From Octopus sinensis (Eukaryota), in contig NC_043014.1 in the NCBI RefSeq assembly GCF_006345805.1, positions 51,026,001 through 51,090,000 of the forward strand: DNA of 64,000 nt. Direction: 5' to 3'. The position numbers and the translations under genes were made by a program. Below, in pieces: positions 1 to 64,000 of this stretch (its first letter is position 1; every line of letters starts with the position of its first letter). The notes below the pieces were generated by a model. That model made no database searches. It had not been told where the DNA came from and saw nothing but the letters and a program-made list of their open reading frames with translations.

Positions 1-116
1 ATTCTGTCGGTCTCTTTTGCCGAACCGCTAAGTTACGAGGACGTAAACACACCAGCATTGGTTGTCAAGCGATGTTGGTGGGACAAACACAGACACACAA
101 ACATATACATACACAT

Positions 117-165
<49 letters not shown>

Positions 166-323
166 TACGACGGGCTTGTTTCAGTTTCCGCCTGCCAAAT
201 CCACTCACAAGGCTTTGGTCGGTCCGAGGCTATAGTAGAAGACACTTGCCCAAGGTTCCACGCTGTGGGACTGAACCCGGAACCCTGTGGTTTGTAAGCA
301 AGCTACTTACCACACAGTCACTC
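1..323 (-). mobile_element. tRNA-derived SINE family A, truncated by window start, internal (CA)/(TA) microsatellite
   Basis: Reverse complement begins GAGTGACTGTGTGGTAAG...GGGTTCAGTCCC (A/B-box-like) then CCTTGGGCAAGTGTCTT (CORE-like). Near-identical to copies at 5752, 41860, 53810 and 58750. Confidence 0.9.
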
Positions 324-1002
324 TAAAATTCATCAACTTTTGTGACTGTATTGACATAGTATGAGACTCGAAATTATTCCTATAACGTCCCCAATCACCG
401 TTCAGACTTCTGTCACCCTATTTCCCTCCCAACCCATTTCCTGACGTCGCTCAATCACTCTACTCATTCCATATTTTAACGGAGTTTATTTTCTAATATA
501 TTCTCTGATAGAAGGACATCATCGTTTCGATTGTATGAATAAATCATTCTCTTGTTTGACAATCAAAATTTAAATGTGATTTATAGTAAAGTGCAATGGA
601 TAAATGTGTTTTCAGAGGTCGCAGTCGACTACGCATCTTTTGCGCCACCGGGAGAAGTACACAAGCCAACAAGAATTATTCAATGTTCGTTGTCATAAGA
701 GAGCGAAAATCACCGGTTATCTTGTACATACAAATGTATCTTTACTTTCTAAATATAAATGTGATTTATTACTATTGGACGTCAGTGTTGGGGGGGGGGG
801 TTAGAGGCGGGAAACATTGTCAATGAGTCATATTACATTCTTTTCAAAAATTAAATTTCTCTGAATAGAACAGGAGGAACTGATGTAATTAGAAACATAT
901 TTATAGATGGATTTCCTAGTCTCATCCACTCGGTTTTGGCAGTTCGCTTTTTTCTTTTTCATTTGATAAACAAATAAAATCAATGAAATGGTAGAAACGT
1001 TG

Positions 1003-1375
1003 GGGCGGCGAGCTGGCAGAAACGTTAGCACGCCGGGCGAAATGATTTGCAGTATTTCTTCTGCTGTTACGTTCTGAGTTCAAATTCCGCCGAGGTCGAC
1101 TTTGCCTTTCATCCTTTCGGCGTCGATTCAATAAGCACCAGTTATGTACTGGGGTCGATGTAATCGACTTAATCCCTTTGGATGCCATTGTTTAGCCCCT
1201 TGTGGGCAGTAAAGAAATAAGAAACGTTAGCGCGCCGGGCAAAATACTTAGCGAAATTTTGTTTTAACGTGCTGTGTTCAAATGCCGGCAAAATCGATTT
1301 TTATGGGTACTGAGTGTCGATGTTGCCGACTTCCCCTTTCCTCGAAGTTGCTGGCCTTATGCACAAAATTTGAAA
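1003..1375 (+). mobile_element. tRNA-derived SINE family B, followed directly by a second diverged partial copy
   Basis: GGCGGCGAGCTGGCAGAAACGTTAGCAC...GAGTTCAAATTCC head, central GTCGACTTTGCCTTTCATCCTTTCG, tail GTAAAGAAATA, then the head restarts at ~1220. Confidence 0.88.
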
Positions 1376-2002
1376 TAAATTATTAGGATAATACAAACAC
1401 CAACATCTTAAATGTATTTCATCATATAATTTGTTACTTCAAACGATCGTACACAAATGAAGCTTTATATTATAGAGTCGATTAAAATATATTCAATGCG
1501 TTGGTTTTTGAACCTGTGGTATTGAACCTGGAATCATGTGGTTGGTAAGCAAGCTATCTACCACTCAGCCAGTCCTGCGCCTAAGTGAGTTGTTAAAGTT
1601 ATGAGCAATAAATTGGTCATACTCCTACAATTCACAAACTATTTTAACATTTTATGCAATTCTTCAGAATGTTTGATAATAAAGAAATAATTGGATTTTT
1701 CGTAACATGAACGATGTCAGCAGAATAAAATAGGAGTGAAAAGGGGCCATAGGCAAAGAAAAAAAAAACAAAAGAAAGAAACCAGAGCTTTAAACGATTA
1801 AGTGCAATACCTATGTTTCTAATAAAAATGATAATACTTAAGGCATCGTAACAGTTACTGCAGAGTAACCACATGTGAGACGAAAGCAGACAAGCAACTT
1901 CAAATTGAATCTTAACAAATTGTTTGGCATCCTTTCTGTCTCGGGAGCCAATGGAGTTGCGCATTTTTTTTTTTTTTCTAGGTCTAGTCCGGCTGTTATA
2001 TT

Positions 2003-2215
2003 TTATTTCCTGTTACATTTCTTGCTGTGGCTGTGTAGTCCTATCCTGGACAAACACTCCCTCTGGCAGGTACTGCAAATGTAGCGAAGACTGTTCCTGG
2101 CTGATTGTAGTGCCATGGTCTCTTGTTTATGTCTCTTCCTTTCTTTCCATTTCTCCTCTCTCTTTCTGTCACTCCTCTGTATACCCTCTTTTACTGTACG
2201 TCGCCATTCTCCACA
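2003..2215 (-). mobile_element. 3' fragment of RTE-clade LINE ORF (C-terminal C2H2-like finger)
   Basis: Translation WRRTVKEG...YICSTCQRECLSRIGLHSHSKKC matches the typical RTE C-terminus (C-x2-C...SRIGLxSH). Confidence 0.85.
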
Positions 2216-2899
2216 AATACAAAAGAAACAAATTGTATAATTGAATTGTAAATACATACAAAACTTGCCATACTCATGACTGCAACGCATTTGATCATAG
2301 GAGTTCCCGATGTGTTGTAACCTAGGGCGAAAAACTAATAACACCATCCAAATATGTGAAATCGATGGTTACTTACGTCGACCACATGCCAGCGGAACAA
2401 TAGGAAACCAACTTTGAACCTCTTCAGGTAAAATTCAATATTTGTCGACTCCATGAAATTTGTCCTTCAAATTCCCGTTTTCGCTTATATTTCTTTTCAC
2501 GTAAAAGGACTTCACTTGTAGTGTTAGAAGTCTCTTCCTCTCTAGTCACATGGCCCTACTCCAGATTATGGATAATAAATTTTTCTGATAACGATTTGTT
2601 TTTCAACAACATTTGAGAATAGTCAATAAAGTATTATAATCATATCGAATAACATGTTACACTTTTGTACCAAAAAACTAAAAAAAAAAAAAAAAAAACA
2701 AACCTTCGAAAAACCAATATTTAAAAGGAAAATTTAAAAACAAAGAAATACCAGGGCGTCAGATATTCAGAATTAGATGAAAATCATGTTTCTTTATTTT
2801 TTTATTCTTAGAGATTCTGTTTCCATGTGAATGTAATATTAGCCGGAATTATAGTTCTAAAATGTTAGTATGATTTAATAATAATACCAAGAGTATGAC

Positions 2900-2913
2900 T
2901 GTTGTTGTTGTTG

Positions 2914-3000
<87 letters not shown>

Positions 3001-3024
3001 TAGTATTATTATATTATTATTATA

Positions 3025-3055
<31 letters not shown>

Positions 3056-3359
3056 TATTATTGTTGTTGTTGTTGTTCTTCTTCTTATTATTGTTGTTGT
3101 TGTTCTTGTTGTTGTTATTCTTCTTCTCATTATTGTTGTTGCTGCTGCTGTTGTTGTTATTGTTGTTGTTGTTGGTGTTGTTGTTGTTGTTCTTCTTCTT
3201 CTTCTTATTATTATTATCGTCGTTTTCATCATAGTCAACTTCATCATCAATATTAATGTTAACACTATGAATAATAGTGACGATGATGATGATGATGATG
3301 ATGATGATAATAATATCAATAATAATAATAATATTTATAATAATAATAATAAAAACAAC

Positions 3360-3397
<38 letters not shown>

Positions 3398-3430
3398 TAA
3401 TAATGATTATGATGATTATTACAATGATAA

Positions 3431-3463
<33 letters not shown>

Positions 3464-3492
3464 AATAGTAGTAGTAGTAGTAGTAGTAGTAA

Positions 3493-3535
<43 letters not shown>

Positions 3536-3537
3536 CA
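2900..3537. repeat. Compound trinucleotide microsatellite (GTT/ATT/GAT/AAT/AGT)
   Basis: Direct reading; source of the poly-I/V/N/D ORFs. Confidence 0.97.
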
Positions 3538-4020
3538 GTAATATAAGTTGTAATAGATGTGAGTTGTAATATATGAGATTAACTGGCAGATCTATTGCTA
3601 ATTATATTAAATATCAGCGAGGAAAAAATTGGTATTCGAAAAATCTATCTTTCGCCACGTATTATTAAATCAACGTATAACGAAAAAAAAAAAAAATTGT
3701 GATATGTGACTGAAATATTGTACAAGAAATGTTTATCGATACTTTCATTCGCAAAAATGTATCTTATAATTGTTTTACATCCACGTATATGATTTAGACG
3801 ACAGTGGAAAAAAGTCGACATTAATTACAATCATCAGAATTCATCTATATCCAAACCTCCCCCACCTGAGAGCAACAACGACAAGAACAAAGCAGCAACA
3901 AATTACAGGAATGGCAAAAGAAAAAAAGTGAAGTGTCCTTAATTTTGTACGAGTCCTCCTTTGATGATGGGCCAGCAAGTGCTTCAGATTTGGCTATATA
4001 GATGTTCCAGCAGATATATT

Positions 4021-4988
4021 TATTTCTTTATTGCCCACAGGAGGCTAAGCACAGAGGGGGCAAACAAGAACAGACAAACGGATTAAGTCGATTATATCGA
4101 CCCCAGTGCGTAACTGGTACTTATTTAAACGACCCCGAAAAGCTGAAAGGCAAAGACGACATCGGTGGAATTTGAACTCAGAATGTAAAGACAAACGAAA
4201 AACCTATTTCTTTACTACCCACAAGGGGCCAAACACAGAGGGGGACAAACAAAGACTGACAAACGGATTAAGTCGATTACATGGCCCCCAGTGCCTAACT
4301 GGTACTTATTTAATCGACCCCTTAAGGATGAAAGGCAAAGTCGACCTCGGCGGAATTTAAACTCAGAACGTAGCGGCAGACGAAATACCTATTTCTTTAC
4401 TACCCACAAGGGGCTAAACACAGAGAGGACAAACAAGGACAGACAAACGGATTAAGTCGATTATATTGACCCCAGTGCCTAACTGGTACTTATTTAATCG
4501 ACCCCGAAAGGATGAAAGGCAAAGTCGACCTTGGTGGAATTTGAACTCAGAATGTAAAGACAGACGAAAAACCTATTTCTTTACTACCAAGAAGGGGGCC
4601 AAACACAGAGGACAAACAAGGACAGACAAACAGGTTAAGTCGATTATATTGACCCCAGTGCCTAACTGGTACTTATTTAATAGACCCCCGAAAGGCTGAA
4701 AGGCAAAGTCGACATCGGTAGAATTTGAACTCAGAATGTAAAGACAGACAAAAAACCTATTTCTTTACTACCAACAAGGGGCCAAACACAGAGAGGACAA
4801 ACAAGGACAGACAAACGGATTAAGTCGGTTATATCGACCCCAATGCCTAACTGGTACTTATTTAATCGACCCCGAAATGTTGAAAGGTAAAGTCGACCTC
4901 GGCGGAATTTGAACTGAGAACGTAACCGCAGACAAAATATCGCTAAGCATTCCGGCCGGCTTGCTAACGATTCTGCCAGTTCACCGCA
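4021..4988 (-). mobile_element. SINE family B: one head plus five tandem ~184 bp body units
   Basis: Units start at 4021, 4205, 4390, 4574 and 4758. Whole array flanked by GCAGATATATT at 4010-4020 and 4986-4996 (putative TSD). Confidence 0.92.
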
Positions 4989-5006
4989 GATATATTCACA
5001 CTGTTA

Positions 5007-5170
5007 CAGGCGTGGCTGTGTGGTAAGAAACTTGCTTTCCTACCACATAATTCCAGCTACAGTCCCACTGCGTGACACCCTCGGCGAGTGACTTCGACTT
5101 TAGCTTCGGGTTGAACAAAACCTTGAGAGTGGATTTGGCAGACGGAAACTGAAAGACATCCGTCGGATAT
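5007..5170 (+). mobile_element. SINE family A, 5' part, diverged
   Basis: GGCGTGGCTGTGTGGTAAGAAACTTGC...GGATTTGGCAGACGGAAACTGAAAGA. Confidence 0.8.
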
Positions 5171-5213
5171 ATACACTCTTCTCTTTGTTTCAGTCATATG
5201 ACTGTGGTCATTC

Positions 5214-5267
<54 letters not shown>

Positions 5268-5751
5268 ATAGTTTGTGTCCTAGAATAGACAACTTGTCAA
5301 TTGTTGCACATGGCTGTCACCCCTACGACATAAACCTGATGATTGTGTAACAAATAACGGTACTGGTTCTATCCCAATAAACATATAATTTTCTATTATT
5401 ATATTATTCTAAAGTTGTAAAAAATTACAAATAATAAAGCGTGAAAATCATGCTAATTGTATCTGTGCTTGCTTCCCAACAACGTCTGACAACCCGTGGT
5501 GCTGTGTTAAGTTCCCTTTTCTTTTACTTTTTTCGTTTGTCCAACGTTTCCCTCTCAGTTCTGTTATAACAACAATTTTACATCACTATGATGGGTTACT
5601 CTATACTTTTGTGAAGAACAAATTTATGGTTCACAAAGGGAAATATTACTGACAGTGATCTCGAAGTTTCTCCCAGTTAAGCTCTTTCTTTCTCTCTGCC
5701 TGTCTAGCTATCTGTCTGTCTGTCTGTCTATCGCTCTCTATATATATATTC

Positions 5752-6153
5752 TCTTTTACTCTTTTACTTGTTTCAGTCAGTTGACTGTGGCCATGCTGGA
5801 GCACCGCCTTTAGTCGAGCAACTCGACCCCAGGACTTATTCTTTGTAAGCCCAGTACTTATTCTATCGGTCTCGTTTGCCGAACCGCTAAGTGACGGGGA
5901 CATAAACACACCAGCATCAGTTGTCAAGCAATGCTAGAGGGACAAACACAGACACACAAACACACACGCACACTTATATATATATACATATATACGACGG
6001 CTTCTTTCAGTTTCCGTCTACCAAATCCACTCACAAGGCTTTGGTCGGCCCGGGGCTATAGCAGAAGACACTTGCCCAAGATACCACGCAGTGGGACTGA
6101 ACCCGGAACCATGTGGTTGGTTAGCAAGCTACTTACCACACAGCCACTCCCGC
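5752..6153 (-). mobile_element. SINE family A, full length
   Basis: Head at 6153, internal CA/TA tract, tail ...GACTGAAACAAGTAAAAGAGTAAAAGA. Confidence 0.92.
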
Positions 6154-6164
6154 GTTCAGATTTA

Positions 6165-6345
6165 TAGAAAAATAAAAGATGAAGACAGGTGTATGAACAA
6201 CAAGCAGCAATTGTATTAGTTTGACGCTCGGGAAAGTGAAAAAGTATTTTACGTTTCAAGCCTTAGCTCCTGAACAGAAAGGAATAAGAGAAAATAAACA
6301 GACAGAGATTAAACAAAATCTTGTAGATTTTAGATGTCTAGCATG
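6165..6345 (-). mobile_element. Short repeat with degenerate minimal hammerhead-like core (Penelope-associated type)
   Basis: Minus 6280-6247: TTT-CTGTTCA-G-GAGC-TAAG-GCTT-GAAACGTA-AAA; homologous to 47755-47940. Confidence 0.55.
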
Positions 6346-7897
6346 GCGAATGATTAGAAAAAAAAGAAGTGGAAAGAAATTTAGATAATAATCTCAAAAA
6401 CAGTTGAGTGAAAGGGAGATACTAATAATAATAACAATAACAACAACAACAACAACAACAACAGCAATAATGATATTAATATATACATATATGTGCGTGT
6501 GAGTATGTGTGTGCGTGTGTGTGTGTGCGTGTGTGTATATATGTATATAGGTACGTGTGTCTGTGTGCGCGTGCTTGTATGCATATACACATGTGTACAT
6601 GCATGTATGTGTGTGTGCATACCAATATATTTTAATATATGAGTTGTATCATATATGATATTATATTCTACGTAGAGCGTCCATAAATATATATATACAT
6701 ATATACAGAAGCACATACATATACACAGTCACAGGCTCGCTCATGTATTTATATATGACAACTGTAATTGAATTATCCATTGAATCTGACAGTCGCTATA
6801 TTTCTTACCACATTAATGTACTGCTACTTAATTTCAAGCAATCCGATATGATTTCGTTTGTTATCACATCAGATCAAGCCGCATCACCAGTAATACACCG
6901 TGTCCTGAAGGGGAAACGTCAGTCACAATTTAAATATACAGATTCTGTAAAATCTTGCTTGAAGATAGATCAAACACTGGATTTAAGTCACTAATCCAAA
7001 GCTAGAACTTCAAGGTAAATTAAATTCAGATTTGGCGGATAATGATATAAATGATTAACATACGTTTACCTCAATCATATCCGACTGATATGCCTGACTT
7101 TGTTTTGATATTTCGAGAAGTCATAGTATTCTAATTATCTGTTATGTGCATTGGGCTTTTACGTCATTTTTGTTGTCACTCAACTTCTAGCTTTTTAACT
7201 TTGTTCATCTCACACACATCTAACATCAATCTAGATATGAGTGCGTGTGAGCATGTATGTGTTTATGAATCTGTATCAGTCTGTGTGTGTGTGTGTGTGC
7301 ATTTCTGGGATCTTCCTATCGTTGCCCATGTCAAACAGGGTTCATTCTGTCCGTCTTTCTACCATACCCAGAGAAGTGCCCTATTTGCGTTTAAGACAAG
7401 CTTGATACGATATGCCAGATATCGTATCAAACTCCAAATATACTCCAACGAAGATATATCATTAAATTGTATCTCATATCAGAAATGGGGTTGCTACTGT
7501 GCTCAGATAAACTAAAGCGCATTCCTCCGCTGCAGAGACACTCGACAGAACTTTCGAGGTTTCAGTCATATGTCACCCTCCAGCCAATAGGTACGTCTTC
7601 TCTCCCCTTTCTCTCTCCCTCTCTCTCCCTCTCTCCCTCTCTCAATATACTTCTGTCGGTATTATTGTTTTACTTTTCTCTTACATGTCTCAGAAATTAG
7701 ATTGTGGTCATGTTGGGGAACCATCTTAAAGAATTTTAATTTATAAGCCTGATACTTATACTATCGGTCTATTTTGTCGAACCGCTAGGTTACAGGCACA
7801 GAAATACACCAACACCGGTTGTAAAACGGTGGTGCAGTTCAAACACAGACACACAAATACACACAGAGACATATATATGTGACAGCGTGTGTGTCAT

Positions 7898-8072
7898 TGG
7901 CGATTTTCTTTGTCCGTCTTCCCTTCCTTGGACGTTTCCTTTTTCTATCTTTCCGACGAAGAGCTCTGCTCGAGACGTTAAATCCTCCTTCTTTCTTTCC
8001 TTTCCTGAGCGTCCATTAACACTATACTTGTTCCACGCCCTCACATTGTTGTGTTTTAATATTTGGATTAAC
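7898..8072 (+). mobile_element. Short repeat with variant minimal hammerhead-like core
   Basis: 7950-7982: TTT-CCGACGA-A-GAGC-TCT-GCTC-GAGACGTT-AAA; homologous along its length to 50568-50740 (-); ends in (TA)n. Confidence 0.6.
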
Positions 8073-8087
8073 TATATATATATATAT

Positions 8088-8288
8088 AGGACAAACAAGG
8101 ACAGACAAACAGATTAAGGCGACAACATCGACCAACCCCCAGTGCGTAACTGGTACTTAATTTATCGACCCCGAAAGGATGAAAGGCAAAGTCGATCTCG
8201 GCGGAATTTGAAATCGGAACGTAGCGGCAGACGAAATATGGCTACGTATTTCGCCCGGCGTGCTAACGATTCTGACAGCTCGCCGCCT

Positions 8289-8289
<1 letters not shown>
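8088..8289 (-). mobile_element. SINE family B
   Basis: Reverse complement of the family B consensus ending in CAGCTCGCCGCC. Confidence 0.9.
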
Positions 8290-8360
<71 letters not shown>

Positions 8361-8361
8361 T

Positions 8362-8409
<48 letters not shown>

Positions 8410-8496
8410 ATATAGATATATATATATATATATATACACACACATATGACGGGCTTACGAATTCCACTCCCAACGTAACCACTCGCACTCACGCAC

Positions 8497-8554
<58 letters not shown>

Positions 8555-9062
8555 AACATACACACATACACATATACACATAATGGTTTCGGTTTGGTGA
8601 AATGAAAATACGTATAATGATTAGCATCAGTGATGTATTGCAATTTTGATACTTAAAAAGACTTTTTTTTGTGCCAGCTGTGACGTTTGCCCAACGCCAC
8701 TAATTAATAGGCTGTTAGCAATAACTTTAAACGGTTACCAGTGCTAAATGTCATTCGATGCTTCTGACTATCATTTAGCCCTGTATATGAAGAATGATTC
8801 TCCGCGCAGTGTCAGCAAGAGATACGGTTATAGTGAAGAGAAGTTCATTTGCGTATAATGATACGGCTAAATTGGGTCAGTATCAATTTCCAGAATAATT
8901 GGAATGCGTAGAACCGCTTAGATATTCATTTCTTTATTGATGCTGCTTAACGTCAATCATTTACACCTGCTCAGAGTTATAGGAAATTGAAGACTGTTAA
9001 CATCGTACCATTAGACATGCGAGTTTGAAATCGATGTATGGCAAACACAGCCATGAATGCTT

Positions 9063-9478
<416 letters not shown>

Positions 9479-10778
9479 AAATATCTTTAATGCTGGGGCA
9501 TCGCCTTCCAGAATTGTAGTTGAACGAATCGACCTGAGTACTTGTATTTTATTTTCACTTTACTGAATCGCTAAGGTAAGGAGATGTCAACACACCACCA
9601 CCGGTTGTCAAGCGGTTGGGGGGAGAGACGAAAATGGTACACACACATATATTTGTGTGTGTTTGTGTCTGTGTTTGTCCCCTGCCATCTCTTGGAAACC
9701 GATGCTCGTGTGTTTGTGTCCCCGTAAAGAGACTGATAGAATAAGTACTAGGCTTTCAAAGAATAAGTCCTGAAGTCGGTTTCTTCGACGAATACCCTTT
9801 AAGGTGGAGTTCCAGCATGGCTGCACTCAAATGAGTGAAACAGGTAAAAAAAATACTACTGCATTTTCGTTGAGGGTTGTGTAGAACTGAGAAGCCTACA
9901 CTCAGAAAAAGAGCCTGGTGTTTTAGCAAATAATTTGGAGAGGAGCGTTGCACGATGCACCTTGACTAATAATTGTACGGCTGAGAAATCCAGTCAATAA
10001 ATTCGCACAGAATGAATAGCTATAATTTAAATTTTCCTTGAGATTTTTAGAATTTCTGAGAATGAAGATCCCAATCTTTCCTTACATGAAACGTTGTGCA
10101 CAGCAGATATAATGAGTATTTTAACAATAATACACATTATAAAGCATAAATGTATAAATAAAACTCGGTATAAATAAACTGCATCAAAATACAACGTTCT
10201 GTTTGTTTTCAAAATGGAAGGACCCATTGGCATAGAAAACAGTAAAACTATTAAACGAAGGAAAGAAGCAGGCATTGGGGAGAATACGGTGTTTGTATCT
10301 ACTTTCGTACGACTTAAGATTTTATAACTAAAGGACAAGGAGGGGACTCCATGTCTTAATTGGTCTGTATGCCTCAAAGTGGAGGATATGCCATAAGTAT
10401 ATAAGAGAAACAATATATGAATCTTTCGCAACAATTTGACCTTTACTACTTTATCAAAGTTGATCTCACCTCAAGTCTCAGAGTACAAATCCAGAAATGA
10501 CTTTAGAATATGGTTACTTTCCTGATTATGTAACTGCGTGTCTCAAAACAGTAGAAGGGAGGGGTATTAATCAGTGAAGAATATGTTGCTTTGACAACGT
10601 ATGCATCTTAACATGCCCTTTCAATACATACACGTTATATTGGAGAAAAGCTGCTCGCAAATGCTAATATTCTTGTTAGCTAAATTGAAATATATTTATA
10701 TCTGTAATTCCAAACTATTTTTGCCTAGAGACCCCTTTGATTGTTATTTTACTCTAGAGAGCCCCCCAATAAACATTC

Positions 10779-10814
<36 letters not shown>

Positions 10815-12066
10815 TAATATCTTGAGTATTGCAGAGGTATAAACAATTTATCGTACATAAATTTCAACAACAAAATATTTTATGGTCTCGCAAAGACGAA
10901 ATTGATCCTAACTGAGAACCACCGATTTATACCAACAGATTTCACGACCTTATTTATATTTGGACACTATACTGAAAAGTTCTTTTAATGGTTGTTGATG
11001 CAGCTGTGGCACAACGGAATAGAAACTGCAAGCAGGTGGCTCTAGAACACAACTTGATATTTTGAAAAAAATTAAAATAATACAAGAAAAAGAAGATACG
11101 TAATTTTAGATATAGCAAAATTAGATCTAGACATAACAAGAATTATATGTATAGACAATGAAGCGGGGATTTGTTCAAAATAACAACTTGCAAAAACAGC
11201 AAAAACATGAACAACAGCAGGAATAAGAACTCCAACTGAAGTAAGTTCAGTCATATTTGATAAGTTAAATAGATTTTTTTTCTTTAATTTAACCGCGTAT
11301 GTAAGAAACAATATTATACACTCTCTGCAACAGTATTCTTATTTCTGAAAAAGAAAAATTAATCGAAAATAAAGTTTTTTCTTTTTCTTTTCTTTCAGTT
11401 GATACATTATTGATATCCGTGTTGTCTGACATTTTAAATAAATTTGACGAAACAAATGCAATATCTGGTAATGCAAAAATAACTTAAATCGTATATGTCA
11501 TATATTGCGTATTCAGAATAGATATTATTTATTATTTTCGTGTCAGATATTTTCGCATCTGTTTTGATATCAAGCATATTTTATCTGAACAAATTTCCAA
11601 GAATATATTTATTGTTATCCGAAATAATATTCAATGCAATCCTTTAGCGAAGTGATTTTCATTTTTTCTTTCAAATGTGTCTCCTTTAATTACATTGCGT
11701 TTCTTTGAGCACGTAGCGTAATACCTCAGCCATAATTCCGTTTGACCTTTTCCAAATATCTAACTTATTTGCCGCTCAACATTCTATTTGTATATGTAGA
11801 AATTATTTGCACAATTATAGATATAGGGGAGTATGCATGTGTACACACATACACGCAAAACACACACACTTTCTCACACACGTATAGGTAGATACACACA
11901 CACACACATATATGTTATAAATTAGAAGAATGGTAAAACTTTGCCATAGTACTCGGAGTTTTACTGTTTGTTCTAATTTATAACGTAAAATAATCATCTA
12001 TTTCTCTAATATCGAGGTCTCATTCTTTTGTTGTTACATTTTGTTATTATTATTATTATTATTATT

Positions 12067-12639
12067 CAGTAGTTTAATTTTTATAGCGTGCTTTCATTTC
12101 ACTACCGAGCGCAGCTCTGTGTGCCTTGCGTATGTGCTGTGATTTGTTGTGATGCTCTGATGGTTATTGTATGGAAAGTGTTCTGCGGAGGATGTGTGCA
12201 GTGCCTAGTAGTGCAATTTTCTGTATGTTATATGTGTTTGTAAGTCCTGGTGTTTTTGTTATGTATTTGTCTGAATATTTTTTTATCAAGCCTAATGCAC
12301 CTATTATGATAGGAATTGTTTCTGTTTTCAGATTTCACATTCTGGTTACCTCTATTTCCAGGTCTTTGTATTTTGAGAGTTTCTCCATTTCTTTTAGAGA
12401 GACGTTGTCATCTGCCGGTATTGATACATCAATTAGAAAGCATTTTTTTTCTTCATGATCTCTGACAACTATATCTGGTCTGTTGGCCTTAATTTTTCTA
12501 TCTGTGTGTATCGGCATATCCCAGAGTATGGTTGCTTTCTCGTTTTCTGTGACCTTTTCTGGTGTGTGCCTATACCATCTTTTTTCTGTTGTTATTCCAT
12601 AATGTTGGCATAGCTTCCAATGTATGTAGGTTCCAACTC

Positions 12640-12640
<1 letters not shown>
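12067..12640 (-). mobile_element. 5'-truncated R4/Dong-type non-LTR retrotransposon (restriction-like endonuclease domain plus 3' UTR) in a (TAA)n tract
   Basis: Minus translation RVGTYIHWKLCQHY...ILWDMPIHTDRKIKANRPDIVV...LIDVSIP...EKLSKYKDLEIEVTRM*NLKTETIPIIIGALG...KIALLGTAHILRRTLSIQ*. PD-(D/E)xK RLE motifs, one premature stop, flanked by (ATT)n on both sides as known for Dong. Confidence 0.9.
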
Positions 12641-12723
<83 letters not shown>

Positions 12724-13416
12724 GAGTGAGAGAACAGTTCATGCCATCAAAGTGACACTGGGGTAAAATATACGAAGCCCAATATACCCATCATGACTAC
12801 CCGTCTGATAAAGGTACACCAGGCACATGCATCACAACCATATGTGCGCGACATGGTGATCTCATATCAAGATAAACAGCACATGACCTTGCAGGTGGGG
12901 CCCAGTTAGAATTTTCTTCAGGTTGAGTAACCCATCCCGCTCAAACGGTCCCTGAATAAGGGTTGTTTAAAGATGTTGAAAGAACCACCCATGTTTCCAG
13001 AGGTGAACTATTCAAACCCCAAAGAATCCCTCTCAACACATGGCTATGATGCTCCCCCACTACTTCTGCTCGTGATCAGAGATGCACATATCGTCAGCCA
13101 CTAAGGGACATGCTCAACTGGTTAAGGTCAAACAACTGACAAGCAAATCTGTGGTATTGAGCAGAATATTTGCTGTAGCCCATCTTTTATACCAAGACAA
13201 AACAATGTACATGATAACACTTCCAATCAGTTAAGATCAGAAGCCATGAGAGCCACTGCCTGGTACTGCATCAGGGCATTGCCTGGTACTGCATCAGGGC
13301 ATTGCCTGGTACTGCATCAGGGCATTGCCTGGTACTGCATCAGGGCATTTACCTGGTACTGCATCAGGGCATTGCCTGGTACTGCATCAGGGCATTGCCT
13401 GGTACTGCATCAGGGC
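12724..13416 (-). mobile_element. ~690 bp non-coding insert in the same (TAA)n tract, probable non-autonomous retroelement
   Basis: Sharp boundaries with (ATT)n on both sides and no credible ORF. Orientation is inferred by analogy with the adjacent element. Confidence 0.65.
13258..13416. repeat. 23 bp tandem repeat, 7 copies (GCCTGGTACTGCATCAGGGCATT)
   Basis: Units at 13258, 13281, 13304, 13327, 13351, 13374 and 13397; no spacers. Confidence 0.97.
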
Positions 13417-13516
<100 letters not shown>

Positions 13517-14082
13517 CTTATATATACACACATATATAATTATGTATACATATATTCATGTGTAGAGACATCGTGTACGTTTGTAGACGTGTGTGTGTGT
13601 TAGATATATATATAAATACACAGATTTACATACATGTGCATGCAAATATGTATTATATACACACCATACTGATAACTGCATACATCGGAAGATATCGTTA
13701 TTGATATTATTTCAAAATGTGTTTTACTGAGTACAAACATTATCCGATATACAACAATCCCTTTGGAAGAGAAAAAAAACATAAAATATACCACAGTCGA
13801 CAGAGTACTCTGGGATTAGCCTAAACACACACTAGATTACCGACTTTTGTATCCATAAACATACATAACATCCTATGTACATCCATCCATCCATTATTAC
13901 GCACTTTTATTCATATATTCGTACACATAGACATGAAATTAGGGCAGTGGTATTACATTTAATCCTTCATTTGAATATATCAATACATATGGAATGTTGA
14001 GCATGGGACCATTAGCTCCGTATAATAGAGATTGATCCATACGTTTGTATGTGCATGTCTGTGTGCGTTTATATATAAATAT

Positions 14083-14118
<36 letters not shown>

Positions 14119-14407
14119 AATTTATATATATGTGTTGTATAGATAATCTGTATATATAAACGCACAACTACAAATTCAAAATCACTCACACACTCATGTA
14201 TACATGCTTTCACTCTACCACATGAAACGACACACAAATGTAATATACAGAAAATGTGATTCTTCAGAAAACAAGAACGCATGAAAGTATATTAGATGTT
14301 ATAAGATTATAAGATTAAAAAAATATAAATATTTACGCACACAGACACACACACACAAACATATTCGCACACACACACACACAGAAATACACCCACAAAC
14401 ACACACA

Positions 14408-14439
<32 letters not shown>

Positions 14440-14440
<1 letters not shown>

Positions 14441-14586
14441 CAACGGGCATCTCTCAGTTTCCGTCTACCAAATCCTCTCTTAAGGCTTTGGTCTTGCCTA
14501 GGCTGTATTAGAAAACACAGTGGGACTGAACCCGCAACCATGTGGTTGGTAGGCAAATTACTCACCACAAAGCCACGCCTGCACCT
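14440..14586 (-). mobile_element. SINE family A, 5' part
   Basis: CAGTTTCCGTCTACCAAATCC...GGGACTGAACCC...CCACGCCTGCACC. Confidence 0.82.
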
Positions 14587-14635
14587 ATATATAAACATAT
14601 ATATATAAACATATATATATATATATAGATATATA

Positions 14636-14681
<46 letters not shown>

Positions 14682-15300
14682 TATGTATGTATAAATAAAT
14701 AATATATAAATAAATAATATATATGCATGCCTCCTCGCATACACACACATTCACACATATACAAGCATACAGTCATATACATACATGGATATTATACATT
14801 TCAATCTGTTTGTAATTTTGTATTGCAATCTTTGCCATGAAAACGAAAATAAACTGTAATTCAATCAAATTTTCGTAAACCATAAGAAATTTGGTGTACA
14901 CATTAATGTGATCGAATATACACACATACATATGTATACACGCACACAACCATACTCACACAACAAACACACAAACACTCTCATATATAGGATTTCTTAC
15001 TACACACATACATACACGCAAATATATATATGCATATGTATATATGAATTTATGTAGATCTACAAATTCATTTTTTATATATAATTAATATTATATATAT
15101 ATATTATTTTTCTTTTCATTCTTCAACTTCTTCTTCTCCTCCTCCTCCTCCTGCTCCTCCTCCTTCTCCTTCATATTCTTCATATTCTTCTTCTTCTTCT
15201 TCTGAATATTATTATTGTTGTTGTTATTATTATCATTATTATTATTATTATTATTATTATATATTATTATTATTATTATCATTATTATTATTATTATTAA

Positions 15301-15337
<37 letters not shown>

Positions 15338-15665
15338 GTTGTTGTTGTTGTTGTTGCTGTTGTTGTTATCATTATTATCATCATCATTATTATTATCATT
15401 ATTATTATTATCATTGTTAAATTCTTCAAGAAAATATCAAAGGATGCGAGAAGATCCGCAACGTCGTCATGTTTTGCAACATCTCTTGTTTGCTCAAAAG
15501 CAGGGCATGCGTTATTGGTAAATAATTGTACAGGAAAATCAATACTTGGAATAAGGAATCTTCTATGCTGTGTGTAACATCTTTCCTCAACTGATCTCAT
15601 TAAACATGCATGAGATTCTTTTTGTCATTTCGTCGTATAAACGCAAAATATTTTCAGAACACCAC

Positions 15666-15702
<37 letters not shown>

Positions 15703-16091
15703 ATATATATCTTGCGCTATTTCTCTTCTCACCGATTGTCAAAAACTTTCATGGAACATTTGAGCGTTATGTTATTCATTCGAGGTTCTCAGCGCATAAT
15801 TGTGTACAGTAGCACGTGACGTAGAGTAGGATTTTCAATAACGTATTAATTTGTTTCCATTTTAAAATTCCGCCAGCGTGTTTGCAAATATTTAATATTA
15901 GTTACGGCGGTTAACTGTTTCACTTCACCACCACCTACTTTCGTGTCTGTTCCCATAACGCTGCCCTATTATGAAAATGTCTCCCAGAATATACACCTAC
16001 CGACTAGTACCTTCAGGAATGTGTGTGAGTGTGTGTATGTATGTGTCTGTGTGCATAGATATACATATGCATATATATGTGTTTATTCGTA

Positions 16092-16127
<36 letters not shown>

Positions 16128-16128
<1 letters not shown>

Positions 16129-16525
16129 TCTTTTATTTGTTTCAGTCATTTGACAGCGGTCATGCTCGAGCACCGCATTTAGTCGAACAAATCGACCCCA
16201 GGACTTATACTTTGTTAGCCTAGTACTTATTCAATCGGTGACTTTTGCCGAACCACAAAGTTACGGGGACGTAAACACACCAATATCGGTTCTCAAGCGA
16301 TGTCGGAGGGACAAAAACACACGCACACACACACACAGATACACACACTCACACACATGTACACACACGCACACATACACCCACACACATATGTATATAT
16401 ATACGACGGGTTTCTTTCTGTTTCCGTCTACCAAATCCACACACAAGGCTTTGGTCGGCCCGAGGCTATAGTAGGAGACGCCCTATGAGACAAGCAGTAG
16501 GAACCCGGAACCATGTGGTTGGTAT
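16128..16525 (-). mobile_element. SINE family A
   Basis: Matches the family A body and partial head. Confidence 0.88.
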
Positions 16526-16616
16526 GCGTTTTGTTGATATATATGTGTCTGTCTGTATGAGAGAGAGAAAGTGTGTGTAAGTACTTATGCTATATAGATG
16601 TATATATATATGTATG

Positions 16617-16696
<80 letters not shown>

Positions 16697-17136
16697 GACA
16701 TATTCACCTTTCACGTCTTGCAAACTGGTGATCAGATCAGAATGGTAATGCTATGGTGCATGAAAAATCTTAGTAATTTTTTTATTACATTGCTTGCATT
16801 CTCAATTTTATAACACACTTCCTTTCCAGTGTTGCCTTCTCTGCTTTTGTTGCACAAAATCAATGATTGACCTAATTATTTCTTCAAAGTGCAGATATCA
16901 TATCAATCAATTAATATTTCTTCGCTAACTAGCTTATTTACTTTAGCACCTGATATAGCGATTCTTCAAAGCTGGAAACGTATGTTTGTACACTTGTTCA
17001 CTCGGAGAATCATTTGGAGTAAGACAACAGCAATATCAATCATTTTGATCAACTTTTAAGTAATCAATGACTCCGTGCATGTTTTCAACTCAAAACTTAA
17101 AGGAAGGATTACATACATTGCAAATCACAATAGTGT

Positions 17137-17443
17137 GGAGGCTCGTGGCATAGTGACTAGAGCAGCGGACCTCGCGGTCGAGCGATCGCGGATTCGAATC
17201 TCAGACCGGACAATGTGTGTGTTTATGAGCCAAACGCCTAATCTCTACCCGGCTCCGGCAGAAGGTAATGGCGAACTTCTGCTGACTCTTCCGCCATAAC
17301 TTTCTCTCAGTCTTTCTTCCTGCATCTTGCAGCTCACCTGCGACGGACCGGCGTCCCGTCCAGGTGGGGAACCTATACGCAAAAGGAAACCGGGGAACCG
17401 ACCCTTATGAGTCAGGCATGGCTCGGAAAGGAACAAACAACAA
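17137..17443 (+). mobile_element. tRNA-derived SINE family C
   Basis: GGAGGCTCGTGGCATAGTGACTAGAGCAGCGGAC...GGATTCGAATCTC head; body homologous to 27587-27870 (-); (AAC)-like tail. Confidence 0.82.
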
Positions 17444-18257
17444 AATCACAAGAGGGACTTACCGATATTACCAATACCCAAGGTGACGAGCAAATAGAAT
17501 CCTTACTACTTCGGAGAAAATGCTTAGCAATATTTCGTTCTTTGCACCCTGAGTTCGAATTCTACCGAGATCGACTTTACATTTCAACCTTTCGGTGTCG
17601 ATAAAGCAAGTTCCAGGTAAGCATTGGGGGTTGCCATAATCGAATTACCTCTTCCCCCAAATTGCTGACCTTGTACGAAAATTTACAAACAATATCAACG
17701 ATCCCACACACTCGTATATAGATAAAATAATGCATTATGAGATGTTATTAAATTTAGAACAAATTATTTTTGCGCAATTTTAATCACCCCGTATAAATTT
17801 GTTTAAATTAATTACTAACGAAGTCCTATCTTATTAAATTTTGTCACGCGTCTAAATTTAGGTGGAAAATTATTATTAATGATTTTTCTGATATAAGTTT
17901 TGGTATATAATATGAGCCAGCAGTGATTCATTTGCAAAGTCAATAAAATTTTGTACATGAATGTTTTTCACTTTTGTACATAATGGCAGCTTCATATATA
18001 ATTGTACGACCGATAGGTTTGCTAAGGTATGTTGTCATTGAAAGCGTATGAATACACTGTTCTCTAGATTTTGCCTCTGAGTAAAAGAGAGAGAGAAGTG
18101 AGGGAGATATAACGTGTGAGTGGTGCGTGAATGTGTCTATCTCTATGTGTATTGTAGAAAGAATAATGAGGGAGAGAATATCGATGGCGGTGGGAGAGAG
18201 AATTTTAGAGAAAACTTGTGTTTGTTGTTGGAGAGTGTGTATGGTGTGTGATGATTT

Positions 18258-18487
18258 GTTTCCTTACTACCCACTAGGAGCTAAACACAGAGAGGAAAAA
18301 CAAGGACTGACAAACGGATTAAGTGGATTATATCGAACCCAGTGCGTAACTGGTACTTAATCTATCGACCCCGAAAGGATGAAAGGCAAAGTCAACCTCG
18401 GCGGAATTTGAACTCAGAACGTAGCGGCAGACGAAATACCGCGTAGCATTTCGCCCGGCGTGCTAACGTTTCTGCCAGCTCGCCGCC
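18258..18487 (-). mobile_element. SINE family B with target-site duplication
   Basis: Flanked by TATGGTGTGT(G/T)ATGATTT on both sides. Confidence 0.92.
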
Positions 18488-20469
18488 TATGGTGTGTTAT
18501 GATTTCGGTAGTAGTCGGTTTGCATGGCTCTGTTCTTCGTCAAAACACTGGTTTCATTTTGCATTTTACTCTCATGGAATTTAAGCAGTTAGAGCTGATG
18601 GTGGTGGATTGATGATGTGATTAGAACCTGCTGCAATTTGCCAACATCAAAAACTTCTTAGAAACTGCGTGGAACATTATGACAGATGGTGCCAGAAGAC
18701 TGAGAATTTCTTGACACACTGTATTGTTCAGAATAGAAGTAAGAATATGAGATATATGAAATAAGTTAAAGTAAATTGCATGGCATTTATGTTATTTTCT
18801 AATTATCTGCGTGGGTAATATAACTTCATCTATATGCCTAGTGTTGATAAGAAGCATTTCAGAAAATTATAACTCCTTTTCGCAAAGGAGAGGAATTTAA
18901 ATCAGCTTACGCTGGAGTTTAAAGGTTATTTCATAATTGCTATTTACATAACATCTGTTCGAGTCACCACATAAATATTTCTAAAAATGTTTTTATTTAC
19001 TCGCTTGAGGTGTGCGCACTTTGCTATTACCTGCCAAGGAAAAGAGATCAAGACAAAGGAAGCAATTAGAACAGCTTATACAGTCGCATTAACTGGAAAT
19101 AAATTGTTTTCTTCCTAATAACATGGAGAAATGCATATGAAATCTGTTCCTTGCTGAAGTCAATTATATTATGGCACAGAGCTAACGCAATCGGAAAATG
19201 TCAGATAATGCTGAAGGATATTTGAGGTTTTTAACCCTGTTTTTACTCAATCTCTCAGGAGATAATCATTTATCTTCACACGCAAATATAATGCTTCTTA
19301 CCAATGAAGGACATCTTTAGATTGGTTTCGTTTTGTCTATTATTCTGATTAGATAACAAAATTATCTTCATTATATTAAGAGTTCGTAAATACATTGGAA
19401 TACAGTGGATTGCTAGTATATAATTAGTTACCCTCTAAACAATACTGACTTCAAATGCTGACAGGCTTAATCATTCCAATAATTTAACTATGGTCAGTCA
19501 AATTATACACCAGAAACCATTACGCTGTTATTAAGATATCTACCACAATAGGAAAGATCTAAAACTGATAAATTAATGTTATATACAAACAACACTGTCA
19601 AACTTGCACGTTGGAAATACAACCTTCTGTTATTTAAAACTAGTCGTTAAATCGCCATTGCTGCTTTCAAATTTCAGCGTATTTCTCAAAAAATTTTATT
19701 TTAAAATCCCGATATTTACTTTTCATATCTATGTTTTTTTTTTTTATATATAAACTTCGTTCGTTTCATCCCTTCTTCATGATATTCTTCAAGTTCTTTT
19801 TGCTTTCTTTCTCAGGACTTGAATTTCAGAGTCTGGGGCATTAACATTTTCGTCCACAGTTTGTTATTTACCTCCTGTGCAGGCTCAACCCAAGCATTTT
19901 TCAGCAATAACATAAAATTTAACTCCTTCATTTAGCTTCATGTGTTCTCGGGTTCCTTTCGTTATATTATAAACTTACATGGTTACATGAAGTATATTAC
20001 ATTCATGCACATGTTGGGATGTTCTTAACTTGATTGCTAAAACTATTCTGTCTAAAATCAAACGAATATTTTGAAGCGAATCATTAACAGCATTTATTTT
20101 ATCCTACATACGTCTATTATCGGCGCCTTGTGGGTAAAAAAGATATTCAACGCAAGCGGTGGTGCCAGGAAGAATGTAAAATGGAAAAATAATTGCAAAA
20201 CTTTAAATCTTGCAAAATCAAATGTCGCAGATTAATGTTCATGCAACTCAACTATTTCAATGCTAATACGAATATAATTACAGTTTATATTTTAGAATTA
20301 GCTTCGTTAATGTTTAATCACTTTGTTGTTCTAGTCCATGGGCCATGGTTATGCGTATATTCTGTTGCTGATCCTATTGCATAACTTCGTCTATGATTGG
20401 TGATTCTTACTAAAGAAAAAACGTTATATAATCAAGAAACAAGACTCAGCATGTGTATGTACAAATATT

Positions 20470-20522
<53 letters not shown>

Positions 20523-21203
20523 ATATATATATATATATATATACATGTTTGTGTGTGTGCACCATTGGATTAATTATTAAGCAAAATAAGCAGATGCTTA
20601 GGGCATCACACGAAGCGGAGGCACCACAGAAATGGTAAATGTTTTACGGCACAAAGAAAACGCATTAAACTTGCTATAATAGTGTTCGAACTGGTTTGGA
20701 TGAGTGGAAATATAATTTCAAAGTGTTCGTGGCGATGATCGGATCGAAGACTTTCCAATTTAAAACAAACAGAAAAACCTTTCAAATATATGTAAAATGT
20801 AAGTGTAGAAAAATAATATTATTTTCCATCTTACTGTTAGTTCTTTCTCATTTAAAAAAAAAATTTAATTTATCATATGACTATTACTGTATATATATTG
20901 ACTTACATATATATGGGGGAACCAAAATCTTTAAAGTGCTTAGGGCCTTTATGCGTCTTAATCCGGCCCTGTGTGTGAGTGTTTGTGTGTGTGTGCGCTC
21001 GCGCTCACGTGTAACTATGTATGTATACATATATATATATATATATATAATATAATATATATATATACATACAGCGAAAGGGAGAGAGGGGGAGAGGGAC
21101 AGAAAGAGGAATATGAAAGAGGGCCAATTAAAATCGGATCTTATCAAAGTGAATCACACTACACGAACGCGTACACACACGTACACACATGTATACACAC
21201 ATG

Positions 21204-21275
<72 letters not shown>

Positions 21276-21318
21276 TGTGTGTGTGTGTGTGTGTCTGTGT
21301 GTTTATATATATATATAA

Positions 21319-21422
21319 GTTAAACAGGACGTCAAGAATTCAGGCAAAGCAAATATTTCAAGTCATGTATAATATTAAAGGAATATTGTATATGACCTGA
21401 GATGTTTGACGTCCAGTTTAAC
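21319..21422. repeat. Imperfect fold-back hairpin (~104 bp)
   Basis: GTTAAACAGGACGTCAA...TTGACGTCCAGTTTAAC outer arms; CAAATATTTCAAGTCATGTATAATATT / AATATTGTATATGACCTGAGATGTTTG inner arms. Confidence 0.8.
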
Positions 21423-21638
21423 AATTATATATCCGCTGCATCGGAAATCTGCAATGTCTCTAGAACTACCATCACTCGGCAATAACTTCGGAGCCCCAGT
21501 AATCCGTTACAACACTTACCTAGGGTACCTAATCGTTTAGATCACTTGTGAACTAACCCCCATATCTTGTATACCTACATACATACATACATACATACAT
21601 ACATACATACATACATACATACATACACACACACACAT

Positions 21639-21710
<72 letters not shown>

Positions 21711-21770
21711 ATACATATATATTATATATAATATATATATATATAATATATAATATATATATATATATAT

Positions 21771-21805
<35 letters not shown>

Positions 21806-21860
21806 ATAGAAAGAGCTTCTACAGGACTAGAACCGATTCATTCAAATGAAATCATCAGGA

Positions 21861-21911
21861 AGCTTCCTGATGATTTCATTTGAATGAAACAGTTCTAGTC
21901 ATGTAGAAGCT
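21861..21911 (+). ncRNA. Type I hammerhead ribozyme motif inside a 116 bp palindrome
   Basis: AGCTTC-CTGATGA-tTTCAttTGAAt-GAAACA-gttctagtca-TGTA/GAAGCT: 6 bp stem I, intact CUGANGA and GAAA core, GUA cleavage triplet at 21903-21905. Confidence 0.75.
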
Positions 21912-22007
21912 CCTTCTATAAAAGAAATTAATTTACTCTGCTATGTATTGAGTACCTTATTTACTGCGGTTAACCCCGACTCAACCCGGGACCTACATAT
22001 ATATATG

Positions 22008-22061
<54 letters not shown>

Positions 22062-24603
22062 ATGTATGTATATATATATACACATATACATATACATATA
22101 TACAGACACACACACAAAGAGAGAAGAAGAGAGAGAGAGATATGAAAGAACTAAGGTATGTAACTCGTGAAACGGTTTTATAATAGAGGCCTTACAACGA
22201 ACATTCATTTAAAAGGAATACGTGGTTAATGATTTCTCGTAGCAGCCAGCGCAGGTCCTCAATTTTGCACCGGATGTGTGTAGTCATGTAAATCAATAGA
22301 CAACAAAAGTGTTTCCTGTCCGCTTATCGCCCGCAGCAAAAGAAGTCAATATCGGACTCCAATAGGATTTCAAAACAAAAGGAAAAGAAAGAAAGGAAAA
22401 AAATAAGCAGAAAACGAAACAGAAATCAAACAAAAGAATCGTTACTTTATTTATCGATGTTCGTTTTCATAATGCATATAACGCACAATAGTTTCGTTGG
22501 TTAAAGTTCTCCATTGAGCTAATCAGTTTTATAACAAGTTGCCGTCTCTTTGACTTGGACGGAAAGCTTACTGCGTCCATTTATTTTAACAGGTAAACGC
22601 TTTTTACCTCGCCAGGCTGTTATCGATCCAATGTGTAGACTTATACACACGCACACAAACACATGCACACATACATACACACACAAACATAAACAAACGC
22701 ATGCATATGTACAGGAACACATGCACATGTGTATACACACACAAACATACGCACCTTCATTCACACACAAGCACAAACATACACACGTAAATATATGATT
22801 TCAATAGAACAAGAATTCATCTACTATGGCAAAATCTACGGCCGTGTGTGACTTTCTGTATGTAAATGCACATCACTGCCCCTCTGAGTTACTCCACTTC
22901 ACTCATTTTTATTTTATTTCTGCAAATATACACTGGTTCATATAACCAACTGTTTTTTGTGCATATCTAAGTCTATCGTCGAGTGGAGGTAAGATTGAGC
23001 AAACCACTGTGCTGGTGATGCTTTTCAATGTAGCCCTGAGCGAGACCAGTGCCTTGCGAGTGAATGTGGTGGGCGGAAACCTTTCGAGGTCGACTTTGCC
23101 TTTCATCCTTTCGGTGTCGATAAATTAAGTACCAGTTACGCATTGGGTCCGATATAATCTACTTAATCCCTTTGTCTGTCCTTGTTTGTCCCGTCTATGT
23201 TTAGTCCCTTGTGGGCAATAAAGAAATAGAAAACTTTGAGGGGAGACGGACGTACACACACACATACATATATGCATATATGTGTGTATGAGCGTGTGTG
23301 TATATATGCATGTGCGTATGTATAAATTCACTACCCTTCAGCTAGCCTCCAACTAAAAGCACATTAGTAGCTGAATATTCACAACACACTTCAATGAACA
23401 CCCAAACACACTTTTATAGCAACTCACTTGCAGAGGTACATTTACACACACATCTCAGACATTGCAAATAGTGACACCGTTTCACTCAGACATGTAGCCA
23501 CATCCACACACACACACACACACTCACACATATATACATATATTTGTGTATGAGTGTGTATGTATATATGCATGTATGTATGCATGAATACAGGTATGTA
23601 TTTGTCTGTGTGTGTGCCTTTCTGTGTTCCCTTCACGAGCGCCACCACTTGGCAATTTCTCTTGCTTGCTTTATGTCTACGTAACATAGCGGTTCGGTAA
23701 GAGCAACCGATAAATTAAATACCAGTCAGTAAAATATATAGTGGTGCTAGTCTGTTCGTCTAAAAGACACTTCGATGTGGTGTTCCAGCAGTGGCGAAGT
23801 CCAGCGACTGTTACAAATAAAAAATAAAAAAAATTGATAAAACATGAAATCATGTGACTTAATATATTGGAAATTATTAAGTTTCTGAAAATCAATTTCG
23901 TCCGCAATTTCTCACAACATTAAAATATAATTTTAACTTTATTAAAAGAAATATCCATCAGCGTAACTGGTGACTTGAAACTTAAACAACTTTTAAATTA
24001 ATTATATTTTATCATATTACTTATTAAATTCCTGTTTCGCTCTCTCCAGGTGTTTTCGCATGTTCTATAAAAGATATTTTTGCGGCAATTATCCGAACGT
24101 ATTTGAAAGGACATAAACGGAAATTTTCCAAATATAAAAGTTTATTACGATAATGTTAAATAGATTAGAGAACACATTTGTTTAATGGAAACATTTTTCA
24201 ATTTGTTGATGAGAGATTAAAAAAAAAAATAAAAGTATGTAACAGCACTTTCCATATTTACAGGTGGCTGTGTAGTCGAGAAACATTATTGAAATTATTG
24301 TACGAGATAGAAAGGAAAAAGGAAAAAAAAATAGCAAGCGTTGTTGAGATGAGCCAACCAGATGCGAATGGCTGAAACGAATGATATCAATCATCTTATA
24401 GCAGCGTTCTGCTTTGCTTTCGCGGTCCCTCATATATTCTATAGTTGTTGGACTTAACTACCAACAAGTCTGTCAAACCGTTTTGAAATAACGTGTTACT
24501 GAGTTTACTAAGTGGCATAAATTTAGATAATTCCAGCCTTCTCTACCTCTAGATCTATAGCAAAGATACCTCGAGTACACTGGTGGTTTTATACAATATA
24601 TTA

Positions 24604-24835
24604 AAGCGGCGAGCTGGCAGAAACGTTAGCACGCCGGGCGAAATGCGTAGCCGTATTTCGGCTGCCGTTACGTTCTGAATTCAAATTCCGCCGAGGTCGA
24701 CTTTGCCTTTCATCCTTTCGGGGTCGATTAAATAAGTACCAGTTACGCACTGGGGTCGATGTAATCGACTTAATCCGTTTGTCTGTCCTTGTTTGTCCTC
24801 TCTGGGTTTAGCCCCTTGTGGATAGTAAAGAACTA
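24604..24835 (+). mobile_element. SINE family B with target-site duplication
   Basis: Consensus match; ATACAAT(A/G)TATTA on both sides. Confidence 0.92.
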
Positions 24836-25280
24836 TATATACAATGTATTACACACGGAATTCAAAATGTACAGCGGAATATATATACGGAATTAAATTA
24901 AATGTTAGTGATTATATCTTTGAAAAGACAATTTGGGGAACACAAGGATTTACAAAATTAAAATAAATTTATATCTTGTGATGTCCGAATTATAGCTGCC
25001 CAATTGTAATCAAGTAACACCCGTTTTCCCAACAGCAACTTAGCAAAACCAATTGAACTTAACAGTCTTTCTGCGTTTTTAAATGATCGAAAGGGGCTCT
25101 TCTCAAAATAAGGTTTCAATAGTCGAACAAGAGGTGCTTTGCAAGACAAATACAACTTCTATATAAAACTGTAAATATTCTGTATATTGATTTTTGGCAG
25201 CAACAATAGTGATGTTTTACATATATCCAAGACTAACAAAGATTGAGTAGTGCAAACTAAATCATATTAGAATAAAATCA

Positions 25281-25563
25281 ATTTGCCAACGTAAAGTGGC
25301 AGTCCTGTTTAGGACCATGTTACTAACACTTTTTAACCCAAGGAAAACATCTTTACCAGCTGGCTACCGATGCACAACTGCGTCCTGATACTTCGAACAA
25401 GGGAGCTAATGTCCCCAATTATGGTCTGCAGGTACGGTCTAAGGCTGAGTGGGGAAATCAGCTCCCTTGTTTGAGGTATAAGGGCGCAGTTGCGCATCGG
25501 TAGCCAGGTGGAAAAGTTGTTTTCCTGAGACTAAAAAAAGGTAGTAACTTTACGTTGGCGAAT
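25281..25563. mobile_element. Fold-back / MITE-like element
   Basis: ATTTGCCAACGTAAAGT...ACTTTACGTTGGCGAAT termini; internal arms CTGGCTACCGATGCACAACTGCG / CGCAGTTGCGCATCGGTAGCCAG and AACAAGGGAGCT / AGCTCCCTTGTT. Confidence 0.82.
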
Positions 25564-25583
25564 AAGTTTTAGTCGGTAGTACC

Positions 25584-25790
25584 TATTTCTTTACTACCCA
25601 CAAGGGGCTACACACAGAGAGGACAAACAAGGACAGACAAACGGATTAAGTCGATTACATCGACCCCATTGCGTAACTGGTACTTAATTCATCGACCCCG
25701 AAAGGATGAAAGGCAAAGTCGACCTCGGCGGAATTTGAACTCAGAACGTAACGTAGCATTTCGCCCGGCGTGCTAACGTTTCTGCCAGTT
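25584..25790 (-). mobile_element. SINE family B with target-site duplication
   Basis: TCGGTAGTACC at 25573-25583 and 25803-25813. Confidence 0.9.
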
Positions 25791-26802
25791 TGTTGTCTTT
25801 ACTCGGTAGTACCGTTACTCATTAGTTCTCACTCAGAGATTTAAAACTACTTGTTTTCCTCTCTATGAGATCTGTGGCTGTGTGCCATTTTAAAAGTATA
25901 TACCTCGGGCAAGGCCTAGTGCCCCCATCTCTAGCTGCCGCCGGAAATTGAACTGATGACTTTACGATCCTGAGCTAATTACACAAACTGCTAAGCCACA
26001 TGCTTTAACAAACATAGATACAGCGCTGACTCTTCTCCCACCGTTGAGTATGGTAGCTCCATGTATGAATTTCAGACACGATATAGTAAAAACATTTATG
26101 ACACGTAATCGAAAACTTTGCCGCTAGAACTGTGCTAAAACTACCCAGTTGTTCTTAGTTTAGGTTTGTTGATGTTTTATGCATTAAGTAAGTTTTCATC
26201 CATTTTAGTCTAATATGAGAGAGCTGTCAACATTTTATATTCACATTAGAGTTAATTACAAATAAATATAGAAAGTCAAACGAAGACTTAATACATATTA
26301 ATAGAATGTTTAAATATTCATCTACTCTCATAAAAAAACAAAACAAAAACAAACAAAACAAATAACCACTCGCCATCATTAGGAAAGTAATAAACAATAT
26401 CATTTTCTTTTTAAATTATTCAATATCGTGATACAGTATGATTAATGTGCTGAGAGAAACAACTAGTTTATTATAAATGGTAACAAATATATAAAGGGAA
26501 AATAATAAAAGAAATGTAGGAAAGAAAAAACAAAATTAAAAAGCAAAAAACAATGATATCTGATTAAAGCATTGCTTTTATATGCATGGAATGGAAATAT
26601 TACAGGTTAATCTCTATCGATATTCTCCTTATAGATAACAATGGAAAAAAGTATTCTGTTCTACCTGGATTATTTATAAAGAATTTTAGTCACTACACTT
26701 TAGTTTCCAGTCCTCGCTCCACATGGAAAACTGATTAATAAGAGCCTCGTTCTGGCACTGCTGCAAATCTTGTCACGAGCCTAATTCAGGGTCTCGTATC
26801 TG

Positions 26803-27028
26803 CTAGGAACTCATCTCCAATCCTCTAACAGTTACTGATAGGTCTGCCTCCTCTTCTAAATATTCTGTCTCTTCCATTGCCGTGAAACTTCCATTGGTCA
26901 CTCCATGGACAGAAACATCACATGAAGAAGTACTTCCCGTAGTCTCATTGTGATAAAGTCTCAAAGTTTCTTCAAACCGATTCCTTCCATAGCATCTCCA
27001 TTTGTGATGTGCTTCCTTCAATAGATTT
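26803..27028 (-). CDS. Candidate terminal coding exon of an unidentified gene
   Basis: Acceptor TATTTTGTACTAG; open frame NLLKEAHHKWRCYGRNRFEETLRLYHNETTGSTSSCD...EETEYLEEEADLSVTVRGLEMSS*. Non-repetitive, resembles a cytoplasmic tail. Confidence 0.5.
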
Positions 27029-27586
27029 CTAGTACAAAATACTAAAGCAATGTTTATAAAGCACCTGTAAGTTTTATAGATTCTGCTGATCTTTTTCCAT
27101 CTCTGTATACAGGCAGTGTTTATGTCCTCAGTTGATGGAAGTGCTAGACTAAGCCGGCTTTAAGGGCTGGCCGATGGCTTGGATCACTTTACCAAATCTG
27201 CGGTAATGCAAGACAGGAACACGAACTACAGCTATAGGAGCTGAAGAGTGGTTCTTCGGATTAGCAACAAAGTGGTGAAAGTGGTGATTATTAGTGATGT
27301 ACAGCAGCAAAGAGGCCAAGCGGATGGCTAAATTCTGGAAATCAGTGGTTACCCTCGTAAATCACTACCATTCCTAGTAAAAATATAAGCATAGAATCAC
27401 TCACAATGTCCGGTCTGGAAATCGAAACCGCGATCCTACGACTGCGAGTCCGCTGCCCTAACCACTGGGCCATTGCGTCTCCACATACATACACACACAC
27501 ACACACACACATACACACATACACACACTCACACACACACACACAAACATATATATATATGTATACGTGTTGATGTTTGTACTTTC

Positions 27587-27870
27587 TGCAACCATGTCTG
27601 GTTCATAAAGGCCAGTTTCCCGGTTTCATTGGCATGTATGCTCCCCACCTGGACGAGACACTGGTGCGTCGCAGGTGAGCTGCTAGATACAGGAGGAAAG
27701 AGTGAGAGAAAGTTGTGGCGAAAGAGTCAGCAGAAGTTCGCCATTACATTCTTACGGAGCCGCGCGGAGCTTAGGTATTTCGTTCATAAGCGCACACATC
27801 GCACGGTCTGAGATTCGAACTCGCGATCCCTCGACCGCGAGGTCCTCTGCTCCAACCACTAGGCCATGTA
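27587..27870 (-). mobile_element. SINE family C (related head-only copies at 27400-27483 minus and 31570-31610 plus)
   Basis: Reverse complement aligns with 17137-17443. Confidence 0.8.
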
Positions 27871-28547
27871 CCTACACAAAAACACACACACACACATATA
27901 TATCGTACATAATTATGTCTTACTAACGATAACAAAAATCGAAAACTAACGAACCTCAAGTTCTGATTCGTTAATCGTGACTCGCAACACACGATTTATA
28001 TATGCTTGGAGTAATAATCATAAATTCTGTCGTGTTCTTAGGATTTATTTCCCCACAACTAATGAGAAAAATTTATCTTTGACATTTCTCTCATAATACA
28101 TAAACTATAAGTCATTGCCGGTATGAGCTCCAGATCTTCATTTGGGGCGCCATTGTTTAAAGTAGTCGGGCGGATGAGGAATACATCACCGCTGACGCTG
28201 ACGCCATACTTCAAATGTAATTATCTCTACAACTTAACAATGTGAAAGGAGACAAACTTAGGGGTTATTTATTATGGTAATTAAAAATAATTATGCGTGA
28301 ATTCTTAATTACACATGGAAAGATTCGACAAGAACAGAAAGCCAAAGCGTAACACAGTTACTCACGCACACGCATGCACACACACACAGAAACATGCAAA
28401 CACAAACATACACATACATATACATACGTATAGAGATAGATAGAAAGATGGATAGTTAGGTAGAGAAATAGATAGATAGATAGATAGATAGATATATAGA
28501 TAGATAGATAGATAGATAGACAGGCAAACATGCAGAAAGACAGACCG

Positions 28548-28624
<77 letters not shown>

Positions 28625-28754
28625 TGTGTTGAATTATTTCTTGAGAACAATCCTTGGTGGTGGATTCCCTCTGCGGATCTTTATCTAGCGTAAGAGCGTC
28701 CACATAGTGGATTCTCTCTTATAGTTGTGTATCATATATATATATATATTATAT

Positions 28755-28799
<45 letters not shown>

Positions 28800-28884
28800 G
28801 AGGATAATATCGATATTTAAGTGTCGAAATTATCAAGTGGCCAGCATGAAAGAAATACCTTACAAAGGTCAAAAAACTTTTAAC

Positions 28885-29051
28885 AATTAAAAATGAGGGT
28901 GTCTAAAAAACACCAACATGCCGAAATAGCAGTCGAAACTCTGACTATAAAACCACGTTAAACGATATGAACATTTAACGTGGTTTTATAGTCAGAGTTT
29001 CGACTGCTATTTCGGCATGTTGGTGTCTTTTAGACACCCTCATTTTTAATT
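28885..29051. repeat. Near-perfect inverted repeat, 78 bp arms, 11 nt loop
   Basis: 28885-28962 versus 28974-29051, one mismatch; abuts (TA)n. Confidence 0.95.
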
Positions 29052-29747
29052 ATATATATATATATATATGAAAAGAGATAGATAAATATTGGAGGAGATA
29101 GGGTGATAGATGAATAAATATGGATATATGTATATACATGTACATATTTCCAAAGGAGGCGTGCATATAATTGTGATTTTCTATGCGTAGGTTTGTGTGT
29201 ATTTACATATATCTGCATTTATAGTTATATATAAAATGCATGCTTTTCGTATTTCGCATTGAAGAAGTCTAAAGAGAAAGAAACGTATGACTGGGAATCA
29301 GCGTCTGGGAGGCGCTGCTCTACTGAGCGGCAAAAATAGCCCAAAACTAGGACTGGTCTATTGGTCCCGTCGCTACGAGATGGCAGGGTTTCGTTCCCTT
29401 GCTAGTAATTTTATCAGAAGCAGCTGTGCATCGTTAATCAGCTAGAGGAGATGTCTTCTTGGGGGTTCAAAAATCGTAATAGAGTCCACTCAAACAGACA
29501 CACACACACACACACACATGTATATATTCTTTTATTCTTTGATTTGTTTCAATCATTTGGCTGCGGCCACGCTGAAGCAACGCCTTTAGTCGAGCAAATC
29601 GACCCCAGGTCTTATTCTTTTAAGCCTAGTACTTATTCTATAAGTGACTTTTGCCGAATCGCTAAGTTACGGGGACATAAACACACCAGCATTGTTTGGC
29701 AAGCAATGCTGGGAGACAAACACACACAGACTTACAAACATATACAT

Positions 29748-29818
<71 letters not shown>

Positions 29819-30173
29819 GAATTCTGTGAGAATGAGAAGGTGTGAATCCAACCAACTAAGGGATAATACCTATCCAATATACTGCTTGTAGTGTACTCAA
29901 TTATTCATACCCAAGTGCTGGTTATTGCGTGGCAATCCCGCAATTGAGAGTGATATGTAGGCGGGAGTATAAAGTGGTTTACCCTTAATTTATACGGCAA
30001 ATAAGAGAAAATGGAAAGGATACAAAACGACATACAACAACTGGCAGACATTCCAGTGCGTCTATTTATTTAAAAGTATTAAAAAGTATTCGAAGCGTAC
30101 ATGCATATGTAGTAACTACGTGTTAGACACGCAAGTATTAATTAATATTACAGGAAAGAGTATAAGATTTATT

Positions 30174-30296
30174 CCTTACGGCCGTTTCTGCCAAAAGGCA
30201 ACGAGAACCTCCATGCTATCTCCATCTCTTCGCTGTTCTGTAGGGATGGGCAGATAAAGTTTGGATGATGAGTGTACCTCTACGCTTCCTCAGAGG
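30174..30296 (-). ncRNA. Hammerhead-like motif with ~98 nt insert in stem-loop II
   Basis: Minus: CCT-CTGAGGA-[98 nt]-GAAACGGCCGTA/AGG; palindromic stem III ACGGCCGT; stems I and II are weak. Confidence 0.5.
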
Positions 30297-30433
30297 GTTT
30301 AAGTGGTTAGGAGGGCTAATACATATAATAAACAGTCAACAATAGGTACTATGTATTTGTCATTATTAAAAAGGGCAGAAAAAGAATAGGAGCAAATACG
30401 AGGCTGTGAGAGAAGTATAACTTATTAAAATGA

Positions 30434-30476
<43 letters not shown>

Positions 30477-33042
30477 GTATATATATATATAGGTATGTAT
30501 GTATGTATTTATGCACGCACAACGAGCTTTTGTTAAACGTGTAAATGGATCTATTTTAAGTATCAATTCTAGATATTCGTCTTTATAATATGAAATAACA
30601 AATTTCTTGAAATCACTATGACGTTTACAATTGTTGTAAATCACTAGTAACGATTGTAACCTTAGCTGATACTTGTTTCTATTAACCTAGAACCGACGGG
30701 AATTGATCTCAGTGCGTAAATACTAAATGGCCTTTTGTTCGATGTTCTACTCTTTCTTTTCCTCACCATTTACTTGTTGGAGTTGTGTAGAATAATTCCT
30801 ATCGTTACCGTTCGGTAGGTTTCCTTTATTGGTATATTTCCTTTAAGTCTTCTTTTGATTTTTATATATGAACAACATTTCTAAACGCTGTAAATAATTT
30901 CAGGTACAAGCTCGGTCAGAAAATAATAACTACAGAGTAATCGGTTGTTAGATGGTTTCACACAGTACAATTTAAGTTGAGATTCTCCAGTATTTATATC
31001 AGATTTGTTGTAACACATCTGTGTTGTGTATGATTATCTTTGAGGGCGCCTGAGACTTTGCTTGTTATTTCTGAACAGTTATGTACCTAAAATGCAAACT
31101 ATATTTCTAAGCCTACCGTTTGTACAATTTCATTCCCCGAAACAGTAACGTTTAATGCTAGCCAGCTCTGTGGGTTTAGAATATAATTCGATTTTTCATA
31201 ACTTCGCAGAATCAATATATAAGTACATATAAGACTTTCAAGCAGAAATAATCATACTGATATTAGCGATGTATAGTTACGGATTTCTTACCGAAATCTG
31301 TGACTTGTTCAAAGAATCAGGTCTGAAACAAAATATGTCCAACATTTCTACGTATAATAAAGTCCAAATTTTTCCTGTAATTCTTCAGAGTTAAACAATA
31401 TTTCGCATCCTTGTCTATTTGTTGCTCTGATTGAATTTAAAGAAACTAAAATAAAAAAAAGGCTCTAGTTTTCCCTCATAATATTAAAACATGGCGAAAA
31501 CTATATATCGATATGTATACGAAACAATATATTGTGCAGTATATGTTTACTATATAATATGAACATAGTGGAGGCGCAATGGTCCAGTGGCTAGGGTACC
31601 GGACTCTCGTATAGAAGTAGTTTTTAAACATCGAATGGTTATGGGAGGTTCCCTAGAATGAAGTAGTAATCAAAAGATGAAAACTGGTTGAGAACCACGT
31701 TTTACATCGTTCAGCCTACACAAAGGAAAGTTTGATAAACAAAATAGTAATTCTTAATGAAGCATCTATAAAACTAGTTTTTAAACATTGCATGGCTATG
31801 GGGTTGGGTCTACCAAAATAAAATAATAATGAAAGGGATACATACATGAAAAATGTTTAAAAACCCCTGACGTAAATGAACATCTTTAAAAAACGCTCAA
31901 CAAGATCGGTTGACTTCATGGACACAAAATTACTATCTAAATAACAACAATGTTTTTTGGGAGAATGTGTCATTCCTTGTATTATTCGTCCATCCGTGAA
32001 CTGCGTCATAACAATTTCTAATAGCTTTGCTGGTGCAACGTTCAAACTTCCATTCGTAGCTGAGTGAGTGATTGGCGGTTTCAAAATTCAGTAAGTAATT
32101 GATCAGTAAATTATTATTTGACATGTGGAAGATTATATTCTTAAATTTTAATAAAACAATGGAACTATTAAATTCGGAACGACTTTAATACTTTTGTTTT
32201 CCCCTTAATGAAGTATTATGAAAAAAAAAAGAGAGAAAAAGAAAACAACAGCAACAACAAAACAACACAAGTCTGAATTAATATAATATGGATTATCTTA
32301 GAAACAAATGTTGTTTTGGAAAATTAAATTTCCTAACGATATATGTTGGATTTATTTCTCAGCAAAGATGGGAAGATTTATAACGATTCTAAATTTGTAC
32401 GAGTTCATTTGAGATTTACATTTCTAATAAAACAAACACAGGATGTTATCAAATGAAAACAAGAAATCTCTTTAGATATAATTCCTAAAGAGAATATTAT
32501 CTTTGGGATTAACGTATTTGACGTAATGACAAGCGTAGAATTAGGTTTGTTGTTTTCTGCTTTCGCTTAAATATTTCAGCACAATTTTAATTATATTGAG
32601 ATACAGTTGATAATACCATAATTTGTCCTCCCTTTTCTCTCTCTCTCCCCGTCTATCGTTATTGGAGATAAATCATTGTTCTTCTACATTGTTATAATTA
32701 TACGAAACCATTTATAGTACGCTACTACAATAGCGATTTACAATACTAGGTACAGACGATATTAAAATAAATGCCTTCGAATATATATATAAGACTTCAT
32801 GTATATCAGAATTGGAAACTAATACCTCTGCTGTTTACTCGCTTCCAACAGAGCAGTCAAACACACATTACACTTCTCAGGGCATTTATAATAATGGCGA
32901 CCGCGGTTGTAGGTAAAAAAATTGATAAAACGGCGTATCTTAGAATTTCATTCAAATGCAACCGAGATATAAGTTGCGTGGCAAATAGCTATAAACTTCA
33001 TCCCTGTTGACAGAGACATGCATATGTATGCATACATGTGTG

Positions 33043-33089
<47 letters not shown>

Positions 33090-33090
33090 A

Positions 33091-33123
<33 letters not shown>

Positions 33124-33143
33124 CTGTGTGTGTGCGTTTGTGC

Positions 33144-33196
<53 letters not shown>

Positions 33197-33311
33197 ACTA
33201 TTCGTTTATACATACGTGTTTTTTGTATCGTATATCTGGATGTTTTGTTGTCTCCTTTGGTATCACCTAGTTATGCGGATGTTATGCGTTCTTGCCCCAT
33301 TTTGTATCATA

Positions 33312-33351
<40 letters not shown>

Positions 33352-33365
33352 AGAGAGAAAAAGAG

Positions 33366-33824
33366 CAGTTGTATATTATCAGCTTAACATGACAGTCCCA
33401 TAGAGGGAATTACACTACCGCTATTTAGCCCTAGGAAGCATTAAAGCTTCCTGTCGGCCTTGGCACATTTCCTGTGTCCTTATGTTTACAAAGGGGAGAC
33501 AAGCACCCCCAAAATCTAGGCCTGCATCTAGAGACATGTTTCTGAGTCTTGCTCGTCATCAGTCTGGAGTAGCACGGCTTGCTAGCTGCAGTTGCCTGTT
33601 TAGACCTTGTAAACATATATAATTCCAATGAAATAAATTCACTGATCACAAAAATTTGAAATACTAAATTTCTAAATATCTCAGAGAGATATAAGCAGTG
33701 GTGGTACGATAGAACAGTTGTATACTGTCAACTTAACATGACAGTCCCATAAAGGGAATCACACCACCGCTATTTAGCCCTAGGAAGCATCAACGCTTCC
33801 TGTCGGCCTTGACACATTTCCTGT
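33366..33824 (-). mobile_element. Retrozyme-like element: 349 bp monomer plus ~110 bp terminal direct repeat, in (TA)n
   Basis: 33366-33475 repeated at 33715-33824 (about 9 mismatches); single HHR between them; no ORF. Confidence 0.75.
33527..33568 (-). ncRNA. Minimal type I hammerhead ribozyme motif
   Basis: Minus: TCCAGA-CTGATGA-cGAG caaga CTCa-GAAACATGTC/TCTAGA; palindromic stem III ACATGT, GUC triplet, 5 of 6 stem I pairs. Confidence 0.78.
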
Positions 33825-33838
33825 TCACTTTAAAAGGG

Positions 33839-33874
<36 letters not shown>

Positions 33875-34106
33875 CAAGGGAGTCAGAGAAAGGCAGAATG
33901 CCACTTAAATCTGAACACTACTATAGAAATATTCTTTTAAAAAAACTTTTCTTCTAATTTTTCTAAATTTAATTATTTAATCGTTACAGTTGAAAAGGTC
34001 TCAAAATGACCGATGAAATGTTCACTATAAAATTATTTTAGCATTTTCTATTTTTGACTTGTTTTTTCATATATATCAACTCGTGTGTTCCTTTTCACCC
34101 TTATAC

Positions 34107-34202
<96 letters not shown>

Positions 34203-34739
34203 CACATATGTGTGTAAGTATGTGTATGTGTCTTTGTATCTGTGTTTGCTCACCACTAAAAATTGACAACCGGTGGTGGTGTGTTGATGTCCCCGTAACA
34301 TAGCGCTTTGGTTTCTGCATAGTGGAAAACACTCGAACACGTTGCCACGCAGTGGGGATGAGCCCTGAAACATGTGATTGGGAAGCGTCCCCACGAAAGA
34401 GAACATGTATTAAGACATTTGGATATGGATTTTTAATACGTAATTGACAGAACTTTATACAGGTTCTCTGTCGCGGGGACGTTTTGTACCGGTTTCCGCT
34501 GATTATGTGTTCAGCAACGACTTTATTGAAGAGCTACAGATGACCACGATAGTGATCATTGATACGGAATGGAGTTAATTGCTCTATTTTGTCTCCCTTC
34601 ATTTGTCTTGCTCGCATACATTCAGGTGTTTGCTAAAATTTTTTGTGAACATGTTCTTCGTGGTAAGACGATTTGGCGTCTTCTTCTAGCATATTAGGAA
34701 TCCACCTTGGTGGCTATTCCTCTTATTTATATATGTAAT

Positions 34740-34749
34740 ACCTATCTAT

Positions 34750-34784
<35 letters not shown>

Positions 34785-34809
34785 CTATCTATCTATCTTT
34801 CTATCTCTG

Positions 34810-34849
<40 letters not shown>

Positions 34850-34918
34850 ATCAATCTATCTATCTATCTATCTATCAATCTATCTATCTATCCATCCATC
34901 TATCTCTCTATCTATCTG

Positions 34919-34966
<48 letters not shown>

Positions 34967-34996
34967 ATCTATCTATCTGTATCTCCCCCCTCTCTT

Positions 34997-35033
<37 letters not shown>

Positions 35034-35035
35034 CT
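34740..35035. repeat. (TATC)n/(CT)n/(TA)n microsatellite
   Basis: Direct reading. Confidence 0.97.
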
Positions 35036-36743
35036 ACACATGCATATATTTATGTATATTATTCTTAAAGAAGTATTGCGAGTATGTGTGCAAGTATGCA
35101 TAATCTGAATACGTATATAAATGTGTGTGTGTGTGTGTGTGCAGGTGTATGTATGAGTGTATGTAAGTGTCTATGCTAATTGGTGGTTAGTGTTTTGTTC
35201 CAGGGGGGACAATAATCAGACGGTGTTAGTTGATAAGATCTTTTCGACATGGTCAAATGTTACAACAATAATAGGCTCTCATCTCCTCGTCTTCTACTTC
35301 CCACAACTTTTCCTTCCTTCCGCTATGAGTAACTTGAAATAACAACAGCAGCACCAACAGCAGCAATTTTCACAGATATGATATTCACAATGCGTCTGTG
35401 TTCGTACACGCGTGTATGTGTTTGTGTATATATACTTTTAATGACATTTTGTGTCTGTAGGAAGCACCGCTGATAGAAAATATCTATCGTCTACTTTTTT
35501 TCCTCTCCTGAAATATGTTAACGCTCCTGTAAACTAATAAGTTAAAACAAAACTTGATTGAATTCTATCAAATTTCAAACAACACAAGATTTGTGATAGG
35601 CTCCGTTATTGGCAAATCAATCACGTATAATGAGTAACGTGTGAGATTTATATCGCAAATGCGCATCCTGTGAATACAATAAAAAGACAGAGAACAGACA
35701 TTAAAATTTCTTCTTTGTATGTTTAATTTTCCTATATAATATACGTTCATTTAATGTATGAAATTACAGCACCGATCACTTTACGTGATCGATAACACAT
35801 CAGATAAGTCAGTTCCAACAACATGGACACGATAATTTGTAAAACCTGACTATCACTCTATCATTTGCTAAATTAGCTGAGTGTAAGAAAGATTACATCG
35901 TAAATTGAACTATATATATATGTATCAGGCATTATTCGCTAAATTTAACAGATGATAAGTCCATAATTTCATATTAAAGCGTATAATACGATAATACCAT
36001 TTTCAAATAAATTGATCGCCATCGAGGAAAATCGATGTCTGCAAGAGAAATGTTTGCGGCAAAGCTTGAAAAATATATTGAAGGTGATATTAACTTAACA
36101 ACGTCAATAATAACCAATCAGTGGAATGTAGACAAATTCCATCGCGTTGTTGTAGCGCTATATAATGACTATTCTTAGATACAAGGAATTTAATAACTTG
36201 GCATTATTCTGGAGATTGGTACTATAAAAATTGGAGAAGGGGATGTTGAGGTGGTACAGAACATAATTCGATATGTTGATGCTATGAACAAAAATCGAAG
36301 AATATAATAACGGAAAATTAAGAAAAAAAAACAAGGAAACATTCATAAACTGCCTAGTTTTATTGATTCACATACATGCTGTCGAAAGGCCACGTTTTCG
36401 GCTGTTTGTGCACAAACGCCCCCATTGAAACTGGTAGAATCATCGTCGCCCACTTACACCAGATTTCTGTCAAACGGACGATGTTTCCATGATAATTTAA
36501 TCATTTTGTGATATTCGTTTCAGGCCCGCCCTCAACTTGTAAAGAACGGTATCACGTAGGCGTTGCAGTCCCCTTCAATAAACAATGGTTTTGAAAATTA
36601 TATATGCATATATATAATTATATGTATATATACATACATTTGTGTGTGTGTATATGCTATATATAGGTGTATGTGTGATATATATATACACACAACGGCA
36701 CACGCACACATATATATATATACATATATATATATTATATATA

Positions 36744-36792
<49 letters not shown>

Positions 36793-36990
36793 ATATACAC
36801 ATATATATATATATATATAATATATATACAGATATGGGAATGTGTGCGTCGTAAGTAGCTTGCTTACCAACATGTTTCCAGGTTCAGTCCCACAACGTGG
36901 CACCTTGGTTAAATGTATTTTTCTAAATCCTCGGACCGACAAAATACTTGTGAATGGATTTGGTTGACGGAAGCTGAAAGATGCCTGTCG

Positions 36991-37022
<32 letters not shown>

Positions 37023-37437
37023 GTATGTATGTATATATACGATGAGATGTTTGTCTTTCTACTTAAGTCACAAACTACACCGATCCGTTTATCTTTCTCC
37101 CATCAGCATGTCTTGTCCCTTAAAGCTCCGTGCTTACCGATATTTTATCTTTAATTCTTTTACTTGATTCAGCCATTCCATTGCCGCCATGCTGGAGCGC
37201 AACTCGGAGTAACTTTTAGTCAAATGAATTGACCCCAGTAAATATTCCTTTTGGGAACCTGGTATTTGTTCTATCGCATTTTTGCCGAGCTCCTAGGTTA
37301 CAGGGACGTAAACACAACAACTGCGGATGCCAAGTAGTTGTTGCGCGCGAACACAAGCACAGACTTATGCACTTACACACACATACATATCGCTATCTGT
37401 ATCTCTTTCTTTCTCTCTCTCTCTCTCTCGCTCTCTC

Positions 37438-37478
<41 letters not shown>

Positions 37479-37569
37479 AATAATTAAGATTGAGCTGAAT
37501 TTGGAACTTAAGTTGAAGCACAAGTCAATCCGGTTCCATCCGCACAGCCCGATGTATTATGCGTAACAT

Positions 37570-37836
37570 CAATATAAGCAACAGGATATCAAGTAGTGAT
37601 GCATTACGACCGTTTCAAGCGGGTCCATTTAATTGAACAATGCAATCATTATATCAATTTAAATGCAGTGCCATCCATGTTCAGCTGCAAGAATAAATAA
37701 AAGGATTCCATTTATTTATTTGTGCAGCTGGAAATAGCAGTACATTTAAAATGATATGATGATTGTTTTGTGCAATTAAATGGAGCCGCTTGAAGCGGTC
37801 GTACTACATCACTATGTGATATCCTGTTGTTTATTG
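37570..37836. repeat. Diverged inverted repeat, ~130 bp arms
   Basis: CAACAGGATATCAAGTAGTGATG...ACGACCGTTTCAAGCGG.TCCATTTAATTG versus CAATTAAATGGAGCCGCTTGAAGCGGTCGT...CATCACTATGTGATATCCTGTTG. Confidence 0.85.
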
Positions 37837-37952
37837 GCTGATGAGTGCTCAGCATTTTAAAACTGTTGTAATACTTACAACATTTAATAAAATGATGTAG
37901 TACGAAACGATCGTACCAAATTACCGGAGTCATTCTTGTTGCTTATTTTGTG

Positions 37953-37988
<36 letters not shown>

Positions 37989-38154
37989 CGACGAGCTTTT
38001 TTACTGTCTACCAAAGCCACACACTAGGCTTTGGTCGGCCAGAAGCTATAGTAGAACGTTCCAAGTTATGGGACTGAACAGATGACGGTCACCGATCTTA
38101 GCCTATAGATCTATTATTGTATTAATAAAAAATATCCAAATTATACATTCCTCT

Positions 38155-38513
38155 ATTCTTTTATTCATTTATTTGTTGCAGTCATTTGACTGTGGCCATG
38201 CGGGAGCAATGCCTTTTGTCGAATAAATCAACCGCAGGACTTATTCTCTGTAAGCTTAGTACTTATACTATCAGTCGATTTACCGAACTGTTAAGTTACG
38301 GGGACGTGAACACACCAACATCGGTGGGGGAAAACACAGACACACACACAGACAAACACACACACATATATATACGACGGGCTTCTTTCAGTTTCCACCT
38401 ACCAAATCCACTTACAAGGCGTTTGTCGGCCCAAGGCTATAGTAGCAGACCCTTGTCCAAGGTACTACACAGTGAGACTGAACCCAGAACCATGTGGTTG
38501 GTAAGCAAGCTAC
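38155..38513 (-). mobile_element. SINE family A
   Basis: Consensus match. Confidence 0.85.
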
Positions 38514-39171
38514 TTTATTTCATTAAGATTTGCCATAAACGCAATACAAAGAGTAGCTTGCTGGCTGGACTCATATATTGATGAGGTGAATGATGAAAAA
38601 AGGATAATATTGATGGGAGAAGACAAAAAACGCCAGCCGATTTTCTGCTTCTCTAAAACATTATCCTTCTTTTTTTCCAACAGAAAATACAAAACGAGGT
38701 ATTGAACCTCTCACGACAGTTTTTACAATTATTGGACTTAATAGTCCATTTCAAGTTGTTTTAACCAGCTTTTGGGTGGGGTAATTTCCCACTCCAACTT
38801 TCCATTGTTATTTGCTCTGATATTTTAAAAAATAGTCCAAAAATACAGTTCTTGAAAAAGAGAAAAAAGAGAAAAAAAAATTAACAGTTCAATAAAGAGT
38901 GTTTCTTTAAAGTAAAAGAGAGATAAAAAGAGAGCAATAGTTCAAATCACAGCAAAGGCCACTCGGTACTACAGGCCAAAATTTTAACGCAATTGTTAAA
39001 CAGTTAATTGCTGAAAAATCATTCCAATATTCTTCTCATAGGTATTCCTTGACAGGACCAATATTGTTGAAATATTTTCTAAAAATTCCCACGGAGTTAT
39101 TACTGGACAAACACTATTCTGAAACAAAATTTTGCAGCAGGATACGCCCACCAAAACAATAATTTCCTGTA

Positions 39172-39331
39172 GGGTTCCGAGGATTTCATGGAATGTTCCA
39201 AGGGTATTCTAACTTCCTGGAAAGTTGGTTCAAAACTTCCTTGAAAGCTCCGAAGATTTCATGGAATATTCCGAGGATTTTCTAACTTCCAGGAAAATTG
39301 ATCGAAACCTTCCCGGAAGGTTCCGAGGATG
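39172..39331. repeat. 73 bp minisatellite, ~2.2 copies
   Basis: TCCGA(G/A)GAT anchors at 39176, 39249 and 39322. Confidence 0.8.
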
Positions 39332-39339
39332 GGACTTGC

Positions 39340-39790
39340 TGGAAAGTTCAGAGGCAAGTGAAATCAAAATCAAAATTGCTGACGTGGCCGATGACAATAC
39401 CGCCTGGTTGGTTTCCATGCCAGTGCAACGTTAAAAGCACATCCGAGCGTGGGGTGTAACCGGCCCATTTATGGGTACCCCTCATTCATTGGACAATGAA
39501 TTTTGCTTGCGAAGACCTATTGAGGCAAGTGTAAACAAATCAAAATCGCTGACGTGGCTGATGACAGTACTGCCTGATTGGTACTCATGCTAGTGGAACG
39601 TTAAAAGCACATCCAAGCGTGATCATTGCCAGGGCCACAAATTTGCTCCCACGCTGGTGACATGTGAAAAGTACCATTCGAGCATGATCATTGCCAGCAT
39701 CGCTTTACTGGCACTTGTTTCTAGTGGCGCGTAAAAACACCTTTTGAGCGTGGTCGTTGCCAGAACCACCTGACTGGCCCACTTACCGGT
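39340..39790 (+). mobile_element. Interspersed repeat with internal tandem subunits (related to 53575-53790)
   Basis: GAGGCAAGTG...ATCAAAAT.GCTGACGTGGC duplicated; recurring ACGT(T)AAAAGCAC...GAGCGTG subunits. Confidence 0.65.
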
Positions 39791-39927
39791 AATTATTCTA
39801 TCGTTTATTCTGCCGAACCGTTAAGTTACGAGGACCGCAAACACTTCAACTCCAGTTGCCAACTGGTGTTGGGAAAAACACAGACACAAAGACAAACACA
39901 CGAACACACACTTGTACATATAAGTAC

Positions 39928-39989
<62 letters not shown>

Positions 39990-40029
39990 ATATGTATGTA
40001 TATACACACACACAAAGACAGATAGATAG

Positions 40030-40355
40030 ATACTTTGATACTTTGATACTTTGATAGGTTTCGGCCATTATTGGCCCAGGCCATGTCTAACTTAATAGCA
40101 CCACCTGGTGAATTCTTTCAAATCAGAATTTGGGCACTATGGCCCACTCAAGTAGAGAGTTATTGTTTACATAGACATATCCGGGTGTAGGGGGTTTATC
40201 CTGGATTACTTGAAGGAATCTGTCCAAAGACTTCTTGAACCCTATAGGGTCTGTTTCTGTTTTAACGTGTTTTGGTGTAATGTTAACGAGAGCGGGGCCA
40301 ATTGGGGTGAAATAATTGTGCCGTATTGTTGTTATGAGATGAGAGTGCGATTTTT
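40030..40355 (-). mobile_element. 3' end of CR1-like LINE with (TATCAAAG)n tail
   Basis: Minus translation HNYFTPIGPALVNITPKHVK...FKKSLDRFLQVIQDKPPTPGY...NNSLLEW, a typical CR1-group ORF2 C-terminus. A short piece of the same 3' UTR lies at 46300-46345. Confidence 0.8.
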
Positions 40356-40485
40356 GTTTTGGGCGGATGGCAATAGATACATAGATGACAATAGATACAT
40401 GAAGAGACAACTATTTTCTTCTCATTTTATGGAAGATTTTCGTCATGCTAATATTTCCGTTTCAGTCGCATATAATATATAGCGT

Positions 40486-40790
40486 ATGGCGCATGGCTCA
40501 GTGGTTACAGCGTCGAGCTTACGATTGCGAGGTTGTGAGCTCGAATCCCGGACCGGGCTGCGTGTTGTGTTCTTGAGCAAGGCACTTTATTTCACGTTCG
40601 CTCCAGTTCACTCAGCTGTAGAAATGAGTTGCAACGTCACTGGTGCCAAGCTGTATCGGCCCCTTTGTCTTTCCCTTGGATAACACTGGTGGCGTGGAGA
40701 GGGGAGGCTGGTATGCATGGGCGTGTCTAGGAGGGTAACTTTCAAGGTTCAATCCCATGGTCATTCATGACCGAAGGGGGTCTTTATGTA
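40486..40790 (+). mobile_element. tRNA-derived SINE family D
   Basis: TGGCTCAGTGG A-box, GCTCGAATCC B-box-like, then GTGTTCTTGAGCAAGGCACTT...CCAGTTCACTCAGCTGTAGAAATGAGT (CORE/V-type central domain). Confidence 0.8.
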
Positions 40791-41859
40791 GCCAACTTAT
40801 GATGAAAGCCTTTTTCATATGTTCGTTTTGACAATTTTGTCCTTTATAAGACAGATCAGTTCACCTTCCTTTATAGATGAGAGTAGGCTGTGATTTAGCT
40901 GCTATTTGTATCAAGCCATTCGAACGCCAGGTGGCTACCTATTATCTTAAGATCTTGTTTGATTGCTATTTACAATAATTTCTCGACTGATGCCATTGTT
41001 ACTGGTATGAATAACATTTTCACTTGAAATGTATTGGTTCCACTCGTTTGCGAATTTATCACAATTCGAAAATATTTGAAGTATATATATTTCCCGTAAT
41101 GAATAAATCAATGATGACGTATATTTGCTGTGCGAGTTCGAACGTAATCGATCCAAAATGTCGGTAATACAATCGACATTGTGATACATTTCGAGATTGT
41201 TCTATTCTCATTCCAACGACAATCATTATCTTATCCATTCTAACATCCTGATCATGCAATTAACCATTTTTCCAGCCTGTGAATATAAATTATTGACATG
41301 CATCTAATGAGCAACGCGTGTACAATGTTTCACTGCATATAATATGCAACAGTTATGTCAAATACAACGTTCACATGATATATTCTATTGAATTTGTATT
41401 TATAGCGCTTAACGCATACAATATCATATTGAATGATGTGTCACTGGGGATTCCGAGAACCGTATTAATTATATAGCAACAGATATATCCAGACCTATTA
41501 AATCACCCAAGGAATGTATTTGTCTTATATTCTGAGATGTTTCCTATTTTACATGTATTTCATTAAGATTTCATCATCTCCGGAAATCAATCTGTCCCTT
41601 TCATCTTTTATGGTGTCCCAGCATTGAAGAACAGTTTTCAAAGCTTTAAATTCATTCATCTTACAGATTATCTAAGAAGATGAAGTGCAATTGTTGTCAG
41701 AATTTTCAGGCTCCTTGGCGCCGTTGGGACGTAGGCTGAAAGTTATACGAAAACAGAAGTGTTGCCCGAACACTTCCAGCAGGGTGGGACTCCACTGAAG
41801 TAATCCATCGAATACTCATGAACGACGGCTTCCGACACATGTTTCGTTTCTCACTCTCT

Positions 41860-42270
41860 CATTACTTGTTTCAGTCATTTGATTGTGGCCATGATGGAGC
41901 ACCGCCTTTAGTCGAGCAAATCGGCCCCAGGACTTATTCTTTGTAAGCCTAGTACTTATTCTATCGGTTTCTTCTGCCGAACCGCCGAGTTACGGGGGAC
42001 GTAAACATGCCAGCATCGGTTGTCAAGCGATGTTGGGGGGACAAACACAGACACACAAACACACACACACATACATATATGCTACATATACATATATACT
42101 ACATATACATATATACTACGGGCTTCTTTCAGTTTCCGTCTACCAAATCCACTCACAAGGCTTTGGTCGGCCCGAGAAGACACTTGACCAAAGTGCCATG
42201 CAATGCGACTGAACCTGGAACCATGTAGTTGGTAAGCAAGCTACTTACCACACAGCCACTCCTGCGCCTA
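41860..42270 (-). mobile_element. SINE family A, full length
   Basis: Consensus match ending CAGCCACTCCTGCGCC. Confidence 0.92.
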
Positions 42271-43144
42271 TAAATTTGATTCAGAAAGCAATAGGGACGG
42301 ATTGCAAAAAGTGACCTGTAGTGCGAATAAACTTAAAACAAAACTGTTACGAAGCAAAGGCCTCCTCATCTACGCAACAATGTCGTATTTAGCATTTAGT
42401 TTCTGTTATCATCGTATCGATTTATTACCATTGCATCGATGTTTAATCGTCAAGTGGTTTGATTCGATAATGGTATAGAGGCATATGGTTCTATAGACGT
42501 TTCCCTATAGTTTGCTTCTAGCAAATTTCTCTGAAAACGTATGACCCAATTTGAGCAAAGATGTCATGCGGTAGAATCAAATGGGCAATCGTGTTTTGAA
42601 AGCGAATATCTGAACTGCAAATCAATGTCTGCGATCAAGTTCCATGTGTCTTCCGAAGCATAATTCTTCATTGCAATCAACATGGTGATTTACCCCTTTC
42701 TTTCGTTAGGCGGCAGCCATACACGGGCACCATCTTGCAGTTGTAGTCGAACGACTCGACCCTAGTAGATATAATTTTAATCTTGTATTTATTCTATCGG
42801 TCTTTTTTGCCGAACAGCTATATTACTCGGAAATAAATAGAAGCGCAGCAACACCGTTTGTCAAGCGGCGCGGGGAGATAAACATAGGCACAGACAGACA
42901 TGCGTAAATTCTTAATTACACATGCAAAGATTCTACAAGAACATAAGGCAAAGGTGTAACACACACACAAATCATTTTTCAGTTACGCGACGACACACGC
43001 GCTTTTCTCTGACAATAGTTTCTCATGACACTGGACTTTTCCGTCTGGCCAATTTCTGTCTAATCTCCATACTCGTAACGTCACATCCACTCTCTTTAAA
43101 TTTTAAACTTTCTCTAAGCGTCAATCTAAAAGAGTTAATCTAGA

Positions 43145-43425
43145 ACACAAACACGCCAGCATCGGTTGTCAAGCGATGTTTGGGGGACAAACACAGACAC
43201 ACAAACATACACACACGCGCACACACACATACACACACAGAGAAACACATTCAAACATATATACATACGACGGGCTTCTTTCAGTTTCCGTCTACCAAAT
43301 CCACTCACAAGCATTTTGTCGGCTCGAGGCTGTAGTTGAAGACACTTGCTCAAGGTGCCACGCACGGGGACTGAACCCGGAGCCATGTAGTTGGGAAGTA
43401 AGGTTCTTACTACACAGCCACTCCT
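43145..43425 (-). mobile_element. SINE family A, 5' two-thirds
   Basis: Consensus match. Confidence 0.87.
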
Positions 43426-43636
43426 TCCCCTATTCATCTATATGACAAAGTTTTCAAAATTTGGTACAACGCCATCGACTGGTGTTTATTTTATCGATGA
43501 AGATTTGATGAATGGGAAAGTCGACTTCGGCGAAATTTGAACTCGAAACGTAAAGACGGGCGAAATACCGCTATTTTCTACGGGGTGGTGACCATTCTGC
43601 CTCAAGAACAACAACAATACCACCACCACCACCACC

Positions 43637-43684
<48 letters not shown>

Positions 43685-43764
43685 ATTGTCAATAATAATG
43701 GCAGTGCAAGTTTGTGCGAACAAATGTACATATGTATAAGTATGTATGTATGTAGGTATGTATG

Positions 43765-43808
<44 letters not shown>

Positions 43809-43819
43809 CATACATGCTT

Positions 43820-43862
<43 letters not shown>

Positions 43863-43938
43863 TACATACATATATATTTATTCACATACATGCATACAAA
43901 TATGTATGTATATGTATATCTATTTCTCTATCTTTCTT

Positions 43939-43982
<44 letters not shown>

Positions 43983-43983
43983 C

Positions 43984-44085
<102 letters not shown>

Positions 44086-44842
44086 CGATCAATAATCACT
44101 CCCACTAAGAATTCTATTTCTCTGTTCGTGTCGGATTTCTAGAGAATTTTTGATATTTCTGTATGTGCAACTTCGTAATTGCGTAAAAGTGTAAATTTAA
44201 TTTACATTTTCTCCAAGACAAATATTAAACCTTTCTTTATCGAGATAAATTTGATGTTTAATGTATAATCTTCTGTCGAATAAGTTGAAAAAGGAAGAAA
44301 ATTATAACATATATAAATAAGACAACTTGGAAAATACTGATAAATTCTTGATCTTGTCTCTTTTTATTGCAGGTGAAATGTCAGTGGCTGGCATGCCATT
44401 TATTGTTTAATACACGGCTATATAAGTCTCCATAAACAAAACTGACGCCTTTGCTTTCATCCAATCTACAATGAAACATGACTCCCATTTATAATATCGT
44501 ATAAAACCCACAAGATCTATTTTCACTGCTTTCACCTCACAAAATGTCTGTTCACGAATCACTTGCGGTATTTCCATTCATCAACGTCACAGATTCAAGT
44601 TTTACAACGTTCGCCACTAATTTGCATTCAGTGATGTTTATTTTACTTCAGCGTGAATTTAATTATGCCATTAGATTGTTATGTAGATGGTATATTTGAT
44701 AAGGTCCATAACAGAACCTCGACCTCTTAAACTCTTTCATTGATGGGATATCTTCGTGGCATTTTCTCTTTGACACAATTCTTAAGCGAATTTCTAAATA
44801 AAATTGCGAGATAAAATATTTGTTTGTCAATCAATCTCCTTT

Positions 44843-44892
<50 letters not shown>

Positions 44893-44971
44893 ACTCTCAA
44901 TCTATTTATCTCCCTCCTCTCACACTCTGTGTGTGTGTATATATATGTATGTATATATATATATTATATGT

Positions 44972-45021
<50 letters not shown>

Positions 45022-45520
45022 ATACATACATAACACACCTCAAATATATATATATATATTTATACATATGCACAGAGACACACACTCACGTACGCGCACG
45101 CACACACACACACACACACACATTTATATAGTGTCTCGTGCATTTAAGTGAATTTTAAGGATTATGCAGATTTTCTCACTGCAACCAAAGCAAGACAATA
45201 TGTCTGCAAGTTAATGCTTTCCATAAATTCGCTGAATACAAACAGCTATGACTGTTAAACTAGGGGTCGCTCTTCAACCCTTAGGTTAGCAGCAGTTAGA
45301 AAGTTTCACAATCAAAGTTTTTCTGAAAGTGGTTTACCCAGGCTCCTCATAATTTATTTCCGATACATCCATCACATTTTAATGATTGCAGATTCTGATT
45401 TTTGAAAGATTTAGCAACTCTTTCTAGCAGGGTAATTTTCCTAATAGAGACATTTTCATCAGCTCGCTTCTTTACAATTATTTTAAAAGGTGATTGGATG
45501 GAAATATCTAATAAACTTAC

Positions 45521-45572
45521 AATAAAGCCATTTGACTTATCATCCCCTTTTAGTTTCACCACAAATACTGCC
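45521..45572 (-). CDS. Candidate 52 nt internal exon
   Basis: TATATTTTTGCTAG acceptor, GTAAGT donor; only open frame reads AVFVVKLKGDDKSNGFI. Confidence 0.35.
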
Positions 45573-46344
45573 CTAGCAAAAATATATATTAAACACATTG
45601 AGTGCTCATGCGTATGTTCAATGTCACATGATCACAAAATGTCGCTGATCAGCATTAATATCAAAATCTGCATTATTGTTAGTATTTTTCGTAATCACAC
45701 ATTCAAAAAATCTTTACTTCTAGATGATTATTCTCTACATAGTTAAGGAAGTATTCAAACGACTAGAGTGCCTTTCTGTCGAAGTACGCCCAAAATACAG
45801 CATGTGTGTGTGTGTGTGTGTGTGTTTGGAAAAACATTCAAGGTAGAAAATTCTAAAATAAGTTTATAAAAAACATTTCAGTACCGTTTTCGGTCATTGA
45901 GACTTTTTCACTGTAAGTATGGAAAACAAGAATATTTGCATAGTATTCAAATACAAGGGGCATTTTCCTTGTTCCTGCCTGTCTCTGTCTCTCTTGTGGG
46001 TTCGAGATGGTCGTGAATTCCTGGCAGTGAAGAAGAAGAAGAAGAAGAAGAAGAAGAAGAAGAAGAAGAAAAGAAGAAGAAGAAGAAGAAGAAGAAGAAG
46101 AGAAGAAGAAGAAGAAGAAGAAGAAGAAGAAGAAGAAGAAGAAGAATGCAGGTGTGGTATCACAGTAGTAGGATGTTAAATGGTCAAGTGCCCTGAAAGT
46201 GACTTGTTGTGAATAATAATATATAATATATATATATATATATATATTATATATTATATATATATATATTATAATATATATAATCTTAGATAAAATTAGA
46301 TATGTTTCGACCAAAGATTGGCCCAGGCCATGTCTAACTTAATA

Positions 46345-46798
46345 ACAGACGAAATACAGATTTCTTTACTACCCACATGGGGCTAAACACAGAGAGGACA
46401 AACAAGGACAGACATAGGTATTAAGTCGATTACATCGACCCCAGTGCGTAACTGGTACTTAATTTATCAACCCCGAAAGGATGAAAGGCAAAGTCGAACT
46501 CGGCGGAATTTGAACTCAGAACGTAACGGCAGACGAAATACGGCTACGCATTTCGCCCGGCGTGCTAACGTTTCTACCAGCTCGCCGCCTTCATATATTG
46601 TATATAACCGCCAGTGTAATCGATGTATCTTTGCTATAGGTCTAGAGGCAGAGAAGGCTGGAATTATCTGAATTTATGTCACATAGTAAACTCAGTAACA
46701 CGTTATTTCAAAATAATTTCAACTCAGAACGTAGCGGCAGACGAAATACGGCCACGCATTTCGCCCGGCGTGCTAACGATTCTGCCAGCTCGCCGCCT
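46345..46798 (-). mobile_element. SINE family B (46345-46590) plus head-only copy (46720-46798)
   Basis: Consensus match. Confidence 0.88.
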
Positions 46799-47754
46799 TT
46801 ATACATTCATAAATAATATCTGGAAGAATACATTGTCTATCGTGTCCCTCAATAGATTTTTAATACAGTAGTATGTGTGTGTGTGGGATATGTGAGATAT
46901 TTCATTGCAATTCGTAGTATTTCAAGTATATGCTTTAATATACACGTCTTCAGGGGAGCACTATAATTATTTGATACGATTCATTTCTCTGCAGTCTCTT
47001 ATAGTTTACGTATTCCCCGTATTTTATTATCCCCAGTGAGAAGAAATGTGATAAACTAACCACCGAGTGGTTGTTGATCTCTAAAGCTGTTATAATAGTT
47101 ATAATGCAATTAAGTTTATAGACGTGTTGCCTGTATCTTGAGAAATGCATTTCTTCTCATCGAAAGAACTTCTACGTGTGCTCCCCGCACAAAAGATTAT
47201 GGATAGCAGATTTTCTTTATGTTATACACTGCCATTGTGCATGTGACCGAGGACCACATGTGGATTTGAATTCCTATAGACGCTCCAAACATGAACTAAT
47301 CGTTGGTCGGAGCCAGCTCAACCCATTCCGGGTAAAAACCGTAGCAAGCACGAGGATTTAAGTATAGTGTACCATTTCAAAAGACAATAAAAAAAAACCT
47401 AACGGTGGGAATATTGGATAAGGTATTAAACAATTTATTGTCGTTGAAACAGAGTCGAGGTCGGCACGGAAGGAATGTATTTAACCATTGACTTGCTATA
47501 ACATGGCCTTCTTTATCGATATGTTAACTGTCATCAGCAGCATCTACAACGCCAACAATAACAATACATCCGATTTATAAGGTATCAAGAGACACACTGT
47601 ATTCGAAATAAAAGCAGCATCTGGGAAGAGAGAGCTGAAGAGAGAACAATACGGAGGACAGTAGTGCAGGAAGGAACTGCTTCGCTGGAGAGCAGCTACA
47701 GAAACCAAGAAGTTGAGAAGTGTCAGCGGCGAAAGGAAAACAATATATATGTAG

Positions 47755-47940
47755 GGAGAGTTTACGAAAAAAACAAAAGACGAAGACAGGTGGTGTACAA
47801 AACAAACAGATGTATTAGTATAACGCTCAGGAATAGAAAAGTTTTTTACGTTTCGAGCCTACGCTCTTCTACAGAAAGGGACGCAGAAAAAACAAGGAAA
47901 CAAGGAGAGAAAAAATGTGTAGTGGCTAACGATCTATCAT
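47755..47940 (-). mobile_element. Short repeat with variant minimal hammerhead-like core
   Basis: Minus 47877-47844: TTT-CTGTAGA-A-GAGC-GTAG-GCTC-GAAACGTA-AAA. Confidence 0.6.
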
Positions 47941-48744
47941 ACCGATATCATATATGCCTTATATACAGCATATATATATATATACATATATAGAGAAGGA
48001 TAGATAGAGAGATTTATAGTTAGGTAGATAGAGAAACAGCTACACAAATACATATACAATAATCCCTCGGCAATCGCAGGGTGTCACATTCCCGTTATCC
48101 TGCGGTTTGGGAAAAGAAACTAAGACCTATCTACCAGGCATGAAACATTAACAAAAAAAGAGTCCTGGAGTTGATTTCGGTGACAAGTGACTTCAAAGCA
48201 AGCGATATCGATATCCTATATACCATGTTTCAGATGGAAAGGAGTACTGGAGTACATTCATTCGACTAAACATCCTAGAAAGCCGAGCTCCAGCATGGCC
48301 GCAGTCTAATACGATAAGAGATAAGGGTGGAAGAGATTGGCAATCTCTTCTTGGAATTTCTTTCATCGCTGTGACATAATTGACAAGGAAAATCCAATCC
48401 GACGGATTCCGAACTCGAACTATCAATGAACTAACCTACACGCAGAAAGTAAACGCTAACCTCCGTTCTAATAATATTACTACTATACCTCTGCTAATAT
48501 TACGCAAAAGCTGTTTTAGAAATATTGATTTTTCAGTGTAATATATAATTTGAAACATATTTGTATTTCCTATTGACATAAGATTTCTTTTTCTTTTTTT
48601 TCTGTTTGATATTTCAAATTTGTTAATAACGTCATTTTCTCCCAAATAGTACCACACAGCCTGTCTTTCTAACACTGTATTTTCAATGATATTGTAAAAC
48701 GATTTCTAATATCTCTTGTTTTGTTTCATTTATTTATTCAGTTA

Positions 48745-49242
<498 letters not shown>

Positions 49243-49933
49243 ATAATTTCAACTATCCGCCTTCCATTGAATTTAGCAATACTTCGCATGAATTAAGAGC
49301 TTGAAACGTATCTTGTCAAAGAATCGGCAATCTCCAATTTTCCTTGACTTTAAACATCGTCATTGAATTATTTTACAAGAATAACATCCCTTTTACATCT
49401 TCTTCGCATTTTAGATTAAATTTAAACTCAAAATTTTGCCTACAGCGTAAAGAAACGTGAACAACTACAACAACAACAACAACAGCAGCAACAACTCCAA
49501 AACAGTCATCGTATATTTTCATTATACAATTCCCCCTTTTTGTTTTTTCCTTTATTAGTTTAGTGAATGCTACCAGAGGCAAACAACTTAGCTCACAATA
49601 TATACGCTTTTCATACGATATATTCTTGATAACTGTATATTGAAAAAGGAATAACAAATCTAAATTGCCACTTTACCTTGTACGACATGAGAGAGTTTGG
49701 GTTTTTTTTAGATTTGGGGTGTAACGACTGACCTAATTTGCATGACACTAGTAAAACAAAAGATGCGCCATATTACTATGCGCGTTTCTAAAATATATTG
49801 TACGGATGTGCTTACGCAGGGGTGTATAACTATGTATCGTTTTGTCTATCTATGTATCTATGTATCTATCTATATATCTATCTATCTATATATGTATTAT
49901 ATATATATATATCTATATATATATTATATATAT

Positions 49934-49990
<57 letters not shown>

Positions 49991-49992
<2 letters not shown>

Positions 49993-50428
49993 AACAAAGT
50001 CAGAATGCGATAAAATAAAATTAATTATTATCGCTGGTGATTCTAGCACAGGCCATATATTATTCATATATAAGTACATTAAAGGCGAAGTATGTACTAG
50101 ATACACAGAAGCTTGATAAATTTAGTGAAATGAAAATAAAAACTTTTACTAACTCGGTTCTTCTTAGACTGCAGTTTCGCCTATTTCATCAATAAAAATA
50201 ATATTTATTTACTCAGGTAGGCTCTTCAGTAAGATTCCTGTTATTTTGAGATCGCACTTCGATAGACACATGTGCGTCTACTGATTTGCTCTTTCTAACT
50301 AATCAGATCACTGCGCAGACGCAGAACGTACCCGACAAACTAGGGATTTCTGGTATATAGTCTAACGCTCAAAATTTATCGAGAAATATGTAAACAAAGT
50401 CAGAATGCGATAAAATAAAATTAATTAT
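49991..50428 (-). mobile_element. Retrozyme-like element: 400 bp monomer plus identical 38 bp terminal direct repeat, in (TA)n
   Basis: TAAACAAAGTCAGAATGCGATAAAATAAAATTAATTAT at 49991-50028 and 50391-50428; central HHR; no ORF. Confidence 0.78.
50162..50234 (-). ncRNA. Type I hammerhead ribozyme, fully canonical core
   Basis: Minus: TCTTA-CTGAAGA-GCCTA-[34 nt loop]-TAGGC-GAAACTGCAGTC/TAAGA. Perfect 5 bp stems I and II, palindromic stem III ACTGCAGT, predicted cleavage between 50167 and 50166. Confidence 0.88.
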
Positions 50429-50457
50429 ATATGTATATATATATGTATATATGTATG

Positions 50458-50488
<31 letters not shown>

Positions 50489-50516
50489 GTATGTATATAT
50501 ATATATAATATATATA

Positions 50517-50547
<31 letters not shown>

Positions 50548-50567
50548 GATATATATATATATTATAT

Positions 50568-50740
50568 TCAGTTAGTCCAAATATGTAAACACAACAACGC
50601 GAGGACGTGGAGCAAGTATAGTGTTATTGGACGCTCAGGAAGGAAGGAAAGATGGAGGGTATAACGTTTCGAGCGGAGCTCTTCGTCAGAAACATAGGAA
50701 AAGGAAAGATTCAAAGAAGGGAAGATGGAGAAAAAAAAAT
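50568..50740 (-). mobile_element. Short repeat with minimal hammerhead-like core
   Basis: Minus 50692-50660: TTT-CTGACGA-A-GAGC-TCC-GCTC-GAAACGTT-ATA; core intact, stem I weak. Confidence 0.62.
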
Positions 50741-50883
50741 ATATATAAGTTCACCTAATACGAAGTTTAATATATCCATTATATTAATGCATGTATATTC
50801 GAATGATACGCCTAGTGATAAACAGAACCAGGTGAAGGCACATAGCCTAGCAGTTAGAGCCTGATACTTTAATATTTCACTAA

Positions 50884-51270
50884 TCTCTGTCTATATATAT
50901 AAGGCTGAAGTTGTCTATGGCAGGTTTGGTAGCCTTCAACTAACACTATCTCCTCCGAGACCCTGGGGCGCAAGTTGACCAAAATTGAGAGTATGATAGA
51001 AGAAGGCTTGCTTTTCCTTCCGTAGGGGAAAAAATTCAAATCGGCGCATGTTAACACCAAAAATTATTTACATCAAAAGGTGCTTTTTTTCTCTGAAAAT
51101 CCCTATTTTCTATGAATTTTTGACTGTTTCGCCATATTTCGGTGTATTTCAACCAGAAAAATGTTCACTTAAAGAGAATAACAAGCTACATAGTGCGAAA
51201 TTTTACTTTTCACAAATTCCAATTCTAAAAGGTCGAAACAAACCCGAGCAACGCCGGGCGATACTGCTAG
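50884..51270 (+). mobile_element. Non-autonomous Helitron
   Basis: 5' A|TC...TCTATATATATAA; 3' GC-rich hairpin CCCGAGCAACGCCGGG followed by CTAG|T. Confidence 0.8.
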
Positions 51271-52094
51271 TATATATATAAATACATACGTTTCATGTGA
51301 ATTGTTCCTCTCTCCCTCTCAACTGTGCAATATATTTCAATATATTTCTAATAGGAAAAATTCGCTGATCTGTATCTAGCGTCTGGATATCAGCTTTCAT
51401 TTTCGTTTTCATATACTTTATGGAAAGAATGTTACAACCAGTTCACTTCCCTTTTACAGTCGTGCCATTTATTCCATATGGACGTTTCCAATTGCTCTAA
51501 TCATAATAATTCCTACATCTGCCTGAAGGATTTGTCACATACAAATGTCGAAGTCGTTTTACCGCGATAAATTGCGGTTGTTTCTTCGCCTGACTTTTAC
51601 CTTATATAATGCATGTCATCATACTCAGCTAATAACATGTCTACATTACCTGCTTATAATATAGAAACAATCACCTATAATAGAATATCTGGGCGAAATA
51701 ATATGATATTATTATAAAATTCACCTGTTATTACTTTATCATTGCGTATCCGTTATGTCTAAATCGAAAGCAGACTTCCTCAGACCAGAAATAGTCGTAT
51801 TTTAGTAACGTAATTGCATACTGACAGACAAAAGTATAAACAGTTGTAAAGCGAATGGTATAGAAATAACCAGTTGTATAAAGAGAAATAAAGGTGAAGA
51901 GACGAAGAGATACTGGGCAATCTGTGTAATGAGTGACGTAATCAACAATCAAAGAGAAAAGGCAAAACTCGTCGCATATTGATAGGTTCAATTATTGTGG
52001 AAAATGGAAAATGAAATCTATTGTTTGAATACTGTAAGAATTGTATCCTCGCTTTCTTCCATTCTCCCTCCTTCATCTTCTCTCACATCATTTA

Positions 52095-52159
52095 TCTATC
52101 TACCTATCTGTCTTCTGTCTCTCTCTCTCTCCCTATCTATCTATCTATCTATCTATCTA

Positions 52160-52211
<52 letters not shown>

Positions 52212-52232
52212 CATCCATCTATCTATCCATCC

Positions 52233-52289
<57 letters not shown>

Positions 52290-52290
52290 C

Positions 52291-52378
<88 letters not shown>
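52095..52378. repeat. (TATC)n microsatellite
   Basis: Direct reading. Confidence 0.97.
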
Positions 52379-53097
52379 ACACGATCCCTATTGATCGTTT
52401 CGTGTTTTTTTTTCCATTTTACGATCCCTTTTGATCGAAAACGTAACCCACTTTTTTTCTCCCTAAAAAGAAAAGCTCTACTTTGTAATCTGTCCCGTCT
52501 GTGTGCAGCCCTGTGCGGCTAATAATGAAACATATCTATCTACCTACCTACCTACGACTGATGAAGATTGTGCTTCTCAGAGACGCCCGCCTGGATTTGA
52601 GTAGTGTTTGTTTATTTATAATGAAATTGATGATTGTGTAACATATTTCATAAATCATTGTTCATTGTAAGTTGATGTGAGTTGGGTCGTCCATTTCATC
52701 GCAGTACTCAACTGGCATTTATTTTATCGACCCCGTAAACATTAAAAGGTGAGTCGACCTAAGCGGAATTTGAACAATGAACGTGAAGACGGATGAAAAG
52801 CCGCTAAGCATTTCTCCGACGTGTCAACGATTCTGCTAGCTCGCCACCTTAATTAATTACTCTTTTACCTGTTTTAGTCATTTGCCATGCTGGAGCACTG
52901 CATTTAGTCGAGCAAATCGACCCCAGGACTTATTCTTAGTAAGCCTAGTACCTATTCTATCGGTCTCACAACAGGCTGTTAGAAACCAAATTTACAGATT
53001 TATGATCATGAGCTAAACACCTTAACCACTAAGCCATGCACCTTCACTAAGATTTGAATAACAGGGATAAAAGGAACAATGAAAATATAAGGTTTAC

Positions 53098-53240
53098 CTT
53101 GACAGTTGAATAGAGAAGGTCAGAGGTAGTGTTTACATTGAGGGCCAAACTTATGTGTTTGTGTAGTATATTACAGACCTGTGGGTAGGAATCAACAATC
53201 AATGGCTGCACTTCTGCACACTGTTCGATTAAATGACCGA
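53098..53240 (-). CDS. Candidate internal coding exon (143 nt) of an unidentified gene
   Basis: Acceptor CATTTCTATTTTCAG, donor AAG|GTAAAC; single open frame GHLIEQCAEVQPLIVDSYPQVCNILHKHISLALNVNTTSDLLYSTVK. Confidence 0.55.
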
Positions 53241-53509
53241 CTGAAAATAGAAATGTTTTAAAATTGACAAAGATTAATGAGACCCGGAGCAGCAAGAAAA
53301 CTGCAACAAGCAACAAACTATGACTGATACAAACCTTTTATAAGAGTAATTGTATTGTATGGATGTGAGACATGCATATAGTGATTTCAAAATTTGGCAC
53401 AAGGCCAGCAACATTGGAGGAGGGGGGCAGTTGATTACATCGACACCCCACCCAAAGCTCAACTGGTACTTATTTCATCGATTCCAAAAGGATGAAAGGC
53501 AAAGTCAAC

Positions 53510-53790
53510 AGCATCATCATCATCATCATCATCATCATCGTCATCATCATCGTTTAACATCGTTTAACATCATCATCATCATCGTTTTCCATGATAGCAT
53601 GGATTGGATGGTTCGACTGGAGTCTGGGAAGCTAGGAGGCTGTGCCAGGCTCCAGTCTGATCTGGCAGTGTCTCTACAGCTGGATGCCCTTCCTAATGCC
53701 AACCACTCCGTGAGTGTAGTGGGTGCTTTTTACGTGCCACCAGCACAGGGGCCAGAGGAGGCTGACAAACGGCCATGATTGGTTGGTGCT
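53510..53790 (-). mobile_element. Retroposon 3' end with (GAT)n tail
   Basis: GGATGCCCTTCCTAATGCCAACC motif typical of RTE-related 3' ends; adjacent (CAT)n. Confidence 0.65.
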
Positions 53791-53809
53791 TTATACACGT
53801 CAGCGACAC

Positions 53810-54066
53810 GGAGACGTAACCACACCAGCATCGGTGGTCAAGCGATGTTGGGGGGGGAATACAGACACACATACACACACATACATACATATATACATAT
53901 ATACGACGGGATTCTTTCAGTTTCCGTCTACCAAATTTACTCACAAGGCTTTGGTTGGCTCGAGGCTATAGTAGGAGACACTTGCCCAAGGTGCCACGCA
54001 GTGGGACTGAACCCGGAACCATGTGGTTGGTTAGCAAGCTACTTACCACACAGCCACTCCTACGCC
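53810..54066 (-). mobile_element. SINE family A
   Basis: Consensus match. Confidence 0.9.
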
Positions 54067-54236
54067 TATCATTAATACGCCTAATGATAATAATAATTTG
54101 ATATATTGTATTAATATAACATACAGAGGTGTATCTTGCGCAGCGCATCATTTAACACCAGTAAGAACAACATAAGCATGCATCTAGGTGGGTGCTGAAA
54201 CTGTTAAATATTGAAGCTAAATATTCAAGCCATACC

Positions 54237-54650
54237 TATTTCTTTATTACCCACAAGGGGCTATACAAAGAGGGGACAAACAAAGACAGAAATAGGTATT
54301 AAGTCGATTACATGGACCCCAGTGCGTAACTGGTACTTATTTAATCAACCTCGAGAGGATGAAAGGCAAATTCGACCTCGGCAGAATTTGAACTCAAAAC
54401 ATATCGGCACACGAAATACCTATTTCTTTACTACCCACAAGGGGCTAAACATAGAGGGGACAAACAAGGACAATCACAGGTATTAAATAGATTACATTGA
54501 CCCCAGTGCGTAACTGGTACTTATTTAGTCGACCCCGAAAGGATGAAAGGCAAAGTCGACCTCCGCGGAATTTGAACTCAGAACGTAGCGGCAAACGAAA
54601 TACTGCTAAGCATTTCGCCCGTCATGCTTACGATTCTACCAGCTCGACGC
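54237..54650 (-). mobile_element. SINE family B: head plus two tandem body units
   Basis: Units start at 54237 and 54421; junction CGAAATACC|TATTTC. Confidence 0.88.
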
Positions 54651-54989
54651 GCTATTTTCAAATCATACCCCTTCATCTTATGTTCGGACATGGATAAAGT
54701 ATTTATAGCGGTAGTGTCTGAAATATTGATGGAAATGTCACGGTGGGAATGAATTTGATCCTAAGGACGACCATTCTGATCTCATCTAAGGTAAAGCAGG
54801 AAGAAAAAGCTTGAATTTATGAGTCTATAAATTTTAATAGACTCTCAACTGATTCGATCGTATTATTTGCAAGTTGACTCTACTTATGTCGTCAATGCTT
54901 TTGGAAAATTCACGAATATCTGACAGTCCCATTTCCTTCTACTTAAGTATCTTGGACTCTTTTCTTTTTTCCGATTCGGTAAATAACGA

Positions 54990-55443
54990 TTATATATTTG
55001 AAGGATTCTCTATAAGAGGAAATAACTTCTGAAAGTTATAATCTTCGTGACAAGTTGCGTTGTTCAATGAAGCCACTATGGATTTCAAAATGTTGTCATG
55101 ACCCAGCATTGGAAATATCATTTGAATCATAGTTTTGGAATTCATTTCGTGTAGATATGGAATTATGGCTTCTCGTAATGGCATCATTTGTTGACAACAG
55201 TAGACAAATCCGAACGATTGCACATATACCTCGTCTTCGAAGATTAATTCAGCGAAGATTTAACATGACATAATCTGACATCAAACGATAAATTACGCTC
55301 GGTCTAACAGCCACTGTTGCATTCCCTAATACATACATATTGCTACACCCCTCTTTTATATACAAACATAGACAAATCGGATGCCCTCTAGTGACGTGTT
55401 GGGTATTCAAATCTCCAAGACGAGTCCATTCATATGGAAACAA
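54990..55443 (-). pseudogene. Decayed coding-like segment, two ORFs joined by a frameshift, product unknown
   Basis: ...YVLGNATVAVRPSVIYRLMSDYVML / IFAELIFEDEVYVQSFGFVYCCQQMMPLREAIIPYLHEM...; non-repetitive, protein-like composition, stops on both sides. Confidence 0.3.
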
Positions 55444-55900
55444 TTCGTTTCCGAGACATTAAAATTTATAATATATTCTGAGGTGAAGACAAAGCTTTAT
55501 CAATCAAACATTTGAAAAAATATATATTTTTCTTTTTTTTATATTTGTTATTCAATATATCGGAAAAATCAATATCAAAACAACTAACGCCAATCGATTC
55601 GCAGAACCGAGAACAGTGAATGACAAAATACCCGGCTGTTATGTTTATATTTCTGTCGCTAAATGTTGTGCGTTCAATCCCGCTGAGGCTAAATTTATTT
55701 TATTATTTTTTTTTTTGATTTTTTTAGTTTTATAATCACAACGTCGATAAAATAATTTGCGGTGAATTACTGGGCCATTGCAATCGAATATCCCTCATCC
55801 ATGGAATATGAAGCCTTGCATTTCTGTTAGAAATCGATTTCTTAGAAACGCCATTTTTTCCGAGTACAACCTGCGGCGGAGGTTCAAATATTCACCAAGA

Positions 55901-56604
55901 AGGCATCGAGCTGGCAGAATCGCTACGGCGTCGGACAAAACGCTTAGCGTTATTTCGCCTGTCGATACGTTCTGAGTTCAAACTACGCCGAGGTCGACTA
56001 GAAAGGCGGCGAGCTGGCAGAAACGTTAGCACGCCGGGCGAAATGCTTAGCAGTATTTCGACTGCCGCTACGTTCTGAGTTCAAATTCCACCGAGATTGA
56101 CTTTGCCTTTCATCCTTTCGAGGTCGATTAAATAAGTACCAATTACGCACTGGGATCAATATAATCGACTTAATCCGTTTGTCTGTCCTTGTTTGTCCTC
56201 TCTGTGTTTAGCCCCTTGTGGGTAGTAAAGAAATACGTATTTTGTCTACCGCTACGTACTGAGTTCAAATTCCGCCGAGGTCGACTTTGCCTTTCATCCT
56301 TTCAGGGTCGATTAAGAAATACCAGTGACGCACTGGGGTAGATGTAATCGACTTAATCCGTTTGTCTGTCCTTGTTTGTCCCCTCTCTGTGCTTAGCCCC
56401 TTGTGGGTAGTAAAGAAATAGGTATTTTGTCTGCCGCTACGTTCTGAGTTCAAATTCCGCCGAGGTCGACTTTTCCTTTCATCCTTTCAGGGTGGATTAA
56501 ATAAATACCAGTTACGCACTGGGGTCGATGTAATCGACTTAATCCCTTTGTCTGTCCTTGTTTGTCCACACCGTGTTTAGCCCCTTGTGGGCAGTAAAGA
56601 AATA
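55901..56604 (+). mobile_element. SINE family B: partial head, then head plus three tandem body units
   Basis: Junctions AAAGAAATA(C/G)|GTATTTTGTCT at ~56236 and ~56421. Confidence 0.92.
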
Positions 56605-57369
56605 TATATTCTTTGAACATAACCTTTATATTGCCGTTTATAACAGAATGTGAGTGATTCCGATAATCTTCAAGTATAAGCCAACTTGTGCGTGATAATT
56701 AAAACAATGAGGTGTAGTGGTATCACAATCTTTACGTCTCTTGAATACTTATGCGGTGTTTATTATAATCGGCTTTCTACCGTTTGGCATTGGAATTTTT
56801 GTTAATAACGTCCTCGGAGCTACGTTTCTGTTAAACCCATTATCTGTCTTTTTTATAACAATCGTTGGGGAATCGAGAAAAATAAATGCCCCGCGACAGC
56901 TGTTCTGTCACTTTACATTCTGAATTCCAGTTTCGCTAAGGTTAACTTTGCATTTCATCGCTTCGGGGTTGTTCCAATGTAATAACTCTCAAAGAACTGG
57001 GGTCGATGTCATTGCCTAACAGCCTCTTCGAAAAGTAATGGATTTGTGCATAAATTGGAAATACATATTTTAGCATTTATTCTCGAAACAGGTCGGGCCA
57101 TAAGCTGGGGTGCAGCCAATGAACCTCGACATCTTGTCCGTGGATTTGTTAGAAATAGCAGCCAAATTTCTCTCAAATCGCACAGGACCACCTTAAAAAG
57201 GATATTAACACAAAAAACATGACAGAAAAAATAGTGAAGGGCACGAGATATACAACTACAGGATGACTACTGATGGATCAACGCGGTTCATATGTTTATT
57301 TGACCTAGGATTAAACAAAAAGAACAAAAACAAGTTTGATGCTTGAATACGGGTACCATTCCATTTCAA

Positions 57370-57588
57370 CCCACAAGGGGCTAAACATAGAGGGGACAAA
57401 CAAGGACAGACAAACGGATTAAGTCGATTATATCGACCCAGTGCGAAACTGGTACTTAATTTATCGACCCCGAAAGGATGAAAGGCAAAGTCGACCTCGG
57501 CGGAATTTGAACTCAGTACGTAGCGGCAGACGAAATACGGCTACGCATTTCGCCCGGTGTGCTAACGTTTCTGTCAGCTCGCCGCCTT
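57370..57588 (-). mobile_element. SINE family B with target-site duplication
   Basis: TACGGGT(A/G)CCATTC on both sides. Confidence 0.9.
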
Positions 57589-57899
57589 AGTACGGGTGCC
57601 ATTCATCAACTAAAAGATGAACGTGTAAAAGCTAATGGAAGACTCGTAAATATTAGAGTGCTTCCACTTCTTGCTGCAATTGTATTAAAGGAAGCAATGC
57701 TAAGGAATTGTTCATATGCCAGACACGACACATAGATAGCCTATCATTATATAAAGTGGATGGACAATTTTGATATTGCTCTCAGAAATCCATTACGCTT
57801 TAGAAAAGTCGGAAAAAAAGAAACTGATACAATTATGATCAAATATATTCATGTGCAGAGTTTTGATATGCTTTTTATAATTGTATGATATCATTTCGG

Positions 57900-58180
57900 A
57901 TTGTATCATGGTCCCCGAAAGAGGAAATCACTAAGATACCGCACTGGCGTTTGTTGAGGCAGTTCCCTCGACCGAACTTTCTGCCGATCTACGCCTCAAA
58001 GAAATCGTCCATTTATAAGCAGCCAAAATATGTGAGCACCTGGACAACATCCAGATACCAACTGTTTACTGTGATGACTGCTGGGGATCAAATACCTTGG
58101 CCTAATATATTCTCTTCTTCAGTCTGTGAAAAAGATCTGGTGTGCCAGGCTAACATCTGAGACTTGCAGAAAATCTGCTG
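57900..58180 (-). mobile_element. Decayed RTE-clade reverse transcriptase fragment
   Basis: Minus translation AVITVNSWYLDVVQVLTYFGCL*MDDFFEA*IGRKFG resembles RTE RT 'ITINNxxLxVVxxFTYLGS...LDAEIxxRIG'. Confidence 0.6.
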
Positions 58181-58749
58181 CAGTCTAAAAACGTTTTTGA
58201 TACCTTGCTCCGAGACTGAATACCCGGGGAAGGGGTTTGATAGGGCCGCTCATCCCTGGGCGGCACTTTTGGGTCTGCTGTAGGCAATATGCATTTTTTG
58301 TAGGGTCCGCAGGTGGCACACAGAATGGCAGCTCCGGGCGGCACACATTCTAGCTCCGCTAGTGATACTAAGCCAAGGCAAAACACAGACATTGCAGATT
58401 TGCTGACTTTTACAAAAATAATTGTCAGACTGTGGTTCTGTCGAACAAGTAAGGAAGCGTCTCTAGAATCGCTTGACCTTTAACAAATAGCAACAACTTC
58501 TGAAAGCGTATACTTCCAATTATAGGTGGGATGGGCATGGGTGAATCATTTTAAAATACGATTGTCTGTAAGGAGAATAAAGACGGGAACCAAGTCGAAG
58601 ACATGGTACTCTCCTTAACAATTAACCATTTTGCTGAGCTCGCTCTCAGTCTCCTTGCATTCATTGTATCTACCAACGCAGCTTCCCTGCATCTCTTGGA
58701 TCAGAGAGAGACTAAGATAAATTTACAGAAACACACATATAATCTATGT

Positions 58750-58926
58750 GGCGTAGGAGTGGCTGTGCGGTAAGAAGCTTACTTACCAACCACATGGTTC
58801 CGGGTTCAGTCCCCCTGAGTGGTTCCTTGGGTAAGTGTCTTCTACTTTAGCGTCGGGCCGACCAAAGCTTTGTGAGTGGATTTGGTAGATGGAAACTGAA
58901 AGAAGTCCGTCGTATATATGTATACG

Positions 58927-58969
<43 letters not shown>

Positions 58970-59190
58970 CTGTATATGTATGTATGTATGTCTGTGTGTG
59001 CGTGTGTGTGTATATGTTTGCATGTCTGTTTTTGTCCCCCCAACATCGCTTGGCAACCGATACTTAGCGGTTCGGCAAAAGTGACCGATAGAATAAGTAC
59101 TTGGCTTACGAAGAATAAGTCCCGCTGTCGATTTTCTCGACTAAAGCAGGTGCTCCAGCATGGCCACAGTAAAATGACTGAAACAGGTAA
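58750..59190 (+). mobile_element. SINE family A, near full length
   Basis: GGCGTAGGAGTGGCTGTGCGGTAAG head through ...ATGACTGAAACAGGTAA tail. Confidence 0.9.
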
Positions 59191-59489
59191 CAGAGAGTAT
59201 CGCGTGTTTTTACATGCGTATGTGTGTGTAGTATATTTATTATCAACATTACATCTTGATATTAATATATATAGGACACGGACATATAACGTGCTTTACT
59301 CCGGACTAAATGCTCTATCTAAATTACTTCCTCTCTGGCCTGTCCGCCTCTTTCCGACGAAGATCCGTACTCGAAACGTCATTTCGACTTCTATTTTGCC
59401 ATCGAAAACTTTCACATGTGCATCAATCTAATACATTTACAGTGAAGAACATTTAGTTGACGTTTATTGACTTTTCTTTACGACAATAT

Positions 59490-59497
59490 ATATGTAT

Positions 59498-59550
<53 letters not shown>

Positions 59551-59559
59551 TATATTATA

Positions 59560-59615
<56 letters not shown>

Positions 59616-59806
59616 TACATATATATACATATATATATATATACACATATGTATATATTTTAGAAATATTAAAATTACTAAGTCTCTCTATATATTGTGT
59701 GTGTGTGTATGTATATATAATACGTACATGCATGTGTATTTATTGTATGTATATATATGTACGTATATATATATATATATATTATATATATATATGTACG
59801 TATATA

Positions 59807-59855
<49 letters not shown>

Positions 59856-60015
59856 ATATATATATTATGCATGTGTGTGTATATATATATGCATGTGTAT
59901 ATAATATATGTATATATTATTATATATATATCTATATATGTATATATATATATATATAATATATATATTCATGTCTGTGTGCATGTGTGTGCACGCGAGT
60001 GCATGCGTGCATATG

Positions 60016-60057
<42 letters not shown>

Positions 60058-60060
60058 ACG
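59490..60060. repeat. Long interrupted (TA)n/(TG)n microsatellite
   Basis: Direct reading. Confidence 0.97.
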
Positions 60061-60569
60061 CGCGTACATATACACTCTAACACACCTATATATATTTCTT
60101 TGTATGTTTGGTTTTACTCTGAAGTTCCCTGTTCTTTTTCTCACAAGTGCAATTTTAAATGTAGTTTTATTCGGCGAAATATGGTTCGGATTACTATGTC
60201 AAATGAATGAATATATGCATTTTAATATTTCGAAAAGAAGTAATTAAAATGATTGATATGCATTTAGAAAAAAAAAAGCCCATCGCACATTTGAAAATAA
60301 GGAGTTATTGATGTACAAGCGTATGTATCCATATACATGCAAACACACATGCATACATACATATATACACACACACATGTATATATATATATATGTGTGT
60401 GCGTGTCTGTGTGTGCTTGTGTGTGTGTGTGATCACTAAAATTAAATAATGACATCAAGTTATTTTCTATTAATATGACAAAACCATATGTGCCTATTTT
60501 ATTGACTTGCCTGGTAGAAACCGAATATGATATTAAAATTTTAGTACGAACGACGAACGGCAGGAGTAC

Positions 60570-60806
60570 TTGTTGCAGTTGTTATTGTTGTTGTCGTACT
60601 TGTTGTTGTTGTTGCTGTCCTTCTTTTTTCCTCTTCATCGTCACTATCACCATCACCAACATCACCACCATCATCATCATCACAATCGTCATCATCATCA
60701 TCATCATCATCATCATAAACTTCACCACCACCACCGTCATCATCATCCTCATCAGCATCATCATCATCATCATAAACTTCACCACCACCACCGTCATCAT
60801 CATCAT

Positions 60807-60841
<35 letters not shown>

Positions 60842-60937
60842 CAATCGCCATCATCATCATCATCTTTTCTCTTCCATTCTACTTTTTCTTCCATCCTTAC
60901 CAACACTATCCCACCATCAACACCATCACTGCTGCTG

Positions 60938-60973
<36 letters not shown>

Positions 60974-61164
60974 TACTATTACTACTACTGCTACTGCTAT
61001 TACTACTACTGCTGCTGCAACTATTGCAAACATTAATGTGTTTGTCATACATCCGACGTGAAAGAGCGATAGTGAATGACGAGAGAACAAAAGAAATTGA
61101 ATAAATAGAGTGAAGAAAAATATTTAAAAAATAAAACGTATGATCATCATAATCGTCATCATTG

Positions 61165-61201
<37 letters not shown>

Positions 61202-61600
61202 GCTGCTGTTCCTCTTCATCATTGCCATCGTCATCGTCACCATCAAGTAACACACCATCATCATCATCATCATCATCGTAGTTCTATTCGTAATTGACAT
61301 CGCCATCATCATCGTCATCATCGCTGACGGAGTCGTCGCCAAGCTCCTTATCAATCCCACTTAATCATCATCATCATCAACGTCATCATCGTCATCATCA
61401 ACATCATCATCATCATTATCGTCGTTATCATCGTCATCATCATCATCATCACCATCATCATCATCACCATCATCATTATCATCATCACCACCACCATCAT
61501 TACCATCACCATCATCATCATCACCACCATCACCGCCATCATTCGTCTCATCATCACCATCATTATCACACCACCTTCTCCAGCATTACCACCATCGCTT

Positions 61601-61636
<36 letters not shown>

Positions 61637-61648
61637 TAGAAACTCATA

Positions 61649-61679
<31 letters not shown>

Positions 61680-61680
61680 T
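60570..61680. repeat. Compound (CAT)n/(CAC)n/(TAC)n/(GTT)n low-complexity region
   Basis: Direct reading; source of the poly-H/D/M ORFs. Confidence 0.95.
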
Positions 61681-62251
61681 TCTGGTTAACACAAGACTTG
61701 ATGAATAAGAATAGCTCCAAGGAGATTGATAAGGAGATGGTATCGAAATATTGAAAGTCAGCTCTTTTGAACTAGAAAGAAAAGAATAATATAATAAATA
61801 AGTTAAAATAAAATAAAAATGAAAATTAAAAAAAAACTCTAAATCATTATGTCCTCTATCTTGCTTTACGAAGTTGAACAGAAAATACTGCTATAAAAAA
61901 TAGTTATTTCTCCTGTAAGCAGAATACCAACAGTTTCAAGGCTGTGTTGGGCCGTCGATTCAAGCCCTCAACTGGGATTTAATTTAATCGATCCTGAAAG
62001 GTAAAGTGGGTCTCGTAAGGATTTTAATATAAAGGTGGAAGAAGCATCGCGGTGCGTTTGACCAGCGTTGCTAAAAATTCTGCCAGCTCGCCGTGTTGTT
62101 ATCAATCTAAAAAAATACCTATTTCTTTACTACCCACAAAGGGCCAAACACAAAGGAGACAAAGAAGGACAGATAGACAGACGGATTAAGTCGGTTATAT
62201 CGATTCCAGTGCGTAACTCGTACTTCTTATCACACAGTCATGCCTGCGCCT

Positions 62252-62300
<49 letters not shown>

Positions 62301-62301
<1 letters not shown>

Positions 62302-62515
62302 AGTATTATTTCAGAAGAGTGGTCCCGGTGCGCACACTCGCGTATTCGCGCATCCGCGCTACCTAGTCGTGACTAATCGATCCTACAACTACTACCTAGC
62401 AAAGTAAATAAAACACAAAAACACAAAATAAGGATCGACTAGCTACGACTAGCTAGCGCGGATGCACGAGTACGCGAGTGCGCGCACCGGGATGACTCTT
62501 CTTAAATAGTAACTA
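62301..62515. mobile_element. GC/CpG-rich fold-back (MITE-like) element in (TA)n
   Basis: ~85 bp arms 62301-62384 and 62431-62515 are reverse complements with roughly ten differences; 46 nt A-rich spacer. Confidence 0.85.
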
Positions 62516-62554
62516 TATATATATATATATATATTTAATTACTTATTCATACAT

Positions 62555-62598
<44 letters not shown>

Positions 62599-62687
62599 CT
62601 GTGTTTACATACATTTATATAAAAAACATATATAAATGCATACATACATGTATATACATACATATTATATACATAATATATATATAT

Positions 62688-62724
<37 letters not shown>

Positions 62725-63761
62725 CCCCCTCTCTCTCGATAATATATATATATATATATATATATATGATATTCATGCAACTTTAACTTTACAACTTACC
62801 TATAGCTTTTTCTGAACCAACGTGTGTAAAACCGTAACTGTAGTACAAAGCTATTGGTGTTTGCTGCTTTTATACTAAATCTCCAACAACTCGGTTTATT
62901 TGAGTGCGTTTATTTCCTATTACCATTGCATAAGAAGCAGTGTTTACGTCTTACTTGCTTCAATGGTTCGAAAAATGAACTCTTACCTAATCTTAAACGT
63001 TATTGGATTAAACGCTAGCATTTAATTTGGATTAAATACTTGTACGATTGCATTGATTTTCTTAATTATATTACGATTAATGGAGTTAATTGCGACGATT
63101 GAGGTTGTTCTTGATGCTATTTCTGTTCTTAGCGTGTAAACAACTGAACATTTTCTCGTCTTGTAAATCTCCATTTTCTGTTAAGAAAATTATGTAGAAT
63201 TTTCTGAAATATATCAGCTGCGCTGTATTAGCTTTCTGTGTGTGTAGTTTAGCACGACATCAAAAGAAAAACATAATGATTGCAGATCGATTCAAAAGGG
63301 AACCGGGTGGCAGCTTAATAGCCATTATTTCCGAGGTTTGTATATCCATAACAGCTCAATTTTTATGTTATTGGCGAAATGGTCTAACATCTAACGACAT
63401 AATTTAAAATTGTTTATTTCTAATTTAGGTAGTAGCAGGACAGCAATTTTAAGTTACGAGTGTTTGTCGATATCATCGTTTTCAGAACTTGACTGCAATT
63501 TTGTTTTTTCGATCTTGGAAAGGGGAAAAGCAAAGCTAAAATCGGCTGAAGAGAAATCGGTATGGAGGGAACCGGAAGAAATATTACAAGACATTTTCCC
63601 AACGTTCTAATACCCCATTCTAAAACCAACATGAAGGATTCTAAATGAGGGAGATTCCAGTGTTCCATGGACGTGTGGGTCGCATAGGGGACCATAAAAA
63701 AAAGCCAAACTAAATCTGCATTAGGGTCTCCTTTAAGCATATACCTCAAAGGATCGGATTG

Positions 63762-64000
63762 AGGTGCCAGCTGGCAGAAACGTTAACACGCCGGGCGAAA
63801 TGCTTAGTGGTATTTCGTCTGCCGCTACGTTCTGAGTTCAAATTCCGCCGAGGTCAACACTGTCTTTCATCCTTTCGGGGTCGATTAAATAAGTACCAGT
63901 TATGCACTGGGGTCGATATAATCGACTTAAATCCGTTTGTCTGTCCTTGTTTGTCCTCTCTGTGTTTAGCCCCTTGTGGGTAGTAAAGAAATAGGTATTC
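63762..64000 (+). mobile_element. SINE family B, apparently continuing into a further tandem unit
   Basis: Consensus match; window ends with AAAGAAATAG|GTATTC. Confidence 0.9.

What the first reader, a model, noticed from the sequence alone, without database searches (positions are those of the whole stretch)
33366..33824. Second, unrelated 349 nt ribozyme monomer with ~110 bp terminal direct repeat
Seen: 33366-33475 recurs at 33715-33824 (period 349, about 9 mismatches), flanked by (TA)n. Between the repeats lies a minus-strand minimal HHR TCCAGA-CTGATGA-cGAG/CTCa-GAAACATGTC-TCTAGA. I see no sequence similarity to the 400 nt element outside the catalytic core. Inference: an independent and older family with the same architecture (about 1.3 turns of a circle), which points to a general system rather than a one-off duplication.
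Basis: partly seen in the sequence, partly recalled or inferred. Interest (0 to 1): 0.8.

Follow-up and report, generated by a model that had tools for sequence, protein, structure and literature searches.

The report
Hammerhead retrozyme family targeted by LINEs
This is one of hundreds of copies of a 350-base non-coding repeat carrying a predicted self-cutting RNA, likely copied by Penelope-type jumping genes, and other copies of it are repeatedly interrupted by LINE jumping genes at fixed spots just before the ribozyme.

Summary
The 110-nt repeat (9 mismatches, period 349) and the minus-strand hammerhead are real. The element belongs to a dispersed non-coding family (495 exact hits of one 21-mer): a non-LTR retrozyme, a known kind. 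It is not a circle copied from random start points. 142 of 160 insertions end at two fixed 3' sites about 60 nt apart, 5' ends vary, 69 have an inverted 5' piece, and 42 of 50 classifiable inverted copies use one site at each end. A coding Penelope-like element in this genome shows the same pattern. Stem III is a palindrome (ACAUGU or ACUAGU), implying dimeric cleavage. Stem I is restored in the family; the stem II C·A is not. Unexpectedly, Tx1-type LINEs insert just upstream of the ribozyme core, with 13-22 nt duplications, in this family and four diverged relatives; some composites look re-copied by Penelope machinery. I found no paper on this; the scan noted Tx1 targeting of Penelope ends in two other genomes (unchecked). 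Cleavage, circles and the partner enzyme are untested or not found.

The parts
33362..33824 (-). Whole insertion: a 110-nt 5'-truncated unit followed by one full 349-nt unit (RNA sense is the minus strand)
   Evidence: the family's other copies end at the same base
33715..33824 (-). 5'-truncated upstream partial unit (pseudo-LTR); its 5' end at 33824 is a variable truncation point
33366..33475 (-). Last 110 nt of the full unit; the second copy of the direct repeat
33362..33366 (-). Fixed 3' end, site A (inferred first start site of reverse transcription); an internal copy of the site lies at about 33711-33715
   Evidence: 63 of 160 insertions end here
33650..33714 (-). 'Tail' of about 50-65 nt running from site A to site B (site B about 33650-33665); hairpin-rich
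   Evidence: 79 of 160 insertions end at B; folds
33527..33568 (-). Type I hammerhead: stem I 33568-33563 / 33532-33527, CUGAUGA 33562-33556, C·A at 33555/33543, stem II 33554-33544, GAAA 33542-33539, palindrome ACAUGU 33539-33534, predicted cut between 33533 and 33532. This copy has G>A at 33529, which breaks stem I
   Evidence: activity not tested
33515..33589 (-). Extended stem I with internal loops (predicted)
   Evidence: fold z-scores 1.1, -0.2, -0.3: no better than shuffles
33563..33594 (-). Tx1-type LINE landing zone, empty in this copy: group I duplication about 33583-33563, group II about 33594-33577
   Evidence: occupied in other copies: L214, L216, L298, L299 (group I), L210, L390 (group II)
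33309..33361 (.). (TA)n plus GA-rich microsatellite at the 3' junction
   Evidence: 59 of 155 insertions have a dinucleotide run within 40 nt of an end, against 48 of 523 background windows
33841..33871 (.). (TA)n near the 5' junction; no target-site duplication readable at this copy

Best explanation
It is a 5'-truncated tandem copy of a non-coding 350-nt hammerhead-bearing repeat (a non-LTR retrozyme) with two fixed 3' ends, likely copied and inserted by the reverse transcriptase and endonuclease of a Penelope-like element (PLE). Inferred cycle: a multimeric or circular RNA is bound by PLE protein; AT-rich or microsatellite DNA is nicked on both strands about 10-14 nt apart; cDNA starts inside the RNA at site A or site B and stops at random, often after more than one unit, which gives the terminal direct repeat. 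When both nicks prime, one usually uses A and the other B, which gives head-to-head inverted copies with the tail on one side. The hammerhead would cleave as a dimer through its palindromic stem III; cleavage does not define the ends of inserted copies. This copy has one hammerhead with a broken stem I and is likely dead. Separately, Tx1-type LINEs insert just 5' of the ribozyme core in this and related families (shown by junctions), and some LINE-retrozyme composites were likely re-copied by the PLE machinery.
For: Shown: 142 of 160 insertions end at A or B; 69 of 160 inverted; 42 A/B, 1 A/A, 7 B/B among 50 with both ends classed, p 6e-7. TSD in 29 of 155 against 5 of 1229 shuffled pairs, 27 of them 10-14 nt, 77% AT. 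A coding GIY-YIG-type PLE of this genome has the same two ends (14 and 16 of 30 loci) and inverted partners 9 A/B, 4 B/B, 0 A/A. Insertions span only 107-917 nt and the frame from the core ATG closes early in 12 of 12 copies. Stem III: 45 ACTAGT, 32 ACATGT, 1 ACTTGT, 0 ACAAGT of 78 when both middle bases were left free; 53 of 66 palindromic in an unselected sample. Across related families stem I covaries and C3-G8 changes to U3-A8. Literature: two internal RT start sites bound the PLE tail and both strands are cut and extended (PMC11167929); tail often at one end only, inverted 5' copies, microsatellite bias (PMC8557442).
Against: No coding PLE sharing sequence with this family was found (one PLE family examined). 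TSDs are readable in under a fifth of copies. The fixed C·A or U·U at the base of stem II departs from the canonical pair, monomer folds are no better than shuffles, Rfam misses the motif, and 8 of 9 predicted Xenopus retrozymes failed to cleave in vitro in the 2026 preprint. Samples favour conserved copies: they were picked by best score or exact 21-30-mers. 18 of 160 3' ends fit neither site.
Confidence: 0.85

Rival explanations
1. The unit is only the pseudo-LTR of a long coding Penelope element, left behind by strong 5' truncation.
For: All insertion marks are those of PLEs; PLE copies are mostly truncated; retrozymes resemble pLTRs in Xenopus (2026 preprint).
Against: Copies that pass the end of a unit continue into another unit (up to 2.6 units in L014/L015), not into an ORF. 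tblastn with two PLE proteins hit 2 of 209 loci, both decayed neighbours or insertion targets. The only shared 5' neighbours are LINE 3' ends.
Confidence: 0.07
2. Copies are rolling-circle cDNAs of a ribozyme-cut monomer or circle with ends set by chance or by the cleavage site.
For: Insertions longer than one unit need a circular or multimeric template; 170-400 nt retrozyme circles are shown in coral, mussel and axolotl (PMC7229834).
Against: 3' ends are fixed at A and B, about 170 and 230 nt downstream of the cut; 4 of 100 5' ends lie near the cut, as expected by chance. A circle may still be the template, but it does not set the ends.
Confidence: 0.04
3. The associated Tx1-type LINE is the enzyme that moves the unit, as a LINE moves a SINE.
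For: Intact sister LINE ORF2s exist (open frames to 1181 aa) and are physically linked to the family.
Against: The unit shares no 3' tail with the LINEs; its TSDs are 10-14 nt in AT-rich DNA, the LINE duplications 13-22 nt at the ribozyme; two internal start sites with A/B inverted ends are seen for the coding PLE.
Confidence: 0.03
4. On the LINE link only: it comes from template switching or from amplification of a few composites, not from site-specific insertion.
For: 17 of 22 composites examined lack upstream retrozyme sequence near the LINE's 5' end, and 4 have inverted or rearranged retrozyme pieces there; seven rows of one sample share flanks. So counts overstate events.
Against: At least 16 of 49 loci keep both junctions with a duplication of the target; tandem LINE-duplication-LINE arrays occur (L291, L298); several LINE families hit five retrozyme families at two fixed offsets.
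Confidence: 0.1

Closest known systems
Metazoan non-LTR retrozymes (Cervera & de la Peña 2020, PMC7229834; Li, Clavereau & Pollet 2026, bioRxiv 10.64898/2026.07.22.740005)
   Same: Non-coding 150-450 nt tandem unit, type I hammerhead, GC 40%, TSD longer than 4 bp, mostly monomeric dispersed copies. The one-pair stem III with palindromic tetraloop matches axolotl HHR_Amex1; the mismatch at the base of stem II parallels the U·U of HHR_Amex2.
   Different: Those papers infer PLE mobilisation from co-occurrence and pLTR similarity; in the text I read they do not map two start sites or inverted A/B ends, and do not mention LINE targeting. RNA circles and cleavage are shown there, not here.
Endonuclease-positive Penelope-like elements, e.g. 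anole Poseidon PAc (PMC11167929) and PLE architecture in PMC8557442
   Same: Partial tandems forming pseudo-LTRs, inverted 5' copies, two start sites bounding a tail, AT-rich and microsatellite targets, ends not set by the hammerhead.
   Different: No ORF; unit 350 nt; tail 50-65 nt rather than 30-40 nt (the coding PLE in this genome also has about 65 nt).
Target-specific Tx1-clade LINEs: Tx1L into Tx1D, Keno into U2, Kibi/Koshi, Tx1-Mar (PMC4494074)
   Same: Endonuclease + RT + zf-RVT ORF2, CCHC ORF1, long duplications, tandem piles at one site, multicopy targets including other transposons.
   Different: The target here is the 5' flank of a hammerhead core in five families whose duplicated sequences share little; the target is itself a mobile RNA that can carry the LINE. 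No such target in the passages read or the searches made.

Membership tests
Non-LTR retrozyme | Type I hammerhead core in each unit | tested here: met
   58 of 66 unselected copies keep CUGANGA + GAAA; non-canonical base of stem II
Non-LTR retrozyme | Short (150-450 nt), non-coding, GC below 50%, tandem or monomeric multicopy unit | tested here: met
   349-351 nt, GC 40%, up to 2.6 units, 495 hits, no open frame from the core ATG
Non-LTR retrozyme | TSD longer than 4 bp, no PBS/PPT-type LTR | tested here: met
   10-14 nt TSDs; the terminal repeat has a variable 5' end; PBS/PPT not searched for separately
Non-LTR retrozyme | Self-cleavage in vitro | not testable with these tools
   only covariation
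Non-LTR retrozyme | Expression as linear and circular RNA | tested here: inconclusive
   runs only guessed to be RNA, contigs only
PLE-mobilised element | Two fixed 3' ends bounding a tail | tested here: met
   142 of 160
PLE-mobilised element | 5' truncation, partial tandem, inverted 5' copy | tested here: met
PLE-mobilised element | Sequence link to an autonomous PLE | tested here: inconclusive
   one coding PLE family compared, no similarity; other families not surveyed
Autonomous PLE | RT + GIY-YIG ORF | tested here: not met
   spans 107-917 nt
Tx1 clade (the inserted LINEs) | ORF1 with CCHC knuckle; ORF2 with AP-type endonuclease, RT, zf-RVT | tested here: met
   Pfam PF00098, PF03372, PF00078, PF13966; nearest solved structures are L1 endonuclease
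Tx1 clade (the inserted LINEs) | Target preference above 20% of copies (criterion of PMC4494074) with long duplication | tested here: met
   16 of 27, 10 of 29, 11 of 30; duplications 13-22 nt
Tx1 clade (the inserted LINEs) | RT phylogeny with named Tx1 references | not tested
   no named Tx1 reference came back; the label rests on architecture and behaviour

The most novel reading that the evidence does not exclude
A three-tier parasite system: a Tx1 LINE lineage has made hammerhead retrozymes its landing pad, positions its cut by the ribozyme core rather than by the duplicated sequence, gets a defined RNA 3' end from the host ribozyme 50-60 nt downstream, and is spread to new loci as cargo by Penelope reverse transcriptase starting at sites A and B.
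Probability: 0.35. Interest if true: 0.8.

Novelty: new variant of a known kind. Interest (0 to 1): 0.57.

Why it matters
Two things add value. First, the junctions give insertion-level evidence that an animal retrozyme is moved by Penelope machinery, which published work left as inference, and the A/B asymmetry of inverted copies makes a testable prediction about how a PLE protein uses its two start sites on the two target strands. A 350-nt RNA is a ready substrate for the existing in vitro PLE assay. Second, a LINE lineage that lands beside a ribozyme across five diverged families raises the question of what its endonuclease reads, and offers natural hammerhead variants (U3-A8 core, C·A, U·U or G-C at stem II, several palindromes) for cleavage tests.

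Tried and rejected
Rfam on the whole window and on the element: no hammerhead hit. Partner PLE: one coding family (30 loci) shows no sequence link; the PLE-like pieces at L093 and L154 are a target and a decayed neighbour; family X4 is also non-coding (25 loci). Peak of 5' ends at the cleavage site: none; apparent peaks at unit positions 127 and 204 were partly alignment edges caused by the window copy's own changes. An ORF from the ATG in the core, as in anole PAc: closed early. RNA: no RNA holder listed; 4 of 24 runs laid, all contigs of guessed or unknown type; joints that go back 349 nt also exist in genomic tandems, so they say nothing on circles. My first reading of the shared 5' neighbours as SINE ends was dropped once ORFs were found. 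First TSD test had a noisy control (22 of 78 against 75 of 765) and was redone with a complexity filter. In one search I dropped four weak upstream matches (L211, L213, L293, L382) and two whole-unit repeats (L286, L380). Literature searches with no report of Tx1 targeting a hammerhead element; none on octopus hammerheads. The library lacks most subscription papers and Repbase, and I read no supplements; those of PMC4494074, PMC7229834 and the 2026 preprint may bear on novelty.

Full report
Observation. The repeat is real: 9 mismatches in 110 nt at offset 349, 114 nt at 91%, with (TA)n on both sides. The minus strand carries the hammerhead motif at 33562. Rfam reports nothing relevant. The genome is likely an octopod: the best named relative of an associated LINE protein is from Argonauta hians. 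Below, r is the position in the unit on the minus strand (window = 33715 - r).

Family. The element query gave 3593 first-look candidates, 40 scored. A 30-nt core pattern has 78 exact hits and a downstream 21-mer 495; both reversed controls gave 0. I analysed all 78 and the first 100 listed of the 495. Pieces of 200 nt or more lie a median 6.5% from the column majority (n = 111), the window unit 8.0%. Full-length hits of the 400-nt family are mostly 93-99% identical to its window copy, so 'older' holds.

Ribozyme. In copies picked without regard to the core, 66 of 100 cover it; 58 keep CUGANGA and GAAA and 53 have a palindromic stem III. With both middle bases free, the 78 split 45 ACTAGT, 32 ACATGT, 1 ACTTGT, 0 ACAAGT; this may be one inherited double change, but longer palindromes also occur. 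Stem III cannot close more than one pair in a monomer, the situation described for amphibian hammerheads that cleave as dimers (PMC7229834, passages and the end of Results plus Discussion read). Stem I is restored in the family (G in 113 of 125); the window copy has A. The base of stem II is C·A in 35, U·U in 14 and U-A in 12 of 66, so it is a family trait. Monomer folds are no better than shuffles. Activity is inferred, not shown.

Ends. Of 160 distinct insertions, 63 end at site A (window 33362-33366), 79 at site B 50-65 nt further on, 18 elsewhere. 69 have an inverted 5' piece; of the 50 with both ends classed, 42 are A/B, 1 A/A, 7 B/B (p 6e-7 against one half); 19 had an unclassed end. 5' ends are scattered, with 4 of 100 near the cleavage site. 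TSDs were read in 29 of 155 (two rows are one locus, one is an internal repeat) against 5 of 1229 shuffled pairs; 27 are 10-14 nt; 59 of 155 lie beside dinucleotide runs against 48 of 523 background windows; spans are 107-917 nt. These are PLE marks: two internal RT start sites bound the tail, both strands are cut and extended, and hammerhead cleavage is not needed for insertion (PMC11167929, main text read); inverted 5' copies and a tail at one end are typical (PMC8557442, passages). A coding PLE in this genome behaves alike: 14 and 16 of 30 loci end at two sites about 65 nt apart, and 13 inverted partners are 9 A/B, 4 B/B. Its PLE label rests on my recall of the motifs; Pfam gave no family. 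It shares no sequence with our unit, and tblastn hit 2 of 209 family loci, neither a partner.

LINE targeting. 11 of 168 copies have a foreign 3' end (TAATAAAGA) fused to them, 10 at r127-137 and one at r161. Wider stretches show LINEs with a CCHC ORF1 and an endonuclease-RT-zf-RVT ORF2, or ORF1-only derivatives of about 1.7 kb. I then searched from the LINE side. A hammerhead follows within 18-50 nt in 16 of 27 copies with a 3' end for one family (10 of 21 if seven rows with shared flanks count once), 10 of 29 for a second, and 11 of 30 found by protein (10 of 27 for sister families at about 71% identity); the first two sets include the query's own locus. Controls: 0 of 36 SINE-type ends and 12 of 3982 random bins. 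Targets are our family and four diverged relatives in which stem I covaries and the core can read UUGAUAA or UUGACAA. One relative, searched on its own, is also a short tandem or inverted non-coding unit, and 4 of 24 further copies carry a LINE end at the same place. At least 16 of 49 wider loci keep both junctions, plus L383 and L287 and L294 by eye. Group I LINEs duplicate about 17-22 nt ending 0-1 nt before the core; group II end about 8-14 nt before it. Tandem LINE-duplication-LINE arrays occur (L291, L298). Other subfamilies of the lineage have other targets. Of 22 composites examined, 17 lack upstream retrozyme sequence and some carry an inverted retrozyme piece against a truncated LINE (L283, L293, L219); L218 is a 7-kb head-to-head composite with a B end and an A end. 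I infer that PLE RT re-copied these; LINE boundaries were approximate for four of them. Copy counts therefore overstate independent events. The site is empty in the window copy.

Comparison. The element meets the sequence criteria for a non-LTR retrozyme; the 2026 preprint (abstract to end of Discussion read) already proposes these as non-autonomous PLE derivatives. Tx1 families are known to target snRNA genes, microsatellites and other transposons (PMC4494074, passages); the 23-bp duplication of Tx1L is recalled. Searches returned no report of a hammerhead target; the 2026 octopus repeat annotation does not mention ribozymes (PMC13282606, passages). Two unchecked notes of this scan describe Tx1 elements targeting Penelope ends in other genomes; I saw them after my own analysis and did not test them.

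Verdict. A real new family of a known kind, with direct marks of Penelope-type insertion and a LINE lineage that lands beside its ribozyme. Shown: family, ends, duplications, junctions. Inferred: PLE enzyme, dimeric cleavage, re-copying of composites. Untested: cleavage, circles, what the LINE endonuclease reads. Interest 0.57.

Noticed in passing
window 49987-50428 (minus strand): The 400-nt family: young (93-99% identity), up to about four tandem units, one fixed 3' end in the 20 loci seen, hammerhead with long stem II insert and palindrome ACTGCAGT; 860 first-look candidates.
   Followed up: partly
window about 50640-50700 (minus strand): A third hammerhead-like motif (CTGACGA-AGAGC-TCC-GCTC-GAAAC) in a short repeat also seen in L308; not related to either unit by eye.
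   Followed up: no
window 21800-21915: Near-perfect inverted repeat containing CTGATGA...GAAAC beside (TA)n; may be a head-to-head pair of hammerhead fragments.
   Followed up: no
L395:5633 on the reverse strand (G000:C27 about 17.509 Mb): A sister LINE subfamily sits in tandem with a duplication directly before a start codon whose product looks like histone H4 (recalled, not searched): possibly a histone-gene-targeting Tx1.
   Followed up: no
L231-L241, L322-L325, L399-L423: Related retrozyme families with natural U3-A8 (UUGAUAA, UUGACAA) or U3·G8 cores and canonical G-C at the base of stem II.
   Followed up: partly
L330-L359: Young coding Penelope-like family inserted in (TA)n, with a hammerhead-like motif whose core reads CCGAAGA and two 3' ends about 65 nt apart.
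   Followed up: partly
window 4021-4925, 54232-54603, 56053-56604: 184-bp SINE-like units in partial tandem arrays; their 3' end resembles the 3' motif of the Tx1-type LINEs.
   Followed up: no
L032, L058, L084, L094, L097, L107 and others: Site A ends often run directly into (CT)n then (TA)n, suggesting priming on compound microsatellites or slippage at the start of cDNA.
   Followed up: no
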